Notes under the pieces: model-generated
What the model saw: only the letters and a program-made list of their open reading frames with translations
What the model was told of the DNA's origin: nothing
The model's database searches: none
NCBI GenBank assembly: GCA_965237525.1
Contig: CBDEFO010000003.1
Location: 32,001 to 96,000 of the forward strand
Direction of reading: 5' to 3'
Origin: Candidatus Latescibacterota bacterium
Lineage (GTDB): Bacteria > Latescibacterota > CBDEFO01
DNA: 64,000 bases
Program-made: the position numbers and the translations under genes
Part shown: piece by piece, positions 1 through 64,000 of the stretch
How the letters are laid out: each line of letters starts with the position of its first letter
How positions within the stretch are numbered: the stretch's first letter is position 1

Positions 1-1250
1 ATCCGCTCGTACTGCCAGTGCTGCCGCCGCAGACTCTTGAGTTCCTCCACCGGCTCCTGGCCTAATGTGCCGTCGTGTCGCAGCGTGAGCATGCGGGGCA
101 AAGAGTAGATGTTACTCCACCACTCGATGGGCGTTTTGTTCTCCGGATCCTCCTTGGAGGGCCACTCATTCTCCTGTCCTAGGTCTGCCGCTTCGTCTCT
201 GGCGCGGCACCACGGGCTGTTACCCTCCCAGACCAACCCGAAGATGATGTGCCTATTCTTGTCATCCTCGAAGCTCATCGCACAGCCGAAGTAGCCGCCG
301 GGGTCGAGAACAAGCGGGCCCGAATCGGGGATAAAACGATGATCCGAAAAGCGGCCGACCCATCCCAACTCCCTCGTCATATCGAAAGCCGGGTTTATTC
401 TTGCCTTCTCCGGCTGGTAGGCGGTGATCACCAACACGTGTTTATCGCCTAACTTAAACATGTGCGACATGTCCCACTGTTCGCCGGAGACGGCGGGTGA
501 TTTGCCTTTCAGCAGAGGGTTGAGGTATCTCCAGTTCACCAGATCGTCGGATTGGAAGAGATAGGTAGTGCCGACGTTCTGCCCGGCGTCGTTCTGCGCA
601 TCGCCGGCCAGCCCACCGATCAGCGCGTACCAGGTCTGATCGTCCTCGTCCCACCAGGCGAACACATCCAGGTTAAGACGCTCTCCATCGGCGCCCCTTG
701 CCGGGATCACGGGGTTATCAGGGTGGCGCTTCCAGGTGACCATGCCGTCGTGACTTGTGGCTATACTCTTGCCGCCGATTCTGGGCGAAGTGTATATGAT
801 GGTGGGCACGCCGTTATTGATCACTGTCGAGCCGGTATAGATCCCAGCGTTGTCATAGCCATGAGGGCCGTTCTCATCCTGCGGCGCCAGTGCTATGGGA
901 AGGTCGCGCCAGTGAACCAGGTCCTCGCTGACGGCGTGCCCCCAGCATTGGCTCAGACCCGAGGGCTTCGCACCGTGGGGTGTGATAAGATAGAACAAGT
1001 GGTATCGGCCGTCGAACTGAATCGGTCCCTCCACGTCCCACCCGAAGCCGGTCGGTGGCAGGAAGTGGTACCCGGGTCGGTGCGGATCACCCGCCAGCTT
1101 TTCCCGAACCGGGTGAATGCATTCGGGGAAGACGGACAGGAAATTCGGCCCGACGTAGTCTTGCTTATCAGCGTTGAGCCAACCGGCCAAGTGCGGAAAG
1201 AGCTCTGAGTCCTTGGCTGTCTGTAGTGAGCGGTTGCTGGGTATCTTCAT
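1..1250 (-). CDS. Glycoside hydrolase family 32-like five-bladed beta-propeller protein (runs off window start; atypical catalytic motifs)
   Basis: Not in the ORF track because it has no stop inside the window. Hand translation from ATG 1250 (AGGA RBS) gives DPHRPGYHFLPP, YHLFY, WGHAVSEDLVHWRDLPIALAP, GIYTGS, NPVI, SLPRMLTL..DGTLGQEPVEELKSLR, all GH32 hallmarks. Confidence 0.8.
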   Translation of the reverse strand, partial: MKIPSNRSLQTAKDSELFPHLAGWLNADKQDYVGPNFLSVFPECIHPVREKLAGDPHRPGYHFLPPTGFGWDVEGPIQFDGRYHLFYLITPHGAKPSGLSQCWGHAVSEDLVHWRDLPIALAPQDENGPHGYDNAGIYTGSTVINNGVPTIIYTSPRIGGKSIATSHDGMVTWKRHPDNPVIPARGADGERLNLDVFAWWDEDDQTWYALIGGLAGDAQNDAGQNVGTTYLFQSDDLVNWRYLNPLLKGKSPAVSGEQWDMSHMFKLGDKHVLVITAYQPEKARINPAFDMTRELGWVGRFSDHRFIPDSGPLVLDPGGYFGCAMSFEDDKNRHIIFGLVWEGNSPWCRARDEAADLGQENEWPSKEDPENKTPIEWWSNIYSLPRMLTLRHDGTLGQEPVEELKSLRRQHWQYER

Positions 1251-1497
1251 TTTGAGTCCTTTCAGAAATATGCGAGTTCTAAAGAAATCTCCATTGAGGT
1301 GCTCTAATGCAAATGACCAGGTGAAAATACAGCGGAGCATTCCTTAAGAAGCTCTCGGTGAAAGAAACGCCATAATCTAGCGGGCTTCTGCAGCGAAAAA
1401 TTCATTATCCCCTTGGTTCTCTTAACCTGAGGGTGACATGCACGCAGGTTCTTGCGATCAGCGGTATCTCCGATGATGCAGTCGCCGACATCCTGAA

Positions 1498-1704
1498 CTA
1501 AGACGTTGTGCGCATTCGAATCCTAGGACCGTCGGCGATATGTCGGTCAGAATCCAACCTCTTCGAACAGGTGCGCCAGCGGACCAGCGCAATGTCCCAT
1601 CCACGGCTGCTTGAACCCTGGTTGCGATAGCCGGTTCCGAAGACCATCAGAATCGATCCATCCGCTAATAAGACGGAGGATGTTGACTGTGGGTTGGGCA
1701 GCAT
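1498..1704 (-). pseudogene. C-terminal fragment of a BNR/sialidase-fold gene (paralogue of 13792..15108)
   Basis: SSVLLADGSILMVFGTGYR..DIALVRWR matches SSSLLPDGSIITVFGTGYR..DLGLVQWR at the end of the 13792 protein; no N-terminal part present. Confidence 0.75.
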
Positions 1705-1929
1705 TTAGAACTTGTTCGATTCCCCTTTCAGAGTGTCACAGGCCATCATCGGTATCCAGACTTTCGGTCAATTCATCCTGCCCATAAGCTCAGCTACTCC
1801 GCCCTCAGCAATCGGGTGATAGGGCAATCGGACTTAAACCCATCCAATTTCGGACGGCCATTTAGCTTTTCATAGCACTTTAGTACTGCAAGATGTTGCA
1901 TTGCATCTGGGAGGTAGTAAATCTTCCGG

Positions 1930-3858
1930 CTACCAGTTCAGTTCCTCGGATGCAGCGAATCGCTGAACCTTGCGCCAGTGGGTCTGGCCAGTGCGGTAGT
2001 GGTCCCGCTGATAAAAAGGCCCCCTTGACCCTGGGGGATCCATGTTGACGACATCTGCCCCGCGGATCACGCCGTGGTAGAGTTGCTTTTCGATCTCCAG
2101 GTGTTTGCTTGTCTCAGCTATGGGGAAGCTAACCGTTACCATATCACCCGGGCGGACCTGACCTGCCTGGAGGTAGCGTCCCAAGGAGCTTACAGCGCGC
2201 TCGGTGCCATTGACCATACAGCGCACCTGTTTCAGATCTGTCCACCTGGGAATCCGGATTTGTAGATCCAGGGTCTCTTTGACTCGAATATCCACTCGGC
2301 CCTGATAAGGAATATGGCTGTCAACATCAGCCCAGCGGGAGGCTCGGTTCATCAGCAGATTCACCCGCAAGTTGCCGCTCTCATAGTGTAGGATGTGCTC
2401 CCAGATGTAGCAGATGGCGCGGGCGCCGTTTGCTGTGCAACAGTGCATAATCCCCGTGCGACTGGAGGGCCCCTCTCCCATCCAGGCGTTCGGCATCGCC
2501 CACCCGGAAAAGGAACCTCGGTTGCGCTCAATCACGTCCTCATTGCTGGTTATCTCGTCGATGGGCCGATCACTGGACGAACAAGACTCCGATAGCTCGT
2601 GCACCCACCGGGTGTCCATCAGTTGATTCTCGGCAAATTGGTTGCGGATCCACCGGTCCACGTCGTCCCAGTAATCGCCCAAGGCGGATGCTGACAGCTT
2701 CAGCCCGATACCAATCATGTCGGCGACTTCACAGCTCTCGGCTTGTTCGTGGCAGGTTGCGAAAAGGTTTTCCGGGAAATATCCCAGATGCCATTCCGAC
2801 ACATATTGGGCTGATGAGAGCTGCGTTGAAGGTTTTATCAGGGTTCGTTCACCCTGTCCCCGGGCCCACTCGAAGCTCTTCTTAATGAATTCCTGGAGTG
2901 TCTGGTCATTGGCAGGAAGGGCGTATTCCAGCATATTCAACAGACAGAGCGTATGAGCGTGAAAATGGCTTTCGCCGCCGCCGCCCATATCCGCAAAAGA
3001 TTGCCCTTCATTCATCTTGGGCGGATCGTTGGGCAGAAACTTGCCCTCTGCATCGAAAAGGTGCGCGTGATCTTTCAGGTAATAGCAAATCTTTCGCGCC
3101 AGTTCACCAGCGGGTTCATATCCACTCACACGGTAGCACTGCCCAACACCTTGCAGGCAGAATCCTATACCTTCTGATGCTGCGGATCCTCCGGGTGGGA
3201 CAGGGCTTTGCTCGTCCCAGTTACCGCCGTAAGGGAATAAACGGTACGGGATGTAGGCATAGTCTCCTTCATCAACAGCCAGCAGTTTTAGCCCGTCAAT
3301 TTGTCGGCGCATATACTCCAGCCACAGATCGTTCGGCCGCAGCAGATGCTGCAGGACGAACGGAGGAAGGAAGCTGACGGAGCCTGTGGTGAAATGCTCA
3401 GTTTTCGGATCCTCCAGCAACGCAGAGAATCTCCAAATATCAAACGGGTACCGAGGAAAGTAGTTGAGACCGTCGGCGCCAATCTGCTTGAAAGCCGCCT
3501 CCAGCCAGGACCTGTCGATCTCCATATTGCTATCGTCGCCCGTGATGAGACGGATCAGCGGCAAGGCCTGCAAATATTTCTGCTGGCACATGTCGTCCAG
3601 CCCGTGCCACATGACCGCCGGATTACAGGCAAATTCGACCCGGAAATACATCTGATAGTCCCAGTCCCGATCCACGGCCCGCGTCATCACGTTCTGCACC
3701 GCAAGGGCCCGCTCGTGAATATCGTAGGTGTCCGGAACGGTAGCTTCGTATCGCTCTCCCTGGTACTTGGGCAGGTCAAACTCGGGTGCGCTGTCGTTCA
3801 GATAGACAAGCGGGCGCCTACCAGTTTCGGTGGTCCTTTCGTCAGACTTAGCTTGCAT
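1930..3858 (-). CDS. GH127/GH146-like (beta-L-arabinofuranosidase-type) cysteine glycosidase
   Basis: 642 aa; E-S-C (AESCEVADM) and C-C (MHCCTANGARA) Zn/Cys motifs; C-terminal beta-sandwich with IRIPRW. Confidence 0.65.
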   Translation of the reverse strand: MQAKSDERTTETGRRPLVYLNDSAPEFDLPKYQGERYEATVPDTYDIHERALAVQNVMTRAVDRDWDYQMYFRVEFACNPAVMWHGLDDMCQQKYLQALPLIRLITGDDSNMEIDRSWLEAAFKQIGADGLNYFPRYPFDIWRFSALLEDPKTEHFTTGSVSFLPPFVLQHLLRPNDLWLEYMRRQIDGLKLLAVDEGDYAYIPYRLFPYGGNWDEQSPVPPGGSAASEGIGFCLQGVGQCYRVSGYEPAGELARKICYYLKDHAHLFDAEGKFLPNDPPKMNEGQSFADMGGGGESHFHAHTLCLLNMLEYALPANDQTLQEFIKKSFEWARGQGERTLIKPSTQLSSAQYVSEWHLGYFPENLFATCHEQAESCEVADMIGIGLKLSASALGDYWDDVDRWIRNQFAENQLMDTRWVHELSESCSSSDRPIDEITSNEDVIERNRGSFSGWAMPNAWMGEGPSSRTGIMHCCTANGARAICYIWEHILHYESGNLRVNLLMNRASRWADVDSHIPYQGRVDIRVKETLDLQIRIPRWTDLKQVRCMVNGTERAVSSLGRYLQAGQVRPGDMVTVSFPIAETSKHLEIEKQLYHGVIRGADVVNMDPPGSRGPFYQRDHYRTGQTHWRKVQRFAASEELNW

Positions 3859-3887
3859 AGGATTTAGAGGAGTTGGTCATCAAACGA

Positions 3888-5426
3888 TTACGCGTAAAGC
3901 GTGAGTTCCTTCAATTTGTCTTCAGGAGGTGCGGGAAAGAGCAGGCTCGCTAGATAGCCTGCCAGGCAACCTGTGACCGTGCAGAGTCCATCGAGCCAGA
4001 CCCAGTTGATAGAAAGCGCATCGGGGTCTATCCACGGTTTCATAAGTCCTGGAAATCCGCTGAAACTCAATGCCAGCAAGACTGCTGCAAATGCGCCGAT
4101 CAGCACCCCAGCTGTGTTGCAGCGCTTTGTGAAGACGCCGAGGATAAAGAAAACCCCCATCGCGGGTAGAACTAGGAGGTTGAGCTTGCCCATTCGTTCA
4201 AGTACTGTTGTATCGCTGTGGCCACTTTGCCACAGAGCAAAGAGCAGCACCAGGAGGCCCCAACCGAGCGTGACGTAGCGAGAACTGGATACATAATGCT
4301 TTTCAGAGGCACTGCGCACTAAATACCGCTTGTAAAAGTCGCTGATCGTTATGCTGCTCATCGAGTTCACCGCCGAGTCAAATGTGGACATCATCGCCGC
4401 CAACAAGCCCGCCATAATCACACCCCGCACCAGAATCGGCAGATGACCGACGACATAGCGGGCCATCACCTCGTCGGCCTGTGTGATCATCGCCTTGGCC
4501 TCCGGATTCACCTGGTAATACGCGATAAATCCCCAGGCAACGGACACAGCCAGGAGCATAAAGATCACCTCGACACCTGCGAGTCCTACGAGCGCCTTGA
4601 ACATATTTCGCTTTGTGCCTGTCGCCAATAGTCGCTGAATGCGGACTTGATTGGAACCGAACATGAACACTTCCACTATCTTTGAAAGCAAGATGGCCCA
4701 TATCGTCGCTTCCACGTGCAGGCTGAATTCAGCGGAAAAGAGTTTTGTCTTTGGATAGCCTGATTCTTCGGATATCACAGAGGAAGCGATGTTGTAGATT
4801 TCCGTTGGTTGCCAGTTAAAGTATTTAAGTAACAACAAACCTATCACGATGTAAGCAAAGACGAAAATAGTCGCCTGAGCAACATCAGTCCAGATGACCG
4901 CGCGTGAGCCACCAAGCATGGTGTAAGATGTACCCAATACAACGATTCCAAAGAGGCAATACACGACCGGCACGCCGGTCACTGCATTGAATGCCATCGA
5001 GGCAGCCACCAGACCATTGCCAACCCAGAAGATCATCTGAATCGGGAATATCGTGGCGCCAAAGGTGCGCAGCCCCGGGTGGAAACGTCGCTCCAGATAC
5101 TCATAGATAGACAACATCCGCAGTCGGTCCCAGATAGGCACCCAGAAATATGCTGCAAGGGGCAGGCTGACCATGACCAGCAAGGTAGAGCCGAAAAACC
5201 ATCGGCTGTCCTTCTGGTATATCCAGCCGCATATTCCCAGAAAACTAATCGGGCTCGTTGTGGTAGCGTATAACGACAGTGCGACCGCCCACCAGGGTAG
5301 AGAGCCGCTGGCTAGGAAGTACTCCTTCAGTGACTTTTGCCGACCGGAACACACGATCGCAAGCACAAGTACACCGATCAAATACCCCACAATAACGAAG
5401 TAGTCCCAAACAGAGAGTTGATTCAT
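3888..5426 (-). CDS. Sodium:solute symporter (SSS family, sugar/sialic-acid transporter-like)
   Basis: 512 aa polytopic; EYFLA, SIYEYLERRF, GGSRAVIWTDVAQ, AAMMSTFDSAVNS motifs. Confidence 0.9.
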   Translation of the reverse strand: MNQLSVWDYFVIVGYLIGVLVLAIVCSGRQKSLKEYFLASGSLPWWAVALSLYATTTSPISFLGICGWIYQKDSRWFFGSTLLVMVSLPLAAYFWVPIWDRLRMLSIYEYLERRFHPGLRTFGATIFPIQMIFWVGNGLVAASMAFNAVTGVPVVYCLFGIVVLGTSYTMLGGSRAVIWTDVAQATIFVFAYIVIGLLLLKYFNWQPTEIYNIASSVISEESGYPKTKLFSAEFSLHVEATIWAILLSKIVEVFMFGSNQVRIQRLLATGTKRNMFKALVGLAGVEVIFMLLAVSVAWGFIAYYQVNPEAKAMITQADEVMARYVVGHLPILVRGVIMAGLLAAMMSTFDSAVNSMSSITISDFYKRYLVRSASEKHYVSSSRYVTLGWGLLVLLFALWQSGHSDTTVLERMGKLNLLVLPAMGVFFILGVFTKRCNTAGVLIGAFAAVLLALSFSGFPGLMKPWIDPDALSINWVWLDGLCTVTGCLAGYLASLLFPAPPEDKLKELTLYA

Positions 5427-5492
5427 TGGTTATTGAAAAATCGCATAGCTAGCACTCTACGTGTTGTTCGCCATGGACAGGTCCCATTGACC

Positions 5493-5757
5493 TTACGGCG
5501 ACGGATCAAAAATGTTGCGGAGATCAGAGTCAAATGCCGCATCGCGAATTGTCCGATCGGTGTTTACGGGTTCAGGGTTCAGCCGCCAGAGCACCAGCCC
5601 GATGTCTCTCGGGGTGAAGTGGTTCTCCACTTTCGGACCGGCATGACTACGGTATCCGGTGCCGATGACGGTGATGATTGACCCGTCCGGAAGCAGCGTC
5701 CACGAGGTGGCCTGGCTGCTTGCCTTCCAGTGATGCGACTCCTTACGGTTACCTACT
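5493..5757 (-). pseudogene. C-terminal fragment of a BNR/sialidase-fold gene ending ...RNIFDPSP*
   Basis: Reads VGNRKESHHWKASSQATSWTLLPDGSIITVIGTGYRS...RDIGLVLWRLNPEPVNTDRTIRDAAFDSDLRNIFDPSP*, closely similar to 13792..14060; no start. Confidence 0.85.
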
Positions 5758-5982
5758 TCGACAACTGCATTTTGTTGCTAACGCATTTAAGCCAAGTCAC
5801 TTATGGTACTCGGAGGGCAATTACGCACTGATTCGCAAGTCACTCTCAAATAAGAGGTTACAGTTTTGGGCCTCATGCGAGGTGAAACAGTCGAACTATG
5901 TAACACTGTATTGCCTATGCACAGTGCAACTACAGGTAAAATGGAAACCTGAATGACGTCTGGCCTCATGTCATCCTACGTC

Positions 5983-7767
5983 TTAGCGCAGGATCATCGG
6001 CTGTAGCTCGATCGTCGACAGCGGCACCGTACCTTTCAACGTCCCGTACTTCATGGCTGTCGAACCGCGGATTTCGGCACTGTACCGCTTGTCTATCCTG
6101 TACGTCACCGTTTTCGGCAGCGGATCCTCCAGTGACCAGTGGAAGAAACCAGTGGGGTCGGTATGGGTGTGCCAGTTGTTAAGCACAACACAGGCCCCGG
6201 CAATCGGCTTTCCTTTTGTATCCACAACGCGATTGGAAATCTTCCGGCCGGCTCTCATGCTGAAGTCCTGCGCCTTGGCCTTTGGTCCGACCTTGATATG
6301 CCGATGCTGGGGGGCGTAACCGTTGGCTTCAACCGTCAGGACATATTCACCCAGCTTGACGGACTTAAAGCGGTAATGTCCCTCCTTGTCCGTCTTTACG
6401 GCCGGATATTCATTTGCCTTTTTGATCGGTCGGTATCCCATTACCGGTGTGCCAACTGTTCTGGGACGACGTTGCCAGGCATCCAGTACTTTGGGGTCCT
6501 CCAGCCACGAGTCAAGCGCGTAGCGGTTGGGGCCGCGCTGAACAGTCGCGCCCGCAATCGGATTACCCTCCGGATCCAGGATGCGGCCCTCGAGCGCCAC
6601 ACGTGCCGGTGAAACCTTCACACGTTCGACGGTGATCGGCCAGACCTTCGTGCCTTCCTCGTCGCTGCCGATTGCCACCAGCCCGTTTTTGCCAACCTTT
6701 ATCATGTCAAACTGCCCGGTGATGCCTGGGCCGGACTGCGTTTTCTTGTCGATGAGGCTGGGCCGCTCCGGCAGATCGGAGAAGCTGATTTTGTCCCGCC
6801 AGGTATGGCCGTTGTCGAGGCTGAACGCGACGTGAAATCCCGGCCGACCATATTCAACTGCCACCACGCCGTTGTCGAGGACCTGCAGTGTCGGCGAGAT
6901 ATTCATCAGATGCGGCTTGGTTGGCGTCGGTTTGGTCCAGGTCTTGCCCAGGTCATCCGACCAGCACACGTACAGGGGCTTGTATTCTCCGGGGAAATGT
7001 GCAAGCTGCTTCCGCATGATGGCCAGCATCTGGCCATTCGGCAATAGAACGACACTTGGTTCGCAGGCGCCGACGTAATGACCCGGCAGCTCGGGGTTGG
7101 GATCCTTTGGGCTGTAGTCGATGGTTGCGTAATACCGCCACGTCTTACCCTCGTCGGTCGAATCAACAAGGTATCCCTGGTGTACATCTTTCTCATCGCC
7201 CTTAAAACCGCCGTACATCGGCATCAAGAGGTCGCCGCTGGGAAGCTGGATGATAGGGCCCTTGGCGGCAGTCGGAGTTTTTACGTCAAGAGATGGCATA
7301 TGATTCGGCATATACATCTTGCCCATAATGGTTTCCCAACTCGTAAAATCGTCGGTGAACTTAAACGTTTTCACATCATACCACCCGGTTTTTCCTTTGG
7401 TTGGCGGCGTGTCACTCCGAAGCTTGAGCACGCCGCCATCGCGCAGCCCGACGTGCACTGCGCCTCCGCAATGCGATCCGGCGGCATCCCACTCTTTGCC
7501 CCAAGTCTTGCCGCCGTCTTTTGAAAACCGATACATCGGCCGGCCCCTGGGCGGAGTTGGATAAAAGGCGGCCACCACTCCCGTTCGCGACACGAGCACT
7601 GAAGAGGTATTCTGATAGCTCTGTGAAGTGAGCTTGGTCGTCGTACCGACGGTGATCTTGAGGATCTCGGTTTCTTCCGCTGCCGCAGGGTCCATCGCAC
7701 CGGCATCAGGAACAATGGCTGCGATGCAAAACATAACAGCTATCAAACAAGGAAAATTGCGTTTCAT
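5983..7767 (-). CDS. Secreted BNR/Asp-box (sialidase-fold) protein with C-terminal carboxypeptidase-regulatory-like domains, paralogue 1
   Basis: Signal peptide; Asp boxes SKDGGKTW, STDEGKTW, SDDLGKTW, SLDNGHTW; C-terminal GRILDPEGNPIAGATV and TDKEGHYRF...GEYVLTVEANGYAP. Confidence 0.8.
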   Translation of the reverse strand: MKRNFPCLIAVMFCIAAIVPDAGAMDPAAAEETEILKITVGTTTKLTSQSYQNTSSVLVSRTGVVAAFYPTPPRGRPMYRFSKDGGKTWGKEWDAAGSHCGGAVHVGLRDGGVLKLRSDTPPTKGKTGWYDVKTFKFTDDFTSWETIMGKMYMPNHMPSLDVKTPTAAKGPIIQLPSGDLLMPMYGGFKGDEKDVHQGYLVDSTDEGKTWRYYATIDYSPKDPNPELPGHYVGACEPSVVLLPNGQMLAIMRKQLAHFPGEYKPLYVCWSDDLGKTWTKPTPTKPHLMNISPTLQVLDNGVVAVEYGRPGFHVAFSLDNGHTWRDKISFSDLPERPSLIDKKTQSGPGITGQFDMIKVGKNGLVAIGSDEEGTKVWPITVERVKVSPARVALEGRILDPEGNPIAGATVQRGPNRYALDSWLEDPKVLDAWQRRPRTVGTPVMGYRPIKKANEYPAVKTDKEGHYRFKSVKLGEYVLTVEANGYAPQHRHIKVGPKAKAQDFSMRAGRKISNRVVDTKGKPIAGACVVLNNWHTHTDPTGFFHWSLEDPLPKTVTYRIDKRYSAEIRGSTAMKYGTLKGTVPLSTIELQPMILR

Positions 7768-7863
7768 GCCGAGTCCTTTCAGTTTTTAAAGCTCAGCCAA
7801 ACAGTGGCCCGTTCGTCCGAATGGAAACCTGAATGACGTCTCGCGGCATGGCAACAGGGCCAT

Positions 7864-9633
7864 CTACTGGTGTAGGATGAGCGGCTGACTCTCGATCTGC
7901 GAGAGCGGAACCGCATAATGCTGATCTAGAGACACACGAACTACGCGAGTTAGGCCACCTTCATGGGTTTCGTTACCGCGACCAAACCGCTTGTAAACCT
8001 TGACCGACACCTGTTTCGGTAGCGGAGCCTCCAGAGACCAGTGAAAGAAACCTTGGGCATCAGCGTGCATGTGCTCATTATTCAGCACCACACATGTACC
8101 CCCAACCGGCCTACCCTTCTCATCCACAACCTGGTTGCAAATCTTTCGGCCAGCATTCAAGCGAAACTCCTGTGGTTTGGCTTCCGGCCCGACCTTGATG
8201 TGCCGATGCTGGGGGGCGTAGCCGTCGGCTTCAACCGTCAGAACATATTCACCAAGTTTGACGGACTCGAAGCGAAAGTTTCCCTGGGCATCTGTCTGCA
8301 CCGTCGAATGGCCGTTTTCTTTGCGGATCGATCTAAATCCCAGTACCGGTGAGCCGATTGCCCTGGCTGAAGCATTCCAGTGATCCAGCCGTCTGGGGTC
8401 CTCCCGCCAAGAGTCGAGGGCGTAGCGATTTGGGCCCAGTTCCACATTCGCATCAGCAATCGGATAGCCACTGTGTGGGGCCACTAGCTGGCCAGTCAAG
8501 GCTACGTTATCCGACGACACCTTCAAACGTTCGACGGTGATTGGCCAAACCTTCGTGCCCTCGGCATCGGAACCTACTACCACCAGTTTGTTGGGACCAG
8601 CTTTTGCCATATCAAATTGGCCGGTAATAATCGGTTCCGGCAGGTCTGAAAAGCTAACCCGGTCTTGCCAGGTATGTCCGTTGTCTAAGCTGAAGGCTAC
8701 GTGAGAGCCCGGCCGACCATATTGACAGGCCACTACGCTGTTGTCCAGCACCTGCAGGGTCGGTGAGATACACATCAGATGCGGCTTAGTGGGCGTCGGC
8801 TTGGTCCAGTTCTTGCCCAAATCATTCGACCAAGAGGCATACAGGGGCTTGTATGCGCCCGGGTACTCCGTACCCTGCGTGCGCAACATGGCCAGCATCT
8901 GGCCATTGGGCAAAAGGGCGACAGTCGGCTCGCAGGAGCCGATCCACGCACCCGCCAGTTCCGGGTGGGGATCCTTGGGAGTGTAATCAATGCTGGAGTA
9001 ATACCGCCAATTCCTGCCCTGGTCTTTCGAATGGAGCAGGTATGCACGGTTGCGTTTGGGGTCATCACCCGTCAAGCCGCCCTGCGTCGGCATCAGCAGA
9101 TCCCCGTTGGGAAGCTGTATGATCGGGCCTTTGGCCGTTGACGGCGCTTTTATGTCAGTAGAGTTCATATGATCCGGCATATATATCTTGGCTATGAATT
9201 GTTTCCAATTCGTGAAATTGTCGGTGCCTAGAAAAGTTTCCGCATCATACCGGCCGGGTTTCCCTTCGACAGGAGGAGTCTCAGTGGTAAGCTTTATCAC
9301 GCCGCCTTGGCGCAGTCCGATGCTCATAGCACCGTGGAAGTTAGCCGGAGCGTTTATCTCCGGCCCCCAGGTCAGGCCGGCGTCTGTTGAAACGCGATAT
9401 TTCTTGATCCCGCGGGACGGCTTTGGATAAAAGACAGCCACGACTCCTGTTCGTGACCCGGTTACCGCTGAGGTATTCTGATAGCGCTGAGGGGTGAGCT
9501 TGGTCGGCGTACCCACGGTGATCTTGAGGATCTCGGTTTCTTCGGCTGCTGCAGGGTCCATCGCACCGGCATCGGGAACAATGGCTGTGATGCAAAACAT
9601 AACAGCTATCAGACAAGGAAAATTGCGTTTCAT
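7864..9633 (-). CDS. Secreted BNR/Asp-box protein with carboxypeptidase-regulatory-like domains, paralogue 2
   Basis: Colinear with paralogue 1; same leader MKRNFPCLIAVMFC; four Asp boxes. Confidence 0.8.
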   Translation of the reverse strand: MKRNFPCLIAVMFCITAIVPDAGAMDPAAAEETEILKITVGTPTKLTPQRYQNTSAVTGSRTGVVAVFYPKPSRGIKKYRVSTDAGLTWGPEINAPANFHGAMSIGLRQGGVIKLTTETPPVEGKPGRYDAETFLGTDNFTNWKQFIAKIYMPDHMNSTDIKAPSTAKGPIIQLPNGDLLMPTQGGLTGDDPKRNRAYLLHSKDQGRNWRYYSSIDYTPKDPHPELAGAWIGSCEPTVALLPNGQMLAMLRTQGTEYPGAYKPLYASWSNDLGKNWTKPTPTKPHLMCISPTLQVLDNSVVACQYGRPGSHVAFSLDNGHTWQDRVSFSDLPEPIITGQFDMAKAGPNKLVVVGSDAEGTKVWPITVERLKVSSDNVALTGQLVAPHSGYPIADANVELGPNRYALDSWREDPRRLDHWNASARAIGSPVLGFRSIRKENGHSTVQTDAQGNFRFESVKLGEYVLTVEADGYAPQHRHIKVGPEAKPQEFRLNAGRKICNQVVDEKGRPVGGTCVVLNNEHMHADAQGFFHWSLEAPLPKQVSVKVYKRFGRGNETHEGGLTRVVRVSLDQHYAVPLSQIESQPLILHQ

Positions 9634-9728
9634 GCCGAGTCCTCTCAGTTTTTAAAGCTCAGCCAAACAGTGGCCCGTTGGTCCGAACGGAAACCGGAAT
9701 GACGTCTTGCGGCATGGCAACCGGCCAT

Positions 9729-11522
9729 CTACTGGCGTAGGATAAGCGGCTGACTCTCGATCTGCGAGAATGGAACCTTATAATGCTGCTTCAGTGACAC
9801 ACGAAATGGGCCACCATCACCAAACCGCTTGTAAACCTTGACCGACACCTCTTTCGGTAGCGAATTAAACAACGGACGTACCTGGCGAGACCGCGTCAGC
9901 TTATCAAAATTCCCTGCCTCCACCGACCAGTGAAAGAAACCTTGGGCATCAGTGTGCATGTGCTCATTATTCAGCACCACACATGCACCAGCAACGGACT
10001 TAGCCTTCTCATCTACAACCTGATTGCAAACCTTTAGGCCCGGCTTCAAGCGGAACTCCTGTGGTTTGGCTTTCGGTCCGACCTTGATGTGCCGATGCTG
10101 GGGGGCGTAGCCGTCAGCTTCAACCGTCAGGACATATTCGCCAAGTTTGACGGACTCGAAGCGGAAGTTTCCCTGCTCGTCCGTCTGCACTGTCGGATGG
10201 CCGTTTTCTTTACGAATCGATCTATATCCCAGTACCGGTGAGCCGATTGTCCTGGGCCCAGCATCCCAGTGGTCCAGTCGTCTGGGGTCCTCCAGCCAAG
10301 AATCGAGGGCGTAGCGATTTGGGCCCAGTTCCACATTCGCAGCCGCAATCGGATTGCCACTGTGTGGGTCCACCAGCTGGCCAGTCAAGGCTACGCGATC
10401 CGACGATACCTTCACCCGTTTCACGGTGATTGGCCAGACCTTCGTGCCCTCGGCGTCGTTGCCTACTACCACCAGCTTGTTGGGACCAGCTTTTGCCATA
10501 TCAAACTGGCCCGTAATGGGTGGGGTTGGTAGGTCCGAGAAGCTAACGCGGTCTTGCCAGGTACGTCCGTTGTCTAAACTGAAGGCTACGTGACAGCCCG
10601 GCCGACCATATACACAAGCCACTACGCCGTTGTCCAGCACCTGCAGGGTCGGTTGGATACACATCAGATGTGGCTTAGTCGGCGTCGGCTTGGTCCAGGT
10701 CTTGCCCAGATCATTCGACCAACAGACGTACAGGGGCTTGTATGCTCCCGGGTACTGGGTGCCCTGCGTGCGCAACATGGCCAGCATCTGGCCATTGGGC
10801 AAAAGCCCGACACTCGGCTCGCAAGAGCCGGCCCACCGACCAGGTAATTCCGGGTTGGGATCCTTGGAGGCGTAATGGATGCTCGCGTAATACCGCCAAG
10901 TCCTGCCCAAGTCTCTCGAATGGACCAGGTATGTCCGGTCTACGGTGCGGTCATCACCCGTTAAGCCGCCATGCATCGGCATCAGTAACTCCCCGTTGTG
11001 CATTTGGACGATCGGGCCTTTGGACGGACCCGGATATTTTACGTCAGTAGAGGTTATATGATCCGGCATATATATCTTGGCTAAAAATTGTTTCCAATTC
11101 GTAAAATTGTCGGTGCCTAGAAAAGTTTCCGCATCATACCAGCCGGGTTCCCCTTTGATAGGAAAGACGTAAGTCGTAAGCTTTATCACGCCGCCTTGGC
11201 GCAGTCCGATTGCTTGAGCACCACTCCAATTAGCCGGAGCGTTTATCTCCGGCCCCCAGGTCAGACCAGCGTCTGTTGAAACGCGGTATTTCTTGACCCC
11301 GCGTGGCGGCTTTGGATAAAAGACGGCCACTACTCCTGTTCGTGACCCGGTTATGGCTGAGGTATTCTGAAAGATCTGAGGAGTGAGCTTGGTCGGCGTA
11401 CCCACGGTGATCTTGAGGATCTCAGTTTCTTCCGCTGCCGCAGGGTCCACCGCACCGGCATCATCTACAATGGACGCGATGCAAAACATAACAGCTATTA
11501 CACGAAGACAATTGCGTTTAAT
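9729..11522 (-). CDS. Secreted BNR/Asp-box protein, paralogue 3 (ATT at the homologous start; first ATG at 11489)
   Basis: Colinear paralogue; AAAGGACTCGAC-ATT-AAA-CGC-AAT aligns with AAAGGACTCGGC-ATG-AAA-CGC-AAT of paralogue 1. Confidence 0.78.
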   Translation of the reverse strand: MKRNCLRVIAVMFCIASIVDDAGAVDPAAAEETEILKITVGTPTKLTPQIFQNTSAITGSRTGVVAVFYPKPPRGVKKYRVSTDAGLTWGPEINAPANWSGAQAIGLRQGGVIKLTTYVFPIKGEPGWYDAETFLGTDNFTNWKQFLAKIYMPDHITSTDVKYPGPSKGPIVQMHNGELLMPMHGGLTGDDRTVDRTYLVHSRDLGRTWRYYASIHYASKDPNPELPGRWAGSCEPSVGLLPNGQMLAMLRTQGTQYPGAYKPLYVCWSNDLGKTWTKPTPTKPHLMCIQPTLQVLDNGVVACVYGRPGCHVAFSLDNGRTWQDRVSFSDLPTPPITGQFDMAKAGPNKLVVVGNDAEGTKVWPITVKRVKVSSDRVALTGQLVDPHSGNPIAAANVELGPNRYALDSWLEDPRRLDHWDAGPRTIGSPVLGYRSIRKENGHPTVQTDEQGNFRFESVKLGEYVLTVEADGYAPQHRHIKVGPKAKPQEFRLKPGLKVCNQVVDEKAKSVAGACVVLNNEHMHTDAQGFFHWSVEAGNFDKLTRSRQVRPLFNSLPKEVSVKVYKRFGDGGPFRVSLKQHYKVPFSQIESQPLILRQ

Positions 11523-11849
11523 GTCGAGTCCTTTCAGTTTTCAAAGTTCAGCTAAAGAACAAAAACAGACTACTCAAGTACTAACTGGGATTTCCCAAGT
11601 CACTTTGTATATCCTTAACCGTTCAGGCCCTTTGGGACCTGCAGCGTTTTGCCTGACCGGGCAGCGTACTCGGCGGCAAAACGCCAAATCCTCAATCTGT
11701 TTGACAATATACGCGTGCCGTGCTGTTTTGCAAGCACTGTTTTTTCTTCAAAATTCAAGCGGAGGGCCTAGTGCATCCGATAAAATCTCTGAAGCATAGC
11801 CTATAGAGCAATGGGATACGCCCAAGCAAGAAAACCGCTTACCCTAGCT

Positions 11850-13658
11850 CTAGCGGCTCAGGATCATCGGTTGACTCTCGATCTGCGAGAGCGGAACCGT
11901 GTAATGCTGCTTCAGAGGTATACGAACTGGGCCACCACCATATCGCTTGTAAACCTTGACCGATACCTGTTCCGGAAGCGGGTTCTCCAACGACCAGTGA
12001 AAGGAACCTTGGGCATCTGTGTGCATGTGCCAATTGTTCAGCACCACACATGCACCAGCAGCCGGCTTACCCTTCTCATCTACAACCTGGTTGCAAATCT
12101 TTCGGCCAGCATTCAAGCGAAACTCCTGTGGTTTAGCTTGGGATCCGACCTTGATGTGTCGATGCTGGGGGGCGTAACCGTCAGCTTCAACCGTCAGGAC
12201 ATATTCACCAAGTTTGACGGACTCGAAGCGGAAGTCTCCCTTGGCGTCCGTCTGCACCGTCGGATAGCCGTTTTCTTTACGGATCGACAGATAGCTCAAT
12301 TGGGGTAAGCCGATTGTCCTGGGGGCAACCTTCCAGGCGTCCAGTCGTGTGGGATCCTCCAGCCAGGAGTCGAGGGTGTAGCGATTCGGGCTCAGTTCCA
12401 CCTTCACACCCGCCATCAGATCGGGATCGGGGCCGCCCTGCTGGGCCAACACCCAGCCAGTCAAGGCTACGCAAGCCGGCGATACCTTCACACGTTCCAC
12501 CGTGATTGGCCAAACCTTTGTGCCCTCGGCGTCACTGCCTACTACCACCAATTTGTTGGGACCAGCTTTTTCCATGTCATACTGGCCTGTACCGGTCGGC
12601 CCGGACGTTGTCTTTGGATTGATAAGGCTTGGCCGGACAGGGAATGGTGAGAGACTAACGCGGTCTTGCCAAGTATGTCCGTTGTCTAAACTGAAGGCTA
12701 CATGAAAGCCCGGCCGACCATATTGACAGGCCACTATGCCATTGTCCAGCACCTGCAGGGTCGGCGAGATATTCATAAGGTGCGGCTTGGTGGGCGTCGG
12801 CTTGGTCCAGGTCTTGCCCAAATCATTAGACCAGCACACGTACATGGGTTTGTATTCGCCCGGGTAATGGGCACCCTGCTCGCGGAGCATGGCCAACATC
12901 TGACCGTTGGGTAAAAGCCCGACACTCGGCTCGCAGGAACCGGTGTACTGACCGGGAAGTTCCGGGTTGGGATCCTTGGGGGTATGATTGATGCTCGCGT
13001 GATACGACCAGGTCCTGCCCTGGTCGGTAGATCGGACAAGGTATGCCCGGTGTACATCTTCGCGATCACCCGTTAAGCCGCCATGCATCGGCATTAACAA
13101 ATCCCCGTTGGGTACTTGGATGATTGGGCCTTTGGACATACCTGGATATGGTGAGTCAAGAGAGGCTATAGAATTCGGCATATGTATCTTGGCTGTAAAT
13201 GTTTCATGATCGACTTTCCCCGTGTCACTATTGATCCTGAACTCGTCGACCATTTTAAAGGTTTTCGCATCAAACCAGCCTGGTTTTCCTGGGGTAGGAG
13301 TAGCGTCACTGCCAATCTTGAGCACGCCGCCATCGCGCAGCCCGATTTCTTGAGCACCACCCTCATGAGACGGAGGATCCGTCGGCTTGCCCCAGGTCAG
13401 GCCGGCGTCTTTTGAAATGCGACACTTGCGATACTCCCTGGGCCCGAAAGGATAAAAGACGATCAGTGCTCCTGTTCGCGAGGCGGCGAGACTGGCGGTA
13501 TTCTGTTGGCTCCGGGGGTCGAGCAGAGTCGGTTCACCCACGGTGATCTTGAGGATATCGGTTTCTTCCGCTGCCGCAGGGTCCACCGCACTGGCGTCAG
13601 GAACAATGGCCGCGATGCAAAACATAACAGCTATTACACAAAGACAATTGCCTTTAAT
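11850..13658 (-). CDS. Secreted BNR/Asp-box protein, paralogue 4 (ATT at the homologous start; first ATG at 13625)
   Basis: Colinear paralogue; AAAGGACTCCAC-ATT-AAA-GGC-AAT at the homologous start. Confidence 0.78.
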   Translation of the reverse strand: MKGNCLCVIAVMFCIAAIVPDASAVDPAAAEETDILKITVGEPTLLDPRSQQNTASLAASRTGALIVFYPFGPREYRKCRISKDAGLTWGKPTDPPSHEGGAQEIGLRDGGVLKIGSDATPTPGKPGWFDAKTFKMVDEFRINSDTGKVDHETFTAKIHMPNSIASLDSPYPGMSKGPIIQVPNGDLLMPMHGGLTGDREDVHRAYLVRSTDQGRTWSYHASINHTPKDPNPELPGQYTGSCEPSVGLLPNGQMLAMLREQGAHYPGEYKPMYVCWSNDLGKTWTKPTPTKPHLMNISPTLQVLDNGIVACQYGRPGFHVAFSLDNGHTWQDRVSLSPFPVRPSLINPKTTSGPTGTGQYDMEKAGPNKLVVVGSDAEGTKVWPITVERVKVSPACVALTGWVLAQQGGPDPDLMAGVKVELSPNRYTLDSWLEDPTRLDAWKVAPRTIGLPQLSYLSIRKENGYPTVQTDAKGDFRFESVKLGEYVLTVEADGYAPQHRHIKVGSQAKPQEFRLNAGRKICNQVVDEKGKPAAGACVVLNNWHMHTDAQGSFHWSLENPLPEQVSVKVYKRYGGGPVRIPLKQHYTVPLSQIESQPMILSR

Positions 13659-13791
13659 GTGGAGTCCTTTCAGTTTTCAAAGTTCAGTCAAAGAACAAAA
13701 ACAAACTACCTATAATTACTCTTATTAAACAGGCAGGAGAACGCTCCCGGCTCCAAGTAGTCGCATAGGTAGCACTCGGGGCGTATTGACC

Positions 13792-15108
13792 TCAAGGCGA
13801 GGGATCAAAGATGTTTCCGAGATCAGAGTCGAATGGGGCGTCACGAATTTCCCGATCGGCGTTTACAGGTTCAGGGTTCAGCCTCCACTGCACCAGCCCG
13901 AGGTCTCTTGGGGCGAACTGGTTCGGCGCCTCCGGCGGACCGGGCTCACTCCGGTAGCCGGTACCAAAGACGGTGATGATTGACCCATCCGGAAGCAGAC
14001 TCGACGAGGCACAATAGGGGGCCGGCCAGTAGTCCTTCTCCCCCGTACGGTTACCTACCCAGGCGTGGAGGATGTACTTGTGGTCGAGATCCCACGTCAG
14101 GCCGTGGTCGTGGCTGACGATAGCTTCGATGCCGAACTGCTTGAACCCGTTCTTGTCCTTGACGTATCCCTCGCGGACGACATAGGTCATGACGATGTCC
14201 CCATTGGGCATCAGGAGCAGGGACGGATGATGGCGACCCCAATTATAGAGTTTCTCGACAGTTGACCAAGTGCGGCCATCGTCTTTGGAGATGGAGATCC
14301 CGAGCCCTTCGTAGTGGTCATTTCCTGTGACCCCGGGTGGAAGGTCGGTCCTGCAAGCAGCGAGCAGGTTACCGTTGCCGGCGCGAAAGAGGGCGACCTC
14401 ACTGACTTCTTTCCATTGCGGCACCTTTATGTCCTCGCTCCAGGTTTTCCCTTTGTCAGTACTGAAGCGGATGTAGCCCTGCTGATAGTCGTGCTTGACC
14501 TCGGGAGGTTTGAACCAGGCGTAGCCCGTCTCCGCAATCCGGCTGACTTTGCCGGTCTTGTGGTCTCGCTCGACCAACGGTGGGAGCCAGGGGGCCCAAT
14601 AGCTTCTGTCAGAAGGCGGGGCTATCCGAGACGTGTCGCCCCAGGTCTTACCGTAGTCCCTGCTGAACCAGCGGTCGCGGCCCGAGTACAAGAGTGCATT
14701 CCCATCGTCAAGATAAGCTAGACCCAGTCCCAGGCCACCGGCAGGCTTGCCATCCTTGTCGACAGTCAGCGGACGCGGAGCAGTCCAACTGTCTCCATGA
14801 TCGTCGCTGGTCATAGTAAAGGGGCGATGCGGATAACCATAATTGGCCAGCATGAGCAGCCGATCCTTCTCCGGCATATAGACAAGGTAGGGGATGGTCG
14901 CTACCCGATGGCGACTCTTGGCAGAGATGGTCTGGAACTTTGAAGACAGCCGGATTTGCTGGGCCGAGCCGTTGAGTTGTCGGACCGTATGTGGCTGCCA
15001 TCCCACCACGACCGCCGACGAGGCCCTGGGCAACGCCACAGAATCGTCGGTAAGGCAGAATGCGGAAAGAATTAATAGGGCGATTGTAGCAGAGATTATG
15101 ATTGTCAT
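13792..15108 (-). CDS. Secreted BNR/Asp-box sialidase-fold protein
   Basis: Signal peptide from ATG 15108 (MTIIISATIALLILSAFC); Asp boxes SDDHGDSW, SRDYGKTW, STDKGKTW, SKDDGRTW, SHDHGLTW. Confidence 0.8.
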   Translation of the reverse strand: MTIIISATIALLILSAFCLTDDSVALPRASSAVVVGWQPHTVRQLNGSAQQIRLSSKFQTISAKSRHRVATIPYLVYMPEKDRLLMLANYGYPHRPFTMTSDDHGDSWTAPRPLTVDKDGKPAGGLGLGLAYLDDGNALLYSGRDRWFSRDYGKTWGDTSRIAPPSDRSYWAPWLPPLVERDHKTGKVSRIAETGYAWFKPPEVKHDYQQGYIRFSTDKGKTWSEDIKVPQWKEVSEVALFRAGNGNLLAACRTDLPPGVTGNDHYEGLGISISKDDGRTWSTVEKLYNWGRHHPSLLLMPNGDIVMTYVVREGYVKDKNGFKQFGIEAIVSHDHGLTWDLDHKYILHAWVGNRTGEKDYWPAPYCASSSLLPDGSIITVFGTGYRSEPGPPEAPNQFAPRDLGLVQWRLNPEPVNADREIRDAPFDSDLGNIFDPSP

Positions 15109-15155
15109 CAGGCAGGTTCCTTGTTCTACGTCTGGCTCTGGGACTGGTATAACTC

Positions 15156-18015
15156 CTAATCCACAGGGCATAGGGCAATCTGTACCTCTGTGAGAATAGG
15201 GGTCGCCGCACCATCCGGGGTTCTCAGGACAGCACGGTATTGGATCCAGGGATGCTGGGCTGGCAGCATATTCAGGCTTGTACCGGGCTTAGTGAAGTAG
15301 GAACCTTCGCTGTCAGGCCCGAGCCAAGCTGCACTACTTAGGCCTTTGCGTGTAGGGGCGGTTCGGACCTCGAAAACGACGGACGTACCGAATTTATTCT
15401 GGGCCTTCCATGAAAGTTTATCAAAGCTAGCGTTCGCCGGGCGCTGGAACACGGTCGAGGTATACGTTTCTTCGAGCTTTCGGGTATAGGCGTTGCCGAG
15501 GTCCGAGGCGATCGAGCCGTGCGGACCAAGGGTGGGCAGCAAGGTCACATCGTCATCGGTGAATTTACCCTGCCGGTTCCAGTGAACACGCGAAAGGGTA
15601 TTATGGTCACCGCCTGGATTGTGATTGCAGAATGAAATATCGGGCCAACCGTCGTGGTTGAAATCAGCAACCATCATCCCAAGCGATGCGGCCTGGCGTA
15701 GTCGTGTCCTCTTGTCCATAGAGTATATGGATTCTGGATTTCCCCAGAATATGTAAGCATCAAAAATGCGCTCGATACCCTGATCGTAGTTACTGCAAAC
15801 AATGTCTAGATGTCCGTCTCTGTTCAGATCGGCGATGGCGACGCCGTGATCAGCGCCCTGCAACATAAATTCGGTCCGTCGGGCCGCGGAGAAACCCCAC
15901 TCGGAACCCCACCAAATATAGCTCGGTACGTTGGTCCCGGCAAAGCCCTTTCGAGGATTGGACCAGCCGGTGAGAACCAGGTCAAGCCAGCCGTTGCCAT
16001 CCAGGTCAGCCGTCTCCACTCCTGCTCCGCCGGAGGGCATGGGAAGTGTGATTTTACGGTCCACATCAAAACCCTTCTTATCACCCAGAAGGATATAGGT
16101 AGCGTTGTGTTCGATAGCGGTATAGACCAAATCAAGCCAGCCGTCTCTGTCCACGTCTGCCAGGTGTATTCCCCACACATCACCCAGCTTGACGGCCTGT
16201 CGCCGCTCTGCCGAAAACCCCGTCTCGCCGCCCCAATATACGTATGTCGTGCCCCCCTGGACTGCACCCATGACGATATCCAGATAGCCGTCGCGATTAA
16301 TGTCAGCGGTCATCGAGATAAGCGCATATTCGGTCGGGAACCTCGAGACACGATCTACGGACAGGCCATCCTGGCCGCCCCAGTAGATTGAGCTGGTTTG
16401 CTCGCCAAGGGCGCGGGTACCCTCACGTTGGTTCGAGACTAACAAATCGACAAAACCGTCGTCGTTATAGTCAGCCATGAACCCTCCGTAGGCACTGACG
16501 GCGGGCAGATCGTAATGGCAACCTGGCTTATAGATGCCGTCATAACTGCCTAGATAAACCCGAACAGGCGGATCGAGCGAGGAGTGTCCTCCTAGAGAGC
16601 AGGCGAAGATGATATCTTTTTTCCCATCGTGATTCAAATCCGCAACGTGGACTTCCGTAGCGCCAGAGGTCTCCAGTGCGATGAAACGATCCTTATCGAG
16701 ACCGTCCTTGCTGTTTATGTACACCCGGGATTGGGCAGTGTAGCTTTTACCGTGTTCATATACTGCTACAGCCAGATCCGGTAATCCGTCGTTAGTAACA
16801 TCTCCGATGGCAATGTTTGTTGCCTGGATTGGTAAGGTGAATGCCCGCTTGGGGTCGTACCCGGTATCCGATCCCCACAGGAAGTGGATCTTTCCAGATC
16901 GAACACAGATCAGGTCATCGAGGCCGTCGGCGTTGAGATCAGCCACAACCACTTGACGCTTTTCGCCGGAAAGTTCGATCTGTCTGGGTTCTGCCACCTG
17001 CAGTCCGGAAAAGGGATACAGATCTATTGTCTCTTCGGTCAACATTCCCAGATGATAAGCTCCGTTGAGCTTCAGCAAACGAGGTCTACCAGATCGGTCA
17101 CCGCTGATCGCAAGGACTTGCATCGGCTCGAATCCCCCCTCTCTTCCGGCCAGAAGGAAGACATTCTCCGCCTCCTTGGAGCTGCCGATGGCCTCAAGAA
17201 CAGGCACGGCTGCAGGGCCGAGGCTATCTTCCGTAGGCCTGCCGTAGAAAACTAGGTCGGCAAAACCATCGCCGTTAATATCGGCTATGTCTGCCCACCC
17301 GAGTGAGGGTGCCACGATGTCATCCCGGCGGTCGAGAGGGAAAACACCGGCCTTTGTCTGCCAATAAATGGAAATGCAGCCCCCTTTGAGATCGAACCGC
17401 TCCCGTTCCTGGTTAAGCACGATAATTTCCTTTAATCCGTCACCGTTCAAGTCGGCAGCGAAGGCCTGTCGGGCAGAGAACGTCGGAATGGAGGTCCGAT
17501 ACTTCGGGGTCAGACCTTCGGGCCCGCCCCAATAGATGAAACTCCTAACCACAGGATCTGGCACCCACATATAGTTAAGTATGATCACATCTGTATACCC
17601 ACCACCATTCAAGTCGCTTACGCACTGTGAAGATGAATGCCGCGTGGGCAACATTAAGCTTGCGTCAGGACTCGGCTTGCCATCTCGCTGAAAATAGACC
17701 CGTGCCGGCTCGTATTCTATCAGATCGTGCGAGTTACCGAAATACAGATCGATATTCCCGTCGTTATTGACGTCCCACGTGCGTATCATCTGAACGCGCC
17801 CACCGCGAGACACATAGAGGTTCGCACCTGCCGCGTCAAAAGTTGCCCTTTGAGAAGTCCTCGAACCCGCTAGTGACCCAAGAGGCCCTCTCGGCCCCCT
17901 GAGATATTGCGGCCCAGAGCAGCAGTGACGTCAAGATAAGTGTACTTTTCAGTGCTTTTGTGTCCTTGTTACCTATAGCGCCGTCGGGGTGAACAGCTAT
18001 TCCGTGTGAAGTCAT
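15156..18015 (-). CDS. Secreted FG-GAP/VCBS-repeat beta-propeller protein (+1 frameshift near 17843 separates the signal peptide from the body)
   Basis: Many DxNxDGxxD repeats in 15156..17813. The upstream frame encodes a signal peptide and WVTSGFEDFSKG, which in the paralogue at 26.4 kb continues in frame into FDAAGANFYVS. Exact start uncertain. Confidence 0.75.
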
Positions 18016-18082
18016 CCTGTATCCGCGCAACAGCAATAACAACTGCACCGGCGTTGGCGTGAGATGCCACGCCAGATCTCCG

Positions 18083-19330
18083 TTATACTCCAAACTCTAC
18101 CGGCAACGAGTCGAGCAGGCGCAGGCCGGACGAGTGCCGCCAGGGCGGATGGTCGGCTATCTGTTCATCTGCCAGGCGAAGACCAGGCAGCCTGCGAAGG
18201 ATCGACGAAACCGCGATCTGGCCTTCGAGTCGGGCCAGGGGCGCGCCGAGGCAGAAATGTACGCCCCAGCCGAACGCCAGATGTTTGTTCGGACTTCGGC
18301 CTATGTCCAGCCTGTCCGGATCTGGAAACTGCATCGGATCGCGGTTCGCAGCCCCCACCATCAGGGCGACCGTCTGTCCCTCCCTGACCCGAAGCCCTCC
18401 GATCTCCATGTCCTGCGTCGCGATCCTGGTATTTCGCGGGCCGGGACTTTCGTAGCGTAGAAACTCTTCAACGGCCGATTTGATCATCTCGGGATGTGCG
18501 CTCAATCGCTCCATCTCCTCCCCATTCTGGAGCAGCGCGAAGATGCCGTTGCCGATCAAACCGGTTGTTGTGTCGTTCCCTGCAACGAGCATCTGAACGC
18601 ACATGGCCAGCAGTTCCTCATCGGTGAGTCTGTCGCCGGCCTCCTCAATGCCAAGCAACGTGCTAATCAGATCGTCGCCCGGCTCAGCGCGCTTGCGGCT
18701 GATGATCTGATCGAAGTATTCTGTAAGGTCGGTCAGACCTGAAAGTGACTGCTCGGCCACTTCAGCAAGCTGCGACGCCGGACCGTCGAGGAAGGCCACG
18801 ATGTCCTCGATCCACACCCCGAACTGTGCGCGGTCCTCTGCCGGGATGCCCAGGAGCTCGCAGACCACCGTCACAGGCATGGGGTAGGCGAAGTCGCCGA
18901 TCAGATCCATCCGGCCGCGCGGCTCCACAGTATCGATGAGCTCGTTGGCGATCGTGGAGATACGACTCCGCATCGCCTGGATGGAGCGTGGGGTGAACGC
19001 TTGGTTGACCAGCCCCAGCAGACGCGTGTGGTCCGGCGGATCACTGTGCGATACCCATTTGGACAGATGCTGCCCCAGGGCGTCTACCTTGCTCCGCAGC
19101 AGCTCTGGAAGGACGCTCATCTTGGCCCGCGGCTTGTCCGAAGAGAGGTGCAGGTTGGCGTGTGCCTGCCGGACGTCGTCGTAACGGGTGACCACCCAGC
19201 AGCCCCAGGGTTCACACCAGTGAACGGGGGCATCGCTCAGTAGCTCGTGATAGAGTGGATAGGGATTGGCTAGCCTCCCCTGGCAGAACAATTCGTATTC
19301 GCGTGTATGTGTTATCGTCCTCGCGGGCAT
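18083..19330 (-). CDS. Cytochrome P450 (CYP107/BioI-like fold)
   Basis: DPPDHTRL, I-helix AGNDTT, ExxR (EFLR), heme motif FGWGVHFCLG. Confidence 0.95.
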   Translation of the reverse strand: MPARTITHTREYELFCQGRLANPYPLYHELLSDAPVHWCEPWGCWVVTRYDDVRQAHANLHLSSDKPRAKMSVLPELLRSKVDALGQHLSKWVSHSDPPDHTRLLGLVNQAFTPRSIQAMRSRISTIANELIDTVEPRGRMDLIGDFAYPMPVTVVCELLGIPAEDRAQFGVWIEDIVAFLDGPASQLAEVAEQSLSGLTDLTEYFDQIISRKRAEPGDDLISTLLGIEEAGDRLTDEELLAMCVQMLVAGNDTTTGLIGNGIFALLQNGEEMERLSAHPEMIKSAVEEFLRYESPGPRNTRIATQDMEIGGLRVREGQTVALMVGAANRDPMQFPDPDRLDIGRSPNKHLAFGWGVHFCLGAPLARLEGQIAVSSILRRLPGLRLADEQIADHPPWRHSSGLRLLDSLPVEFGV

Positions 19331-19590
19331 GTGATTGCGATCCTCAACGGGCGAGCCGTTGGCTAGTAGGCGTTACCAGTAGAACTTCGACAAGACATTT
19401 TCAAGAGCTGATAGGGAATTTGATCCTAATGACGTGCTCACGGAGCCTAAGTTAATCTGGCAGCCCAGCTAATAAAGGGGTTGAATAGTTGTAAATTGTT
19501 TTTTCCAGAGATTCTCGCACAGGTCAATGGATATCCAGGACTACTGCACCAATGACTGGTCCACTTTTGGCATGACAAGTCGTATTGATC

Positions 19591-19958
19591 TCAGGGCGAC
19601 GAATCAAAGACGGTAAATTCCGAACCCGAGGACATATATTCGCTGACAAAACAGTGCAGCTTGCGATGACGGTGACATTCGTCATTGGGAGGGCGACGGT
19701 CATCTTGTGATCCATTGCCAGTGAGCGCAGTTGCTGAGATGCCGGGCCGTCAAAGACCGGCTCGGGCAGCTCGACCAGACGCTGCCGCGAAAGATGGCGC
19801 AGGTGCCAGTAGCCTCTGATGCAGCATTCCGGGAAGGAGATAAGCTCCACGTCCTGCTGCGAAGCTTGCTGCACAAAGTCACGAATCTTGGCGAAGTTGG
19901 CCTCCTTGTCGCCCGGAGTGTGGTCCATCTGTACGGATGCAACGCGAAGCTTCTTCAT
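19591..19958 (-). pseudogene. Truncated nitrilase/carbon-nitrogen hydrolase
   Basis: MKKLRVASVQM...FPECCIRGYW, then after an internal deletion/frameshift HRKLHCFVSEYMSSGSEFTVFD fused to SSP*; the catalytic Cys region is absent. Confidence 0.8.
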
Positions 19959-21064
19959 GGTCTGTACCACCTTCTGATTTTGTTGGATTGACATGCAACT
20001 TTGACAGACCGGCCCTGTCTGGCGCTATCGTAGAGCGCATCAATGACCTTCATGTTGGCCAGACCGTTTTCAGCCGGCTGTTCAATCGGTTTACCTTTCA
20101 GCACGCGGTCGGCGAAATATTCCGCTTGGAACTGAAACTGGTGCGCAGGCGGACAATGGATCTTCTCATTTATCGCGCCTGCGACCGCGTCATCGCTAAC
20201 AAAGAAGTAGGTTTCCACCAGCTTCCCTGTGCGATAGGTCTCAACCTGCCCAATGCCTGTGGGCATGTAGATGTGGCCGTGCTCTCCGAAGACCTCGTAG
20301 CCCTGCTGGTAGATGTTGTTCTCGGCTAACTTAAAGCCGGAGTCGAACTGCAGAACACCGCCGCAGGGAAACTCCAGCGTGCCGACCACCCGCTCATCCA
20401 CGCCGCTGTCTCTACCGAATTCCCCGAATTCCATTGTGGCGTAAACGCGAACGGGCTCTGAGCCGAATATGAAACGCGCTGTGTTGACACAGTAACAACC
20501 TTTGTCCATCAGCACGCCGCCGCTGAGCTCCTTGCTGAGCCGGATGTCATCGGCAGCCGGTCGGGCCGAGGAGTGCACCGACGACATCCTCAGCACCTTG
20601 CCGATCCTGCCGTCGTCGATCAGTTGCCTGACTTGCACGTTGTGTGGATGAAACCGGTGGGCAAAGGCCTCCATGAGCAGCACGCCGTGCTTGTGGCAGG
20701 CCTCTACCATGTCGCGCGCCTCGGAGGCGCTGCACGCGAGCGGTTTCTCGCAAAGTACGTGCTTGCCCCGGCTGGCAGCGTAAATCGTCCATTCGCAATG
20801 CAGAGAATTGGCAAGGGGAATGTAGACAGCCTGCACGTCATCGTCATCCAGCAGCTGCTCGTAGCTCCCGTAGGCGCGTTCAATGTCAAACGACTGGGCA
20901 AAGTCATCTGCCTTCTTCACCCTTCGGCTGGCGACGGCCAGGACTTCGCCGTTGTTTGATCTCTGGATACCCGGCACCATGACCTTGCGAGCCACGGTGG
21001 CGCAGCCGAGGACGCCCCACTGTACGCGCTGCGGGTCATTGGCAGTTTCGGTTATCGGGTTCAT
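19955..21064 (-). CDS. Gfo/Idh/MocA family oxidoreductase
   Basis: WGVLGCA Rossmann motif, VYIPLANSLH, GKHVLCEKP, GGVLMDKGCY. Confidence 0.92.
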   Translation of the reverse strand: MNPITETANDPQRVQWGVLGCATVARKVMVPGIQRSNNGEVLAVASRRVKKADDFAQSFDIERAYGSYEQLLDDDDVQAVYIPLANSLHCEWTIYAASRGKHVLCEKPLACSASEARDMVEACHKHGVLLMEAFAHRFHPHNVQVRQLIDDGRIGKVLRMSSVHSSARPAADDIRLSKELSGGVLMDKGCYCVNTARFIFGSEPVRVYATMEFGEFGRDSGVDERVVGTLEFPCGGVLQFDSGFKLAENNIYQQGYEVFGEHGHIYMPTGIGQVETYRTGKLVETYFFVSDDAVAGAINEKIHCPPAHQFQFQAEYFADRVLKGKPIEQPAENGLANMKVIDALYDSARQGRSVKVACQSNKIRRWYRP

Positions 21065-22470
21065 CCTGTCCTGGTGGTATTCTCGGCGGCTTTGTCGGGA
21101 CCGATCACGGCCCCCCTGAGGGAGGCGATCCGCTGTTCAAGTGGTTCGTATCGATGTGTCTGATCGTATTGCTTAACGACGCGATCGATCCGGCTAAAGA
21201 CCTTTCTAAAGGCGTCGGCGTAGCGATCCATCAATTCAGCGTCATTGGGCGGGCACATTCGGCGAACCATGAACGAATCGTCCAGTGACTCAAACGTGTT
21301 GGGATAGTCGTGCAGGTCATACGTAACCTCGGAACCCAGCCAGCTCCACGGGCTGCCGTTGCCGTGAGCATTACGGCTCTGGAACAGCGGCTGAGCGGGC
21401 ACAGGGGCCTTCTGCCAGCGTGCCACGTCCACGTTTTCCGCCGCCAGGGCGTTCAACACGGCATCGCGCAAATGGCCCGCTTCGATGTTCAGGTTGAGTT
21501 GTCCGGGATTGACGTGGACCGAGTAGATGTAATAGGTGTGAGTCCTGCCCTCCGGCACGAAAGGCGGCTCCACACCATCTATCGGCTGAAGCTGCTGCGT
21601 CAGGTATTCAGTATTGCGCTGGCAACCGCTGATGTATTCGTCCAGATGCCTCAACCTGACTCGCGCCAGTGCCGAAAGAGTCTCGGCCATCTTGTAGTTC
21701 CAGCCGATCGTTTCGGACATGTACTTTCGATCTTCGGCCTTCATATCGCTGCCCTGCTCGCCGAAAAGGCGAAGCGTGGCGGCGCGTTCATAGACATCCT
21801 TACTGTTGGTGGTCACCAACCCACCTTCACCGACCATCAACTGTTTGGTGGTGCACATGGAGAAGCCGCCTGCGTCACCCAGCGTGCCGACCTTCTTCCC
21901 GTGATAGAGGCTGCCGTAGGCCTGGCAACCGTCTTCGATGACTTTCAGGTTGTGTCGTTGGGCGATCTGGCGGTTGCCGTCCATGTCGGCCGGAAGCCCG
22001 AACAGTTGTACCACCATGATGGCCTTGGTCCGGGCCGTGATCTTCTGCTCGATCTTATTTGTGTCGATCAGAAAGGTCTGAGGATCGGTATCCACGAAGA
22101 CGGGGATGGCGTTCTGATGCAGCACGGCCATGGCCGAGGCGATAAAGGTATGAGCTGGCATAATGACCTCATCGCCTGCCTCGACGCCGACGCCCGACAC
22201 GGCGCAGTGCAGAGCCGCGGTGCCTGAATCGACCGCCACGCAGTACTCGGCACCCGTCCACCGGGCGAACTCTTTCTCGAGCGCGTCAGCCTGCGGCATG
22301 CCGACGGGCAAGGCTATGCTTAAATGCCCGCTTCGCAGAACCGACGCCACAGCTTCGATCTCTTCGTCATTGGCCTTGCGGTAGCGCTCCCAATCGTGGG
22401 CCATCAGATCCATCGGAACCGCCGGTTTTCCGCCTTCCAATGCCAGTTTGTCAGTCAGCAAGTCTCCCAT
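21061..22470 (-). CDS. DegT/DnrJ/EryC1/StrS PLP-dependent sugar aminotransferase
   Basis: SGTAALH, GDEVI, VIEDGCQAYG, FSMCTTKQLMVGEGG (PLP lysine), GWNYKM. Confidence 0.92.
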   Translation of the reverse strand: MGDLLTDKLALEGGKPAVPMDLMAHDWERYRKANDEEIEAVASVLRSGHLSIALPVGMPQADALEKEFARWTGAEYCVAVDSGTAALHCAVSGVGVEAGDEVIMPAHTFIASAMAVLHQNAIPVFVDTDPQTFLIDTNKIEQKITARTKAIMVVQLFGLPADMDGNRQIAQRHNLKVIEDGCQAYGSLYHGKKVGTLGDAGGFSMCTTKQLMVGEGGLVTTNSKDVYERAATLRLFGEQGSDMKAEDRKYMSETIGWNYKMAETLSALARVRLRHLDEYISGCQRNTEYLTQQLQPIDGVEPPFVPEGRTHTYYIYSVHVNPGQLNLNIEAGHLRDAVLNALAAENVDVARWQKAPVPAQPLFQSRNAHGNGSPWSWLGSEVTYDLHDYPNTFESLDDSFMVRRMCPPNDAELMDRYADAFRKVFSRIDRVVKQYDQTHRYEPLEQRIASLRGAVIGPDKAAENTTRTG

Positions 22471-22548
22471 TTCTGTTTTTTGGTAGGGCTATCCAGGACC
22501 ACTGCACCAATGACCGGTGCGCTTTTGCCATGAAAGATCGTATTGACC

Positions 22549-22733
22549 TCATGGCGACGGATCAAAGATGTTGCGGTGATCAGAGTCAAATACTGCATCA
22601 CGAAATGTCCGATCGGCGTTTAGGGATTCAGAGCTGGTACGCCAGTGCACAACCCCGACGTCTCTTAGGCTGAATTGGTTTGAGATGAGAGGCGGCCATC
22701 CTCGTTCACATCGGGCTGAGTGCGGTAGCCCGT
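22549..22733 (-). pseudogene. C-terminal fragment of a BNR/sialidase-fold gene ending ...RNIFDPSP*
   Basis: GYRTQP...(frameshift)...RDVGVVHWRTSSESLNADRTFRDAVFDSDHRNIFDPSP*, homologous to the 13792 C-terminus. Confidence 0.8.
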
Positions 22734-22817
22734 ATGGCAGAATTCGCAGTAAATCAGCAGGGCGATTGCACCAGAGGTTATGCTTCTCATCTGTTCAATT
22801 AGCATAGAGACCAATGA

Positions 22818-23867
22818 TTATTGTTTTTCTTGCGGCTGCAGCGCCAATACATCTTTCAAGTCGTAAATCACAAGCTTCGGGAGGTAGCGAAATCCTTCCA
22901 CCCAGTGCTCTGCACCGGTGCCTTCCTCGTAGTTGATGAACATCTCTTTGTCGGAAAAGTAAATGTTCCGCATAAAGCCCTCAGTCTCAGTGACGACGAC
23001 CGGCCGGCTCCAGCTCTTGCAGTGGTCGTGGCTGACGGCAAAGACCATCGGGGCGCGCGGGAACCAGTAGTTGTGCTCGGAACGCCAGACCGTCGAGTCG
23101 GTTGGTTTGGCGTGACTCCACACGACCACGACCGCGTCGCTTCCGGGCACACGCTGGGCATTCAGCGGCGCCAGCGGTGCAACCAGGCCGGTCGAAGATG
23201 GCTTACCCCACGTTCGCCCGCCATCCTCAGAAAACGCCTGCCACAGATGCCCAAGGCAGGTGCGAAAGACCATCCAGAGCCGGCCGTCGGCCAGCTCCAC
23301 CAGCTTCGGCTCACCAAAACCCTCCGGCCGATCACGATAACCCGGCGGCGGACCAAACAACTCATACAGCCGCCATGTTTGTCCGCTGTCTTCGCTGACA
23401 AGCGCGCCGACAAGTTCCGGTCCCGGCCCTTCACCGCCCATCAGGAAATCAACGCTGACCAGCAACAGGTTCTCTTTGGTCACCAGAATCCGATCGCCGG
23501 CCGGTGCCCATAGCAACTTTTTACCGTTTTCGAGTTGAAAGTGCTTGGGCCACATCAGCAGGCGCTGGCCTCCCGTCCAAGTCTTGCCTTCATCCTCTGA
23601 GCGCCAGATGCGCGTGTCGCCGCCCTGAATGAACAGTTCCTTACCGCGCCGAGCAATCGCTTCAATACCACCCTGCGGCCACGTGCTGATATCCGGCCAA
23701 TCCTGCCAGGTTCGACCCTCATCGCCGCTGGCTATGGCGGATCCGGAGCCTATCAGAACTAGCTCTCCATCCACACTGCGGTGAAAGTTCCACTGGCTCT
23801 TCCAGACATCGACTTCTTCTATGTAGAGTTCAAACACCGGCTGGATCGCTTGATCAGCGCTAGGCAC
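22818..23867 (-). CDS. BNR/Asp-box sialidase-fold protein (no obvious signal peptide)
   Basis: SGDEGRTW, SEDEGKTW, SEDSGQTW, SEDGGRTW, SHDHCKSW; EPKLVELADGRLWMVFRT. Confidence 0.8.
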   Translation of the reverse strand: MPSADQAIQPVFELYIEEVDVWKSQWNFHRSVDGELVLIGSGSAIASGDEGRTWQDWPDISTWPQGGIEAIARRGKELFIQGGDTRIWRSEDEGKTWTGGQRLLMWPKHFQLENGKKLLWAPAGDRILVTKENLLLVSVDFLMGGEGPGPELVGALVSEDSGQTWRLYELFGPPPGYRDRPEGFGEPKLVELADGRLWMVFRTCLGHLWQAFSEDGGRTWGKPSSTGLVAPLAPLNAQRVPGSDAVVVVWSHAKPTDSTVWRSEHNYWFPRAPMVFAVSHDHCKSWSRPVVVTETEGFMRNIYFSDKEMFINYEEGTGAEHWVEGFRYLPKLVIYDLKDVLALQPQEKQ

Positions 23868-24159
23868 ACCTACAGCCCCACGCTGTAAAACCCACCACGA
23901 AACTCAATACCATTAGCTGGATTATCATGAGATCACCTCACCTTGCAGAGAGGTTTGGTAGCTGGTCACAAGCGGAACCCCAAACCTTCCTTATTTACCA
24001 TAATACAATAGCCTCAAGCATTTCCTCCGTCGCGGGAGTAATTATGCCCAGCTTTCAGCCCCCGTCCACCAACCATAGATATGCATCTGTGTGTGGCATC
24101 TACTTCTCTGTCCCGAGATAACGGGGACCAATCACTATCCTGACCCGCACTGCGGCAAA

Positions 24160-25791
24160 TCAAACACCTCGCAGCCCGATGTCAAACGACTCGCCCTTTG
24201 CACGCGCCTTGCAGTACTGATCACAATGCATCAAGGCGGTGTTCGCGCAGGCATTGTAACCCGGCCAGTTCAGCCTGGACAGGGGCCGATCGAAGCGAAG
24301 ATCGAATCCCCAAGTGGAAAACGCCCCGCTTTCCTGCTGGCCCCGAACGATCGCATTGGCCGCAGCGACGGCCTTATTGAAATACTCTTCCTTCTGCGTC
24401 GCCCGATGCAACGCAAGCAGCGCCAGCAGCCAGTTGCCGTTATGCGCCTCCATCGGGAACGGGCAGACATATTGCTCGAGCACCATAGGCGTCGGCGTGA
24501 TCAAGTTGGGACGCAGCGCCGAATTGCCAATATGGCCGTCGCCGACCGCGTACGAATCTCCCTCTTGCCAGATGACAAACTGGTCCTCGACCCATCGGTT
24601 CAGCTCCTCGGACGTCTCCAGGTAAGCCTGATCGTCCTCGCGATAGTGTACTAGGTAATTGATCGTCTCGTTGACAGCCCAGTTTTCCAGGTTGGAGTAA
24701 GGTGGTGCTTCCGGCATGTCCTCGAACATGCCCTCCCAGCGCCGCGTCTTTACCGGATTATTCATGATCCACTGAATCGCTTTGCGCCGCGCCTTTTCGT
24801 ACGCACTTTGCGGCTCGATCGCTTCAAGCAGGCCAAAGAAGCGAGCCTGCGTCGCCATATTCGAGGTGTACTCATGAACAATCGAACCATCTGCCGGATC
24901 GACGCGGAATGGCCATGACCCGTCGTCGCGCTGAATCTTCGCCAGCACGTTGGCCAGGTGCCGGGCATATTCCAGGTATGCCTCGTCGCCGAAAGTCTCA
25001 AACAGGGCGATCATCACGATGCCAAGACGCGCTGCGCGGAAGATTGTATTTCCGTAGCCCTCTTCTTTCAGTACTCCGCCTTTAAGCACCGAGTATGGAA
25101 ACAGGCTGCAGTACGACTCTTTCGGATGGCGACTGACCAAGAACCAATCACCAAACACTTTCGCCTGACGTCTGGCTTCGCTTGCCATCTCATCATCGGG
25201 GAAATATTCACAGAAAGTCAGAAACGACCTGATGTGTCCAGCGCCGTTCAGGCAGGGACACGCCACGCTTGACCAACGCTGCCCCGTCACACTGTCCTCC
25301 ATGCACGACCAGATGCCTCGCGGTAAACCTTTTTCGAAATCCTCTACACGATCCCGCGGCGGCGCCAGCAAATACTCCATGTTACGCCGCACGGCCGCAA
25401 CCCAATCCAGCGGCTCGGCCCTGCGACCATCGTAGCCCTGCACCTTGTAGAAACTCTTCGTCTGAGAATTGCACACTTCCGTTCCGTCAGCTCCGACGCC
25501 CAGGATCATCGCGTCGATCGGCCCGATCGGCAGTTGATCCCAGATATCTGACATATCAAACTGCGGCTGATCAACCTTGTAATCCTTCGCCTTCTGTTTC
25601 CCGATCGCCAGCTTTACAACATAGCCCGCAGCGTCCGGAATGGCGCCCCACGTCCACGTGGGCGCGGAAACAAAACGCGAAGACCAGACGTTCCAGCCTT
25701 CCAGCACGATGTTCACAATATTTCGGGCCGTAACTGGTCGGACGGTTGGAGCGCTTGTCCTTGTACCCGGTGCCTCCATCTGTGATTCCAT
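24160..25791 (-). CDS. Hypothetical protein, probable (alpha/alpha)-barrel glycosidase/lyase-like fold
   Basis: 543 aa; repeated helical motifs LFETFGDEAYLEYA...IQRDDGSW and LHRATQKEEYFNKA...GQQESGAF, typical of six-hairpin/QW-repeat barrels; RBS AGGAGA. Confidence 0.5.
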   Translation of the reverse strand: MESQMEAPGTRTSAPTVRPVTARNIVNIVLEGWNVWSSRFVSAPTWTWGAIPDAAGYVVKLAIGKQKAKDYKVDQPQFDMSDIWDQLPIGPIDAMILGVGADGTEVCNSQTKSFYKVQGYDGRRAEPLDWVAAVRRNMEYLLAPPRDRVEDFEKGLPRGIWSCMEDSVTGQRWSSVACPCLNGAGHIRSFLTFCEYFPDDEMASEARRQAKVFGDWFLVSRHPKESYCSLFPYSVLKGGVLKEEGYGNTIFRAARLGIVMIALFETFGDEAYLEYARHLANVLAKIQRDDGSWPFRVDPADGSIVHEYTSNMATQARFFGLLEAIEPQSAYEKARRKAIQWIMNNPVKTRRWEGMFEDMPEAPPYSNLENWAVNETINYLVHYREDDQAYLETSEELNRWVEDQFVIWQEGDSYAVGDGHIGNSALRPNLITPTPMVLEQYVCPFPMEAHNGNWLLALLALHRATQKEEYFNKAVAAANAIVRGQQESGAFSTWGFDLRFDRPLSRLNWPGYNACANTALMHCDQYCKARAKGESFDIGLRGV

Positions 25792-25869
25792 GTCAGTCTC
25801 CTGTATTCCTGGATCCCGCGCATACCCCGGTGGCGAGCACCTCGTCGTAGCGCCAAGTGAACCGCCAGC

Positions 25870-26555
25870 TACTGGTGGGGCTTGTCAACGGTGGCGATCA
25901 GCAGCAGACGATTGTTCGCGGGAATGCAAAGTGTCCGATGGTTGCCGCCAGGATCATGCTTGAAAATTGCAAAATGAAAGATCGGGCCAGCCGTCGTGGT
26001 TGAAAGCAGCCACCATCATCCCGAGCGCTGACGCCTACAGGGCAGAGAACGTCGGAATAGAAGTCCGATACTTAGGGCTCAGACCTTCAGGTCCACCCCA
26101 GTAGATGAAACCCTAACCACAGGATCGGGCACCCACATATAATTGAGTATGATAACGTCTGTATAACCCTCACCATCCAAGTCGCTTACGCACTGTGAAG
26201 ATGAATGCCGCGTGGGCAACATTAATCTTGCGTCAGGACTCGGCTTGCCATCTGGCTGAAGATAGACCCATGATGGCTCGTATTCTATCAGATCGTGCGA
26301 GTTACCGAAATACAGATCGATATCCCCGTCGTTATTGACGTCCCACGTGCGTATCATCTGAGCGCGCTCACCGCAAGACACATAGAAGTTCGCACCCGCC
26401 GCGTCAAAAGCACCCTTCGAGAAGTCCTCCCCGATTGAACCTATCGGGGAAGCCGCTAGTAACCCAAGAGGCTCTCTCGGACCTGAGATATTGCGGCGCA
26501 GAGCAGCAGTGACGTCAAGACAAGTGTATTTTTCAGCCTTTTGTGTCCTTGCCAA
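25870..26555 (-). pseudogene. Collapsed duplicate of the FG-GAP gene (plus a short BNR-gene remnant)
   Basis: 26040-26550 matches about 17470-17970 and is joined directly to 25925-26035, which matches about 15600-15695 (internal deletion of about 1.8 kb); frameshifts present. Confidence 0.85.
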
Positions 26556-26634
26556 ATTCCCGTCTGGTCAAGGCACCCAGCCGATCGTTAAGCGTTCGCT
26601 CTGGTTTGCGTCGACCATGTGGGAAGACGATCAC

Positions 26635-27414
26635 CTACTGCATTGCATGCACCTCGTCTGCAATGGTTTTGGCACCGTCAAAGATGTGGCCGACTTCTTC
26701 GCCCAGCGCGAACCACTTCATGCCCTTTGCGCGCCACTCCCTGACTTGATCCAGATCGGTCCCGATCGAGCAGCCGACATGCAGTCCAGCCTCGACTCCT
26801 TTCGTGATGACAGTGTCAATCGCTTCGAGAACTTCAGGGTCGGTGTGCTGGCCGAGCTTGTTCAGCGTCCCGGAGAGGTCGTTGCGGCCAAGGCTGAGCC
26901 CGTCGAGCCCCGGTATACGCGTGATCGCATCCAGATCCCGCACGGCTTGAATCGTCTCGATGTGTGCGAAGACCATGATCTGTTCGTCGGCCGTCTCCAG
27001 GTGTTCGGCCATGGAGTTCTTCCCGTACATGTTGCGGATCGGCCCGAATCCGCGGTTGCCCTTCGGTGGATACTTGCATGCCTTAACCATCTCCGACGTC
27101 TGGTCGGCTGACTCGAGCATGGAAACGATGATTCCCGCCGGCGCCAGGTCCAGGAACGGCTTGATCAGATTCCGATCGGGATGGGAGATCCGCACAAGCG
27201 GAGCCGTTTGCGTACCGCGACAGGCCATGATATGTCCCATCGCGTCCGAAAGGCCCATGTGGGAGTGTTCCATCTCGATCCAGAGAAAGTCGTTGCCGGC
27301 CTCCGCAGCCAGCTCGCTTACTAATGGATCACACAGTTGCACCGACGTGCCGACGCAGATCTTGTTTTCGTCGAGCCTCTTACGGAACCGCTCGACATTA
27401 TTAACGGAACTCAT
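26635..27414 (-). CDS. HpcH/HpaI (KDG/HKHD-type) class II aldolase
   Basis: DFLWIEMEHS, KYPPKGNRGFG, HIETIQAV, GRNDLS; ATG 27414 follows GGAGG. Confidence 0.9.
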   Translation of the reverse strand: MSSVNNVERFRKRLDENKICVGTSVQLCDPLVSELAAEAGNDFLWIEMEHSHMGLSDAMGHIMACRGTQTAPLVRISHPDRNLIKPFLDLAPAGIIVSMLESADQTSEMVKACKYPPKGNRGFGPIRNMYGKNSMAEHLETADEQIMVFAHIETIQAVRDLDAITRIPGLDGLSLGRNDLSGTLNKLGQHTDPEVLEAIDTVITKGVEAGLHVGCSIGTDLDQVREWRAKGMKWFALGEEVGHIFDGAKTIADEVHAMQ

Positions 27415-28185
27415 CAGGGGTGCCTCCACTGGAATGGGTTTGAATTTGACGACATAAGAGCAGGCTTTACGGAGCCGAATGAGCTGACCTCCTGGATCAT
27501 AGGGCACCCGCGGCTAACAGCTCGTTGATAGCTGATGTGTCCTCTGCCTTGCTTACGCGGCGGAGCCACCGCTCGTACAGAGTTGTGACGTCATATGCCT
27601 TGCCTACTTAGCTAGACTATAGTTGGACTTCTGTGCTTGAATGGGATCCACCCTGTGGCAGCAGAGATGTTTGAGGGCAGCGTCTCAATAGGTATCAGGT
27701 AAGGACTTAGATGTGCGGGATTGAATCCTTGGCCTCTCCGCCACCGACATCAGGACCTCCTGCGAAAGCTCTTACTTTTGGGCACAGTTTTGAGACAACG
27801 CTTTCAAACCGTTGAGACGTGAGAACCTCTGTGTGTAAGAAATCTATTTTAACTATGTTAGGTAAGGTAATCTTAGCAAAGCTGTTTCTACTAGTTCGTA
27901 TACATTTATGCGCTTTTCGATGGTTTTCCAAACGATTTGGGAACTGTGTGGGCAATGTATTAGGTATCTTGTCAGATCTCATCTGGTTTTTCATGCCTGA
28001 AAAAGATAGAGATTTGCCTTTGAGAAGTCAAGCTAAAATTTGTTCTTCCTCCTCAAAGTCCACCAAGTCTCTCCGAGCAAGTACTCATTCAAGTTTACGC
28101 ACAGACTTACATACTACCCCAGGTTGTTTAGTTGTTGTCGAAATCGAAGGGAGCGACAGTCCATATTAGGTTCTATCCGGTCATC

Positions 28186-28709
28186 ATGTTTGGAGTGCGC
28201 GGCCGTTAGTTAGCGTTCAACGCACGGGGAATAGATGAGAGTCCAGTACAGACTACCTGCCAGGTTAAGTCCATCAGCAGGGCGAAGACGTTTTCTCGGA
28301 TGTCTCTGATGAAAAAGTCTTGAAAGGGGCTCTGTACGCCTGGTCTGAGGTAGTTGCCAGGGGACTCAGGCGAAAGCGACTGACGTGTCGCACAGTCAGA
28401 TTGAAGTTGCGCTGGCCCGATTTTTCGACCCTGAAGAGGCAAGCTACCATGAGAGATCCTACCGATCTGGATGAGGTGATCTATGCTGAAGTGGTTCGTC
28501 TCTTTGAACGATATTGGATTCCGGGACAGCCAGTGAGGTTGTTAGGCGTAGGTGTAAGAAACTTGAGTGGAGATACGCGTCAATTGAAGCTGTGGGATGA
28601 GGAGATAGAAAAGAAAGAGCGCTTGCAAGAAGCAGTCGACTCACTACGTAAGCGATTTGGGGAAAGGGCAGTTAGGTCATGTAGAGCAATGATGAGAGGA
28701 GACATTTGA
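28186..28709 (+). pseudogene. dinB: DNA polymerase IV (Y-family) C-terminal remnant
   Basis: FGVRGR*LAFNARGIDESPV...KSISRAKTF then a frameshift to little-finger domain RTVRLKLRWPDF...PVRLLGVGV...AVDSLRKRFG; catalytic N-terminus absent. Confidence 0.85.
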
Positions 28710-28852
28710 CATCTGTCTATCTTCCTTGAATCATCGCTATACTAGGTTACTTCTATACTCGTTTGAGTCTCTGTCATTAGGGGTTTCGGCACTTCCGGCT
28801 AACCCAAAGCTATCCGACTATCCAAGCGCACCTTTTGAAACTCCTAAAAGCC

Positions 28853-29885
28853 CTAATCCCGCCAGTCGAAAATGACGCCCAACATGGACTTCTCTCTGCG
28901 GTAGGCCATCTCGTAGACCTGGGCCATCTCCGTATAGTGGAAGCGGTGAGTGATCAGGCGTTTGGGCTCCAGGCGACCCTCTTCCATCAGGGAGAGAATA
29001 TAGGCACAGTCCCGATCCGCTGCGAAGCGGTCTTCCACCATAGTAGCGTATTGGGTGTCGTTCGGGTATAAATAACCCGCTGATCCCGAGACAGCGATCA
29101 GTGAAATACCTTTGATATAGAAAAGATCCATAGCCAACGGATTAAAATCCAGCGGGGTCTCTCCGCGACCGAGGAGGCTGACGATGGAAACGCGACCGTT
29201 TGGCCGCACGATCTGCAGGGCTGTACGGTAAGCAGGCCAGGGATTCGCAGTGAGGATAACCAGGTCGAGGCCCACGCCGTCAGTAAAGGTGTCCAGCTTT
29301 GCTTCGAGGTCAGGATCGTCGGACATGTAGGCGGCATGAGCACCCATCCGATCTGCCATTTCCAGGCGGATGGGGCTATTGCCAAGACTCACCACACGGG
29401 CTCCGAAGAGCGGGCCGAGAGCAACCGCACCCAGACCGAGCACACCCCAGACCGACGACCGCTACATTTTCCCCCGGTTGGAAATGGGCTTTACGATAAC
29501 AGAGGGAGCTGAGAGCGTAGAGGTGGGCAAAGACAGCATCCTCTGAATCCACGCCATCCGGGACTTTGACCATGCTGGCTGCCTGGTCGGTTATGTATTC
29601 GGATTGATGAGGCTGCCTGGTCACCACTCGATCTCCCACCTGAAAACGGGTGACCTGTTTGCCCACATCCTTCACAATGCCCAGATTGCTGTCGCCGACC
29701 CATCTGGGGTAGTCGGGTGCGCCCGGGACCCTTTCGGCTCCTTCGTAGTTGCCGCGGTCGGTACCGATTTTAAAAGCGGAAATCTGAGTCTTGATCCAGA
29801 TTTCGTCTGGCTTCAGATTGTCAGTGTTCAGGGACTGCTCCTCAAGGCGAAGGTCTCTCGGACCGTGAAGAATAGCAATTTTCAT
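28853..29885 (-). CDS. Medium-chain (zinc-binding ADH family) dehydrogenase, frameshifted near 29445
   Basis: MKIAILHGPRDL...VGDRVV...VAVVGLG|VLGLGA; one extra G in a GGGG run breaks the GxGxxG motif; C-terminal LITHRF. Confidence 0.82.
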
Positions 29886-29934
29886 GGGGGATCTCCTTAG
29901 CCCGAATAATTCACACAAAAAGGCCGTGTATTAA

Positions 29935-31453
29935 AAGCCTTGTGAAATAGTTATGTCCCAGGCAGCGTCTGAAGCGCCGATTATGGGTCAAAGAGTAGCA
30001 TATCGTATCGTTTTGCTGTGGAATAAGCAAAATAGTCTTATCAGAGTTCTGGTCAGCAAGGAACAGGAGCTGTTTGAAGAACAGGATGCACTGTCTTTGA
30101 CAGACAGGGCACACATAGACGCTTTCCCCCTTCTTATGAAAGATACAAGCCTCTTGAGATTCTGTACTGTTGCAACAAGATTCAACTGTTCATTCAGTGA
30201 GGCTGGTCCTCTGTAACGGGCTCGTCCCATACCGTATTGTTGCCTGGCTTCAGCAAAGATATGTTCACTGCGTTTACGGAGTCTCCGGGAGAGTTTGTAG
30301 TCAGCTGTTAATGAGATAGACCGTGCATGATTTCTGGCTTTCGCCTCTCGCACTTTTCTATCCCGTTCGGCCTGAATATGTGCTGAATTTGTCTTGTTTT
30401 TCCATGTAGGAATCGGTTCAATCTTCTCATCGGCTCGCAGAGGAATATGGGGTATGATTCCCCGGTCAAGTACATCAGCGATAAAATTACCAGAACCGTA
30501 ACCGGTATCGGCACTAAGTGTCTGAATGTCTTTGGGCATGGTCTATGTTTCAAGGTCATCTACCATCTTAAGGGCACTTTCGGGCTCTGCTGTCCCTGTC
30601 GCCTGCGTGCCCTGAGTCTCAAGGATTACTCTGCTTTTTGTGTCGATCAGATCATGGCCCATAAACGAGAGAAAAGCCCCTTTGCCCTTCGATTTGCTGT
30701 ATAAGCGCGCGTCGGGGTCTGTAGTCGAACGGTGTGTTTGGTTCGTCCACTTTTCACCATGAAAGTCTTTATCCTGAGGATGCCCGGACCTACCCTTTGT
30801 CTTATCACCTTCAAAACCGATTCCCTTGAGATAATCATCAAGAGAAAAAGGGGGTTCTATCGGCTCAATACTTTTCACTGAAGCATCAGCTTGTATCTGA
30901 GTGCCGTCGACACTAAGGTGTTTACCGCTCACAACACCGACATCTATGCAACACTGGACTACCTGACGCATTATCCGTTCAAACAACCCACTGGATGCCC
31001 ACTTGTGATTGCGAAGCTTGTTGATCGTGCTCCTATCCGGAACCGCATCATCAAATGTCTGATGACAAAACAACCGATATGCCGCATGCATCCCCACTTC
31101 CTGACAGAGCCGATTCTCACTCAAATTATACAGATAGCCAATAAGGATCATTCGAACAACTAATTCAGGATCAATACCGGGTCTGCCATTGTCAGGGCAA
31201 TAACAATCTGATACAACGTCTCGTACAAATGAAAAATCAACTGCCTCATCAATCTGACGAAGGATATGATCCTCGGGAACTAAATCCTCCATCTGAAAAT
31301 AGTGAAACATCGGATTTGTCTGTTCCTGCTTTTGTGGGGTCATTGTTTCCTCCATGTATAATATTATCAATAACATAATATAATACATCGGAGCTGCTTT
31401 ATCAATGCTTGTTCTATACTACTTTCTGAATCTAAGGGTTTTTCACAAGGCTT
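29935..31453 (-). mobile_element. IS1182-like insertion sequence, copy A (1519 bp)
   Basis: Terminal inverted repeats AAGCCTTGTGAAA/TTTCACAAGGCTT; TTAA duplicated on both flanks; near-identical to three other copies. Confidence 0.92.
29988..31343 (-). pseudogene. DDE transposase with premature TAG (TAC>TAG at 30543)
   Basis: Split ORFs 30543..31388 and 29988..30539; the other copies have TAC at this codon. Confidence 0.9.
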
Positions 31454-31500
31454 TTAATTAAGGGATTGTATTATAGTTATGCCGTTTAACCACGTTCGGT

Positions 31501-31621
31501 GTCATTGCGAGCCGAAGGCGAAGCAATCTCGATTCTGTGGTAGATGTAATACTCTCGGGCTCTCATAGGAGACCACTATAAAACCTTGAGATTGCTTCGT
31601 CGCTTTGTTCCTCGCAATGAC
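31501..31621. repeat. Palindromic intergenic element GTCATTGCGAG...GAAGCAATCTC / GAGATTGCTTCG...CTCGCAATGAC
   Basis: Inverted arms at 31501-31530 and 31588-31621; a partial second copy at 32861-32888. Confidence 0.7.
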
Positions 31622-32387
31622 TCCACTAAGTTTATGAATTAATCGGGTTAGGGTCTCTACTCCATCGGGCCCTTCTTTAACTCATCTGATACCAGCATTG
31701 CCACCGCGTGTTGATACAAAGGCTATCTTACTCCCGTCCGGGACCAAGAAAGGTGGCAGTACATGTAACCCTCCATGTAGTCGGCAATCGGGCCTGGCGT
31801 GCCCCTTCAGCGCTCATCACATAAATTACCCTTTTTCCAGCATAGCATGACACAAAAGACGATCTTGGTTTTGAAAAGATTCTGTGCAAGGCAGATGCAT
31901 TCAAAGGAACTCGCAGGATCATAATAGTATAGAAGACTTTCCATATCATCATTAGAGATTCCCTTTCTTCGACAAACTATATAGTGAATCTATGGCAGGG
32001 TGAGCTTATGTTCGAGAGGAAAGATACAAAGGTACGATACCGATCAATTTGGTGGGATGATACAAAATAAGACGGCGGACGTCAATCAAATTGTTCGGTG
32101 AAGGGCTCACAACAAAATCCTACTCTTTACAGTGAAGCACATGCCTTGTACCGTAGTTACCACCGCTGGTGTCCAAATAGTGTCCATACCCTGCAAAAAG
32201 TGGTTCGGACAAACCAGTTACTTCACCCACAATCGTTCTGTTTATCCGTGCACTAATTTTTCAAAAGAATCGGAGCAGATGCGAGGCAATGTTGACCTTG
32301 CATTTCCCACTAGTTTCTACGAGATCTCTACTGTAACAGGCTGGAACATCACAAAGTAACACGAAACAGGAAGGAAAACCCTGAGCA

Positions 32388-32434
32388 GTCTGGCAGACAA
32401 TAGGTCAGGGGTTCGATCCCCCTCAGTTCCACCA
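32388..32434 (+). other. 3' half of tRNA-Ala(GGC) (probable att site); not a complete tRNA
   Basis: GTC-TGGCA-GACAA anticodon region, then AGGTCAGGGGTTCGATCCCCCTCAGTTCCACCA (T arm, acceptor strand, CCA); no 5' acceptor or D arm upstream. Confidence 0.75.
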
Positions 32435-32460
32435 ATTGACAATGATGACTGAACTTTATA

Positions 32461-32505
32461 CCCCTTTTCGGACACAGATAATATAAGCTGTCCGATCGGG
32501 GGGGG
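32461..32505 (+). terminator. Imperfect hairpin downstream of the tRNA fragment
   Basis: CCCCTTTTCGGACA...TGTCCGATCGGGGGG. Confidence 0.35.
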
Positions 32506-32544
32506 TACTTTGCCCCTACGTTTATCAGAACTTACCTTTTTATC

Positions 32545-32760
32545 TACTATTTTTCATCTCGAAATATCCCACGGTCCAGCTTCCCAGGATGCCAAAGATT
32601 GTGGTGACTGTGCTACCCAGGGATAGGAGGGGCAGGCCTACAAAGCGTGGCCCACAGTACATCCTCCCGCCAGAGATCCACTAACACCTAAAAAGAGCCC
32701 GTCCGTAAACGCCTGCAACGCCTCCTTTCCCGTGATCTCATTGAAGGACATCTTTCTCTT
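32545..32760 (-). pseudogene. YeeE/YedE-like membrane transporter C-terminal remnant
   Basis: GLFLGVSGSLAGGCTVGHA then a frameshift to GLPLLSLGSTVTTIFGILG, resembling the YeeE LAGGC(T)xGH motif. Confidence 0.45.
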
Positions 32761-33427
32761 CGCCTTGTGCTACTATATGCCCCGTTTGAGTAGTGGCCCT
32801 ACCTAGCTGCTGACTACTGGGCGAGTGAACCTAGCTCCTGCATTCTGTATACTCAAAACCGAGATTGCTTCGCTTTTCTCGCAATGACAGATGGCAGAAG
32901 GTGTCATTGTGAGGAGGTTCACCCGAGGGGCTCGGCTCTTACCTTTCGTCATTGCTCGTTTGCTGGGAGCTTCACAATTGCCCTCGGTATCCGTTCCGTG
33001 ACGATAGCCAATGGGATGGGTCTTCAAAACCTCTGAGGGTAGCCGGTGAAGCCATATCACTTGAGGCGCCCGGTCACGTGGAAATCCATAACTTACAAGT
33101 CAAGTCAGCGTGAGAGGAACACTTAACTTCTTCCAACGCCTTCTGTCAACTCTGAGCCAGAAATACGGGATCGCGATGGAGCCTCGACGGTTGAGGCTGG
33201 ATTCACCTACCGTGTTTCTTGGTGCTGAGAAACGCAAACACCACTCCGAAGGTTCTATCTATGTTACTTGCTTGGGGTGAGAAATGGTTCGCGGTTACAC
33301 TTCAAGAACTCAGTATAGCGGTCATTCAAGTCACAAAGACCAATACTTCTTCGGGCTCCATCTTGTAGCTTTCAGTGTGATCAACCTCTGCTATTGCTCC
33401 CGTGACACAGTCTCGCTTATCAGGTAT

Positions 33428-33846
33428 TCACTTGTCCATAGATCTGATTCTTGCGGACAGGACTGTTGCTATGTTTGTCATGACTTTAAGTGCGGCCTTC
33501 GGCTCCTCTTGGGCGAATTTGTCGTATTCTTCCTATTGAATATAAGGATCTGGGAGTCCACAGCAGCTTTTGCTTTGCCACTGCGGGCTCGGGTGTCTAC
33601 GAACGCCATATCTCCGAACATATGCCCTTGGTGCATTGAAATCACAAACTTCATGCCTTCGCCTCTATTTATCTGTATGTCCACAACCCCTGATCTAACA
33701 ATAAAGAGGGCGTCATTTAGCTCTCCCTGTTCGAAGACTTTTTCGCCCGCAGTGTATTCCACGTCCCTTGCTAGTCCTGCTAACTTATCCGCTTCTTCAT
33801 CGTTCAGGCCTCGGCCTAAATCTGTGGCTCTCAGAAATTCAGTCAT
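33428..33846 (-). pseudogene. Cyclic nucleotide-binding domain protein, frameshifted near 33530
   Basis: GEKVFEQGE, LFIVRSGVV, GHMFGDMAFVD..RSGKAKA; the alternative frame continues EYDKFAQEEPKAALKVMTNIATVLSARIRSMDK*. Confidence 0.75.
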
Positions 33847-34059
33847 GTCGTTCACATGTACCCCCAGTTTGAAAGAGGAGACTTGTACCATTTTCTCATC
33901 TGGGAGGGGAACACCTACTAAACCATCTCCTCAAATTTTGAAAATATTGACCTCCTCACGTGTCCGTCACGCTTCACTACTAAAACTTTCAATATGTTAT
34001 TCAACTGCGATATACAAAAGACTTTTCAAGTTCAAGAGCTAAATCTTACTTTGGTATCC

Positions 34060-34370
34060 CTATTCTTCAGGCATTACTACATTCTTCCCTCAAGTTGCGA
34101 TAAAGCCCTGACGTTCTAATCTCTTCAGGACTCTGGAGAATATCTTTCTCGTCGTTGCTGACATATTAGCTAGTTCCTGATGGATCGGACGGTTCTATAG
34201 CATTATCCCATCTTGAACGCTCACTCGGTGGACACAAGCCAATTGTGTCGGTTCTACTCCGTTCGGCAAGTACGATAATTGTAGCATATATCTCTGCTTC
34301 TATAAATACTACAGCAGTATACAAGAAATCCAGAATACTGTCAAGTCTTTTTTGTCGGAGCAGTATCATT
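34060..34370 (-). pseudogene. Crp/Fnr-family regulator HTH remnant
   Basis: ELANMSATTRKIFSRVLKRLERQGFIAT*GK resembles the Crp helix-turn-helix; internal stop and frameshifts. Confidence 0.6.
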
Positions 34371-34405
34371 TGAACCGCCGTAATTGACTCTCAATCTTTC
34401 TTTAT

Positions 34406-34552
34406 AAAGATTATGGCAGAACACCGCCACTCGTGCGTGGCGGATGAATACCACTGGAGGAGGAGGGCATCTTCCAAGGGTGAGGTTTGAAGCCCCGCCC
34501 GCGGAGTGCCGATGTCGAGCCGCGCCGTAGGCGGTAGGCGACGTGGTTTCAC
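34406..34552 (+). mobile_element. Putative non-autonomous IS200/IS605-type miniature element (PATE-like)
   Basis: TTTAT, then hairpin CCGCCAC-TCGTGC-GTGGCGG-ATGAAT (left-end-like) and GAAGCCCCGCC...GGCG...GGTTTCAC (right-end-like); no coding capacity. Confidence 0.4.
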
Positions 34553-35490
34553 TCTGTCACCTGCTTGACGAGTCGGAACTTCTGAATGCGGTTATTCCCC
34601 CAATCTGTTACGTAGACGTTGTCGTCTTTGTCTGTTGCCACATCTGTCGGACGTTCGAACTTTCCGTCGCCGTTCCCCTTCCTTCCCCACTGGAGAAGGA
34701 AGTGTCCATCGCTGCCAAAGACCTGGATGCGGTGATTGTAAAAATCCGCTACGTAGATCCTATCTTCTCCGTCTAAGCCTATACCGGTGGACACGTTGAA
34801 CCTGCCTTCATCTGTTCCGTAACCTCCCCAGCTCGTAAGAAGTTGCCCTTCACGCGTGAACTTGACAATCCTATGATTGTAGGCGTCAGCCACGTAGACA
34901 GTACCGTCAGAACCGACAGCTAGATCGGTGGGGTAATTAAATTGTCCGTCGCCTTCTCCGTGCTCTCCCCATTGACGGACGAATTCGCCATTTCTATCAA
35001 ACTTTTCTATCCTGTAGTTGTAGAAATCAGCTACATAGATATTCCCCTGGCTGTCCACAGATACGCCCGCCGGGGCGTCAAAATAAGTGTCCTCCTCTTG
35101 CCGCCGGCCAATAGTCCCGATAGAACTCCCGGAGGGGTTGAAGACCTGTATCCTGTCGTTGAAATATTCTGCTACATAGAGCTTACTATCCTTCATTTCA
35201 ATATGCATGGGACGCGCAAGCTCTCCACGGGCATTGCCCTCTTTTCCCCATTCGGCTAGGAAATTGCCCAGTATGTCAAACTTTTGAATGCGATTGTTCC
35301 CACTATCGGAGACATAGACACTTCCGACATCGTCAACAGCGATCCCTATAGGGCCCTGGAACTGCCCTGGCATTTCTCCTTCTGTTCCCCATTTCTGGAC
35401 GAAGACGAATTGCAGTTTGTCCTCTTTGGAACAGTAAAGATGGCCTGTCGAAAGGATCAATATTATCAGCGACAAGATTGGTTGTCTCAT
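34549..35490 (-). CDS. Exported NHL-repeat six-bladed beta-propeller protein
   Basis: Six F/LxxPxGIAVDxxGxVYVADxxNxRIQKF repeats; N-terminal signal/lipoprotein-like leader. Confidence 0.92.
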   Translation of the reverse strand: MRQPILSLIILILSTGHLYCSKEDKLQFVFVQKWGTEGEMPGQFQGPIGIAVDDVGSVYVSDSGNNRIQKFDILGNFLAEWGKEGNARGELARPMHIEMKDSKLYVAEYFNDRIQVFNPSGSSIGTIGRRQEEDTYFDAPAGVSVDSQGNIYVADFYNYRIEKFDRNGEFVRQWGEHGEGDGQFNYPTDLAVGSDGTVYVADAYNHRIVKFTREGQLLTSWGGYGTDEGRFNVSTGIGLDGEDRIYVADFYNHRIQVFGSDGHFLLQWGRKGNGDGKFERPTDVATDKDDNVYVTDWGNNRIQKFRLVKQVTE

Positions 35491-35503
35491 ATTTTCCCTC
35501 TTG

Positions 35504-35782
35504 TCAAAGTATCCTCGGCAACCACATGACGATCACCAAGGCGGTGGAGACCCATACTACAAGCACGCTCAGTCTGTGCCCGTGCCGCTTTACGTACACC
35601 AGATAGTGCGCTCTTGCCAAAAGCAGGACAGACAGAGTAAGCAAGAAAGGATAAAACTTTATCGCAAGGAACCTTGCAGTAGCTACCCCTGCTAACCCGA
35701 GCAGGGCAAAGATCGCCGGGACTATTCAACACCAGGGCAGTGCCGCAAGAAGGGCCATCAGGCTCGATGCCTTTGTCTTCAT
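35504..35782 (-). CDS. MerT/MerF-like heavy-metal transporter, probable selenoprotein (Cys-Sec motif)
   Basis: Hand translation MKTKASSLMALLAALPWC(TGA)IVPAIFALLGLAGVATARFLAIKFYPFLLTLSVLLLARAHYLVYVKRHGHRLSVLVVWVSTALVIVMWLPRIL* (92 codons, three hydrophobic segments). It fills the operon gap exactly, and the TGA at 35726-35728 sits at the second Cys of the MerT CC pair. Confidence 0.8.
35687..35706 (-). promoter_or_regulatory. Bacterial SECIS-like hairpin
   Basis: CCCUGCU-CGGGUU-AGCAGGG: perfect 7-bp stem, G among the first two loop bases, loop starts 26 nt after the UGA. Confidence 0.7.
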
Positions 35783-35794
35783 TGTTCTAATACC

Positions 35795-36334
35795 TTACTT
35801 AGTAGCAGAGGACAACATCTTAAACTGTCCAATAGACAGGACATAAGGATGCCCCGCATGGCCTTCGACTTTTTCCTTGGAGAGCGTGCCAGTTATCCGA
35901 AGGAGCTTGTCCTCGCCTTTGAGCGCCTCTTTGACCTTCTTCAACTGCTCGTTCTGAGCGATCAGAAAGACGTTCGCGTTCTTTGCAAACTTTAAAACTG
36001 TTCTGCCATTATGCTCGGATATACGGCCTTTAACCGTAATCGCGATGTCTCTTGGGGTAAAGCCGCCGTCCACCACAGCCTTCTTTACATCTTCGATGGA
36101 GAGGTTCTTTTTCTCCTTCACAGTCAGTTTGGCTACTCCCTGATCCACTTTGATCTCTAACTTCTCAACCCCTTCTACTCTCTTGAGCTTCTTCTCCAAG
36201 CCGTAGGCGCAAAAAGGGCACGAAAGACCGTCCACCTTAACTGTAGCCTCTTCTATCTGAGCCGGACTCTCCACAGGTACAGCCGACACAATAATAACTG
36301 AGAGCAACAAAGAAAGAATTCTTTTTATCGTCAT
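35795..36334 (-). CDS. Periplasmic heavy-metal-associated (HMA, MerP-like) protein with C-terminal extension
   Basis: Signal peptide; VDGLSCPFCAYGLEKKL; C-terminal HAGH; RBS AGGAGG. Confidence 0.88.
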   Translation of the reverse strand: MTIKRILSLLLSVIIVSAVPVESPAQIEEATVKVDGLSCPFCAYGLEKKLKRVEGVEKLEIKVDQGVAKLTVKEKKNLSIEDVKKAVVDGGFTPRDIAITVKGRISEHNGRTVLKFAKNANVFLIAQNEQLKKVKEALKGEDKLLRITGTLSKEKVEGHAGHPYVLSIGQFKMLSSATK

Positions 36335-36384
36335 CTTGAAACGACCTCCTTTTAACTTTACAGGTTAATATTGAGACTTTAGGA

Positions 36385-37330
36385 CTAAAAGATCAGCCAT
36401 CGAATCCCGCTTACAAAGGCAAAGTCCCTCCCAAGTTGGGTGCCGTTCAGGTCCTGGAGCAGGGGGATCTGTATCGATGTATCGATGATTAATGTGCTCA
36501 GAGGGATGTATTGTATCCCGGGAGAGAGACAAAATGTGTCCGCCGGAGTCCTCGACTGTCTGTCCACTTGCCTCGTTCCTCCGGTTGAACTGCCCGTTTG
36601 CCTCTAAATAAAGAGTGGCACAAGACGATGGATAGGTCTCATAGACCGAAGGATATATTCTGTATCCGACCGCAAGATCGTAATTTAAAGCATCTCCGAA
36701 TCTGTATTCGTCCTCCTCCCTTTTGAATGTGTAGATGGCGTCTGTGTTGATCCCGAGTCTTCCTACGCTGTGGGTTAAGATAAGTCCGGCTGAGTAATCT
36801 ATGGAGCCTGTTCCCAATTGTAGCCCTCTGGGTAGAGGTTCGCCCAACTCATCGATCTCGTCGTGGTCTCCGATGGGAAGTTTCAGTCCTCCCTTAAACG
36901 TAATTCTGGTCGTCTTTCGATGAGCGTCCCGTTGAAGGAGTTGATATTTGAATAAGAGAGAAAGATCCCCAAAGCCGCTGTCAGACAGAGTGCGTCTTAT
37001 CCCGCCCTGAACGAGACTCATCTCCTTATCCAGATACGGGATCGCTGCGGCGACTACCATTCTGTTTGGAATCAATTCGTAGGGAATTATAATAGGAACA
37101 GCCACAACTTGTACCTCACGGTCCAAAGGATCAGAGACTTTCGTACTACCCTTTAAGAGCTTCGATTTCTTTGTCGTTTTAACGAACGTCCTGAGCGCAG
37201 CACCCTGGAGGCCGACCACGAACGCTGTCTCAGTGTTGATCGGTGGCCCCTGAGCAAATGTCCCATTTGGATAAACCATATGAAGAACAACAGAGCACAT
37301 AACAGATAACAAAACGATGTATCTTCTCAT
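36385..37330 (-). CDS. Outer-membrane beta-barrel (MetA-pathway/transporter-like), frameshift near 36525
   Basis: Signal peptide, SGFGDLSL, GLKLPIG, QLGTGS motifs; the true C-terminus SPGIQY...GIRWLIF* (terminal Phe) is in another frame after a short (TC)n run. Confidence 0.75.
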
Positions 37331-37376
37331 AGACACCTCCTTCCTAAGATTACTCCTAAGACCCTCTGACATTTCG

Positions 37377-37673
37377 TTATCTTGCGAACTTATAGATGAT
37401 GTCCATCAATTGGTCGTATATTCTATCAGCCTCTTGGCTGTCTTGCGACCTGATGGAATTGGTGACACAATTTTCCAGGTAGTTTCTCATCATAATCTTT
37501 CCCACCTGCTTTAGACCCTCCTCTGCCGCTGCTATTTGGGTCAGTACCTCCACGCAAGGGCGCTCCTTTTCTATCATGCCCTGTAATCCTCTCATCTGGC
37601 CTTCAATAGATTTAAGGCGTCTGACTGTCTGGTCCTTGCGATCTTGTGAGATTAGCTTGATTTCTACGATCAT
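37377..37673 (-). CDS. csoR: CsoR/RcnR-family metal-sensing repressor
   Basis: RRLKSIEGQMRGLQGMIEKERPCVEVLTQIAA...NYLENCV. Confidence 0.88.
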   Translation of the reverse strand: MIVEIKLISQDRKDQTVRRLKSIEGQMRGLQGMIEKERPCVEVLTQIAAAEEGLKQVGKIMMRNYLENCVTNSIRSQDSQEADRIYDQLMDIIYKFAR

Positions 37674-37689
37674 CTTGTCTCCTTTCGTT

Positions 37690-37746
37690 TACACCCCCAC
37701 CCCCTGAGGGTATATAGAATATAAGAAACAACTTTAGCGATGTCAA
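37690..37746 (-). promoter_or_regulatory. Sigma70 promoter with CsoR-type operator
   Basis: TTGACA-17 nt-TATATT, followed by ATACCCTCAGGGGGTGGGGGTGT (C/G tracts typical of CsoR boxes). Confidence 0.75.
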
Positions 37747-38141
37747 GAAAGATTTTCACGTTAACTCCAAAATAGTGATCATCTGAGTTCCTGTGATCTT
37801 TGGACTCTTACAATGTATCAGGTCAAAACAGTCTGCACAAAATTGTAGAGATCCAAAAGGCAGCCAACATACAGGGAGATGAATCCAATTGAGAATGCCT
37901 CGCTGTTCCCCACAAGAAGAAGTCGCGAAGCGGGACCAATCGCACCTTTCCACCGACTTAGCATGTACGAAAAGTTTTGTCAAATTACTTAATAAAATCA
38001 AAATTGTAGTGAAGCGATATATCCTGATTGCGGTAAGACAATGTCGTCTCGGAGGGTTTTCCTCCCCCGAGCTGTGGCTGATCAGGCTCCCCTACCGTAA
38101 GGCTCATTGACGATCTCTTCTGTTTTGCACACTCGTTTGGC

Positions 38142-38170
38142 TTGACATTCTGGGGTGAGTATCGTATATT
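38142..38170 (+). promoter_or_regulatory. Sigma70-type promoter
   Basis: TTGACA-17 nt-TATATT upstream of the 38.4-42.0 kb operon. Confidence 0.55.
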
Positions 38171-38425
38171 ACGGGTGAATATTATCCCCTAAAGTCCTTG
38201 TTGCTTGCTGCCCCCGCGGCGGCCCATGCTCCGCGCTTTTCTTTTTAGACGAAGGTAGATATAGCGATTTAGCTTTCTAGATAGCGACCTCATTCCTTCA
38301 ATCGGGAGGGGTAAAATCCATCTTATGACGGTAGAAAGCTGATGCGTTTCGAGACGTGGAGTTGAGGAGAGGATCTCGAATACGTTGCGCGGTAGGGATG
38401 ATCGTTCTTATAGATCCTTAGTAGC

Positions 38426-39076
38426 TTGCCACGTCTGGGTGTGTATATGGACAGGGAGAACACCAGAAAGCGTCACGAGAAGGCCCGTGAAAGAGAAATC
38501 CTGGTGGGTTACGAGATTTCGCGGGAAACTCCAAAGCCGGGCACACCCCTCGAAGAGCGGATAGTCGAATTTATCCAGAAAAAGCGGAAAACAGGGCATT
38601 GCTACATCACATCAGCTAGATATGTTCTGAACGGGTGGATATTCATCGGGCTCTGTCTATGTGTGTTGCTGCTCATCACCTTCTTTTCGGGATTTGGACG
38701 AGCGGTAGTCCTATTCGGGATCGTTACGTCGGTGCTATTCTTCTATTCTCTCCGTAAGCACAGCGGCTTGAGGGCTGCATTCTGGCTCTTATCTTTCCTG
38801 CCGGGCATATGTGTTTTAGCATACTACGGATCTGTGTGGTCGACGGAGCGGTTGCTGACGGCAACCCTTGGCCCAGGGGGCAAAGGTCCGACTATGGAAG
38901 CGTGGCGCCAGATGGCTACGCAGTTGCTCCTGCCGAAGGTGATTCCCATCGACCGTTTGGTGCCGGTATGGCTGGGATACCTGACAGGGGCCGGCGCTCT
39001 GATGGGCTTGTGGATTGGTGTCCGGCTGGTCCGCTACGGTGCGTCGCTGCAACAGGCGGGTTCCGCGCGCAGATAA
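38426..39076 (+). CDS. Hypothetical membrane protein (start uncertain)
   Basis: 216 aa with about four hydrophobic segments, directly upstream of the citE-like gene. Confidence 0.55.
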   Translation: MPRLGVYMDRENTRKRHEKAREREILVGYEISRETPKPGTPLEERIVEFIQKKRKTGHCYITSARYVLNGWIFIGLCLCVLLLITFFSGFGRAVVLFGIVTSVLFFYSLRKHSGLRAAFWLLSFLPGICVLAYYGSVWSTERLLTATLGPGGKGPTMEAWRQMATQLLLPKVIPIDRLVPVWLGYLTGAGALMGLWIGVRLVRYGASLQQAGSARR

Positions 39077-39095
39077 AAAAGGAAAGTGGGTGTAT

Positions 39096-39965
39096 ATGCA
39101 GATTATGCGGTCTTGGATGTTCGTGCCCGGGAATCGGAGTAGGATGATCGATAAGGCTCTCGGCCTGAAGCTGGATGTCGCGATCTTTGATCTGGAGGAT
39201 GGTGTGCCGCCAGCCGAGAAGGATGCCGCCCGGGATCTGGTGGCTGCGGCCCTTGGGCGTCCTCTAGGCGGGCCGTCCCGCTATGTCCGCATCCACGCCG
39301 CCCGGAGCGCTGAGATGGATGCGGATCTGCAGACCGCCGTTAGACCCGGGTTGGATGGATTGACATTGTCGAAGGTGGGATGTCCCGAAGACGTGGTTGC
39401 GGTTGACGCGACTCTGAGAGAACGGGAATCCAGGTCCGGACTCCAACCTGGAAGCGTTCGACTGCTGGCTACAATTGAAAGTGCCCGCGGGCTCATTCAG
39501 GCGTCCGCTATCGCGGCCTCCTGTCCGCGACTGGTCGGGCTGATGTTTGGAGCGGAAGATTTCGCCCTGGATCTGGGGATTTTTGCCCTCCGGGATGGTG
39601 AAGCCACAGATATGGTCTACGCCCGCTCGGCCCTCGTCGTCGCGGCGGTCAGCCAGCGACTTCAGGTTGTGGACAGGATATACGCGAATATCCAGAATCC
39701 CGACGGGCTCCTTGCGGATGGGCGCCGGGCCCGCCAGCTCGGCTTTACGGGCAAAGCTCTGATTCACCCGAGCCAGATCGAGGCCGTTCACGATGTCTTC
39801 TCTCCGACCGCCGATGAGGTGGAATACGCCCAACGTGTGGTGGAGGCCTTCGCGAAGGCGGAGGCCGCAGGACAAGGGGCGATCGTGGTGGAAGGCCAGA
39901 TGGTCGATCTGCCGATCGTGGAGAGGGCCCGACGAGTTCTCAGATTGCACGAGATGATGAGATGA
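39096..39965 (+). CDS. citE: CitE/malyl-CoA lyase family CoA-ester lyase
   Basis: RSWMFVPGN, FDLEDGV, IESARG, FGAEDF, GFTGKALIHPSQI, GQMVDLP. Confidence 0.9.
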   Translation: MQIMRSWMFVPGNRSRMIDKALGLKLDVAIFDLEDGVPPAEKDAARDLVAAALGRPLGGPSRYVRIHAARSAEMDADLQTAVRPGLDGLTLSKVGCPEDVVAVDATLRERESRSGLQPGSVRLLATIESARGLIQASAIAASCPRLVGLMFGAEDFALDLGIFALRDGEATDMVYARSALVVAAVSQRLQVVDRIYANIQNPDGLLADGRRARQLGFTGKALIHPSQIEAVHDVFSPTADEVEYAQRVVEAFAKAEAAGQGAIVVEGQMVDLPIVERARRVLRLHEMMR

Positions 39966-41161
39966 GACTGCTCGAACATCAAAGCAGGAAACTGCTCTCA
40001 AGCTTCGGTCTGGTCTTCACCGAACAGAAGGTGATCGAATCCCTTCAGGAGGCGCAGGCGGCCGTCGAGGGCGTCGGGCTGCCCGCCGTTCTCAAAGCGC
40101 AGGTGCCTTTCGGCGGACGCGGTAAAGCCGGGGCGGTGAAGTTCGCGGAGACCTTGGACGAAGTCGAAGCCGGAGCCGGGGAGCTGCTTAGAATGGAATT
40201 GCGCGGCACCAGGGTGGGGAGGGTTTCGATTGAACCCAAGCTGGATTTTGATCAGGAGTTCTACGTCGGCATCGCCTGGGACACGGTAGAAAAGCTGCCC
40301 CTTGCCCTGTTGAGTCCCAGCGGCGGGGTCGATGTCGAATCCTCCCAGACAGATCGTCTTGTACGCCGTTCGTTTCATCCGTGGAGGGGGCTTGCGCCGT
40401 ATGAAGGACGAGGGATGGCGTCCCAACTCGGCCTGAGGGGGAAAACGCTCGTCCGGTTGGGAGAGGTCCTCGCAACGCTGTCCGAAGCCTTCCTGGCATG
40501 CGATGCGGTCACTATGGAGATTAATCCTCTGGTTATTGCCGAAAATGGCGCTTCGGTGGGCCTCGATGCGCACGTGGAAATTGAGGACGACGCTGCATAT
40601 CGGCAGAATAAAAGATTAGAACCGTTAGGTGATCTGACGCAGAGCGCAACGGGCCACCCTCCAACGCCTCTGGAGCTTGAGGCACAGCGTATCGATGCAA
40701 TGGATCACCGAGGTGTTGCGGGCCGCCTTGTGGAATTTGACGGCGACTTGGCCCTGCTTATCGGTGGGGGCGGCGCCAGTCTGACCGTTTTCGACGCGAT
40801 CAAGCTCTATGGGGGGAGACCCGCCAACTACTGCGAGGTGGGGGGAAACCCGACTGAGGAGAAGGTGGCCGCTTTAAGTGCGCTTTTATTATCCAAACCA
40901 GAAGTTAAGCGGATGGCCGTTATTATGAATGTGGTCAACAACACTCGTTCAGACGTCATGGCCCGCGGGGTTCTCATGGGAATTGAGAGGGCGGGGAGAA
41001 ACCCTTCCGATACCATCAGCGTCTTTCGCGTCCCCGGCTCGTGGGAACAGGAGGCGCGGGAGATCATGGCCACGGCTGGGGTCGAGGCGCAGGGGCGCGA
41101 CGTATCGTTGAATGAGGCCGCCAGATTGGCCGTAGAAGGAAATATGGCTCATGTTGCTTGA
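39962..41161 (+). CDS. ATP-grasp acyl-CoA synthetase beta subunit (SucC-like, with ACL/citryl-CoA synthetase-type motifs)
   Basis: LLEHQSR, VLKAQVPFGGRGKAGAV, EINPL; ligase loop IGGGGASL, NYCEVGGNP, VVNNT. Confidence 0.85.
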   Translation: MRLLEHQSRKLLSSFGLVFTEQKVIESLQEAQAAVEGVGLPAVLKAQVPFGGRGKAGAVKFAETLDEVEAGAGELLRMELRGTRVGRVSIEPKLDFDQEFYVGIAWDTVEKLPLALLSPSGGVDVESSQTDRLVRRSFHPWRGLAPYEGRGMASQLGLRGKTLVRLGEVLATLSEAFLACDAVTMEINPLVIAENGASVGLDAHVEIEDDAAYRQNKRLEPLGDLTQSATGHPPTPLELEAQRIDAMDHRGVAGRLVEFDGDLALLIGGGGASLTVFDAIKLYGGRPANYCEVGGNPTEEKVAALSALLLSKPEVKRMAVIMNVVNNTRSDVMARGVLMGIERAGRNPSDTISVFRVPGSWEQEAREIMATAGVEAQGRDVSLNEAARLAVEGNMAHVA

Positions 41162-42029
41162 CCCACAGGCGGGAATTGTGGTGCAGGGCATTACGGGCAG
41201 AGAGGCGAGGGGGATGGTGGAGGACTCGCTGGCCTACGGGAGCAGAATTGTGGCCGGTGTAACGCCCGGAAAGGGCGGACAGAGCGTTCATGGGGTGCCT
41301 GTGTACGATACGGTTGCGGAGGCCGTCGATCGGTGGCATCCGACCGTCAGCATCATCTCCGTGCCGGCTCCCGCCGTGCTGGACGCAGCATTAGAAACCC
41401 TCTCAGCTGGTATTCGGCTCTGTCTGATCATGACCGAACGGGTACCGCGCCTGGACACGAGCAGATTACTGGCAGCGGCAGGGGCAGCGGGCTGCAGAGT
41501 CATCGGCCCCAATACGCTTGGGCTCATCCGTCCGGACATCGTCAAACTGGGCACCATCGGAGGGCGCGTGGACAATGTGCGCCGTTCGTTCACTCCGGGT
41601 CGTGTAGCCATCCTCTCCCGCAGCGGGGGCATGACTACGGAGATCGCCAGCTACTTATCGAGTCGCGGCATCGGCCAGAGCATAGCGATCGGTGTGGGTG
41701 GGGACTCGATTGTCGGTTCCGATTTCAGAGATCTGATCGAACTGCTCGAAGACGATCCGCGCACGGACTCCGTCGTCATCTATGGGGAACCCGGCGGCTC
41801 CGCGGAGGAGGAGCTGGCAGAGCGGCTAAGGAAGAAGCCGAGTCGACTGCACATCATCGCATTTTTGTCCGGCCGTTTCGTGGATGATCTGGAAGGCATG
41901 CGGTTCGGACATGCTGCAGTGATTGTCGAAGGAGGACGCGGCTCCGTTCGAGGCAAGGCGAAGGCCCTGCGTGAGGCGGGAGTATTCGTAGCGGACACCT
42001 TTGAAGAACTCTGCGAAGCGCTTCGCTAA
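41151..42029 (+). CDS. Acyl-CoA synthetase alpha subunit (SucD-like)
   Basis: VQGITGR, AGVTPGKGG, IGPNTLG, SRSGGMT, GEPGG, RFGHAA (phospho-His). Confidence 0.9.
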   Translation: MLLDPQAGIVVQGITGREARGMVEDSLAYGSRIVAGVTPGKGGQSVHGVPVYDTVAEAVDRWHPTVSIISVPAPAVLDAALETLSAGIRLCLIMTERVPRLDTSRLLAAAGAAGCRVIGPNTLGLIRPDIVKLGTIGGRVDNVRRSFTPGRVAILSRSGGMTTEIASYLSSRGIGQSIAIGVGGDSIVGSDFRDLIELLEDDPRTDSVVIYGEPGGSAEEELAERLRKKPSRLHIIAFLSGRFVDDLEGMRFGHAAVIVEGGRGSVRGKAKALREAGVFVADTFEELCEALR

Positions 42030-42447
42030 GAACTAAGACGATGAAACGTAATTCCGCGCTGGGAGATTCCTGCCAGGCTCGAACTCAGACGTAAAGATAC
42101 GACGTTTTGTCAAGATGGCACCCGCTTTATCCGGGCCCTTTTTGAACGCTTATGTGACTATGGAACTTGTCCCCGATTGAAGCCCCAATAGATTCAATTG
42201 GGGGTCGGGGAAACCCAGAGCCTTCAGCCGAGAGCGAAGCAAAGTGCTGCGCAGGGTCCGCCAAGTGATCTCGTAGACAGTGCGGTTTCCCATGGTAAGC
42301 TGACTACCCTCTATGATCTTGTCAAAACTATTTTGAACCGATACTTAATCCACGGGATCCCGTGTGTAGATCAGAATACGGAGAGAAAATGTGCAGGAAG
42401 ACCTGAATATGAATAGAAATAGAGGAAGGATAATCTGGGCAGAGCTC

Positions 42448-43035
42448 CTACCAGTAAATATAGCGGGTCAGTTTCCGTAAATCCTCTCGAGGAAGTTTTT
42501 CAAGATCGGGAATTACGTAGCGATTATCGAGGACATCCAGAAGAATCTTGCCTTTATCGCCGTGATCTTGAGTCTTATTGTGCTGCCAGAGCATCTCAAA
42601 CTGTCTTCTGCCACTTTCGTGGCTTGTTTGCTCCCCATCAAAGCGGCCGCGCCGCCCCTGCTGTGTCTCCGCATCGAAAAAGAGGAGTCCATATTTCCAT
42701 TCTACGTTGTAAATCTTTGTTATTTCATACTCAAAGTAGTGACGCGATAAGGACTCAAGGAGGAGTTCCTCAGCCTCCCTTGAAAAGGGTTTAGGGTCTA
42801 TTATAACCCCTATCTCATTTTCTTTATTGTTCTCGTCGTGATAACGCAGAGAAATATAACGATCAGGAGAGGACACGGGAAAGGCCAAGACAGCAAAGAC
42901 CCCTCTGTAGAGTTCTCCCTGACCATCCTCATCCTTGACGTGGGTGTGAAGAAGACTGAAGATGCCCTTGAAAATTTCGCAGTTTTCGGGGGTTAGTATG
43001 TACACCCCCGTCCTCGGTCGGTGGCTTTCTATCAT
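42448..43035 (-). CDS. DUF1854-like protein
   Basis: AFPVSSPDRYISL..EIGVI..EITKI..DNRYVIPD; located downstream of the associated ABC transporter. Confidence 0.7.
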   Translation of the reverse strand: MIESHRPRTGVYILTPENCEIFKGIFSLLHTHVKDEDGQGELYRGVFAVLAFPVSSPDRYISLRYHDENNKENEIGVIIDPKPFSREAEELLLESLSRHYFEYEITKIYNVEWKYGLLFFDAETQQGRRGRFDGEQTSHESGRRQFEMLWQHNKTQDHGDKGKILLDVLDNRYVIPDLEKLPREDLRKLTRYIYW

Positions 43036-43061
43036 CTCCCTTTTTCTCCGATTCTTTGGTC

Positions 43062-45293
43062 TTAATCAGATTCAATAGCCGCAAGCTCAGTCTGGATTCG
43101 AACCAATCTACTGTAGATGCCCTCCTTTGCCATAAGTTCATCGTGATTGCCGTGTTCGGCTAATGTCCCGTCGTCTATGACGTAGATACGATCGGCACCT
43201 CTTAAAGTGGAGAGTCTGTGAGCAATAGCTATGGTCGTACGACCTTTGGAAAGGACCGCTAAAGCCTCCTGTATCTGTCGCTCCGACTCTGTATCCACGC
43301 TGGAGGTGGCTTCGTCCAGAATAAGGATGGCGGGATCGCAGAGAAGGGCGCGAGCGATTGAAACGCGCTGACGCTCTCCCCCTGAAAGCCCCGATCCTCT
43401 TTCCCCCAACATAGTGTCGTATCCGGATGGGAGACGCATAATAAAGTCGTGGGCGTTGGCGGCTTTGGCAGCGTTTATTATCTCCTCCGGAGTTGCGCCC
43501 GGCTTGCTGTAGGCGATGTTTTCCGCCACGCTTGCCCGGATCAGAAAAGGCTCCTGGAGCACAAGCCCAACGTGGCTTCTGAGGTCATGACTTGATACGT
43601 CTCTTACATCCTTGCCGTCTATGCGCACGGAGCCCTCCTGCACATCGTAAAATCTGCACAAAAGGTTTATGAGCGTAGTCTTGCCGCTTCCGCTCTTGCC
43701 CACTATTCCTATCATCGCTCCTGACTCTATGGAGATGGAGACACCTTTTATAACGGGACTGTAGGGATCGTATCCGAAGACGACGTCGTCAAATTCTATG
43801 TCGCCTTTGACCTCCGGCATAGGTTCGGCATCTGGATCGTCTTTGATTCCTGGTTCTGTATCTAATATCTCAAAGATGCGCTGGCTTGAAGTCATAAAGG
43901 ACGTCAGCCAGTTGGAAAAGAACGTAAGTCTGGATAGGGGACTGTAGAACATCCCTATGTAACCTAAAAACGCCATCAGGGTCCCCAGCGTTATCTTATC
44001 CCCGAGGACGTCTTTTCCGCCGACGTACCATACGATGAGTCCACCGAGACTGAATACAAAAGCCATCATAGGGTAGAACGTCCCACTGCTCATTTCCACT
44101 TTACGGCTGCTATCCCTCAGATAGCCGATTCTATTTAGAAAGCGACTCTTTTCCCTGTCTTCCTGGGCAAACGCCTTGACCAGACGGATCCCGGAGAGGA
44201 CGCCGTACAGCATCGAGGAAAACTTAGACCGGCTGTCCCTGATCTTGAATTGTTTGGGATAGATGTATCGCCAGAAGACTACCGTCCCAAGTATGACGAA
44301 CGGGATGGGGATCAATATGTAGAAAGCAAGGCTCGCATTGAGATGAAAGAGCATCCCTCCTATGGCAAAGATAAGGATTATATTGACGAGGAACCCCTGA
44401 GTTGCTTGATCTATAAATCCCCGCAGTTCCTCTACATCCTGACTTACGCGGCTCATTAAGTCTCCCGCCTGCATCTTGTCGTAGTAGTCCACGGACATCC
44501 TCTGGAGCTTGTCAAAAAGCTGTCTCCTGACATCGTATGCAATCTGCGTCCCCACCTTGCTCGAAAGGCGGTTTATGAGGATATTTACAGAGTTTCTGAA
44601 AACATGCGCCCCGGCCAGCGCCGCCACTATGAGCAGTAGCCACTCCGTGTGAGTCTGCTCTGTCAGAACGTCATCTACCAGTATCTTCGTCAAATATGGA
44701 GGGAGCATATCCATACCGACTCCTGCAAACACCAACAGGAAAAGGACAATTGCCCACATCAGGTGTCCCCGCATCATCTTTATGATCCTGAACAGAACCG
44801 CTCCCTGCTTTATGCATTTCGGACAGGGAGCGTTAGGATCGGGAAGCGTTAAGCCACATTCGGGACAGACATTTGGATCGGGTGCAAGCAGAGCCTCCTT
44901 TTGAATATCCCTGTTATCTTTGAGACGTTTAAGCTGTGAAAGGACCCTACCGAATCGCTCCCGATAGCCGTTGGAGAAGCGAACCAGATCCAGGTGAAGG
45001 CCGTCCACTGAAGTCTGAAGGCAGGTACTCCCCACAGTGCTTCGAAGTTTAAAGTTCTCTGTCTCTTTGAACTTGAAGGGTCCGACTATGGGAACTTCTG
45101 GGGATTCTGCTATAGCGGCCACGTGTTCCGAGGTAGCCACAAGCCAGACGCAGGTCATCTGGCCGTGCTGGCTGAGGTCTCCCTCTGCGGCGATAAGGAT
45201 GTCGTCCTCTTTAATCTGGGCTTGGTCGAGGCGCTTCCGGATGGCCTTGGGGATTCCATCTTGAGAAGAGAGGACTATAAGATCGTTGTTCAT
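43062..45293 (-). CDS. ABC transporter, fused permease/ATP-binding protein with N-terminal CxxC..CxxC extension
   Basis: Walker A GKSGSGKT, LSGGERQR, ILILDEATS; six TM segments. Confidence 0.93.
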   Translation of the reverse strand: MNNDLIVLSSQDGIPKAIRKRLDQAQIKEDDILIAAEGDLSQHGQMTCVWLVATSEHVAAIAESPEVPIVGPFKFKETENFKLRSTVGSTCLQTSVDGLHLDLVRFSNGYRERFGRVLSQLKRLKDNRDIQKEALLAPDPNVCPECGLTLPDPNAPCPKCIKQGAVLFRIIKMMRGHLMWAIVLFLLVFAGVGMDMLPPYLTKILVDDVLTEQTHTEWLLLIVAALAGAHVFRNSVNILINRLSSKVGTQIAYDVRRQLFDKLQRMSVDYYDKMQAGDLMSRVSQDVEELRGFIDQATQGFLVNIILIFAIGGMLFHLNASLAFYILIPIPFVILGTVVFWRYIYPKQFKIRDSRSKFSSMLYGVLSGIRLVKAFAQEDREKSRFLNRIGYLRDSSRKVEMSSGTFYPMMAFVFSLGGLIVWYVGGKDVLGDKITLGTLMAFLGYIGMFYSPLSRLTFFSNWLTSFMTSSQRIFEILDTEPGIKDDPDAEPMPEVKGDIEFDDVVFGYDPYSPVIKGVSISIESGAMIGIVGKSGSGKTTLINLLCRFYDVQEGSVRIDGKDVRDVSSHDLRSHVGLVLQEPFLIRASVAENIAYSKPGATPEEIINAAKAANAHDFIMRLPSGYDTMLGERGSGLSGGERQRVSIARALLCDPAILILDEATSSVDTESERQIQEALAVLSKGRTTIAIAHRLSTLRGADRIYVIDDGTLAEHGNHDELMAKEGIYSRLVRIQTELAAIESD

Positions 45294-45558
45294 TTTTTTA
45301 TTCTTGTCCCTATTAAAAAACAGTTTCGCACATAACCCGTCGGGGAACTCCCAATGTAGGATAGTTCCCTACTTTGTGCCGAAACTGTCAAATTAACGCA
45401 AACAAAACAATATGTTGGTGAATTTCTAGCCGACAATTAATATGAAAATTAAGCAAAAGTCGTCTCTTCGTCAAGCTGAAAGTGCAGATAGACTTAAAAT
45501 TGGTAATACAGAACACAGACAGTTCAAACTTTAGATCTCAATACCAGCAGTCGCATTA

Positions 45559-45775
45559 TTACTGAAAATGAACGATCTTTGAGAATGACTCGGGGTCAAG
45601 TGAGGCTCCTCCTAACAGCCCGCCGTCTATATTATCCTTCTCCATCAAGTCCGATATATTATCAGGTTTGACAGAGCCGCCGTATATTATTCTCACGGAG
45701 TCGGATGTACAGCTATCGTACATGTCCAAGCAATACCTTATGCAGGAGTGCACCTCCTCGGCCTGTTGGGGCATC
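45559..45775 (-). pseudogene. tpiA: Duplicated 3' fragment of tpiA
   Basis: PQQAEEVHS...[11 protein letters not shown]...[17 protein letters not shown]; a diverged copy of about 48946-49165. Confidence 0.9.
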
Positions 45776-46218
45776 GCTCCCCTGTTATAATCCATCAGGG
45801 ATTCAAAGAGAATTTTCAGTAGGTGGAAAGCTTCGGCCGTTAGGTCGGAGCTTTTACATTTGGTGTTACCTATATGCTCCACCACATAAAATGCTAACTG
45901 ACAGCCGACTGGGAGACGAAATTGTTACTTGCTGCCTTGGAAAAGCTTCCGCTTTCGACAAGATCACAGAAGATCTTCAGACTCTCTGGAAGCATCTTTA
46001 GGTGCGAATTCCAATATGAAATGTACAGTGCCGTCATATTTTCATAATGAAATATTTCTATTGCATTGCGCATCTACAAGCGCGGTATAACTCGATATTC
46101 AGGCGATCACTATAAGTAAACTAAAAGGCTGTAACTCTATGTTATTACACTATTTACTCTGACGAGATATGAGGACTTTAATATGACCTTTTACGATTAG
46201 AGGTTGCTGTTCAACTGT

Positions 46219-46234
46219 TGGCACAAATGTTGCA
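46219..46234 (+). promoter_or_regulatory. Sigma54 (RpoN) -24/-12 promoter
   Basis: TGGCAC-AAATG-TTGCA, an exact consensus match about 16 nt upstream of the first repeat unit. Confidence 0.75.
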
Positions 46235-46305
46235 CTAATACTATTATGAACGGCACGAAACACAGACAATTCAAACTTTAAATCATATAAGGGAGGTGAA
46301 AGACC

Positions 46306-46401
46306 GTGAAATTACTAATGCTGATAGAAGGTATAAGTCTGATTGTGGCAGTAGCAGCGTTTGAGATGTATGCCTACAACAGCCTCGCTGCCCTGTTCTA
46401 A
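46306..46401 (+). CDS. 31-aa hydrophobic peptide, copy 1 (MKLLMLIEGISLIVAVAAFEMYAYNSLAALF)
   Basis: Strong RBS GGAGGTG, GTG start, TAA stop; ORF conserved in all repeat units. Confidence 0.7.
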   Translation: MKLLMLIEGISLIVAVAAFEMYAYNSLAALF

Positions 46402-46491
46402 CCCATCAGGGTTGTAGATTGCTGAAATATTATTGAGCGGCACGAAACACAGACAATTCAACTTTAAATCATATAAGAGAGGTGAAAGACC

Positions 46492-46587
46492 GTGAAATTA
46501 CTAATGCTGATAGAAGGTATAAGTCTGATTGTGGCAGTAGCAGCGTTTGAGATGTATGCCTACAACAGCCTCGCTGCCCTGTTCTAA
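46492..46587 (+). CDS. 31-aa hydrophobic peptide, copy 2
   Basis: Identical ORF; RBS AGAGGTG. Confidence 0.7.
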   Translation: MKLLMLIEGISLIVAVAAFEMYAYNSLAALF

Positions 46588-46677
46588 CCCATCAGGGTTG
46601 TAGATTGCTGAAATATTATTGAGCGGCACGAAACACAGACAATTCAACTTTAAATCATATAAGGGAGGTGAAAGACC

Positions 46678-46773
46678 GTGAAATTACTAATGCTGATAGA
46701 AGGTATAAGTCTGATTGTGGCAGTAGCAGCGTTTGAGATGTATGCCTACAACAGCCTCGCTGCCCTGTTCTAA
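46678..46773 (+). CDS. 31-aa hydrophobic peptide, copy 3
   Basis: Identical ORF; RBS GGAGGTG. Confidence 0.7.
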   Translation: MKLLMLIEGISLIVAVAAFEMYAYNSLAALF

Positions 46774-46884
46774 CCGATCAGGGTTGTAGATTGCCCAATA
46801 TTATTGAGCGGCACGAAACACAGACAATTCAACTTTAAATCGTATAAGAGAGGTGAAAGACTGTGACAACTGTGACATTACTAA

Positions 46885-48403
46885 AAGCCTTGTGAAATAG
46901 TTATGTCCCAGGCAGCGTCTGAAGCGCCGATTATGGGTCAAAGAGTAGCATATCGTATCGTTTTGCTGTGGAATAAGCAAAATAGTCTTATCAGAGTTCT
47001 GGTCAGCAAGGAACAGGAGCTGTTTGAAGAACAGGATGCACTGTCTTTGACAGACAGGGCACACATAGACGCTTTCCCCCTTCTTATGAAAGATACAAGC
47101 CTCTTGAGATTCTGTACTGTTGCAACAAGATTCAACTGTTCATTCAGTGAGGCTGGTCCTCTATAACGGGCTCGTCCCATACCGTGTTGTTGCCTGGCTT
47201 CAGCAAAGATATGTTCACTGCGTTTACGGAGTCTCCGGGAGAGTTTGTAGTCAGCTGTTAATGAGATAGACCGTGCATGATTTCTGGCTTTCGCCTCTCG
47301 CACTTTTCTATCCCGTTCGGCCTGAATATGTGCTGAATTTGTCTTGTTTTTCCATGTAGGAATCGGTTCAATCTTCTCATCGGCTCGCAGAGGAATATGG
47401 GGTATGATTCCCCGGTCAAGTACATCAGCGATAAAATTACCAGAACCGTAACCGGTATCGGCACTAAGTGTCTGAATGTCTTTGGGCATGGTGTATGTTT
47501 CAAGGTCATCTACCATCTTAAGGGCACTTTCGGGCTCTGCTGTCCCTGTCGCCTGCGTGCCCTGAGTCTCAAGGATTACTCTGCTTTTTGTGTCGATCAG
47601 ATCATGGCCCATAAACGAGAGAAAAGCCCCTTTGCCCTTCGATTTGCTGTATAAGCGCGCGTCGGGGTCTGTAGTCGAACGGTGTGTTTGGTTCGTCCAC
47701 TTTTCACCATGAAAGTCTTTATCCTGAGGATGCCCGGACCTACCCTTTGTCTTATCACCTTCAAAACCGATTCCCTTGAGATAATCATCAAGAGAAACAG
47801 GGGGTTCTATCGGCTCAATACTTTTCACTGAAGCATCAGCTTGTATCTGAGTGCCGTCGACACTAAGGTGTTTACCGCTCACAAGACCGACATCTATGCA
47901 ACACTGGACTACCTGACGCATTATCCGTTCAAACAACCCACTGGATGCCCACTTGTGATTGCGAAGCTTGTTGATCGTGCTCCTATCCGGAACCGCATCA
48001 TCAAATGTCTGATGACAAAACAACCGATATGCCGCATGCATCCCCACTTCCTGACAGAGCCGATTCTCACTCAAATTATACAGATAGCCAATAAGGATCA
48101 TTCGAACAACTAATTCAGGATCAATACCGGGTCTGCCATTGTCAGGGCAATAACAATCTGATACAACGTCTCGTACAAATGAAAAATCAACTGCCTCATC
48201 AATCTGACGAAGGATATGATCCTCGGGAACTAAATCCTCCATCTGAAAATAGTGAAACATCGGATTTGTCTGTTCCTGCTTTTGTGGGGTCATTGTTTCC
48301 TCCATGTATAATATTATCAATAACATAATATAATACATCGGAGCTGCTTTATCAATGCTTGTTCTATACTACTTTCTGAATCTAAGGGTTTTTCACAAGG
48401 CTT
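46885..48403 (-). mobile_element. IS1182-like insertion sequence, copy B (1519 bp)
   Basis: Same TIRs; CTAA duplicated; the empty target (ATTA-CTAA-TGCTG) is visible in the neighbouring repeat units. Confidence 0.95.
46938..48293 (-). CDS. IS1182-family DDE transposase
   Basis: LVPEDHILR, GRPGIDP, VPDRSTI, VDGTQIQADAS, STTDPDAR, ADTGY, RSEHIFAEAR; start MTPQ after GGAGG. Confidence 0.9.
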   Translation of the reverse strand: MTPQKQEQTNPMFHYFQMEDLVPEDHILRQIDEAVDFSFVRDVVSDCYCPDNGRPGIDPELVVRMILIGYLYNLSENRLCQEVGMHAAYRLFCHQTFDDAVPDRSTINKLRNHKWASSGLFERIMRQVVQCCIDVGLVSGKHLSVDGTQIQADASVKSIEPIEPPVSLDDYLKGIGFEGDKTKGRSGHPQDKDFHGEKWTNQTHRSTTDPDARLYSKSKGKGAFLSFMGHDLIDTKSRVILETQGTQATGTAEPESALKMVDDLETYTMPKDIQTLSADTGYGSGNFIADVLDRGIIPHIPLRADEKIEPIPTWKNKTNSAHIQAERDRKVREAKARNHARSISLTADYKLSRRLRKRSEHIFAEARQQHGMGRARYRGPASLNEQLNLVATVQNLKRLVSFIRRGKASMCALSVKDSASCSSNSSCSLLTRTLIRLFCLFHSKTIRYATL

Positions 48404-48523
48404 CTAATGCTGATAGAAGGTATAAGTCTGATTGTGTGTACATCGTGTATGGTGTATGTCAACAGCAACATCGTTGCCCTGTTTTAATCCCTCAGGGATT
48501 CAAAGAGGATTTTCAGTAGGTGG

Positions 48524-48552
48524 AAAGCTTCGGCCTTTAGGTCGGAGTTTTT
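48524..48552 (+). terminator. Rho-independent terminator-like hairpin closing the peptide array
   Basis: AAAGCTTCGGCC-TTTA-GGTCGGAGTTTTT; a second copy lies at about 45827-45855. Confidence 0.6.
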
Positions 48553-48566
48553 ACATTTGGTGTTAC

Positions 48567-48931
48567 CTATATACTCCACCACAGAAAATATGGATAATCA
48601 ACAATTAGATTGTAAATGAAGCCTACCACTATTCCCAGTATCACAAAAGCCGCTACTCCCGATATGAATCCTGCGGGCTTTCCGAATCTGTTGGTGACCT
48701 TAGATACAATTTTTATCTGTCCAAGAATACTACCACTCCCGGAAGAAAGAGAAAAACCCGTTCAGAGGCTGTACACCACGGACAATTCGGTGTCTGAGGA
48801 TGGTTGATATTACAGCAAGACACTGCCCCTGACCAGAGCCAGGTGCATCCGCACCTGAAGATAAACACGCACAACGGAGTAATAAAGACTAAAGTGAAGA
48901 CACCCCAGAATAACTTTTCTATAACTGTCAT
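48567..48931 (-). CDS. Small Cys-rich membrane protein, apparently frameshifted near 48720
   Basis: CxxIFRCGCTW...CCN...CPWC; the alternative frame continues with a TM segment ending DYPYFLWWSI*; directly downstream of tpiA. Confidence 0.5.
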
Positions 48932-48945
48932 CCGCGCAGGTCGCC

Positions 48946-49707
48946 TTATTGCTGAAAATGAACGATCTTTGAGAAAGATTCGGGGTCGAGTGAGGCTCCG
49001 CCTATCAGCCCGCCGTCTATATTATCCTCCTCCATCAAGTCCGATATATTATCAGGCTTGACGCTCCCTCCGTAGATTATTCTCACTGCGTCGGCTGTCT
49101 CGCTGTCGTACATGTCCAAAAGCAAGTACCTTATGTAGGAGTGCACCTCCTCGGCCTGTTGGGGCGTCGCTGTCTTGCCCGTTCCGATAGCCCAGACCGG
49201 CTCGTAGGCTATCGCAAGCTTTTTGACCTCATCAGAGGAGATCCCTGCCAACCCGTTCGATATGTGATCCCTCACCACATCGAACGTTTTTCCTTCTTCT
49301 CTCTCCTCCAACTTTTCGCCGATGCACATAACAGGGGTCAGGTTATGTCTCAATATAGCCATAACCTTCTTATTGACCTCATCATTGCTTTCTTTGAAAT
49401 ATTGTCTCCTCTCGCTGTGACCCGCTATCACATAGCTACATCCAATATCTTCAAGCATAGACGGTGACACTTCTCCTGTGAAGGCTCCTTCGTCCTCCCA
49501 GAACAGGTCCTGGGCTCCTAAACCGATGTTTGATCCCTTTATTACCTTGCCTACCGCATCCAAAGCCGTAAAGGGGGGGGCAATGAAAACCTCTGCATTG
49601 TCACTTACATCCTTCACTAAGTCCACGATCTTTTTTGATGTCTCTACTGCCTCTCCCACAACCTTATTCATCTTCCAGTTCCCGCCTATTACGGGGATCC
49701 TTGACAT
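48946..49707 (-). CDS. tpiA: Triosephosphate isomerase
   Basis: GNWKMN, GHSERR, AYEPVWAIGTG, YGGSV, GGASL. Confidence 0.98.
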   Translation of the reverse strand: MSRIPVIGGNWKMNKVVGEAVETSKKIVDLVKDVSDNAEVFIAPPFTALDAVGKVIKGSNIGLGAQDLFWEDEGAFTGEVSPSMLEDIGCSYVIAGHSERRQYFKESNDEVNKKVMAILRHNLTPVMCIGEKLEEREEGKTFDVVRDHISNGLAGISSDEVKKLAIAYEPVWAIGTGKTATPQQAEEVHSYIRYLLLDMYDSETADAVRIIYGGSVKPDNISDLMEEDNIDGGLIGGASLDPESFSKIVHFQQ

Positions 49708-49873
49708 GCCTTTTCTCCTCAAATTTTCCCTTTATCTGGAGTTAGATCGCTGAGTCTGCATCCTCACAGCGCCGCATCTTCGACATATCCACTTTCTACG
49801 CTTGTGGAAGCTGCGCTTTTGCTCCGTCATCTTATATCCGCATCTTTTGCAGTACAATCTTTCGCACCTCGAT

Positions 49874-50569
49874 TTAGGAACGTTCAGGGGCGGGTAAAGG
49901 AGCCTTGTGGAGCAACTGATACTTGCGAATATCCAAAAACCAGTAACCGTCTATTAGAACTTTCTGGAATTCACAAATGTCTATTCTCTCTCTGAACAGC
50001 GGTCCGTCGGTCACGAACGTATGATATTCGCCGTTTTCTCCACAGGCATCGATATCTTTGTATTCTTTTATGTCTTCAAGGAATGCTTTGTCCAGTCTGC
50101 GTCCGATCCACTCTTTTCCGAGGAGATTAGCTTGAGCGCTGACGACAATCGCTTCAAAGCCTGAGTCTATAAAGTCTAAAAGAATTTCATCAGGACTCAG
50201 GCCCCAGAGGGGTTCGATAGCGCCAACGCCGAGTTCTCCACAGATTTTCTTGGCCCACTGTAGGCAGTGCTGCAGGTGGATGTCGCCAAAGACCACGCCA
50301 TCTATACCTTCGGGGATGACGCTTCCAAGGGTCTCCTTAAACTCTGCTTCATAGCCACAAGCGGTGGTTTCTCTTTGCAAGAGAGGAATGCCGATTGCTC
50401 CTGCCTGTTTCTGGATAAGTATGTCCTGTGTACCGTGAAATCGCACTCGCCGAAATTCTTGGGAGATCGTATTTACAAGATAGGAAACCTTGCAGCCCTT
50501 GAGCATCGCTTTATAGCAGGCTAAACAGCTGTCTTTCCCACCGCTCCACGATGCAATGACTTTGCTCAT
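49874..50569 (-). CDS. Diphthine-ammonia ligase-like PP-loop ATP-binding protein
   Basis: SWSGGKDS, VFGDI, EPLW, CGENGEYHTFVTDGPLF. Confidence 0.9.
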   Translation of the reverse strand: MSKVIASWSGGKDSCLACYKAMLKGCKVSYLVNTISQEFRRVRFHGTQDILIQKQAGAIGIPLLQRETTACGYEAEFKETLGSVIPEGIDGVVFGDIHLQHCLQWAKKICGELGVGAIEPLWGLSPDEILLDFIDSGFEAIVVSAQANLLGKEWIGRRLDKAFLEDIKEYKDIDACGENGEYHTFVTDGPLFRERIDICEFQKVLIDGYWFLDIRKYQLLHKAPLPAPERS

Positions 50570-50575
50570 AAGTCG

Positions 50576-51175
50576 TTATCCCCCTTGAGACATTATCTTA
50601 TTCCACACCCTGGATACCTCTTTTCCCAAATCCTCCAAGGATCCATTGTTGTATATGACGCAGTCCGCCACTTGAAGTTTCTCTCTCAGGGGTAGCTGTG
50701 CCCTTAATCTTTCATCTACCTCCTCGGCAGATAACCTGGTATCTTCGAGGAATCGTTCTTTCACCTTATCCTCATCCGCCGCGACTACTACCAGAACATC
50801 GAACCTTTCCAACTCTCCCCATTCGACTATGAGCGCAGCATCTATAACCACAGGCCTGTGTGGGTTTTCGTCTAACGCCTTTTCGACCGTCTTCCATAAC
50901 CTGTTTACGAGCGGCGGATGGACTATCTCGTTGAGCTTCTGATGCCTCTTGGGGCTGGAAAAGGCCAGACGACCCAACTTTCTCCTAACAAGCTTTCCGT
51001 CTTGATCTAGGATGTCAGGGCCGAAGGCTTCGACAAGTTTCGACAGAACCTTTTGATCCTCGGCCACTTCCCTTCCGACTCGATCAGCGTCCACCGTAAA
51101 CGCAGACATCTTCTCAAAGAGGCCAGATACTGTCGTCTTCCCCGAACCTATCCCTCCCGTAACACCTATAATCAT
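50576..51175 (-). CDS. coaE: Dephospho-CoA kinase
   Basis: IGVTGGIGSGKTT, DAD, LNEIVHP, ADCVIYNNG. Confidence 0.95.
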   Translation of the reverse strand: MIIGVTGGIGSGKTTVSGLFEKMSAFTVDADRVGREVAEDQKVLSKLVEAFGPDILDQDGKLVRRKLGRLAFSSPKRHQKLNEIVHPPLVNRLWKTVEKALDENPHRPVVIDAALIVEWGELERFDVLVVVAADEDKVKERFLEDTRLSAEEVDERLRAQLPLREKLQVADCVIYNNGSLEDLGKEVSRVWNKIMSQGG

Positions 51176-51204
51176 CCTTCCTCCTGATAGACAGTAGACA
51201 GTAG

Positions 51205-52131
51205 TCAGGAGGGAGGGGAGGTGCCCTGTCTACTGTCTACTGTTTGCTGTCCACTGCTCTTCCACCTTCTGTGCATCCACAGCCAGTGATCTGGATATTT
51301 CCTTATGTACTCCTCCAGAACAGATGTATATTTCTGCGTTAGTTCCCTTATGCCGTGCTTTGACCCTGCGAACTCAGACGGATATATCGGGCCTTCGACT
51401 ATTACCCTGTGTCTCCCCCCTTTCTGTCTTATCGGAAAACAGAGCACAAGAGGGATATTTCTCTTCAGAGCTATTGCCGCCGGTCCGGGAGGGGCCGATG
51501 CGCACTTATCAAAAAAGTTCACGAACACACCATCGGGACCGGCGTCCTGATCGGACAGAAAGCCCACGAACTCTCCACGCCTTAAGGCCTTAAAGACCTC
51601 CTTGACCGAACTACTCCCCCTCGGAATCACCTTTAACCCGACCGCCTCTCTATGGTGTACAACGATACGCTCAACCAATTCGTTCTTCATGGGAGCTGTC
51701 AGTGCAGAAAGGCGATAACCTAAATTACAGATCGCCGCTCCCGTCATCTCCCAATTCCCGAAGTGCCCTAGCACTAAGATGACCCCTCTTTTTAAGCTGG
51801 CAGCTTCCTTTGCTTTTTCAAAATTGATGAACCTGACAGACCTATTGATCTCATCCTTACCCATATACGGGAGCCTCAGGAATTCGATCAGAGTCCGGCC
51901 GAAGTTCCTGTACGTGCCCCTTGCTATATCTTTCAGTTCCCTGTCGCTCTTCTCAGTTTCGAACGCCCTTTTTAGGTTCTGAAATACGATCTTCTTTCTG
52001 ATTCCTATCACATAGAACGAGAGGTCTCCCAAGATCGCTCCGAAGAACAGGGCCGCTTTGAGTGGGAGGACATTCGCCAAGACTTTTAGAACTTCGACAC
52101 CTGTATATTCGGCCAAATATTTTACAGACAT
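51205..52131 (-). CDS. Lipid A biosynthesis lauroyl/lysophospholipid acyltransferase (LpxL/HtrB family)
   Basis: HFGNWE, LSDQD, PDHWLWMHRRWK. Confidence 0.92.
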   Translation of the reverse strand: MSVKYLAEYTGVEVLKVLANVLPLKAALFFGAILGDLSFYVIGIRKKIVFQNLKRAFETEKSDRELKDIARGTYRNFGRTLIEFLRLPYMGKDEINRSVRFINFEKAKEAASLKRGVILVLGHFGNWEMTGAAICNLGYRLSALTAPMKNELVERIVVHHREAVGLKVIPRGSSSVKEVFKALRRGEFVGFLSDQDAGPDGVFVNFFDKCASAPPGPAAIALKRNIPLVLCFPIRQKGGRHRVIVEGPIYPSEFAGSKHGIRELTQKYTSVLEEYIRKYPDHWLWMHRRWKSSGQQTVDSRQGTSPPS

Positions 52132-52180
52132 GGTTGAACGGCGGTCTGCAGAGACCCGATCTCGTCTTTCGTCTTAATCT

Positions 52181-53149
52181 TTAGTATCCCGCTTCTCTAT
52201 TATCCTCGATCTCCCACCCTTTCATAATCCTTTTTGCTCTCATTTTTTTCAGCGCATATACCAGTATAAAGAGCAGACTTATGCCTACCCACAGCGTGAA
52301 CGAATCTGTAGCCAAGGACACGAAGCCGAATCTGTCTTCCACATATCTTCTCCATCCTCGTTCAAACTCATCGAGCGATATGCGTAACACACTTACTATC
52401 GCGAGCTCGAACGTAGCTCCAGCGGTCATCTCTGCCACAAGTCGCCTGAAGACATCTTCATCTGAAAGCTTTACAAGATATAAGGCGGCAAGGAAGCTTT
52501 GCATATAAGCCTGTTGTGCTTTGGAGGATGAAAATGTCAGAACCGAATCTATCTTGTCCAGTGGAATAATGCCCCCGGTCAGGGCAGCGAAAGCCATACT
52601 AACACTCTGACCTAACCTCCATTCCCCTGAAAGGTACATAGCCAGGCCCTCGTTGAACCAACGTGGGACTCTCACCGAGTGGTCGGACCATTTTTCTTTG
52701 AGGGTCCGTTCCAGCACTACGTGCGTTAGCTCGTGAGTCAAAATTTCTCTCATATTTCCTGCACCTATAGCCTTGGGCTTTAAGATGATAAGGCTATCTT
52801 GGGGGAATGCGCAACCTGCTCCCCACTCGGGTATGGCTCCGCCTGTTACCTTCTCGAATTCCTCGTCGGACGAGGGGAGATATATCTTAGTATATCCGTA
52901 TGAGTCTGTCCCTATCCTTTCAGATACGTCTATCAGACTCAACTTTGCTTCATCGAGCACCCTTTTTGCAAGAGTAGGGTCCGCTCCGTGGTAGAATACA
53001 CCTATCAGTTCGGACTCCTCCCCTTTCCACACGGAATCGCCCCCGATTAAATCGGGGATCGACTTTGAAGATTGGTCGGTCACCGACTCCGTGGAGGAGC
53101 CCGGGACAGTAAGGAGAAGTGTCGCTAAAAGTGCCTTTGCGATCCTCAA
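52181..53149 (-). CDS. Peptidase MA-family zinc metallohydrolase, membrane anchored
   Basis: HELTH + PRWFNEGLA; signal peptide and C-terminal TM. Confidence 0.85.
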   Translation of the reverse strand: MRIAKALLATLLLTVPGSSTESVTDQSSKSIPDLIGGDSVWKGEESELIGVFYHGADPTLAKRVLDEAKLSLIDVSERIGTDSYGYTKIYLPSSDEEFEKVTGGAIPEWGAGCAFPQDSLIILKPKAIGAGNMREILTHELTHVVLERTLKEKWSDHSVRVPRWFNEGLAMYLSGEWRLGQSVSMAFAALTGGIIPLDKIDSVLTFSSSKAQQAYMQSFLAALYLVKLSDEDVFRRLVAEMTAGATFELAIVSVLRISLDEFERGWRRYVEDRFGFVSLATDSFTLWVGISLLFILVYALKKMRAKRIMKGWEIEDNREAGY

Positions 53150-53151
53150 GC

Positions 53152-54018
53152 CTACCTCGGGCTTATACCGTCTGCCAAGTACCGGAAGAAATCGGATTCG
53201 GGCGGAAGCACAAGTACAGTGTTGGCGTCTATCGACACTTCGTACGCCTCGAGAGTCCTTACAAACTCGTAGAAAGCAGGGTCCCGTTGATACGCCTGGG
53301 CGTATATCTTGAGCGCCTCAGCGTCTCCCTGTCCCTTCATCTCCTGAGCCTTTTTGTATGCCTCCGCGCTGATCGTCGCCGCGTCCAGATCTGTCTGGGC
53401 ACGTATCTTGAGAGCCTCTTCTTCACCTTCGGATCTGTACTGCTTGGCCTGACGGCTCCTCTCCGCCTTCATCCTGTCGAAGACCGACCTTTCGTTCTCC
53501 GGCGGAAGGTCCGCTCTCTTTATTCTCACATCTATCACCTCTATCCCGTAGTCCTGGGCATTCTTTCTAGATAGAGTCGTTACAGTCTCCATGATGTTCT
53601 TACGCTCTTCGGAGATCACTTCTATCAACGTGTGCTTTCCCAATTCCTCCCTTAAAGCTGCATAGACTATATCGTCCAATCTGGGCTGGGCGGATCTTTC
53701 GGTCCTTATCTTCTCTAGGAACGTCTTGGGATCTGCGATCCTCCAACGCGCATAATTATCTACTATCAGGTTCTTCTTATCCTTCGTGTAGATAACCTTA
53801 GGATCGGCATCGTACTCTAAGATCCGCTTGTCGAACAGGTTCACCTTCTGCATCGGGAACGGGAGCTTAAAATAGAGTCCGGGCTCTTTGACCACCCTTA
53901 CAACCTCTCCGACCTGAGTTATGACGACCTGCTCCTTCTCATCCACAGTGTAGATGACGAAGCTTGAGGCTATGATCAATACGATCAATATCACCAGTGT
54001 AACTACAGCGCCTTTCAT
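53152..54018 (-). CDS. hflC: FtsH protease modulator HflC
   Basis: SPFH domain; PGLYFKLP, DVRIKRADLP, RMKAER. Confidence 0.95.
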   Translation of the reverse strand: MKGAVVTLVILIVLIIASSFVIYTVDEKEQVVITQVGEVVRVVKEPGLYFKLPFPMQKVNLFDKRILEYDADPKVIYTKDKKNLIVDNYARWRIADPKTFLEKIRTERSAQPRLDDIVYAALREELGKHTLIEVISEERKNIMETVTTLSRKNAQDYGIEVIDVRIKRADLPPENERSVFDRMKAERSRQAKQYRSEGEEEALKIRAQTDLDAATISAEAYKKAQEMKGQGDAEALKIYAQAYQRDPAFYEFVRTLEAYEVSIDANTVLVLPPESDFFRYLADGISPR

Positions 54019-54995
54019 CTTCCTCCTCCTTCTCCTATTGCTCTTTCCAGCGGCAGAACGTTCAAAATTCCGCTATTTCCCTCCGCCTTAATCACGTACT
54101 TCTGGAGGCCGGGGAGCACCTTCTCCATCGTCTCTAAATACAATCTGGTCTTTGTGACCTTTTTGGCCTTCTTGTACTCTGCCAGAACTTGGAGGAATCT
54201 GTGGGCGTCGCCCTGGGCTCTGTTTACCCTCTCCACTTTGTAGGCTTCGGACCCCTTGATCAGCTTTTCTGCATTTCCTCTCGCTTTAGGGATGACATCG
54301 TTCTGGTAGCCCTCGGCTTCTCTTTTTAGCCGCTCCCTGTCCTCCCTTGCCGAAGCAACATCTTTAAAGGCCTGATCTACCTCTTTGGGGACGAACACCT
54401 CCTGCAACTTCACGGTTACTACCGCTATGCCTGACTCGTATATGTCCAGGATCCTCTGGAGCTCCTGCTCGGTCTCCGTCTGAATCAGGGCTTTCCCCTC
54501 TGTGAGCGCCTCGTCAATTTTGTGATTCCCTACCACCTGCCTCAGCGCCGCCTCAGCTGCGACCTTTATCGTAATCTCAGGATTTTTGATCTTGAACAGA
54601 TAGTTCGCTGCGTCCTTTATCCTGTACTGAACTGCGATCCAAATACCTACGATATTCTCGTCGCCTGTCAGCATCTCCGCCTCACTTGGAACATTACGGT
54701 ACCGAGCAGGTGGCCCTTGGGATATTGTCCTGAAGCCTACCTCGATCCTCCTGATGCGGTCCACAGTCGGCGTATCCACTGTCTCTATCGGGGACGGAAA
54801 GTGCCAGTGCAGTCCCGCATCCACGGGTACACCTACCATCTTCCCGTACCTCCTTACGACCCCCTGCTCACCAGGGTCGACTATATATATCCCGCTGGCC
54901 AACCAGATAAACACCAATATTCCCAATCCGATGTAGATCTTACTGGCTGTCAGCTCGAAGTTGAACGGATTCCTTGGAAAATCGTACTGCTGCAT
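54015..54995 (-). CDS. hflK: FtsH protease modulator HflK
   Basis: MLTGDENIV, AFKDVASARED, IPKARG, RLYLETME. Confidence 0.95.
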   Translation of the reverse strand: MQQYDFPRNPFNFELTASKIYIGLGILVFIWLASGIYIVDPGEQGVVRRYGKMVGVPVDAGLHWHFPSPIETVDTPTVDRIRRIEVGFRTISQGPPARYRNVPSEAEMLTGDENIVGIWIAVQYRIKDAANYLFKIKNPEITIKVAAEAALRQVVGNHKIDEALTEGKALIQTETEQELQRILDIYESGIAVVTVKLQEVFVPKEVDQAFKDVASAREDRERLKREAEGYQNDVIPKARGNAEKLIKGSEAYKVERVNRAQGDAHRFLQVLAEYKKAKKVTKTRLYLETMEKVLPGLQKYVIKAEGNSGILNVLPLERAIGEGGGR

Positions 54996-55038
54996 AGTTT
55001 AAAACACTCCCTTCTGTGCTGGAGAGCTCTACGTTTTC

Positions 55039-56028
55039 TTACTCTCCTGCGTTTGTTGTTAAAGTCAGATAATCTCTGATCTTGTATGTCTCCTCGATGC
55101 CTCTCAGACAGCAGTTGGATCCTGCTGCCTTGTTTGCAAAGACCGATGCAGACGGGAAATCCCCGGTCTTGAGATACTCCCAGGCAAAGGCTGCAAAAAA
55201 CACATCTCCACAACCTGTCTGGTCAAGAAGTGGTGCGACCACTCCGTCCTGCTCAAATTTGAACGCATCGGTCTTTTCTAACTCCATCTTGCCCCCCACA
55301 CCCCTATACATACATATTGAGCCATCACCTCCATGCGTAATTATGACTCCATCAGAGCCAAGATTTAATAGTTTCCGACCGAACTTTACAAAGTCCTCTT
55401 TTGTCTCTATCTTTGACCCATATAGGAGCTCCGCTTCGGTCTCGTTCATCTGAACAACATCTGTCTTTGAAAGCCACTCTTCCCACAAATCGGGCTTTCT
55501 TTGAAATCTCTTGCGATTGCTGTCTATCCCCAGGGTAAGACTGTGAACATCCATAAAGATGAGTGCATCAGTAAATCTCTTTACTTTCTTTAAATCATCA
55601 ATGCTGATCTCAAATCCCGATATAAAGTTAAAGCAGAGGGCGTCGCAGTCCAAAAATGGCTCCAATCGTTCGAACGTAAGGGCAGGCACACCTCCCAACA
55701 GCGTTTCGTCCTTATGCCCATCCTGGTAGTACTGTATGATACAGTGGTTGTTCTTTTCTGCCACCACTTCAACGCCGCTTATATCAATAGAGTCGTACCT
55801 TTTTAGGAAGCCTAATACCTTTTCGGAGACATCCTCTCCCAGGTTGCACAGGGGAAATATGACGGCATCGGACTCAGATATGGTAGCCAAAGGCAGGACA
55901 CTGTACAATAGACCTCCATAGCTTTCAGTTACAACTCCGTCTGCCGCCCGTATCGTATCCCTGTTGACCGTGCCGACGACTGCAATTTTCTTAGACATAA
56001 ACTTTTTAGGCATAAGCTTTTCAGACAT
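55039..56028 (-). CDS. PfkB/ribokinase-family carbohydrate kinase
   Basis: NETEA, IITHGGDG, DQTGCGDVF. Confidence 0.88.
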   Translation of the reverse strand: MSEKLMPKKFMSKKIAVVGTVNRDTIRAADGVVTESYGGLLYSVLPLATISESDAVIFPLCNLGEDVSEKVLGFLKRYDSIDISGVEVVAEKNNHCIIQYYQDGHKDETLLGGVPALTFERLEPFLDCDALCFNFISGFEISIDDLKKVKRFTDALIFMDVHSLTLGIDSNRKRFQRKPDLWEEWLSKTDVVQMNETEAELLYGSKIETKEDFVKFGRKLLNLGSDGVIITHGGDGSICMYRGVGGKMELEKTDAFKFEQDGVVAPLLDQTGCGDVFFAAFAWEYLKTGDFPSASVFANKAAGSNCCLRGIEETYKIRDYLTLTTNAGE

Positions 56029-56118
56029 AAGCTTTAAAGCCGCACCTTGTGAATATGCCGATTAAGTCTGATCCACCCACTTCAGCTAGCCCAATTTTCC
56101 CTATATACCTTTCTTTAA

Positions 56119-57637
56119 AAGCCTTGTGAAAAACCCTTAGATTCAGAAAATAGTATAAAACAAGCATTGATAAAGCAGCTCCGATGTATTATATTATGTT
56201 ATTGATAATATTATACATGGAGGAAACAATGACCCCACAAAAGCAGGAACAGACAAATCCGATGTTTCACTATTTTCAGATGGAGGATTTAGTTCCCGAG
56301 GATCATATCCTTCGTCAGATTGATGAGGCAGTTGATTTTTCATTTATACGAGACGTTGTATCAGATTGTTATTGCCCTGACAATGGCAGACCCGGTATTG
56401 ATCCTGAATTAGTTGTTCGAATGATCCTTATTGGCTATCTGTATAATTTGAGTGAGAATCGGCTCTGTCAGGAAGTGGGGATGCATGCGGCATATCGGTT
56501 GTTTTGTCATCAGACATTTGATGATGCGGTTCCGGATAGGAGCACGATCAACAAGCTTCGCAATCACAAGTGGGCATCCAGTGGGTTGTTTGAACGGATA
56601 ATGCGTCAGGTAGTCCAGTGTTGCATAGATGTCGGTCTTGTGAGCGGTAAACACCTTAGTGTCGACGGCACTCAGATACAAGCTGATGCTTCAGTGAAAA
56701 GTATTGAGCCGATAGAACCCCCTGTTTCTCTTGATGATTATCTCAAGGGAATCGGTTTTGAAGGTGATAAGACAAAGGGTAGGTCCGGGCATCCTCAGGA
56801 TAAAGACTTTCATGGTGAAAAGTGGACGAACCAAACACACCGTTCGACTACAGACCCCGACGCGCGCTTATACAGCAAATCGAAGGGCAAAGGGGCTTTT
56901 CTCTCGTTTATGGGCCATGATCTGATCGACACAAAAAGCAGAGTAATCCTTGAGACTCAGGGCACGCAGGCGACAGGGACAGCAGAGCCCGAAAGTGCCC
57001 TTAAGATGGTAGATGACCTTGAAACATACACCATGCCCAAAGACATTCAGACACTTAGTGCCGATACCGGTTACGGTTCTGGTAATTTTATCGCTGATGT
57101 ACTTGACCGGGGAATCATACCCCATATTCCTCTGCGAGCCGATGAGAAGATTGAACCGATTCCTACATGGAAAAACAAGACAAATTCAGCACATATTCAG
57201 GCCGAACGGGATAGAAAAGTGCGAGAGGCGAAAGCCAGAAATCATGCACGGTCTATCTCATTAACAGCTGACTACAAACTCTCCCGGAGACTCCGTAAAC
57301 GCAGTGAACATATCTTTGCTGAAGCCAGGCAACAACACGGTATGGGACGAGCCCGTTACAGAGGACCAGCCTCACTGAATGAACAGTTGAATCTTGTTGC
57401 AACAGTACAGAATCTCAAGAGGCTTGTATCTTTCATAAGAAGGGGGAAAGCGTCTATGTGTGCCCTGTCTGTCAAAGACAGTGCATCCTGTTCTTCAAAC
57501 AGCTCCTGTTCCTTGCTGACCAGAACTCTGATAAGACTATTTTGCTTATTCCACAGCAAAACGATACGATATGCTACTCTTTGACCCATAATCGGCGCTT
57601 CAGACGCTGCCTGGGACATAACTATTTCACAAGGCTT
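56119..57637 (+). mobile_element. IS1182-like insertion sequence, copy C (1519 bp)
   Basis: Same TIRs; TTAA on both flanks. Confidence 0.95.
56229..57584 (+). CDS. IS1182-family DDE transposase
   Basis: Near-identical to copy B; intact ORF. Confidence 0.9.
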   Translation: MTPQKQEQTNPMFHYFQMEDLVPEDHILRQIDEAVDFSFIRDVVSDCYCPDNGRPGIDPELVVRMILIGYLYNLSENRLCQEVGMHAAYRLFCHQTFDDAVPDRSTINKLRNHKWASSGLFERIMRQVVQCCIDVGLVSGKHLSVDGTQIQADASVKSIEPIEPPVSLDDYLKGIGFEGDKTKGRSGHPQDKDFHGEKWTNQTHRSTTDPDARLYSKSKGKGAFLSFMGHDLIDTKSRVILETQGTQATGTAEPESALKMVDDLETYTMPKDIQTLSADTGYGSGNFIADVLDRGIIPHIPLRADEKIEPIPTWKNKTNSAHIQAERDRKVREAKARNHARSISLTADYKLSRRLRKRSEHIFAEARQQHGMGRARYRGPASLNEQLNLVATVQNLKRLVSFIRRGKASMCALSVKDSASCSSNSSCSLLTRTLIRLFCLFHSKTIRYATL

Positions 57638-58149
57638 TTAAGGATCTCTTTTAAATGCCGGTTTTCGGAGTTCTCCAACCTGGGTTCACTTTCTATCAGA
57701 TCAAACGCCTCTTTACTGGCTCTAAAACGCCCGTTTTACGTAGTCGATGCCCCCAAACGACACACAGCTTAAATAGGCCATTCCGTCCCCTGAGGTCATG
57801 ACGAATTGCCTTCCATTACCGCCGAAATCTGTTGCTTTTCCACCTGTCTTATTCCTGTGACCTGCTTGTGGAAGGGCAGATCGGATATTGATATGATCAA
57901 ACTCCTGTCTATATACCTTCTGGGGATGTAATAGAGAAGATCTTCGACGGTCTCGACGCCGAGCGAGCCTAAGGCCTTCGCGCGCGTAATGCCTATTCCG
58001 TTTTGAAATCAGCGGTGTCGAGTGTCCATCTATTCCCTGATCAACCGACAGTTTCTATCCTTCCTTAAGATCAAAATCAGTGAGGTCTCCAATATAAATA
58101 TAAGCGAAGTTATATAAAAAAACCAAAGCTTTTTCTATTGTATATCTTA

Positions 58150-60558
58150 TCAGCCGGGTTCTGCTCCTTTTGGCTGGAGACTTATCTCTATGTGTCTTTG
58201 CTCTCCCCTCTCCACATTTACTTCTACCTGAGCACCTTTATATCCTCCTCTGCTTGCTCTGATCTTATGGCTTGCACCCTCAATATAACCGAATGAAAAC
58301 GCCCCGTCCTTTTCTGTTTGAAGCGGAAGATAATCGTCTAAAACTACTAAGGCGTCCCCTAACGGCCTGGATAGATTGTCTAATACCTTACCTGAGATAG
58401 TAGAAGAATCGGGTGTATCGTAGTGCCGTAGTACTCCTTTATAGATAGCGTACGCCGTCTTTTTAAGCCGGGAGGGCTCCATGAGGATATACTCTTCCTG
58501 TGGGTCGGAAAAGAAAGATGGAGTGATCAACACCGCCGGGCAAGATGTCTGCTGAACCACGTAGCTTGCGTCCTGATATGTCCCACCGTCCTGAGTTTTT
58601 AGGGCCGATACTACCTCCTCTTGAATAGCCTCTGCCAGGCTTTTACCCTCCGTACTTTGGGGATAGTGTCCTGTCCGGGTGGTTCGACTACTCCGGGCTG
58701 GATTTTCCTTTCCATAAGCTTCGTATGAGATTGAGATAAAAAGGTCAGCAGATGCACGCGAGGCGACCTGAACTCTCTGAAGAGGTGTCGCGCTTTTGTC
58801 GCCATCCCTCGTCAGATGATCTATCGCGCCTGCCTTTCTAAGATATTCCGCTACGAACCGCGCTACGCCTAAATTTATGTCCGAAGCCCGCGTCCCCCAA
58901 AAACCCGTCGGACCTGTCTCTTCGCCTCCGAAAGCGGGGTCTATCACTATCTTTCGACCCAAAAGGACTCCGCCTGATACCGGAGAAAGTTCAACTTTCA
59001 AAAAAGACGATTTGCCGTCGTCTATATTTATATTCAGACTCTGAGGTACGTATCCATCTTTTTCCACGAAGACCCGATGCATCCCCGACTCAAAATCCTC
59101 TATGATCAGATAGCCCTCTGCATTTGAGAAGGTGGGTCGCTCACTCCTTGAAGGCATGTCGGAGTCTACAGTTATCCTTGCTCCCTTTAACGGGCGATTA
59201 TCTAAGTCGTCTTTGACCCTTATGGCCAGAAGTTCCCCGATCGAGTCGAAACTCGCAATAATGTGATTTTCTATATTCCCATAGGAAGCAGTTATCTGCA
59301 CATCGCCCGGCCGGTACGAAAAGAGATACGCCCTGGCAATTCCGTTCTCCGTCGTGAGCGTATCCAATTCAAATCTCCCCAACGTTGAAGCAAAAACAAC
59401 CTCGGTGCCATCCACGACAGGTATCCTGTCTTTATCGGTTACAAAAGCCCGTATCATAAGGGGGATTCCACTCTCAGGAGGAGCCATCTCCGGTCGGACA
59501 GAAAGGTCGATCCGGGCGGGAGGAAGAGATACGTAGAAGCTGGCACTGGCAAGATTTGAAGAATTTCCACGCAGATTCCTTGCAGACAAAGATATTGTAT
59601 GAAGAGAATTGGAGAGTCTATCAGGATGCCTGTAGCTGACTGTCCCTCTTTGAGGATCGAAGATGTGTGCGATCCTTTCCCCGTCCAGCGTCATAACTAT
59701 TGTCTGAGGGTCAATCCCCGCTCCTCCTTCTCCGTCTGTGACAAATCCTTCTATTGTGGGTCTTACATCCGAAATGGTGGTATCCCGGGGAGAGAGGTTA
59801 AGGACCCGAGGAACTTGCCGCGCAAAATAGTCCAAGATCCCCAGAAAATAGCTCTGCGCCTCAAGCAACTGTGCATCCTGTGTTTTCAGCTTCTTTTCAA
59901 TCTTGGGGTTGGATATATATGAAGATTCCCCCAAAATAGCCGGGGCCTTGTTGTTTCTGAGAACAAAGTAATTTCCCGGGAGGACCTTGTTGTCCGGGCT
60001 TGTGATCCTTAAGTTCTGCACCAAATGACGGTGTATGTCCCTGCCCGCGTCTAAAGATGGCCCTTCGTCCGACATCTTGTAAAAGACCTTTGTATTGTTG
60101 ACGTCCCTGTTCGTCTTTGCATCGGCGTTATGGTGTATGGAGATGAAAAGATCGGGCTCTATATTGTTGGAAATATCCACCCGCACCTGAAGGTCTTCCT
60201 TCAAAACGGGGGTATCCACATCTTTTCCTCCAAGCGGCAAGAGATCTCCTTTGCTGTACCTCGTCAGAACAACGTAAGTCCCGCCTTCCAAGAGGAGGCG
60301 AGCTAACTTCAAAGCCACCCCTAAATTTACGTCCGCCTCCTTCAGGTCCTTCTTGCCCACAGCGCCTGAGAACCTGCCTCCGTGTCCGGGGTCTATGACT
60401 ATGATCTTCCCCTTAAGCGCGGACACATCCAGATCATCCAGAGATTCTGCAAGAAGACTGTAGGCGTCGTCCCGCCGGGACAAGAAGGGCACGATAGAGC
60501 ACCCTGAGATCAGAACCGTCAACAGAAAGAGAGGGATTATGAGATTTGACTTTGGCAC
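58150..60558 (-). CDS. Lipoprotein N-acetylmuramoyl-L-alanine amidase with two Amidase_3 domains and Ig/carboxypeptidase-like domains
   Basis: Lipobox LISGC; domain 1 IDPGHGG/EADVNL/SIHHNA/GE; domain 2 IDPAFGG (degenerate). Confidence 0.88.
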   Translation of the reverse strand: MPKSNLIIPLFLLTVLISGCSIVPFLSRRDDAYSLLAESLDDLDVSALKGKIIVIDPGHGGRFSGAVGKKDLKEADVNLGVALKLARLLLEGGTYVVLTRYSKGDLLPLGGKDVDTPVLKEDLQVRVDISNNIEPDLFISIHHNADAKTNRDVNNTKVFYKMSDEGPSLDAGRDIHRHLVQNLRITSPDNKVLPGNYFVLRNNKAPAILGESSYISNPKIEKKLKTQDAQLLEAQSYFLGILDYFARQVPRVLNLSPRDTTISDVRPTIEGFVTDGEGGAGIDPQTIVMTLDGERIAHIFDPQRGTVSYRHPDRLSNSLHTISLSARNLRGNSSNLASASFYVSLPPARIDLSVRPEMAPPESGIPLMIRAFVTDKDRIPVVDGTEVVFASTLGRFELDTLTTENGIARAYLFSYRPGDVQITASYGNIENHIIASFDSIGELLAIRVKDDLDNRPLKGARITVDSDMPSRSERPTFSNAEGYLIIEDFESGMHRVFVEKDGYVPQSLNINIDDGKSSFLKVELSPVSGGVLLGRKIVIDPAFGGEETGPTGFWGTRASDINLGVARFVAEYLRKAGAIDHLTRDGDKSATPLQRVQVASRASADLFISISYEAYGKENPARSSRTTRTGHYPQSTEGKSLAEAIQEEVVSALKTQDGGTYQDASYVVQQTSCPAVLITPSFFSDPQEEYILMEPSRLKKTAYAIYKGVLRHYDTPDSSTISGKVLDNLSRPLGDALVVLDDYLPLQTEKDGAFSFGYIEGASHKIRASRGGYKGAQVEVNVERGEQRHIEISLQPKGAEPG

Positions 60559-60703
60559 CGTTTTTCTTTATATTGCAGCTAGCAGATCAGGGCAACCTTG
60601 CTCCCTATCGGGCGTTACACTAATAAATAGACATATTTCTCGCTATACAATATTACCAATCGCAACCTGAAGGTGCAAGCAATTTTTACCAGGACGCTTG
60701 AAT

Positions 60704-61065
60704 ATGTCCCGCAAGAGTCATAAGAACCTTGTATTATCGCTTACTGCCTCTGTGATCTTACACTCCATAGTGTTTTTTCTCGCCTATATATTGAGAGGTG
60801 AAAGGGAGGATCAGGTATATAAGGTGCAGTTCAGACCTTATGGGCCTGCTCCTGCAAAGCCTCTATATCCTGCGGAAAAACCTTCAATCCCCAAAGTGGC
60901 TGTTGAGATGCTCCCTAAAAAGGGAAAACCCGAACTGCCCCCGGAGGGATTTGCGGCTATTGATGATACTAGCAGATGGAAGGATGAACTCCGAGAAAGC
61001 GCCTTGAGTGCCGTCGAGGCTGAGGGACTTGTGGAGACCGCAGGCTCAAAAAGAGGGATCATTAA
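60704..61065 (+). pseudogene. TonB-like protein N-terminus truncated by IS copy D
   Basis: N-terminal TM with SxxxH (SVILH), Pro/Lys-rich linker; the frame runs into the IS end. Confidence 0.5.
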
Positions 61066-62584
61066 AAGCCTTGTGAAAAACCCTTAGATTCAGAAAGTAG
61101 TATAGAACAAGCATTGATAAAGCAGCTCCGATGTATTATATTATGTTATTGATAATATTATACATGGAGGAAACAATGACCCCACAAAAGCAGGAACAGA
61201 CAAATCCGATGTTTCACTATTTTCAGATGGAGGATTTAGTTCCCGAGGATCATATCCTTCGTCAGATTGATGAGGCAGTTGATTTTTCATTTATACGAGA
61301 CGTTGTATCAGATTGTTATTGCCCTGACAATGGCAGACCCGGTATTGATCCTGAATTAGTTGTTCGAATGATCCTTATTGGCTATCTGTATAATTTGAGT
61401 GAGAATCGGCTCTGTCAGGAAGTGGGGATGCATGCGGCATATCGGTTGTTTTGTCATCAGACATTTGATGATGCGGTTCCGGATAGGAGCACGATCAACA
61501 AGCTTCGCAATCACAAGTGGGCATCCAGTGGGTTGTTTGAACGGATAATGCGTCAGGTAGTCCAGTGTTGCATAGATGTCGGTGTTGTGAGCGGTAAACA
61601 CCTTAGTGTCGACGGCACTCAGATACAAGCTGATGCTTCAGTGAAAAGTATTGAGCCGATAGAACCCCCTGTTTCTCTTGATGATTATCTCAAGGGAATC
61701 GGTTTTGAAGGTGATAAGACAAAGGGTAGGTCCGGGCATCCTCAGGATAAAGACTTTCATGGTGAAAAGTGGACGAACCAAACACACCGTTCGACTACAG
61801 ACCCCGACGCGCGCTTATACAGCAAATCGAAGGGCAAAGGGGCTTTTCTCTCGTTTATGGGCCATGATCTGATCGACACAAAAAGCAGAGTAATCCTTGA
61901 GACTCAGGGCACGCAGGCGACAGGGACAGCAGAGCCCGAAAGTGCCCTTAAGATGGTAGATGACCTTGAAACATACACCATGCCCAAAGACATTCAGACA
62001 CTTAGTGCCGATACCGGTTACGGTTCTGGTAATTTTATCGCTGATGTACTTGACCGGGGAATCATACCCCATATTCCTCTGCGAGCCGATGAGAAGATTG
62101 AACCGATTCCTACATGGAAAAACAAGACAAATCCAGCACATATTCAGGCCGAACGGGATAGAAAAGTGCGAGAGGCGAAAGCCAGAAATCATGCACGGTC
62201 TATCTCATTAACAGCTGACTACAAACTCTCCCGGAGACTCCCTAAACGCAGTGAACATATCTTTGCTGAAGCCAGGCAACAACACGGTATGGGACGAGCC
62301 CGTTATAGAGGACCAGCCTCACTGAATGAACAGTTGAATCTTGTTGCAACAGTACAGAATCTCAAGAGGCTTGTATCTTTCATAAGAAGGGGGAAAGCGT
62401 CTATGTGTGCCCTGTCTGTCAAAGACAGTGCACCCTGTTCTTCAAACAGCTCCTATTCCTTGCTGACCAGAACTCTGATAAGACTATTTTGCTTATTCCA
62501 CAGCAAAACGATACGATATGCTACTCTTTGACCCATAATCGGCGCTTCAGACGCTGCCTGGGACATAACTATTTCACAAGGCTT
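61066..62584 (+). mobile_element. IS1182-like insertion sequence, copy D (1519 bp; non-matching flanks)
   Basis: Same TIRs; left flank TTAA, right flank CTAA. Confidence 0.95.
61176..62531 (+). CDS. IS1182-family DDE transposase
   Basis: Intact ORF with a few private substitutions. Confidence 0.9.
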   Translation: MTPQKQEQTNPMFHYFQMEDLVPEDHILRQIDEAVDFSFIRDVVSDCYCPDNGRPGIDPELVVRMILIGYLYNLSENRLCQEVGMHAAYRLFCHQTFDDAVPDRSTINKLRNHKWASSGLFERIMRQVVQCCIDVGVVSGKHLSVDGTQIQADASVKSIEPIEPPVSLDDYLKGIGFEGDKTKGRSGHPQDKDFHGEKWTNQTHRSTTDPDARLYSKSKGKGAFLSFMGHDLIDTKSRVILETQGTQATGTAEPESALKMVDDLETYTMPKDIQTLSADTGYGSGNFIADVLDRGIIPHIPLRADEKIEPIPTWKNKTNPAHIQAERDRKVREAKARNHARSISLTADYKLSRRLPKRSEHIFAEARQQHGMGRARYRGPASLNEQLNLVATVQNLKRLVSFIRRGKASMCALSVKDSAPCSSNSSYSLLTRTLIRLFCLFHSKTIRYATL

Positions 62585-63110
62585 CTAATGCCCGGTCGAA
62601 TTCTTCTCTGGTCTCCACCTTCTCCGCCAGAAATTCGACTCCCCGGGAACTGAACTCTTGAACAAGGGATTGAATTTCTTCAGCTTCTAAATTTGCAAGT
62701 TCGACCTTGATAATATCGGCCATTTCGATTAAGGGTTGAAACTTTTCCTCGAAGACAAAATCATCCAGGACCATAAGATAACCCGATTGCTTCAAACTCT
62801 TACAGGCGGCTATAACCTCTTCATCGGGTTCCACATTTTCCAGAATCTCCACCGCTACCAATTCTTTTGGTATAGCACTGATAAACTCACCGACCAACAG
62901 ATTGCGCGTAAAATTGATAAAAGCCCTCTTCCCCTCGGTAAGCTGATCCATACCGATCAAAAGAAAGCTGTCAGTGATAACCCTTGATGAGGCTTGGTCC
63001 CCGTCCAGGTTCTCATAAAAGTTGTCAAGCCCGGAGCGAAATAGTAGCTCATAAGCCCAGACCTCTAGTTTTTTATCGAAGATCGGCTGTCTGGCCACAA
63101 AAACTTCCAT
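62585..63110 (-). pseudogene. EAL(-HDOD, YuxH-type) c-di-GMP phosphodiesterase, 3'-truncated by IS
   Basis: MEVFVARQPIFD, YELLFR, VEILE, LDDF, LAEKVET, then stops inside the IS end; the remainder is absent. Confidence 0.88.
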
Positions 63111-63391
63111 AGCTATACTCTCTGTCCTTCGTACCACAAGATTTTGCCAGCAAGGCTTTCGGTGAATCCCAAGAGCAACAAATTAGAAAGCTTATATAGG
63201 AACAAAAATAACACACATTATCCACAAAGTCAAGTAAAAACACAATCTTCTATATCCTGATATTTTATAATATGTTAGCTAAAGTTACATAGGTCTACAC
63301 GTACAGGCACCGTCTCGGCGTTCCTCTTGAATCAAGAGGACACTTTGGAAATCTGTGCATGTCCGCTCTATAACAGGGCAATAAAATTTCC

Positions 63392-63420
63392 TTGACAAAA
63401 GCAGTTTTCCCCATTATCAT
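63392..63420 (+). promoter_or_regulatory. Sigma70 promoter of the ArsR/SmtB gene
   Basis: TTGACA-17 nt-TATCAT. Confidence 0.65.
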
Positions 63421-63465
63421 ATTCATGAGGAAAGTTCAATTTTACAGATTGGAGTCCCTAATAAG

Positions 63466-63834
63466 ATGGATATAGTTGAGGAAAAAGAGATAGATACTTG
63501 CGATGTGGTGTTTGTGGACGAGGAGAGGATCAACAGCATAAGAGCCAATATGAAGTCCCAAGAGATAATAAACAGCCTCTCGGAGACGTTCAGTGTGCTG
63601 AGCGACCCGACGAGACTGAAGATTGTGCTGGCTCTTTCCGATGCTGAACTCTGCGTCTGCGACATTGCGAACCTTTTGAGCATGAGCAATTCTGCCATAT
63701 CACATCAGTTGAGGATTCTGAGAAATCTCAGGCTGGTAAAGTATGAAAAAAGGGGTAAAATGGTCTATTACTCACTGGATGATTTCCACATCGAAAATCT
63801 GATAGGCGAGGGATTGAAACACATGGAGGAGTAG
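63466..63834 (+). CDS. ArsR/SmtB-family metal-responsive repressor (CadC/ZiaR-like)
   Basis: LSDPTRLKI, ELCVCDIA, SAISHQLRILR, YSLDDFHI...KHMEE. Confidence 0.93.
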   Translation: MDIVEEKEIDTCDVVFVDEERINSIRANMKSQEIINSLSETFSVLSDPTRLKIVLALSDAELCVCDIANLLSMSNSAISHQLRILRNLRLVKYEKRGKMVYYSLDDFHIENLIGEGLKHMEE

Positions 63835-63851
63835 TTTTTTTATAATTACCG

Positions 63852-63869
63852 ATTGAATAGTTGTTCAAT
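63852..63869 (+). promoter_or_regulatory. SmtB/ArsR-type operator palindrome
   Basis: ATTGAATAGTTGTTCAAT, between the repressor and the next gene. Confidence 0.65.
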
Positions 63870-63889
63870 TGATTTTGTATGGAGATATT

Positions 63890-64000
63890 ATGATGTCTCT
63901 ATCAGATGTCTGTGATTTGCGCCTTAAGATTAAGGGCATGGACTGTCCCGCTTGCTCCTCCAAGATAGAGCGTGGTGTTTTGTCTTTGGATGGCGCCGAG
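63890..64000 (+). CDS. HMA-domain protein, probably a P1B-type heavy-metal ATPase (partial)
   Basis: RBS GGAG; MMSLSDVCDLRLKIKGMDCPACSSKIER (GMDCxxC). Confidence 0.8.
   Translation, partial: MMSLSDVCDLRLKIKGMDCPACSSKIERGVLSLDGAE

Follow-up and report, generated by a model that had tools for sequence, protein, structure and literature searches.

A five-gene cluster on the minus strand of the analysed window (64,000 nt from Candidatus Latescibacterota bacterium) encodes a module whose core is a COG4313/FapF-type outer-membrane barrel and a MerP-like HMA-OB protein. The reading that we favour, and whose truth we regard as evenly poised, is metal-induced, pump-less inward capture at the envelope of a soft two-coordinate ion, Hg(II) or one like it. 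The features of the cluster are as follows.

34549..35490, minus strand: exported NHL-repeat beta-propeller, 313 aa, possibly a lipoprotein (PF01436, 161 bits)
35504..35782, minus strand: MerT-like inner-membrane protein with PWC-U, 92 aa (merT_RC607, 51 bits, cut-off 130)
35687..35706, minus strand: candidate SECIS hairpin, loop 26 nt past the UGA (z about 0 to -1)
35795..36334, minus strand: exported MerP/CopZ-like HMA domain (GLSCPFC) fused to an OB-fold domain (PF00403; signal peptide judged by eye)
36385..37330, minus strand: COG4313/SphA/FapF-type outer-membrane beta-barrel, 315 aa when intact (PF13557), frameshifted at about 36521 in this assembly
37377..37673, minus strand: CsoR/RcnR-family repressor, 98 aa, x-C40-Y65-C69 (PF02583, 82 bits)
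37690..37715, minus strand: candidate CsoR-family operator (from sequence), ATAC-C-tract/G-tract over the likely transcription start
37718..37746, minus strand: sigma-70-type promoter TTGACA-17-TATATT, assigned by consensus match only (11/12)

The genes lie co-oriented with gaps of 46, 50, 12 and 13 nt (34549..37746), and PF02583, PF13557, PF00403 and PF01436 all scored above cut-offs. The tight co-orientation, the periplasmic CxxC HMA protein and the exported propeller described in the first-pass annotation are thereby borne out, as is the lack of MerR and MerA in the cluster; the second, OB-fold domain of the carrier had been overlooked. Profile scans revealed no P1B ATPase or RND pump in the cluster either. 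The promoter, earlier called strong, was found as an 11/12 consensus site in a 4.4-kb region containing three such sites, with 9 promoter-like sites compared to 4.7 ± 2.1 in shuffles. Directly behind its -10 element stands the C/G-tract previously proposed as an operator; promoter and tract are both kept in the congener G001, and the candidate operator fits the GC-tract sites described in PMC5146963. A loose form of the pattern matched 19 times genome-wide, and the only matches preceded by a TTGACA promoter, as judged by eye, were the cluster's own and one before the second csoR of the genome. The NHL proteins have no conserved Cys, His or Met among 9 aligned cassette members, suggesting that the propeller is likely a scaffold.

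Barrel and HMA genes were adjacent within 1.5 kb in 24 of the 29 neighbourhoods counted, from which L006 (E 2e-4) was left out as not belonging to the subfamily and L051 and L057 as duplicates. An HMA partner was found beside 9/9 subfamily barrels and beside 0/21 distant barrels of the same phylum, these controls coming mostly from one genus. Structure prediction, suggested at first pass, was run for the barrel, the carrier and their complex. The intact G001 barrel (pLDDT 88) matched FapF (5o67, E 2e-12) and Pput2725 (4rl8, E 1e-9), and the carrier (pLDDT 86) matched HMA proteins, with MerP (1osd) among the top, and OB folds; against TIGR02052 it scored 35 bits (cut-off 93). H159 and H162 of the OB-fold domain are invariant in 53 sequences, and an ESM Atlas search with this domain gave a best score of 0.85, a lead only. 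The complex model scored 0.80, compared to 0.01 for the best of 3 controls; the score mark was reached by 116/157 solved complexes and 2/215 mismatched pairs, a rough guide for this case with its own alignments. All runs agreed in 100% of contacts (partner pLDDT 82), and the model places the carrier CxxC loop at the periplasmic face of the barrel, where the carrier is predicted to dock. In the modelled interface HMA residues 35-49, including both Cys, face the N-terminal plug, short turns and C-terminus of the barrel; conservation of this interface was also the model's input. Barrel sequences share no conserved Cys, and a single His recurs in 74% of them, so that metal passage cannot be read from the sequence.

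The MerT-like protein proved to carry the Cys-TGA pair reported for it, as TGT-TGA at codons 18-19 (in-frame TGA at 35728-35726). C18-U19 aligned with the CC of the first MerT helix (hhalign probability 96.5), with scores below curated cut-offs. The TGA is very likely selenocysteine, because homologues have Cys there (CC in 88 of 150 profile hits), the TGA is kept in six other lineages (G001, G063/L011, L015, L020-22, L025 and L053), and selA, selB and tRNA-Sec are present in the genome. Conservation across lineages also led us to reject a fresh nonsense mutation. The SECIS-like hairpin lies at a fitting distance from the TGA; it does not discriminate, being no better than shuffles and having a counterpart in the Cys homologue L012. 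Gene callers lose or truncate this permease, with 59/150 hits beginning past the Cys pair. It gave no NF045683 hit at E 0.01 and no Pfam hit, and a PDB sequence search with its profile returned nothing meaningful. A second, cytoplasmic Cys pair is a feature of Tn501-type MerT; 39 of 40 full-length top hits of the present family have no Cys after the first pair.

The repressor scored below the RicR, RcnR and FrmR cut-offs. C40 and C69 provide the two-Cys x-C-x-C dithiol, and alignment to the solved CsoRs 2hh7 and 4m1p placed Tyr65 in the column of the Cu-binding His, confirming the replacement noted earlier and excluding an x-C-H-C site; the second-shell Tyr is also absent. NY(L/P)ENC was present in all CsoR-led relatives and x-C-Y-C in 4/4 CsoR-led loci, so Tyr is not a one-off change. 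Unlike the copA/copZ surroundings of Cu-sensing CsoRs, neither the cluster nor any of these four loci, three of which lie on short contigs, contained an ATPase. CsoR-led loci spread over three clades of barrels, and two of these also contain MerR-led close relatives (L026 with L027, 100/100).

The proposed search for the five-gene order gave a divided result: barrel and HMA genes are co-conserved, but the exact order was not found outside the genus. Two further neighbourhoods hold the same five genes differently arranged, and all five are also found on the short contigs L020-L022 and L025. The plasmid collection gave no barrel match at E 1e-5. Relatives often sit with MerR (family members in 13/29) and MerT/MerC/MerF (Mer-type permeases in 15/29), and sometimes with MerA (2/29) or copper pumps. 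Among seven neighbouring MerRs scanned, three passed the Hg-MerR cut-off and none the CueR cut-off, and MerA, MerB and MerF were confirmed in L011, L026 and L027. Flavin oxidoreductases near L005, L030, G064 and G065 were rejected as MerA, having no MerA terminal Cys pair. HMA-OB carriers occur in 8/168 phylum genomes and MerA in only 2/168, both among the eight (Fisher p 0.002, a test that counts kin and co-travelling metal islands, with nine MerA candidates scored per genome). The present genome (96.6% complete) has no MerA above cut-off, its best match scoring 322 bits (cut-off 454) without the terminal Cys pair, and G001 (98%, one contig) likewise has none. A search of the genome with the L009 MerR found no MerR, and the cluster regulator belongs to PF02583.

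These data are best explained by capture of a mercury-like ion, with genes, motifs, co-occurrence and the absence of MerA as the observed part and the folds taken from models. In the proposed mechanism, an ion bridging the two cysteines of the repressor would cause it to leave the operator; the metal would enter through the barrel, probably as a neutral complex; the CxxC of the MerP-like domain, predicted to dock at the periplasmic face, would pick it up; and the MerT-like protein would receive it from the carrier on its Cys-Sec pair. With no MerA found in this genome and no cytoplasmic Cys pair in the MerT-like family, the metal likely ends in a membrane sink strengthened by the selenolate, or is slowly released to routes independent of MerA (thiols, sulfide, low-potential reductants); where a genome does have MerA, the module would feed the reductase. 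Barrel-carrier docking and the hand-off to MerT are inferred from the complex model and the known relay, metal identity and inward direction from neighbours and ligand chemistry. In favour of this reading stand the barrel-HMA linkage, the complex model, the Mer-rich neighbours, the MerR/CsoR swap, the missing Cu-binding His and second-shell Tyr, and the signs of Sec. Of the earlier proposal of an outer-membrane-to-cytoplasm relay for a soft metal, the part reaching the inner membrane fits the anatomy, co-conservation and complex model, but delivery into the cytoplasm would be conjecture for a family without the cytoplasmic Cys pair.

Several observations run against mercury. If import is induced where no reductase is present, harm is to be expected, going by the title of Nakahara 1979, and in six of the eight carrier genomes, among them the present one, MerA is absent above cut-off. 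HgcA was not found in the 5 genomes searched, including this one, nor MerB in this genome by tblastn with the L027 protein; a MerB family search matched nothing anywhere, controls included, so the latter absence rests on tblastn. L004 pairs the module with a heavy-metal ATPase and a MerR without the first Cys, copper ATPases or CusA stand beside 4/29 relatives, and characterised COG4313 channels take hydrophobic organics (PMC4493636). A MerA-independent mercury defence combining the first Hg(II)-sensing CsoR, a chaperone-capped outer-membrane channel and a selenocysteine inner-membrane trap is a tentative and rather unlikely proposition.

The main rival, which we consider possible though clearly the less probable account, is copper/silver clearance from the envelope, in which the chain would run outward, the carrier delivering metal to the barrel for release, or would hold Cu(I)/Ag(I) in the periplasm alongside separate P-type ATPases. 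Induction by excess metal without a reductase suits removal, the complex model indicates no direction, and a Cu-type ATPase is encoded elsewhere in the genome (C8, about 1651 kb) and another heavy-metal ATPase directly past the window end. The exporters beside four relatives, the invariant His pair of the OB domain and the Cu sensors that are the nearest solved repressors point the same way. However, the repressor is devoid of both the Cu-binding His and the second-shell Tyr, whose roles in Cu sensing are described in the available text of 10.1101/2021.07.25.453692, no neighbouring MerR passed the CueR cut-off, Mer-type permeases outnumber exporters 15 to 4, and the cluster has no energy source for export.

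It is improbable that the module is a generalist uptake front end for soft metals or organometals, plugged into any metal island, with its cargo set by the regulator and downstream enzymes. Barrels of at least 85% DNA identity do lie beside the heavy-metal ATPase of L004, MerR-MerT-MerP (L009) and MerA (L011), and the spread is patchy, reaching only one of 151 genomes (G168) in the phylum of G168 in addition to the eight above. Against this, the x-C-Y-C repressor and C-U permease recur jointly in three neighbourhoods from two barrel clades, pointing to a single cargo to which this variant is tuned.

The outer-membrane barrel named at first pass was upheld as to family, but its frame is broken in this assembly: at about 36521 a TC repeat is 2 bases short relative to G001, and therefore the protein ends in an out-of-frame tail without its last strands. 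This break, together with a frameshifted MerT-like gene in L053 and the missing MerA, could mean that the cluster is what is left of a lost mer operon, decaying and now without function in the lineage. We consider that very improbable, since all five genes are intact in G001 (86-96% identity), which has an added barrel-HMA pair, the barrel is intact in near-identical contigs of two other studies (runs X2 and X4) and in P0010, and the five genes persist without MerA on L020-L022 and L025. The two missing bases are present in the X2 and X4 contigs and absent in run X1, and further small indels in neighbouring genes are likewise confined to this assembly and X1. Least probable of all is a CstR-like response to persulfide or selenium species, the thiol/Se cargo considered earlier, for which the x-C-x-C pattern and Sec chemistry speak, but which found no support from the neighbours, as no rhodanese, persulfide dioxygenase, CoA-persulfide reductase or other sulfide-detoxification gene was seen in the cluster or among those scanned, the partners are all metal-trafficking folds, and in relatives the repressor's place is taken by MerR metal sensors.

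Compared with known systems, the barrel shares a predicted N-terminal plug with the COG4313/SphA channels (Pput2725) and FapF, whose cargoes are hydrophobic organics or amyloid subunits, whereas the barrels of the present subfamily go together with an HMA protein. The repressor shares the PF02583 fold, two Cys, a GC-tract operator and an autoregulatory position with Cu(I)-sensing CsoR/RicR (x-C-H-C) and persulfide-sensing CstR (x-C-x-C), but its Y position is occupied by Tyr, it has no second-shell Tyr, and its neighbours include neither copA nor sulfur-detoxification genes. The CsoR literature, so far as its available text extends, names no Hg-sensing member, and the uncharacterised clusters 6-9 of 10.1101/2021.07.25.453692 may be where the x-C-Y-C proteins belong. 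Should a CsoR prove to select a new ion, the W-X-Y-Z code would be widened and a component for biosensors might be gained. The CU-motif MerT-family selenoproteins (NF045683, MerT_CopZ_Se), noted as a small group in the available text of Haft and Gwadz (10.1101/2022.07.06.499078), likewise have Cys-Sec in the first helix of a MerT-like protein; ours is a stand-alone 92-aa PWC[C/U] family, which may overlap with their group (example WP_250634603.1).

With the MerP-MerT relay of mer operons (TIGR02052, NF010314, NF033560 merT_RC607) the cluster has in common a periplasmic HMA CxxC carrier and a permease of three helices, the first of which has two vicinal Cys, here Cys-Sec. It differs in the added OB domain, the missing cytoplasmic Cys pair, scores that all fall below family cut-offs, the absence of MerA, MerB and MerR, and the presence of a CsoR-family regulator and an outer-membrane barrel; neither of these last two appears in the mer gene list in the available text of Boyd and Barkay 2012 (PMC3466566), which lists no dedicated outer-membrane step. 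Passage of Hg across the outer membrane and coping without MerA are treated as open questions in the accessible part of PMC8261052, and the cluster offers three directly testable proteins: the barrel-chaperone pair, the small Cys/Sec permease family and the two-Cys CsoR. The first-pass annotation had not recognised the architecture as a described system, a view to be doubted if the genes were not co-conserved or were routine in mer/cop loci, and about half of that doubt applies. We found no description of a barrel-HMA relay in the literature, and Haft and Tolstoy 2025 (mSystems) may treat related neighbourhoods, but relatives are often part of mer-like loci, including MerR-MerT-MerP loci, or stand beside copper exporters. 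Given the variable gene order and the frequent placing of relatives in mer loci, we regard the cluster as an undescribed add-on to mer-type relays and not a separate kind of system, distinguished here by an x-C-Y-C CsoR, a MerT-like protein without the cytoplasmic Cys pair and a genome without MerA.

The cluster consists of five closely packed genes, all on the minus strand, and they were found, together with their promoter and C/G-tract, where the first-pass annotation had placed them:

37746-37718, minus strand, promoter TTGACA-17-TATATT
37673-37377, minus strand, PF02583 (CsoR-like) repressor, 98 aa
37330-36385, minus strand, PF13557 barrel, frameshifted at ~36521
36334-35795, minus strand, exported HMA protein, 179 aa
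35782-35504, minus strand, hydrophobic (MerT-like) gene, 92 codons, TGT-TGA at codons 18-19
35490-34549, minus strand, NHL propeller, 313 aa

The C-tract/G-tract standing behind the promoter resembles the GC-tract operators described for the CsoR family (PMC5146963). Both elements are retained in the congener genome G001, and the same layout is present at the second csoR of the host genome.

An outer-membrane barrel gene had been correctly recognized, but it was overlooked that its reading frame is broken at ~36521, where a TC repeat is two bases short relative to G001. Comparison of sequencing runs with near-identical contigs revealed the two bases in X2 and X4 (two other studies) and their absence from X1, which may be the source run of the assembly. 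Two further one-base indels in nearby genes display the same X1 versus X2 split; one-base frameshifts lie at window positions 29445 (dehydrogenase-like gene) and 33533 (cNMP-binding gene), and X2 is without them. The barrel frameshift stems from decay at strain level or else is an error due to low depth; an intact barrel gene is present in near-identical strains, and also for the database protein P0010. An insertion-sequence-like element at 29934-31465 has a contig depth of >100-fold in all four runs, carries in its window copy a premature stop at 30543 that is absent from the run consensus, and is represented in X2 by an empty site.

The intact G001 barrel gave a confident fold model that matches FapF and Pput2725, a COG4313 channel built as a plugged barrel of 12 strands through which hydrophobic molecules are thought to pass (PMC4493636). 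Close barrel relatives are in records titled Latescibacterota and Poribacteria, and the host is likely a diderm member of the Latescibacterota. Structure modeling and fold matches resolved the HMA protein into a MerP/CopZ domain and an OB fold (HMA-OB), in which D35, G36, L37, C39, F41, C42, Y44, H159 and H162 are invariant in 53 sequences. Modeled as a complex, the G001 barrel and the window HMA protein scored 0.80 (best control 0.01). Of 157 solved complexes 116 attained the mark, as did 2 of 215 mismatched pairs, a calibration that is rough here because our own alignments were used as input. Three runs shared 100% of contacts (partner pLDDT 82), placing HMA residues 35-49, including both Cys, against the N-terminal plug, short turns and C-terminus of the barrel, which we read as its periplasmic face. 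The model supports, as a prediction, binding of the carrier by the barrel, and gives no direction to the proposed relay.

Genomic context also couples the two proteins. The 40 barrel loci were grouped at 85% barrel DNA identity, and split by hand where neighbors differed, into 29 neighborhoods that leave out the window itself; 10 are contigs <2.5 kb, which makes every count a minimum. In 24 of the 29 the barrel has an HMA gene no more than 1.5 kb away, and in 12 an NHL gene no more than 6 kb away; a Mer-type permease occurs in 15 and the PWC[C/U] family in seven. Within the phylum, 9/9 subfamily barrels have an HMA neighbor versus 0/21 distant control barrels, which are mostly of one genus and have an NHL neighbor in four cases. 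All five genes recur in G001 in the same order plus an added barrel-HMA pair, while L020-L022 and L025 hold the same set ordered csoR, HMA, barrel, NHL, C-U permease. The gene set postulated from the sequence is shared, but its order was not found outside the genus. Between its HMA-OB and MerT-like genes, G001 has an inserted additional barrel, divergent from the first, and a protein with two HMA domains (L007:6896-8465). The database proteins P0257 (PWCC permease and barrel) and P0137 (MerC and HMA-OB protein) each form one frame, as true fusions or merged gene calls.

The reported Tyr in place of the Cu-binding His of the repressor was confirmed by alignment, Tyr65 occupying the His column of the M. 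tuberculosis and Geobacillus-type CsoR structures, and Pro replaces the second-shell Tyr preceding the first Cys. In genuine Cu sensors the motif is x-C-H-C or x-C-H-H, and x-C-x-C marks persulfide sensors with sulfur-detoxification neighbors (10.1101/2021.07.25.453692; PMC11672702). NY(L/P)ENC was present in all four CsoR-led neighborhoods, in which neither sulfur genes nor an ATPase were seen; within the 168-genome phylum set the x-C-Y-C repressor was found only in the host and G001. In the barrel tree, CsoR-led loci spread over three clades, G001 grouping with MerR- and MerA-linked loci and L026 (CsoR) being sister to L027 (MerR, two Cys; 100/100). CsoR and MerR share none of the 29 neighborhoods, and taken together these results make it likely that the repressor fills the role held elsewhere by a MerR-family metal sensor. 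Outside the window, at G000:C8 ~903000-906300 of the host and in L008 of G001, another CsoR that retains the His (HMETC) leads a MerT-HMA fusion with Cys-Cys, a Csac_0668-like Cys-rich chaperone, an HMA-OB-like protein and a WYL-type regulator, the last not seen at the matching place in G001; these genes were named by eye and from tblastn matches.

The window PWC-TGA of the MerT-like permease is PWCC in the first four homologues. A profile search gave 179 matches; of those listed (150), CC stands at the TGA column in 88, and 59 start downstream of it, as expected if gene callers read a recoded TGA as a stop. TGA occupies the same codon in G001, G063/L011, L015, L020-L022, L025 and L053. Of the 168 phylum genomes, the four with strong permease matches all show TGA, and in these four the gene follows directly on barrel and HMA genes. 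The host encodes selA, selB and tRNA-Sec. A hairpin at a fitting distance after the UGA is weak evidence, as it does not exceed shuffled sequences and also forms in a Cys homologue. Taken by itself the C-U permease is not new: Haft and Gwadz (10.1101/2022.07.06.499078) mention MerT selenoproteins of the CU type, and PMC13188914 lists a putative mercuric transport selenoprotein. Alignment of the family with MerT has a probability of 96.5, and 39 of 40 full-length top matches have no Cys after the first-helix pair. Tn501-type MerT has a second, cytoplasmic Cys pair, which is visible in the aligned L053 MerT. A further selenoprotein may be the HMA-OB homologue at L050 (G063:C296:7093-7590), whose gene has a single in-frame TGA. 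Another family of small membrane proteins, which carries a CCALPA motif and matches nothing in Pfam or NCBIfam, recurs beside the module (L053:8544-8918, L015:9588-10022).

The first-pass annotation had contrasted the locus with mer operons (MerR, MerA) and cop operons (P-type ATPase). The cluster itself indeed lacks MerR and MerA, but MerR-family genes lead or flank 13/29 neighborhoods, heavy-metal ATPases or CusA flank 4/29, and a true MerA is no more than 6 kb away in 2/29; L027 also has MerT and MerB just past 6 kb, and L026 has MerF-MerT-MerP-like genes. Of seven scanned MerRs, three scored above the cut-off for Hg-MerR and none above that for CueR. MerA was found in 2/168 phylum genomes, both among the eight HMA-OB carriers (Fisher p 0.002, overstated by kinship and island co-transfer). 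At L011:1836-3305, immediately ahead of merA, the C-terminal half of a MerR-like protein is joined to a sensor-kinase-like region. At window 63466-64000 (L061:1467-4257; names by eye) an ArsR/CadC-like gene precedes the gene of a heavy-metal P-type ATPase, which continues beyond the window end.

Our favored reading, about as likely as not, is that the cluster captures an Hg(II)-like ion and moves it inward. A dithiol repressor would sense the ion, the barrel would admit it, and the docked CxxC carrier would take it and pass it to the Cys-Sec permease. In the propeller, none of the Cys, His or Met residues is conserved. Linear two-coordinate binding would fit a site of two Cys that lacks His, and it is established chemistry that selenolates are tighter Hg ligands than thiolates. 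The end point is a puzzle, since mer transport without MerA reportedly sensitizes cells (Nakahara, 1979, cited in PMC4570782). Absence of the cytoplasmic Cys pair points to a membrane sink, or slow release to MerA-independent routes such as those reviewed in PMC8261052. Copper or silver clearance, which we judge less likely, is the serious rival: it draws on the ATPase- or CusA-flanked neighborhoods, and mercury capture is weakened by the six of eight HMA-OB carrier genomes without MerA, the host and closed G001 included.

We conclude that the cluster is a real, undescribed variant of a Mer-type relay, no description of the barrel-HMA-MerT module or its CsoR-led version having been found in the literature searched (mostly listings). 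What is new in it is a repressor of the x-C-Y-C type and the contact predicted between barrel and chaperone. It may work as MerP/MerT do, yet by membership it is not a mer operon: in the survey of 272 mer operons by Boyd and Barkay (PMC3466566), the regulators listed are arsR, merR and merD and no outer-membrane gene appears, whereas this cluster combines a CsoR with a barrel.

Follow-up and report, generated by a model that had tools for sequence, protein, structure and literature searches.

A predicted Cys-Sec MerT-like membrane protein encoded across an in-frame UGA in a Candidatus Latescibacterota bacterium

Background

Between the genes of an HMA-domain protein and an NHL-repeat protein, the window (the whole stretch of 64,000 nucleotides analysed here, from a Candidatus Latescibacterota bacterium) has a gap filled by a reading frame with a TGA codon inside it. 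The question that this locus raises is whether the frame is a broken gene or one whose UGA is read as selenocysteine (Sec), and, in the latter case, what a short membrane protein carrying such a residue would do. The explanation that we favour overall, at a probability of roughly three in four, is a Sec-decoded protein similar to the mercuric transporter MerT, which would take a soft metal from the HMA protein.

Sec-containing proteins resembling mercuric transporters have appeared in comparative surveys before, as the first-pass annotation of this DNA had noted. In the portions of the sources available to us, a putative mercuric transport selenoprotein is listed in PMC9312934 and PMC13188914, and Haft and Gwadz (bioRxiv 10.1101/2022.07.06.499078), who found no selenoprotein in the characterised mercury-resistance families, name a small MerT-related set with a CU motif. 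The motif of ABB16073.1, annotated as "putative mercuric transport protein", is given as C/SxxU and not CU in the corresponding part of the 2026 review (PMC13188914).

Results and discussion

A reading frame absent from the list of genes

The frame, here called P0001 (Table 1), lies 12 nt after the stop of the HMA gene, which ends at 35795, and 13 nt before the NHL gene, which starts at 35490. It is absent from the list of open reading frames made under table 11 and reached the cut-off of no curated family, in line with the earlier expectation that standard annotation would miss it. The single internal stop is a TGA at codon 19, directly after TGT (LPWC*IVP), beyond which the frame stays open for 73 codons. 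We thus recover the 92-codon frame between the HMA and NHL genes, and its one interruption in the first transmembrane segment (TM1), as they were first described. The terminal TGA is a true stop, and the relatives in genomes G038 and G040 have TAG at the same place. The description of three transmembrane segments holds in part: three hydrophobic stretches are seen by hydropathy, whereas a low-confidence structure model (pLDDT 60, pTM 0.28) gives four helices. A Foldseek search with that model returned 0 matches, a sequence search of the PDB gave chance hydrophobic matches only, and a search for a plasmid match found none.

Table 1. Positions in the window of P0001, its recoding signals and the neighbouring operon features
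Feature	Position	Strand	Basis or remark
92-aa MerT-like membrane protein (P0001), predicted Sec19	35504..35782	minus	92 codons + terminal TGA
TGT-TGA, Cys18-Sec19 (Sec predicted), vicinal CC site of MerT-type TM1	35726..35731	minus	
Predicted bacterial SECIS hairpin, 7-bp stem, loop CGGGUU at 35699-35694	35687..35706	minus	-10.9 kcal/mol
HMA-domain protein, N-terminal hydrophobic leader, GLSCPFC motif (MerP/CopZ-like)	35795..36334	minus	Pfam HMA over cut-off; CopZ/MerP below
MetA-pathway-like (PF13557) protein	36385..37372	minus	frameshifted near 36521 in this strain
CsoR/RcnR-family repressor, C-Y-C	37377..37673	minus	PF02583 over cut-off
Sigma-70-like promoter (11/12), then G/C-tract	37718..37746	minus	consensus match
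NHL-repeat beta-propeller protein, last gene of likely operon	34549..35490	minus	
Terminator-like hairpin after NHL gene	34413..34430	minus	consensus match; 4 found vs 2.8 in shuffles

Relationship to MerT and other mercury transporters

The best NCBIfam match of P0001 is merT_RC607 (NF033560), with E 1.1e-13 and 51.3 bits against a cut-off of 130; Pfam MerT (PF02411) gives no match and MerC a faint one (E 0.5). Among 42 members of the family, 35 match NF033560, 7 weakly match NF045683 and 2 match MerF. A profile of these 42 members aligns with seven canonical MerT-like proteins over its full length (99.4%, E 2e-21); it lacks the cytoplasmic loop in which several of these proteins have their second Cys pair. 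The family carries its own signature, WCCxxP plus RAHY, and in a quick tree it forms one side of a branch (support 97) against six MerT-like outgroups. Taken from the sub-cut-off scores, the full-length homology and this signature, the sequence comparison indicates that P0001 is built like MerT, and probably acts like it, while standing outside the curated MerT, MerF and MerC families. The initial label of a MerT-like transporter therefore stands as regards the homology and the TM1 pair; it does not extend to curated membership, as every MerT and MerF cut-off is missed, and mercury is a possible substrate.

Like MerT of the RC607 type and of Tn501 and Tn21 (PF02411, NF010314), P0001 has a vicinal pair followed by xxP in TM1 and three hydrophobic segments. 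It differs in that its second Cys is a predicted Sec, in that C18 and U19 are its only thiol or selenol sites and a cytoplasmic pair of the Cys76/Cys82 type is missing, in its distinct signature, and in the lack of merA from its genome. MerF, MerC and MerE likewise transport Hg, are small and carry paired Cys residues in TM1, and P0001 matches them only faintly. The MerT/CopZ fusion-like selenoprotein family NF045683 and ABB16073.1 share with this locus a MerT-like domain, Sec and an HMA partner; NF045683, however, describes a fusion of 235 positions, which P0001 does not match at E<=1, and the HMA protein here is separate, with a CxxC. No member of NF045683 over its cut-off of 375 was found in the 301 genomes searched for comparison, and the search turned up only merT and merP genes lying next to each other, their TGA being a true stop. 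The CU-motif MerT selenoproteins (WP_250634603.1; Haft and Gwadz), compared through their description in the available part of that preprint, are also MerT-related, computationally predicted and marked by a Cys-Sec dipeptide.

The window's own genome (G000) also holds a separate CC-type MerT-HMA fusion (G000:C8:903405-906295), whose neighbours we take to be a WYL-like regulator, a CopZ N-terminal-like gene and a second HMA gene.

Operon and neighbourhood

The operon in the window runs from the promoter through the CsoR-family repressor, the PF13557 protein, the HMA protein and P0001 to the NHL protein. The G/C-tract after the promoter presumably resembles CsoR operators, and we assume that the PF13557 protein is an outer-membrane barrel. 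In the repressor, Tyr replaces the His of the C-H-C copper fingerprint, which the paper defining it warns is not predictive of the metal (PMC4235346). The barrel gene is intact in G009 (315 aa); in the window two bases are missing at 36521, in a short TC run, and they are present in contigs of sequencing runs X2, X3 and X6, so that the frameshift is either a strain-specific slip or an assembly error. Across 11 related loci, a barrel-like gene occurs in eight and an HMA-like gene in eight, and the NHL gene also adjoins the P0001 homologue in G009 and in the loci L035 and L036. In each of the four loci where MerR regulators were tested, the best score was to Hg-MerR, below the cut-off. Locus L035, where the homologue has Cys in place of Sec, carries MerF over its cut-off and a MerB-like gene.

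Several further features of these regions were observed. In G009 (L032:6896-8468) a second barrel-like gene and a second HMA gene, absent in the window, lie between the HMA and Sec genes. The C-TGA copy in G040 (L028 / L034) and a canonical merR-merT-HMA set are about 2.5 kb apart. Downstream genes in the window (28853-29918, 29988-31388 and 33478-33891) look broken in comparison with G009, or split. By our reading, an alcohol-dehydrogenase-like gene is spread over two frames (G009 has it as one 343-aa ORF), a transposase-like element is divided between two ORFs, and the end of a cyclic-nucleotide-binding-like gene is shifted.

Metal and mechanism

P0001 is predicted to handle a soft metal of the Hg, Cu or Ag class. 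Mercury in particular is indicated by the Hg-MerR-like regulators and by MerF and the MerB-like gene in L035, and opposed by the missing MerA and the C-Y-C repressor, and we regard it as a tentative assignment, somewhat less likely than another metal. The best MerA (TIGR02053) score in G000, a genome 96.6% complete, is 322 against a cut-off of 454. Because MerA exceeds its cut-off in only two of the six carrier genomes, and not in G000, G009, G040 or G431, import for Hg reduction is unsupported here.

We propose that SelB and Sec-tRNA would bind a hairpin behind the UGA and insert Sec, and that the product would sit in the membrane with its N-terminus inside and three helices, as its positively charged N-terminus and loop 2, a pattern shared with MerT, suggest. 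The HMA protein is likely the metal donor. In the available part of PMC5715351, Cys24/Cys25 of MerT receive the ion from MerP, and MerT of Tn501 and Tn21 has a second, cytoplasmic Cys pair; by analogy, C18-U19 in TM1 would receive the ion from the CxxC of the HMA protein, and P0001 would likely pass it across the inner membrane. Since the cytoplasmic pair of Tn501 and Tn21 is missing in P0001, the conserved His59 in RAHY may be the ligand through which the ion leaves. Selenium is suggested as the main metal ligand by the members in which Asn stands in the first position and Sec in the second. If Sec is inserted, metal hand-off and transport by P0001 are quite probable.

The missing cytoplasmic pair and the missing MerA can also be read in another way, in which Sec is inserted and P0001 holds the ion tightly at selenium, as a trap or relay in the membrane, or acts as a redox or sensing partner of the HMA and NHL proteins. 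The very high affinity of selenium for mercury noted in the available text of bioRxiv 2022.07.06.499078 fits such a role, as does the setting of the Asn-Sec homologues, whose neighbours are not mer genes but a PLP decarboxylase and a radical SAM selenoprotein of the CUAEP-tail type. Homology to MerT-like transporters nevertheless extends over the full length of the protein, the merT_RC607 model, named mercuric transport protein, likewise spans only 97 positions, and a Cys version of the family adjoins MerF and the MerB-like gene. We consider this role unlikely, at well below the standing of metal transfer and transport.

The in-frame TGA among relatives

A TGA at codon 19 is kept in 10 distinct sequences, seven with C-TGA (the window, G009, G038, G040, G168/L024, G431/L051 and L038) and three with N-TGA (L040-L042), in which Asn takes the place of the adjacent Cys. 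The aligned TGA-bearing relatives are from 95 down to 27% identical to P0001. Within the phylum, close homologues occur in four of 168 genomes (G000, G009, G038 and G040), each with the TGA. The G168 group gave two strong matches among 401 genomes, L024 (Ca. Binataceae) and G431, and eight metagenome loci comprise two that repeat the G038 protein, one with C-TGA (L038), two with Cys-Cys (L035 and L036) and the three with Asn-TGA. Of 81 database homologues, 58 have CCxxP, 20 start just past the motif and three are otherwise atypical; the nearest named relative is 93% identical and belongs to Ca. Latescibacterota. The 20 short entries would be expected if gene callers restart behind the TGA, and contig ends could be another cause. 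The site thus carries either C or TGA in homologues, as the first-pass annotation had proposed to check.

In a quick tree (74 rows, 101 columns, 37 of 71 forks open), Sec needs six changes, of which only two are forced, and for this reason independent origins of Sec in several clades are suggested by the tree and not established.

A SECIS-like hairpin behind the TGA

The hairpin CCCTGCT-CGGGTT-AGCAGGG has a perfect stem of 7 bp and a loop of 6 nt. The stem and the loop CGGGUU are as first reported; the distance of 26 nt from the UGA, which had been given to the start of the hairpin, applies to the loop, because the stem starts 19 nt past the UGA. The accessible portion of PMC13188914 gives as bSECIS criteria a loop of 3-9 nt, a stem of 4-16 bp, a G in the first two loop positions, a spacing of 16-37 nt and MFE <= -7.5, and with 6 nt, 7 bp, 26 nt and -10.9 kcal/mol the P0001 hairpin lies within all four of these ranges.

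The same nucleotides encode A-L-L-G-L-A-G in P0001, conserved as A/S-L-L-G-L-A-G, and we therefore tested the hairpin by synonymous recoding with local codon usage. The same peptide gave 7/7 pairs in 1.6% of 2000 trials, and an equally stable hairpin at the SECIS position was found at only 0.8% of the 157,249 TGA triplets of G000. Folding of the whole region was no better than in shuffles (z between -0.6 and +0.7). Seven of the 10 TGA sequences have 7/7 pairs, with a synonymous-shuffle p of 0.008-0.046 each; the hairpin is weaker in G038 (6/7, p 0.11) and G040 (5/7, p 0.12), and in L038 it is shifted and a different strong hairpin is present. These p values may not simply be multiplied, because the register was chosen from the window and the relatives are not independent. 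In the Cys homologues L035 and L036 the hairpin is broken (3/7 and 2/7 pairs), these two, both from loci of 44% GC, being the only Cys controls with DNA. Three separate clades, with loci of 58-66% GC, have nearly the same 20 nt, and these include a TTA codon that is rare in the local sequence. Stem changes among the relatives compared are one-sided (U-A to U-G), with no two-sided compensatory change.

Decoding of the UGA

The genome of the window carries a complete set of Sec genes, with selA, selB, selC (tRNA-Sec) and selD all over their cut-offs, and its SelD gene itself has an in-frame TGA, whose SECIS shows no sequence resemblance to the P0001 hairpin. Outside G000, selA is present in all five other carrier genomes and selB in the four tested. 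Since selA is widespread in any case (131 of 168 genomes of the phylum, and 138 of 151 in the G168 sample), its co-occurrence with P0001 is weak evidence, and the Sec machinery is necessary for Sec decoding without discriminating in its favour.

From the alternation of TGA and Cys at one site, the hairpin and the Sec genes, we conclude that the UGA at codon 19 is very probably decoded as selenocysteine, giving a predicted C-U metal-binding site as first proposed. We are correspondingly confident that P0001 is a real, unannotated selenoprotein gene, of an already known kind, in a subfamily that current models miss. None of the observations that might have refuted it did so: the Sec genes are complete, independent assemblies keep the TGA, and those homologues that have TGA also have the hairpin, while those with TGC/TGT lack it.

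So early a Sec codon would truncate the protein under selenium shortage, and one might suppose that the UGA acts mainly as a selenium-dependent switch, leaving an 18-residue stub without selenium and affecting the downstream NHL gene; however, the downstream gene varies among the carriers and the Cys versions manage without a UGA, which makes this very improbable. Still less probable is a dead gene, its TGA due to nonsense mutation or to a fault of assembly. The barrel gene of the same operon is frameshifted in this strain and the C-TGA copy in G040 is frameshifted after codon 52, as might be expected of decay. The same TGA nevertheless recurs in the 10 sequences, from several clades and always at a Cys position, and is unchanged in contigs of runs X1, X2 and X3 (X1 being possibly the source of this DNA). 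Downstream of the TGA, the codon changes are 5 synonymous and 2 non-synonymous against G009, and 28 of each against G038; judged from these counts, the frame behind the TGA is under purifying selection, and the dead-gene explanation is largely refuted. A genome-wide reassignment of UGA to Trp, Gly or Cys, for which the open frame alone speaks, can be dismissed, as the sole TCA-anticodon tRNA in G000 is tRNA-Sec, P0001 ends in TGA where relatives use TAG, and homologues have Cys at codon 19 and not Trp or Gly.

Loci with Asn before the TGA

Directly upstream of the N-TGA homologues, on the plus strand, each of the three loci has a gene with a leader and a GAEMH-TGA-TGA-AG motif, the two neighbouring TGA codons being in frame (L040:961-1569, L041:3210-3830 and L042, with TGA TGA near 371-376). 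By its sequence it is a candidate for a Sec-Sec protein, with the TGA pair where an HMA-type metal motif would sit. The L040 protein shows weak similarity to the window's HMA protein, in the C-terminal part of the latter, and the two tandem-TGA proteins tested had no NCBIfam match. In L041 the radical SAM selenoprotein with the CUAEP tail scores over the NF040546 cut-off; genes of this selenoprotein and of the PLP-dependent decarboxylase-like type are found at L041:914-2419 and 4293-5582 and at L040:132-782. Judged from this gene content, the N-TGA loci are likely a multi-selenoprotein cluster.

Conclusions

It is possible, though we hold it as a tentative proposal, that these proteins form an uncatalogued short MerT-like subfamily separate from the published MerT selenoproteins. 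Its members would have exchanged their second Cys for Sec in several clades, would share a single SECIS sequence between distant lineages and, in some cases, would use selenium alone, as Asn-Sec, instead of the whole Cys pair; they would serve a soft-metal pathway of barrel, HMA and NHL proteins independent of MerA, as well as an N-U selenoprotein cluster with a tandem-UGA, HMA-like partner. In the literature covered, which is incomplete, neither a short stand-alone form nor an N-U form turned up; the subfamily may be listed in the BSepDB family table, in Haft and Tolstoy 2025 (mSystems) or in the J Bacteriol paper of Haft and Gwadz. The available parts of PMC1976440, PMC12013277 and PMC13326102 contain nothing on a short MerT-like selenoprotein subfamily, and names in Latescibacter* are unmentioned in the main texts of the 2026 review and of BSepDB, as far as these were accessible.

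The P0001 gene is invisible to standard callers, and 20 of the 81 database homologues look truncated at the motif, which marks a gap in annotation. Sec in transporters is rare, and this family has natural CC, CU and NU versions of one 92-residue protein. Such a set is a compact system in which the contribution of selenium to the binding and transfer of metals within a membrane could be studied.

Follow-up and report, generated by a model that had tools for sequence, protein, structure and literature searches.

A tandem array of small hydrophobic peptide genes in Latescibacterota belongs to a genus-restricted family of predicted single-helix membrane peptides

Introduction

Small membrane proteins are a known class and, to our knowledge, nearly all of the studied cases are single-copy, conserved and found in model organisms. 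Precursors of peptide pheromones (SHP/ComS, AgrD, ComC) are encoded with an adjacent receptor or a processing/export gene and carry a GG or Cys-ring motif. YohP of Escherichia coli is a stress-induced small membrane protein that has no antitoxin (PMC12719787). Arp1-3, hydrophobic peptides that come from random libraries and have no evolutionary history, can enter the membrane and lower its potential (PMC6550523).

We have analysed an array of tiny hydrophobic peptide genes in the window, a 64,000-nucleotide stretch of a Latescibacterota genome (G000), together with a sister genome from the same genus (G001). The family to which the array belongs appears to be young, unannotated and multi-copy; it keeps its shape while its sequence changes and sits behind promoters older than itself. 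If expressed, it would be a compact test case for the origin of membrane microproteins and their recruitment into stress regulons.

Results

The first-pass annotation described four tandem units, and the repeat structure agrees: units are 187, 186 and 185 bp long and TRF finds a period of 186 with 3.4 copies and 97% matches. ORFs 1 to 3 (46306..46401, 46492..46587 and 46678..46773, all on the plus strand) are 31 codons each and give one translation of 31 aa, as had been noted. ORF 1 starts with GTG behind a Shine-Dalgarno (SD) sequence at 46289-46298, and the strong SD claimed for the array was recovered as AAG(G/A)GAGGTG ahead of each of the three. Pairwise differences among the units number 2 to 5 positions, all outside the ORFs. 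The fourth ORF was correctly reported as divergent and interrupted. It starts at 46863, has three additional codons (MTTVTLL...) and breaks after codon 7; this 5′ part of a divergent paralogue (46863..46884, plus strand) is followed by a 3′ part at 48404..48487 (plus strand), and an intact 33-aa orthologue exists in G001 (L002:1388-1489, minus strand). The interruption is an IS5/IS1182-type insertion sequence of 1,519 bp (46885..48403, minus strand) with a transposase (46938-48338), terminal inverted repeats and a 4-bp CTAA target duplication. The same IS is common in G000, where 127 full copies were counted. A stem-loop with a T-rich tail (48516..48557, plus strand) is the predicted terminator that closes the array. 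None of 200 shuffled sequences folds as well as the region that contains it (z = -3.49), but a simple terminator scan does not list the hairpin. Tandem amplification is real, because the locus has two units in G001 and four in G000. The array structure is explained by unequal crossing-over, so an adaptive rise in dosage is not needed to account for it.

The consensus sigma54 promoter proposed for the array is present as TGGCAC-N5-TTGC at 46219..46233 (plus strand, -24/-12 type), with a predicted start near 46245 and no paired TCAGAWWTCTGA palindrome upstream. Exact matches to this consensus number 20 in the genome, compared with about 8 expected from composition. The genome encodes rpoN and 12 enhancer-binding proteins, and the array has the GG-N10-GC element. 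The further suggestion that the array is enhancer-controlled is not supported as stated. The window copy is a recombination mosaic and lacks the enhancer-like palindrome of the homologous promoter, with no match in 45250-46300 at up to 2 mismatches; another of the 12 enhancer-binding proteins may nevertheless act there through a different site. A promoter-proximal motif, CCTTTTACG (46187..46195, plus strand), is matched by similar motifs at two other sigma54 promoters, those of the serpin locus and the C8 LysR locus. Further upstream, the palindrome TTTCAT-A-ATGAAA (46040..46052, T-N11-A form, no strand assigned), which we take to be a LysR box, is present in the C8 copy too. Among sigma54-like sites, only the C8 copy was found to share the palindromes upstream of the window promoter in intact form. 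Sigma54 is not intrinsic to the peptide family, as one copy lies behind an ECF-type promoter and G001 lacks the sigma54 segment of the window. That the window array is driven by sigma54 is the least certain part of our account.

Two features go beyond the first-pass annotation, namely five paralogues elsewhere in G000 and mosaic DNA upstream of the array (45500-45995). The mosaic begins with a remnant of the 5′ leader of the original first unit (45500..45540, plus strand), a leader that in G001 continues into an intact ORF. A 3′ fragment of tpiA follows (45540..45771, minus strand) and differs from the resident tpiA at 10 synonymous and 5 non-synonymous of 53 codons; since these differences are mostly synonymous, the fragment was likely acquired from a related lineage. 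Next come a second copy of the 3′ end of the last unit with its terminator hairpin (45772..45892, plus strand, 93% identity to 48469-48589) and a 5′ fragment of a LysR regulator gene (45891..45995, minus strand, 33 codons) homologous to the LysR gene at the C8 peptide locus.

The family comprises 14 copies of 31-33-codon genes, nine in G000 and five in G001. The window array is one of four family loci in G000, and the G001 copies lie at syntenic loci. Tandem copy numbers are four units in the window, three at the C8 LysR locus and two in G001; nhmmer found no additional degenerate full copies in G000. A profile search of 166 other genomes of the phylum found no member (two weak matches were unrelated on inspection). 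Among 1.84 billion protein representatives no member was found outside the genus: there were seven matches, of which the best is the serpin-locus paralogue itself, the four others that were inspected are unrelated repeat proteins and the remaining two are long proteins. None of eight exact family sequences was present in the protein collection. These protein-database blanks carry little weight because gene callers usually skip ORFs so short. A pattern search of genome contigs gave four matches, every one in G001, and a metagenome pattern search gave none. A metagenome scan using the barrel neighbour confirmed 0 of 113 candidates, a viral profile search 0 of 17, a looser viral pattern gave nine matches, none with an SD and a family-like ORF, and tblastn against phages and plasmids gave none. 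The LysR and ABC homologues in other families have no peptide beside them, only unrelated divergent genes. The first-pass annotation could not assign the hydrophobic peptide to a family, and profile searches likewise gave no match above cut-off: Pfam and PADLOC had none at all, the best NCBIfam match had E = 0.0046 (2 of 10 members) and the best PHROG match had E = 0.11. A literature search joining Latescibacterota with small proteins found no paper on both. The family is so far known only from one genus of uncultured bacteria, and the evidence for it rests on two genomes.

Several origins and identities were set aside. For duplication of the downstream signal-peptide ORF, the alignment was no better than background, 46% of 1,228 gene starts reaching its score. 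Flp pilin and KdpF readings, prompted by motifs, had no profile match, and an integron-cassette reading of the same kind was dropped as no integrase occurs among the neighbours scanned. Retro-copying was rejected, no reverse transcriptase having been found in G000; G001 has two.

At two other loci, a leader-SD-ORF cassette of 120-150 nt lies between a promoter motif shared across families and the gene that elsewhere directly follows the motif. The two cassette-bearing promoters are (i) an enhancer plus sigma54 promoter at the serpin locus and (ii) an ECF-type promoter. Among 30 barrel-gene loci, eight have a downstream sigma54 consensus and all eight of these have the upstream TCAGAWWTCTGA palindrome. 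At six sigma54 barrel loci of other families the next gene is about 40-65 nt from the promoter, with no peptide ORF between. The motif AAC-N15/17-GTC occurs at 18 of 30 ECF loci (background 0.033 per window), a count made on the same sequences whose inspection defined the motif. The distance from this motif to the gene is 46-163 nt in 16 loci of other families; in this genus the intervening cassette brings it to 203-204 nt. Both the serpin copy and the ECF copy occupy the first-cistron position, with 17-30 nt separating them from the following ORF. The serpin-locus copy has an enhancer-like palindrome pair and sigma54 promoter and adjoins kinase and activator genes, matching the position of a cognate two-component promoter; the window copy does not share this placement. 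The comparison also yields, as a by-product, a candidate regulatory region (paired TCAGAWWTCTGA as enhancer, plus the sigma54 promoter) of a two-component module that occurs in several Latescibacterota families.

The family ORF is very probably translated, judging from its pattern of change. The position of the stop codon is fixed across the family while its identity varies between TAA, TAG and TGA. Three indels fall within the ORF (3, 3 and 9 nt, all in frame), and leader indels are mostly not multiples of 3. Of the six reading frames, only that of the family is open in all 11 rows of the alignment. Sequences simulated under neutrality combine an open frame with retention of both the stop and the hydrophobicity with a probability of 0.0003-0.003. 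Simulations that hold the frame open give a chance of at most 0.017, for five of five roots, of finding so few D, E, K, R or P in residues 10-31; mean hydrophobicity tested by itself is weak for two of the five (P = 0.11 and 0.055). No conserved RNA structure was detected (consensus energy -1.43 kcal/mol; single-unit z = -0.15), and the sole Rfam match (E = 2.7) is a chance hit inside the IS, with none at threshold.

The residues themselves tell a different story. dN/dS is about 1.5-2 against a background of 0.34, so the shape is kept and the sequence is not. On five lineage representatives dN/dS is 1.96, which rejects the background value of 0.34 (p = 8e-10); the excess over 1 has p = 0.025-0.047. 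Orthologue codons show 11 non-synonymous to 4 synonymous changes, compared with 352 to 357, an excess that is not significant (p = 0.11). Changes by codon position number 43, 35 and 25 steps, so that third positions vary least, unlike the usual coding pattern. Tree-based estimates are distorted by recombination between family copies. A ratio above 1 could equally be read as diversifying selection on a specific interaction or as constraint at synonymous sites. The earlier claim of selection on the peptide therefore stands for frame, length and hydrophobicity and not for the residue sequence, because dN/dS is 1 or more.

The predicted model is one helix spanning residues 2-30 (pLDDT 94). Of the 11 rows, 10 have a best 19-residue hydropathy of 2.0-2.4 and one has 1.41, and charged residues and proline are kept out of the helix. 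The product is probably a membrane peptide with a single helix, predicted to insert into the inner membrane, and the proposal of a small hydrophobic membrane peptide fits a product that is likely translated, 31-33 aa long and predicted to form a single hydrophobic helix. No conserved helical face was detected (P = 0.62) and the amphipathic moment is low. M5, L12 and Y22 are invariant across the alignment and may mark a specific contact. The C-termini finish in hydrophobic LF or LL, without a polar or charged cluster, and neither a GG nor a Cys is conserved in the alignment. By prediction, SD regions are only 12-47% unpaired (11 cases), with no stable or covarying hairpin. Prediction of a complex between the serpin-locus peptide and a dimer of the kinase (residues 15-270) scored 0.00, which by the rule of the tool is evidence neither way.

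Discussion

We tentatively propose, at somewhat less than an even chance, that the array arose by local amplification within a genus-restricted family whose sequence-tolerant single-helix peptide would act in bulk on the membrane under stress, with no fixed partner. The cassette would have been gained in this genus and expressed from promoters of two modules, one two-component/sigma54 and one ECF, whereby several signals would feed one product. The promoters ahead of the copies are unrelated to each other and likely respond to stress. Because the family conserves length and hydrophobicity but lets its residues change freely, there is close to an even chance that the peptide works by a physical effect, for example by altering membrane packing or slightly lowering the membrane potential, by analogy with YohP and randomly selected hydrophobic peptides. 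In the window, a segment with the LysR fragment and sigma54 promoter would have recombined into an older two-unit locus, the first unit would then have multiplied by unequal crossing-over, and a later IS insertion would have broken unit 4.

A regulator of a specific membrane protein, similar to MgrB or SafA, would be induced by the two-component/sigma54 or ECF module and bind a sensor kinase, an anti-sigma factor or a transporter, giving feedback or cross-talk. The serpin-locus copy, which comes first after the promoter of the kinase/enhancer-binding-protein pair next to it, fits the logic of MgrB (PMC12648545), as do a further copy placed first behind an ECF-type promoter and the invariant M5, L12 and Y22. 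We nevertheless consider it unlikely. Among 168 genomes of the phylum, 96 have the kinase and two have the peptide, so the peptide is not a core part of the kinase module; a dN/dS of 1 or more and the lack of a conserved helical face are unlike a binder with a fixed partner, and at two loci the copies are followed by terminators and unrelated genes. Quite unlikely, too, is that the ORF is a passenger or only a translated leader, the working product being RNA or the cassette a repeat, selfish or nearly neutral, that recombination has spread. Here dN/dS near or above 1 and the least variable third positions would be expected, the A-rich 5′ leader (ACAATTCAAACTTTAA) is conserved together with the ORF, and recombination has made mosaics of the loci, in a genome that is rich in IS and has a high background dN/dS. 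Stop-codon swaps, in-frame indels and the exclusion of charged residues and proline argue otherwise, as do the lack of conserved structure or an Rfam match at threshold and the reverse-transcriptase count given above.

The toxin-like option of the first-pass annotation, a type I toxin-antitoxin locus, is improbable, most of its hallmarks not having been found. Those present are a length under 70 aa with one predicted transmembrane segment and tandem duplication in one intergenic region, which together form a search criterion in PMC2887945; isolation from flanking genes and a polar or charged C-terminal cluster are absent, two copies being first cistrons 17-30 nt before the next gene. Weak sigma70-like sites (9 of 12 matches) are repeated on the minus strand of units 1-3, but the count of 13 sigma70-like sites, with 7.6 ± 2.6 expected, is inflated by the repeats. 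Within the array itself, where a structured antisense segment was defined as a local folding minimum with z below -2, 11 windows of 100 nt over 46200-46599 on both strands gave none below -1.73 (lowest z -1.73 on plus, -1.05 on minus), and the leader is short, with no conserved hairpin to sequester the SD. We regard as very unlikely a secreted peptide-signal precursor, in which a signal-like N-terminus would be cleaved to free a C-terminal 8-10-mer (...Y-x-x-S-x-x-x-LF) with pherotype-like variants for periplasmic sensing. Hypervariable residues between the fixed Y22 and the fixed LF at the stop, dN/dS above 1 and a place under a sensor-kinase promoter suit such a precursor, presumably of a kind with SHP/ComS. 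The neighbours scanned at the loci include no dedicated peptidase, exporter or RRNPP-type receptor, the adjacent ABC transporter has no peptidase domain in Pfam, and other families have the kinase module without the peptide. The residue after Y22 is V in three of five lineages, which we assume makes a poor signal-peptidase site. Finally, it is highly improbable that assembly expanded one unit into the three identical ones or that the upstream mosaic is a strain chimera. Probable single-base slips do occur nearby (frameshifts in a 126-aa ORF and the ECF gene relative to G001), but each unit carries distinct variants, units 2 and 3 combine the leader of the second unit with the ORF of the first as unequal crossing-over predicts, both leader types exist in G001, the many near-identical 1.5-kb IS copies were resolved, and the tpiA and LysR fragments differ from the resident genes of both genomes.

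Beyond bulk action on the membrane, a bolder and somewhat unlikely reading is that a promoter-capturing cassette of about 150 nt, born in one genus, became the first cistron in several ancient envelope-stress regulons (enhancer/sigma54, ECF and LysR-divergent). It would form an OR gate in which several inputs lead to a single membrane peptide, the sequence of the peptide being under diversifying selection and its dose tuned by ongoing tandem amplification and import of alleles from relatives. If true, the family would show, in nature, a membrane gene of de novo origin at the stage of entering regulation.

Among known systems, the E. coli proteins YncL, YoaK and PmrR are ESM Atlas neighbours of similar length and language-model features, with scores of 0.79-0.85; all are below 0.9, where one in three shuffled sequences also scores, which makes them leads, with no homology shown. 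The family resembles Ibs/Sib, Ldr/Rdl and Zor/Orz in having short hydrophobic ORFs in tandem intergenic copies that gene callers miss (PMC2887945 and PMC8594479). It differs from them in that neither a structured antisense segment nor a conserved SD-sequestering hairpin was found in the array, in lacking a polar C-terminal cluster, and in that some copies are first operon cistrons. With MgrB, SafA and UgtS it shares a single-helix microprotein and a promoter likely controlled by a neighbouring two-component system, but MgrB, which has periplasmic cysteines, shows conservation among related species (PMC12648545), whereas our family is younger than the kinase module and gives no purifying signal at the amino-acid level. 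Arp1-3 are synthetic (PMC6550523); this family is natural and chromosomal, and its action on the membrane is putative. The likeness to YohP lies in a length of about 30 aa, a single hydrophobic helix (predicted here), the lack of a catalytic motif and a likely link to stress (PMC12719787). There is no sequence family match and, in contrast to YohP, the family is multi-copy, tandem and genus-restricted, evolves with a dN/dS of 1 or more and sits behind several different promoters.

Results

Array layout and distribution of the peptide family

The array (46219-48552) opens with a sigma54 consensus (46219-46233) 5' of units of 187, 186 and 185 bp, each with an identical 31-codon GTG-start ORF. 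A fourth, divergent ORF (start 46863) is interrupted by an IS5/IS1182-type insertion of 1,519 bp, flanked by a duplicated CTAA target. At the array end the sequence folds into a stable stem-loop followed by a T-rich stretch, a hairpin that a simple terminator scan did not list. Promoter, identical ORFs, interrupted fourth ORF and closing hairpin are all as the first-pass annotation had described them. The IS is not informative about the locus, since G000, the genome holding the window, has 127 full copies. Four lie in the window (29935, with a split transposase, 46885, 57622 and 62569), and TTAA, TTAG or CTAA target duplications flank 94 of the 127.

Nucleotide and protein profiles place nine copies of the peptide family at four loci of G000: four in the window, three divergent from a LysR gene, one 5' of two serpin lipoprotein genes and one 5' of an ECF sigma/anti-sigma operon. 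The search of related genomes that the annotation had proposed found five copies at the same four loci in G001, a sister genome of the same genus, one of them the uninterrupted orthologue of the unit that the IS splits, but none in the remaining 166 phylum genomes searched, many of them incomplete. Two weak matches in phylum genomes were unrelated on inspection. Metagenome, viral, phage and plasmid collections held no member, and among 1.84 billion protein representatives no member was identified beyond G000's own paralogue. The peptide fits no Pfam, NCBIfam, PHROG or PADLOC family, as its initial description as unassignable had anticipated.

Coding potential and selection

The peptide ORF is probably coding. 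Stop position is constant across the family while the codon varies (TAA, TAG, TGA); ORF-internal indels measure 3, 3 and 9 nt, and leader indels are mostly not multiples of three. Open frame, stop and hydrophobicity were jointly kept in 0.03-0.3% of neutral simulations on the family tree, and the scarcity of charged residues and proline at positions 10-31 recurred in at most 1.7% of open-frame neutral simulations. The predicted structure is a single helix; no conserved RNA fold was found in the cassette family.

Family dN/dS peaks at 1.5-2, with values of 0.7 or less fitting clearly worse, and is 1.96 for five lineage representatives against a background of 0.34 (6,216 codons, G000 vs G001); third codon positions are the least variable. 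The excess above 1 is marginal (p = 0.025-0.047), and between orthologues it is not significant (p = 0.11). The start codon was omitted from these alignments, as were an extra codon present in the two serpin rows and, in one row, three codons at the N-terminus. Such values argue against a simple conserved-protein reading. Together with the frame and hydrophobicity tests they indicate that length and hydrophobicity are maintained and residue identity mostly is not, so that the selection on the peptide originally claimed would extend to length, hydrophobicity and frame but not to residues. The background itself is high (L016, L064, L066 and L067, comparison loci against G000), which, taken with the spread of the IS, suggests that purifying selection is weak in this lineage.

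Promoters of the serpin and ECF loci

The serpin-locus copy is preceded by kinase, enhancer-binding response regulator, coiled-coil and beta-barrel genes. A sigma54 consensus lies 3' of the barrel gene in 8 of 30 phylum barrel loci, and in all eight the palindrome TCAGAWWTCTGA, usually paired, is upstream of it. This is likely the activator's site, because the exact palindrome occurs once in G000. The module with palindrome and promoter (L068:3651-9017, G000:C8:327650-333019; also L070-L075, L087, L089 and L090) is conserved across several Latescibacterota families, and its palindrome may be where the activator of an unstudied secreted-protein regulon binds. At the six of these eight loci that come from other families the next gene, mostly with a secreted-looking product, directly follows the promoter; three of the six begin MKRMLL. 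A 27-codon MKRMLL-start ORF lies 3' of the peptide in this genus (L011:1659-1742) and is likely the remnant of a deleted gene, retained in both genomes. Its product is similar to the signal peptide encoded by the first gene in that place in family f13 (L087, L089, L090).

An AAC-N15/17-GTC motif, which we take to be ECF-type, precedes the ECF gene in 18 of 30 ECF loci (L034-L063; background 0.033 per window) and is a likely autoregulatory promoter for this sigma group. It lies 46-163 nt from the gene in other families versus 203-204 nt in this genus, where the peptide cassette occupies the interval. Most simply, the cassette would have been acquired within this genus, directly behind pre-existing promoters. 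Compared with its G001 counterpart, the ECF sigma gene of G000 (L013:1552-2194) is shifted out of frame by one base close to the 5' end.

A mosaic window locus

The locus runs ABC transporter, two units, terminator, 126-aa ORF and tpiA in G001. In the window, the old leader (45500-45540) runs into a 3' fragment of tpiA, then another copy of the terminator, a 5' piece of a LysR gene and a sigma54 segment, the last 88% identical to that of the LysR-peptide locus on contig C8 and missing from G001. Set against the resident gene, the tpiA fragment shows 10 synonymous and 5 non-synonymous changes; the LysR differences are about balanced (5-6 of each). Because its differences are mostly synonymous, the tpiA fragment, at least, was likely acquired from a related lineage. 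In units 2 and 3 the leader of the second unit is fused to the ORF of the first, a structure attributable to unequal crossing-over.

Firing of a sigma54 promoter requires some activator site. The imported promoter retains its -24/-12 element, accompanied by a proximal motif common to the serpin promoter, but no copy of the enhancer palindrome was found there within two mismatches. G000 encodes 12 candidate sigma54 activators, of which none could be paired with this promoter, and the enhancer control first claimed for the array is hypothetical here.

Several neighbouring features were also observed. The Cys-rich membrane ORF of 126 aa, which comes after tpiA in G001 and matches nothing in Pfam or NCBIfam, has a frameshift in its window copy (48570-48945, minus strand), either a pseudogene or a consensus slip. 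Diverged LysR 5' fragments lie 3' of the peptide terminator in both genomes (L015:3185-3390; L003:1165-1345, 2020-2180) and appear to be traces of older LysR-peptide module duplications. In families f7 and f13 homologous LysR genes are divergent, in 13 of 14 loci (L132-L145), from what is apparently an acetyl-CoA carboxylase beta-subunit gene. The ABC transporter and DUF1854 pair (42448-45293) is closest to the cyanophycin-associated pair, with scores that fall short of the NCBIfam cut-off. Of 168 phylum genomes, just 5 matched the N-terminal portion of the transporter.

Discussion

We tentatively favour a translated membrane peptide, tolerant of sequence change, that would act physically on the membrane during stress. 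PMC12719787 offers YohP as a precedent for a stress membrane peptide, and PMC6550523 describes random-library peptides that lower membrane potential. A specific regulator resembling MgrB, as described in PMC12648545, would suit the gene position but neither the narrow range nor the dN/dS, and is unlikely. The dN/dS would agree with an RNA-level function or a passenger ORF, a reading opposed by the frame evidence and harder to credit.

Lower again we place a type I toxin: size and tandem arrangement are as in PMC2887945, but antisense structure, isolation and C-terminus are not. For such toxins SD sequestration is emphasised in PMC8594479; here the SD regions are predicted to be 12-47% unpaired, while no stable or covarying hairpin was found. 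A pheromone precursor, for which the neighbouring genes scanned include no processing or receptor gene, is improbable, and an array produced by misassembly very improbable.

Both small membrane proteins and amplification in tandem have precedents; literature searches on this family found nothing. New is an orphan multi-locus peptide family that appears younger than its own promoters and conserved in shape only, and it would gain further interest if promoter capture with diversifying selection proves true.
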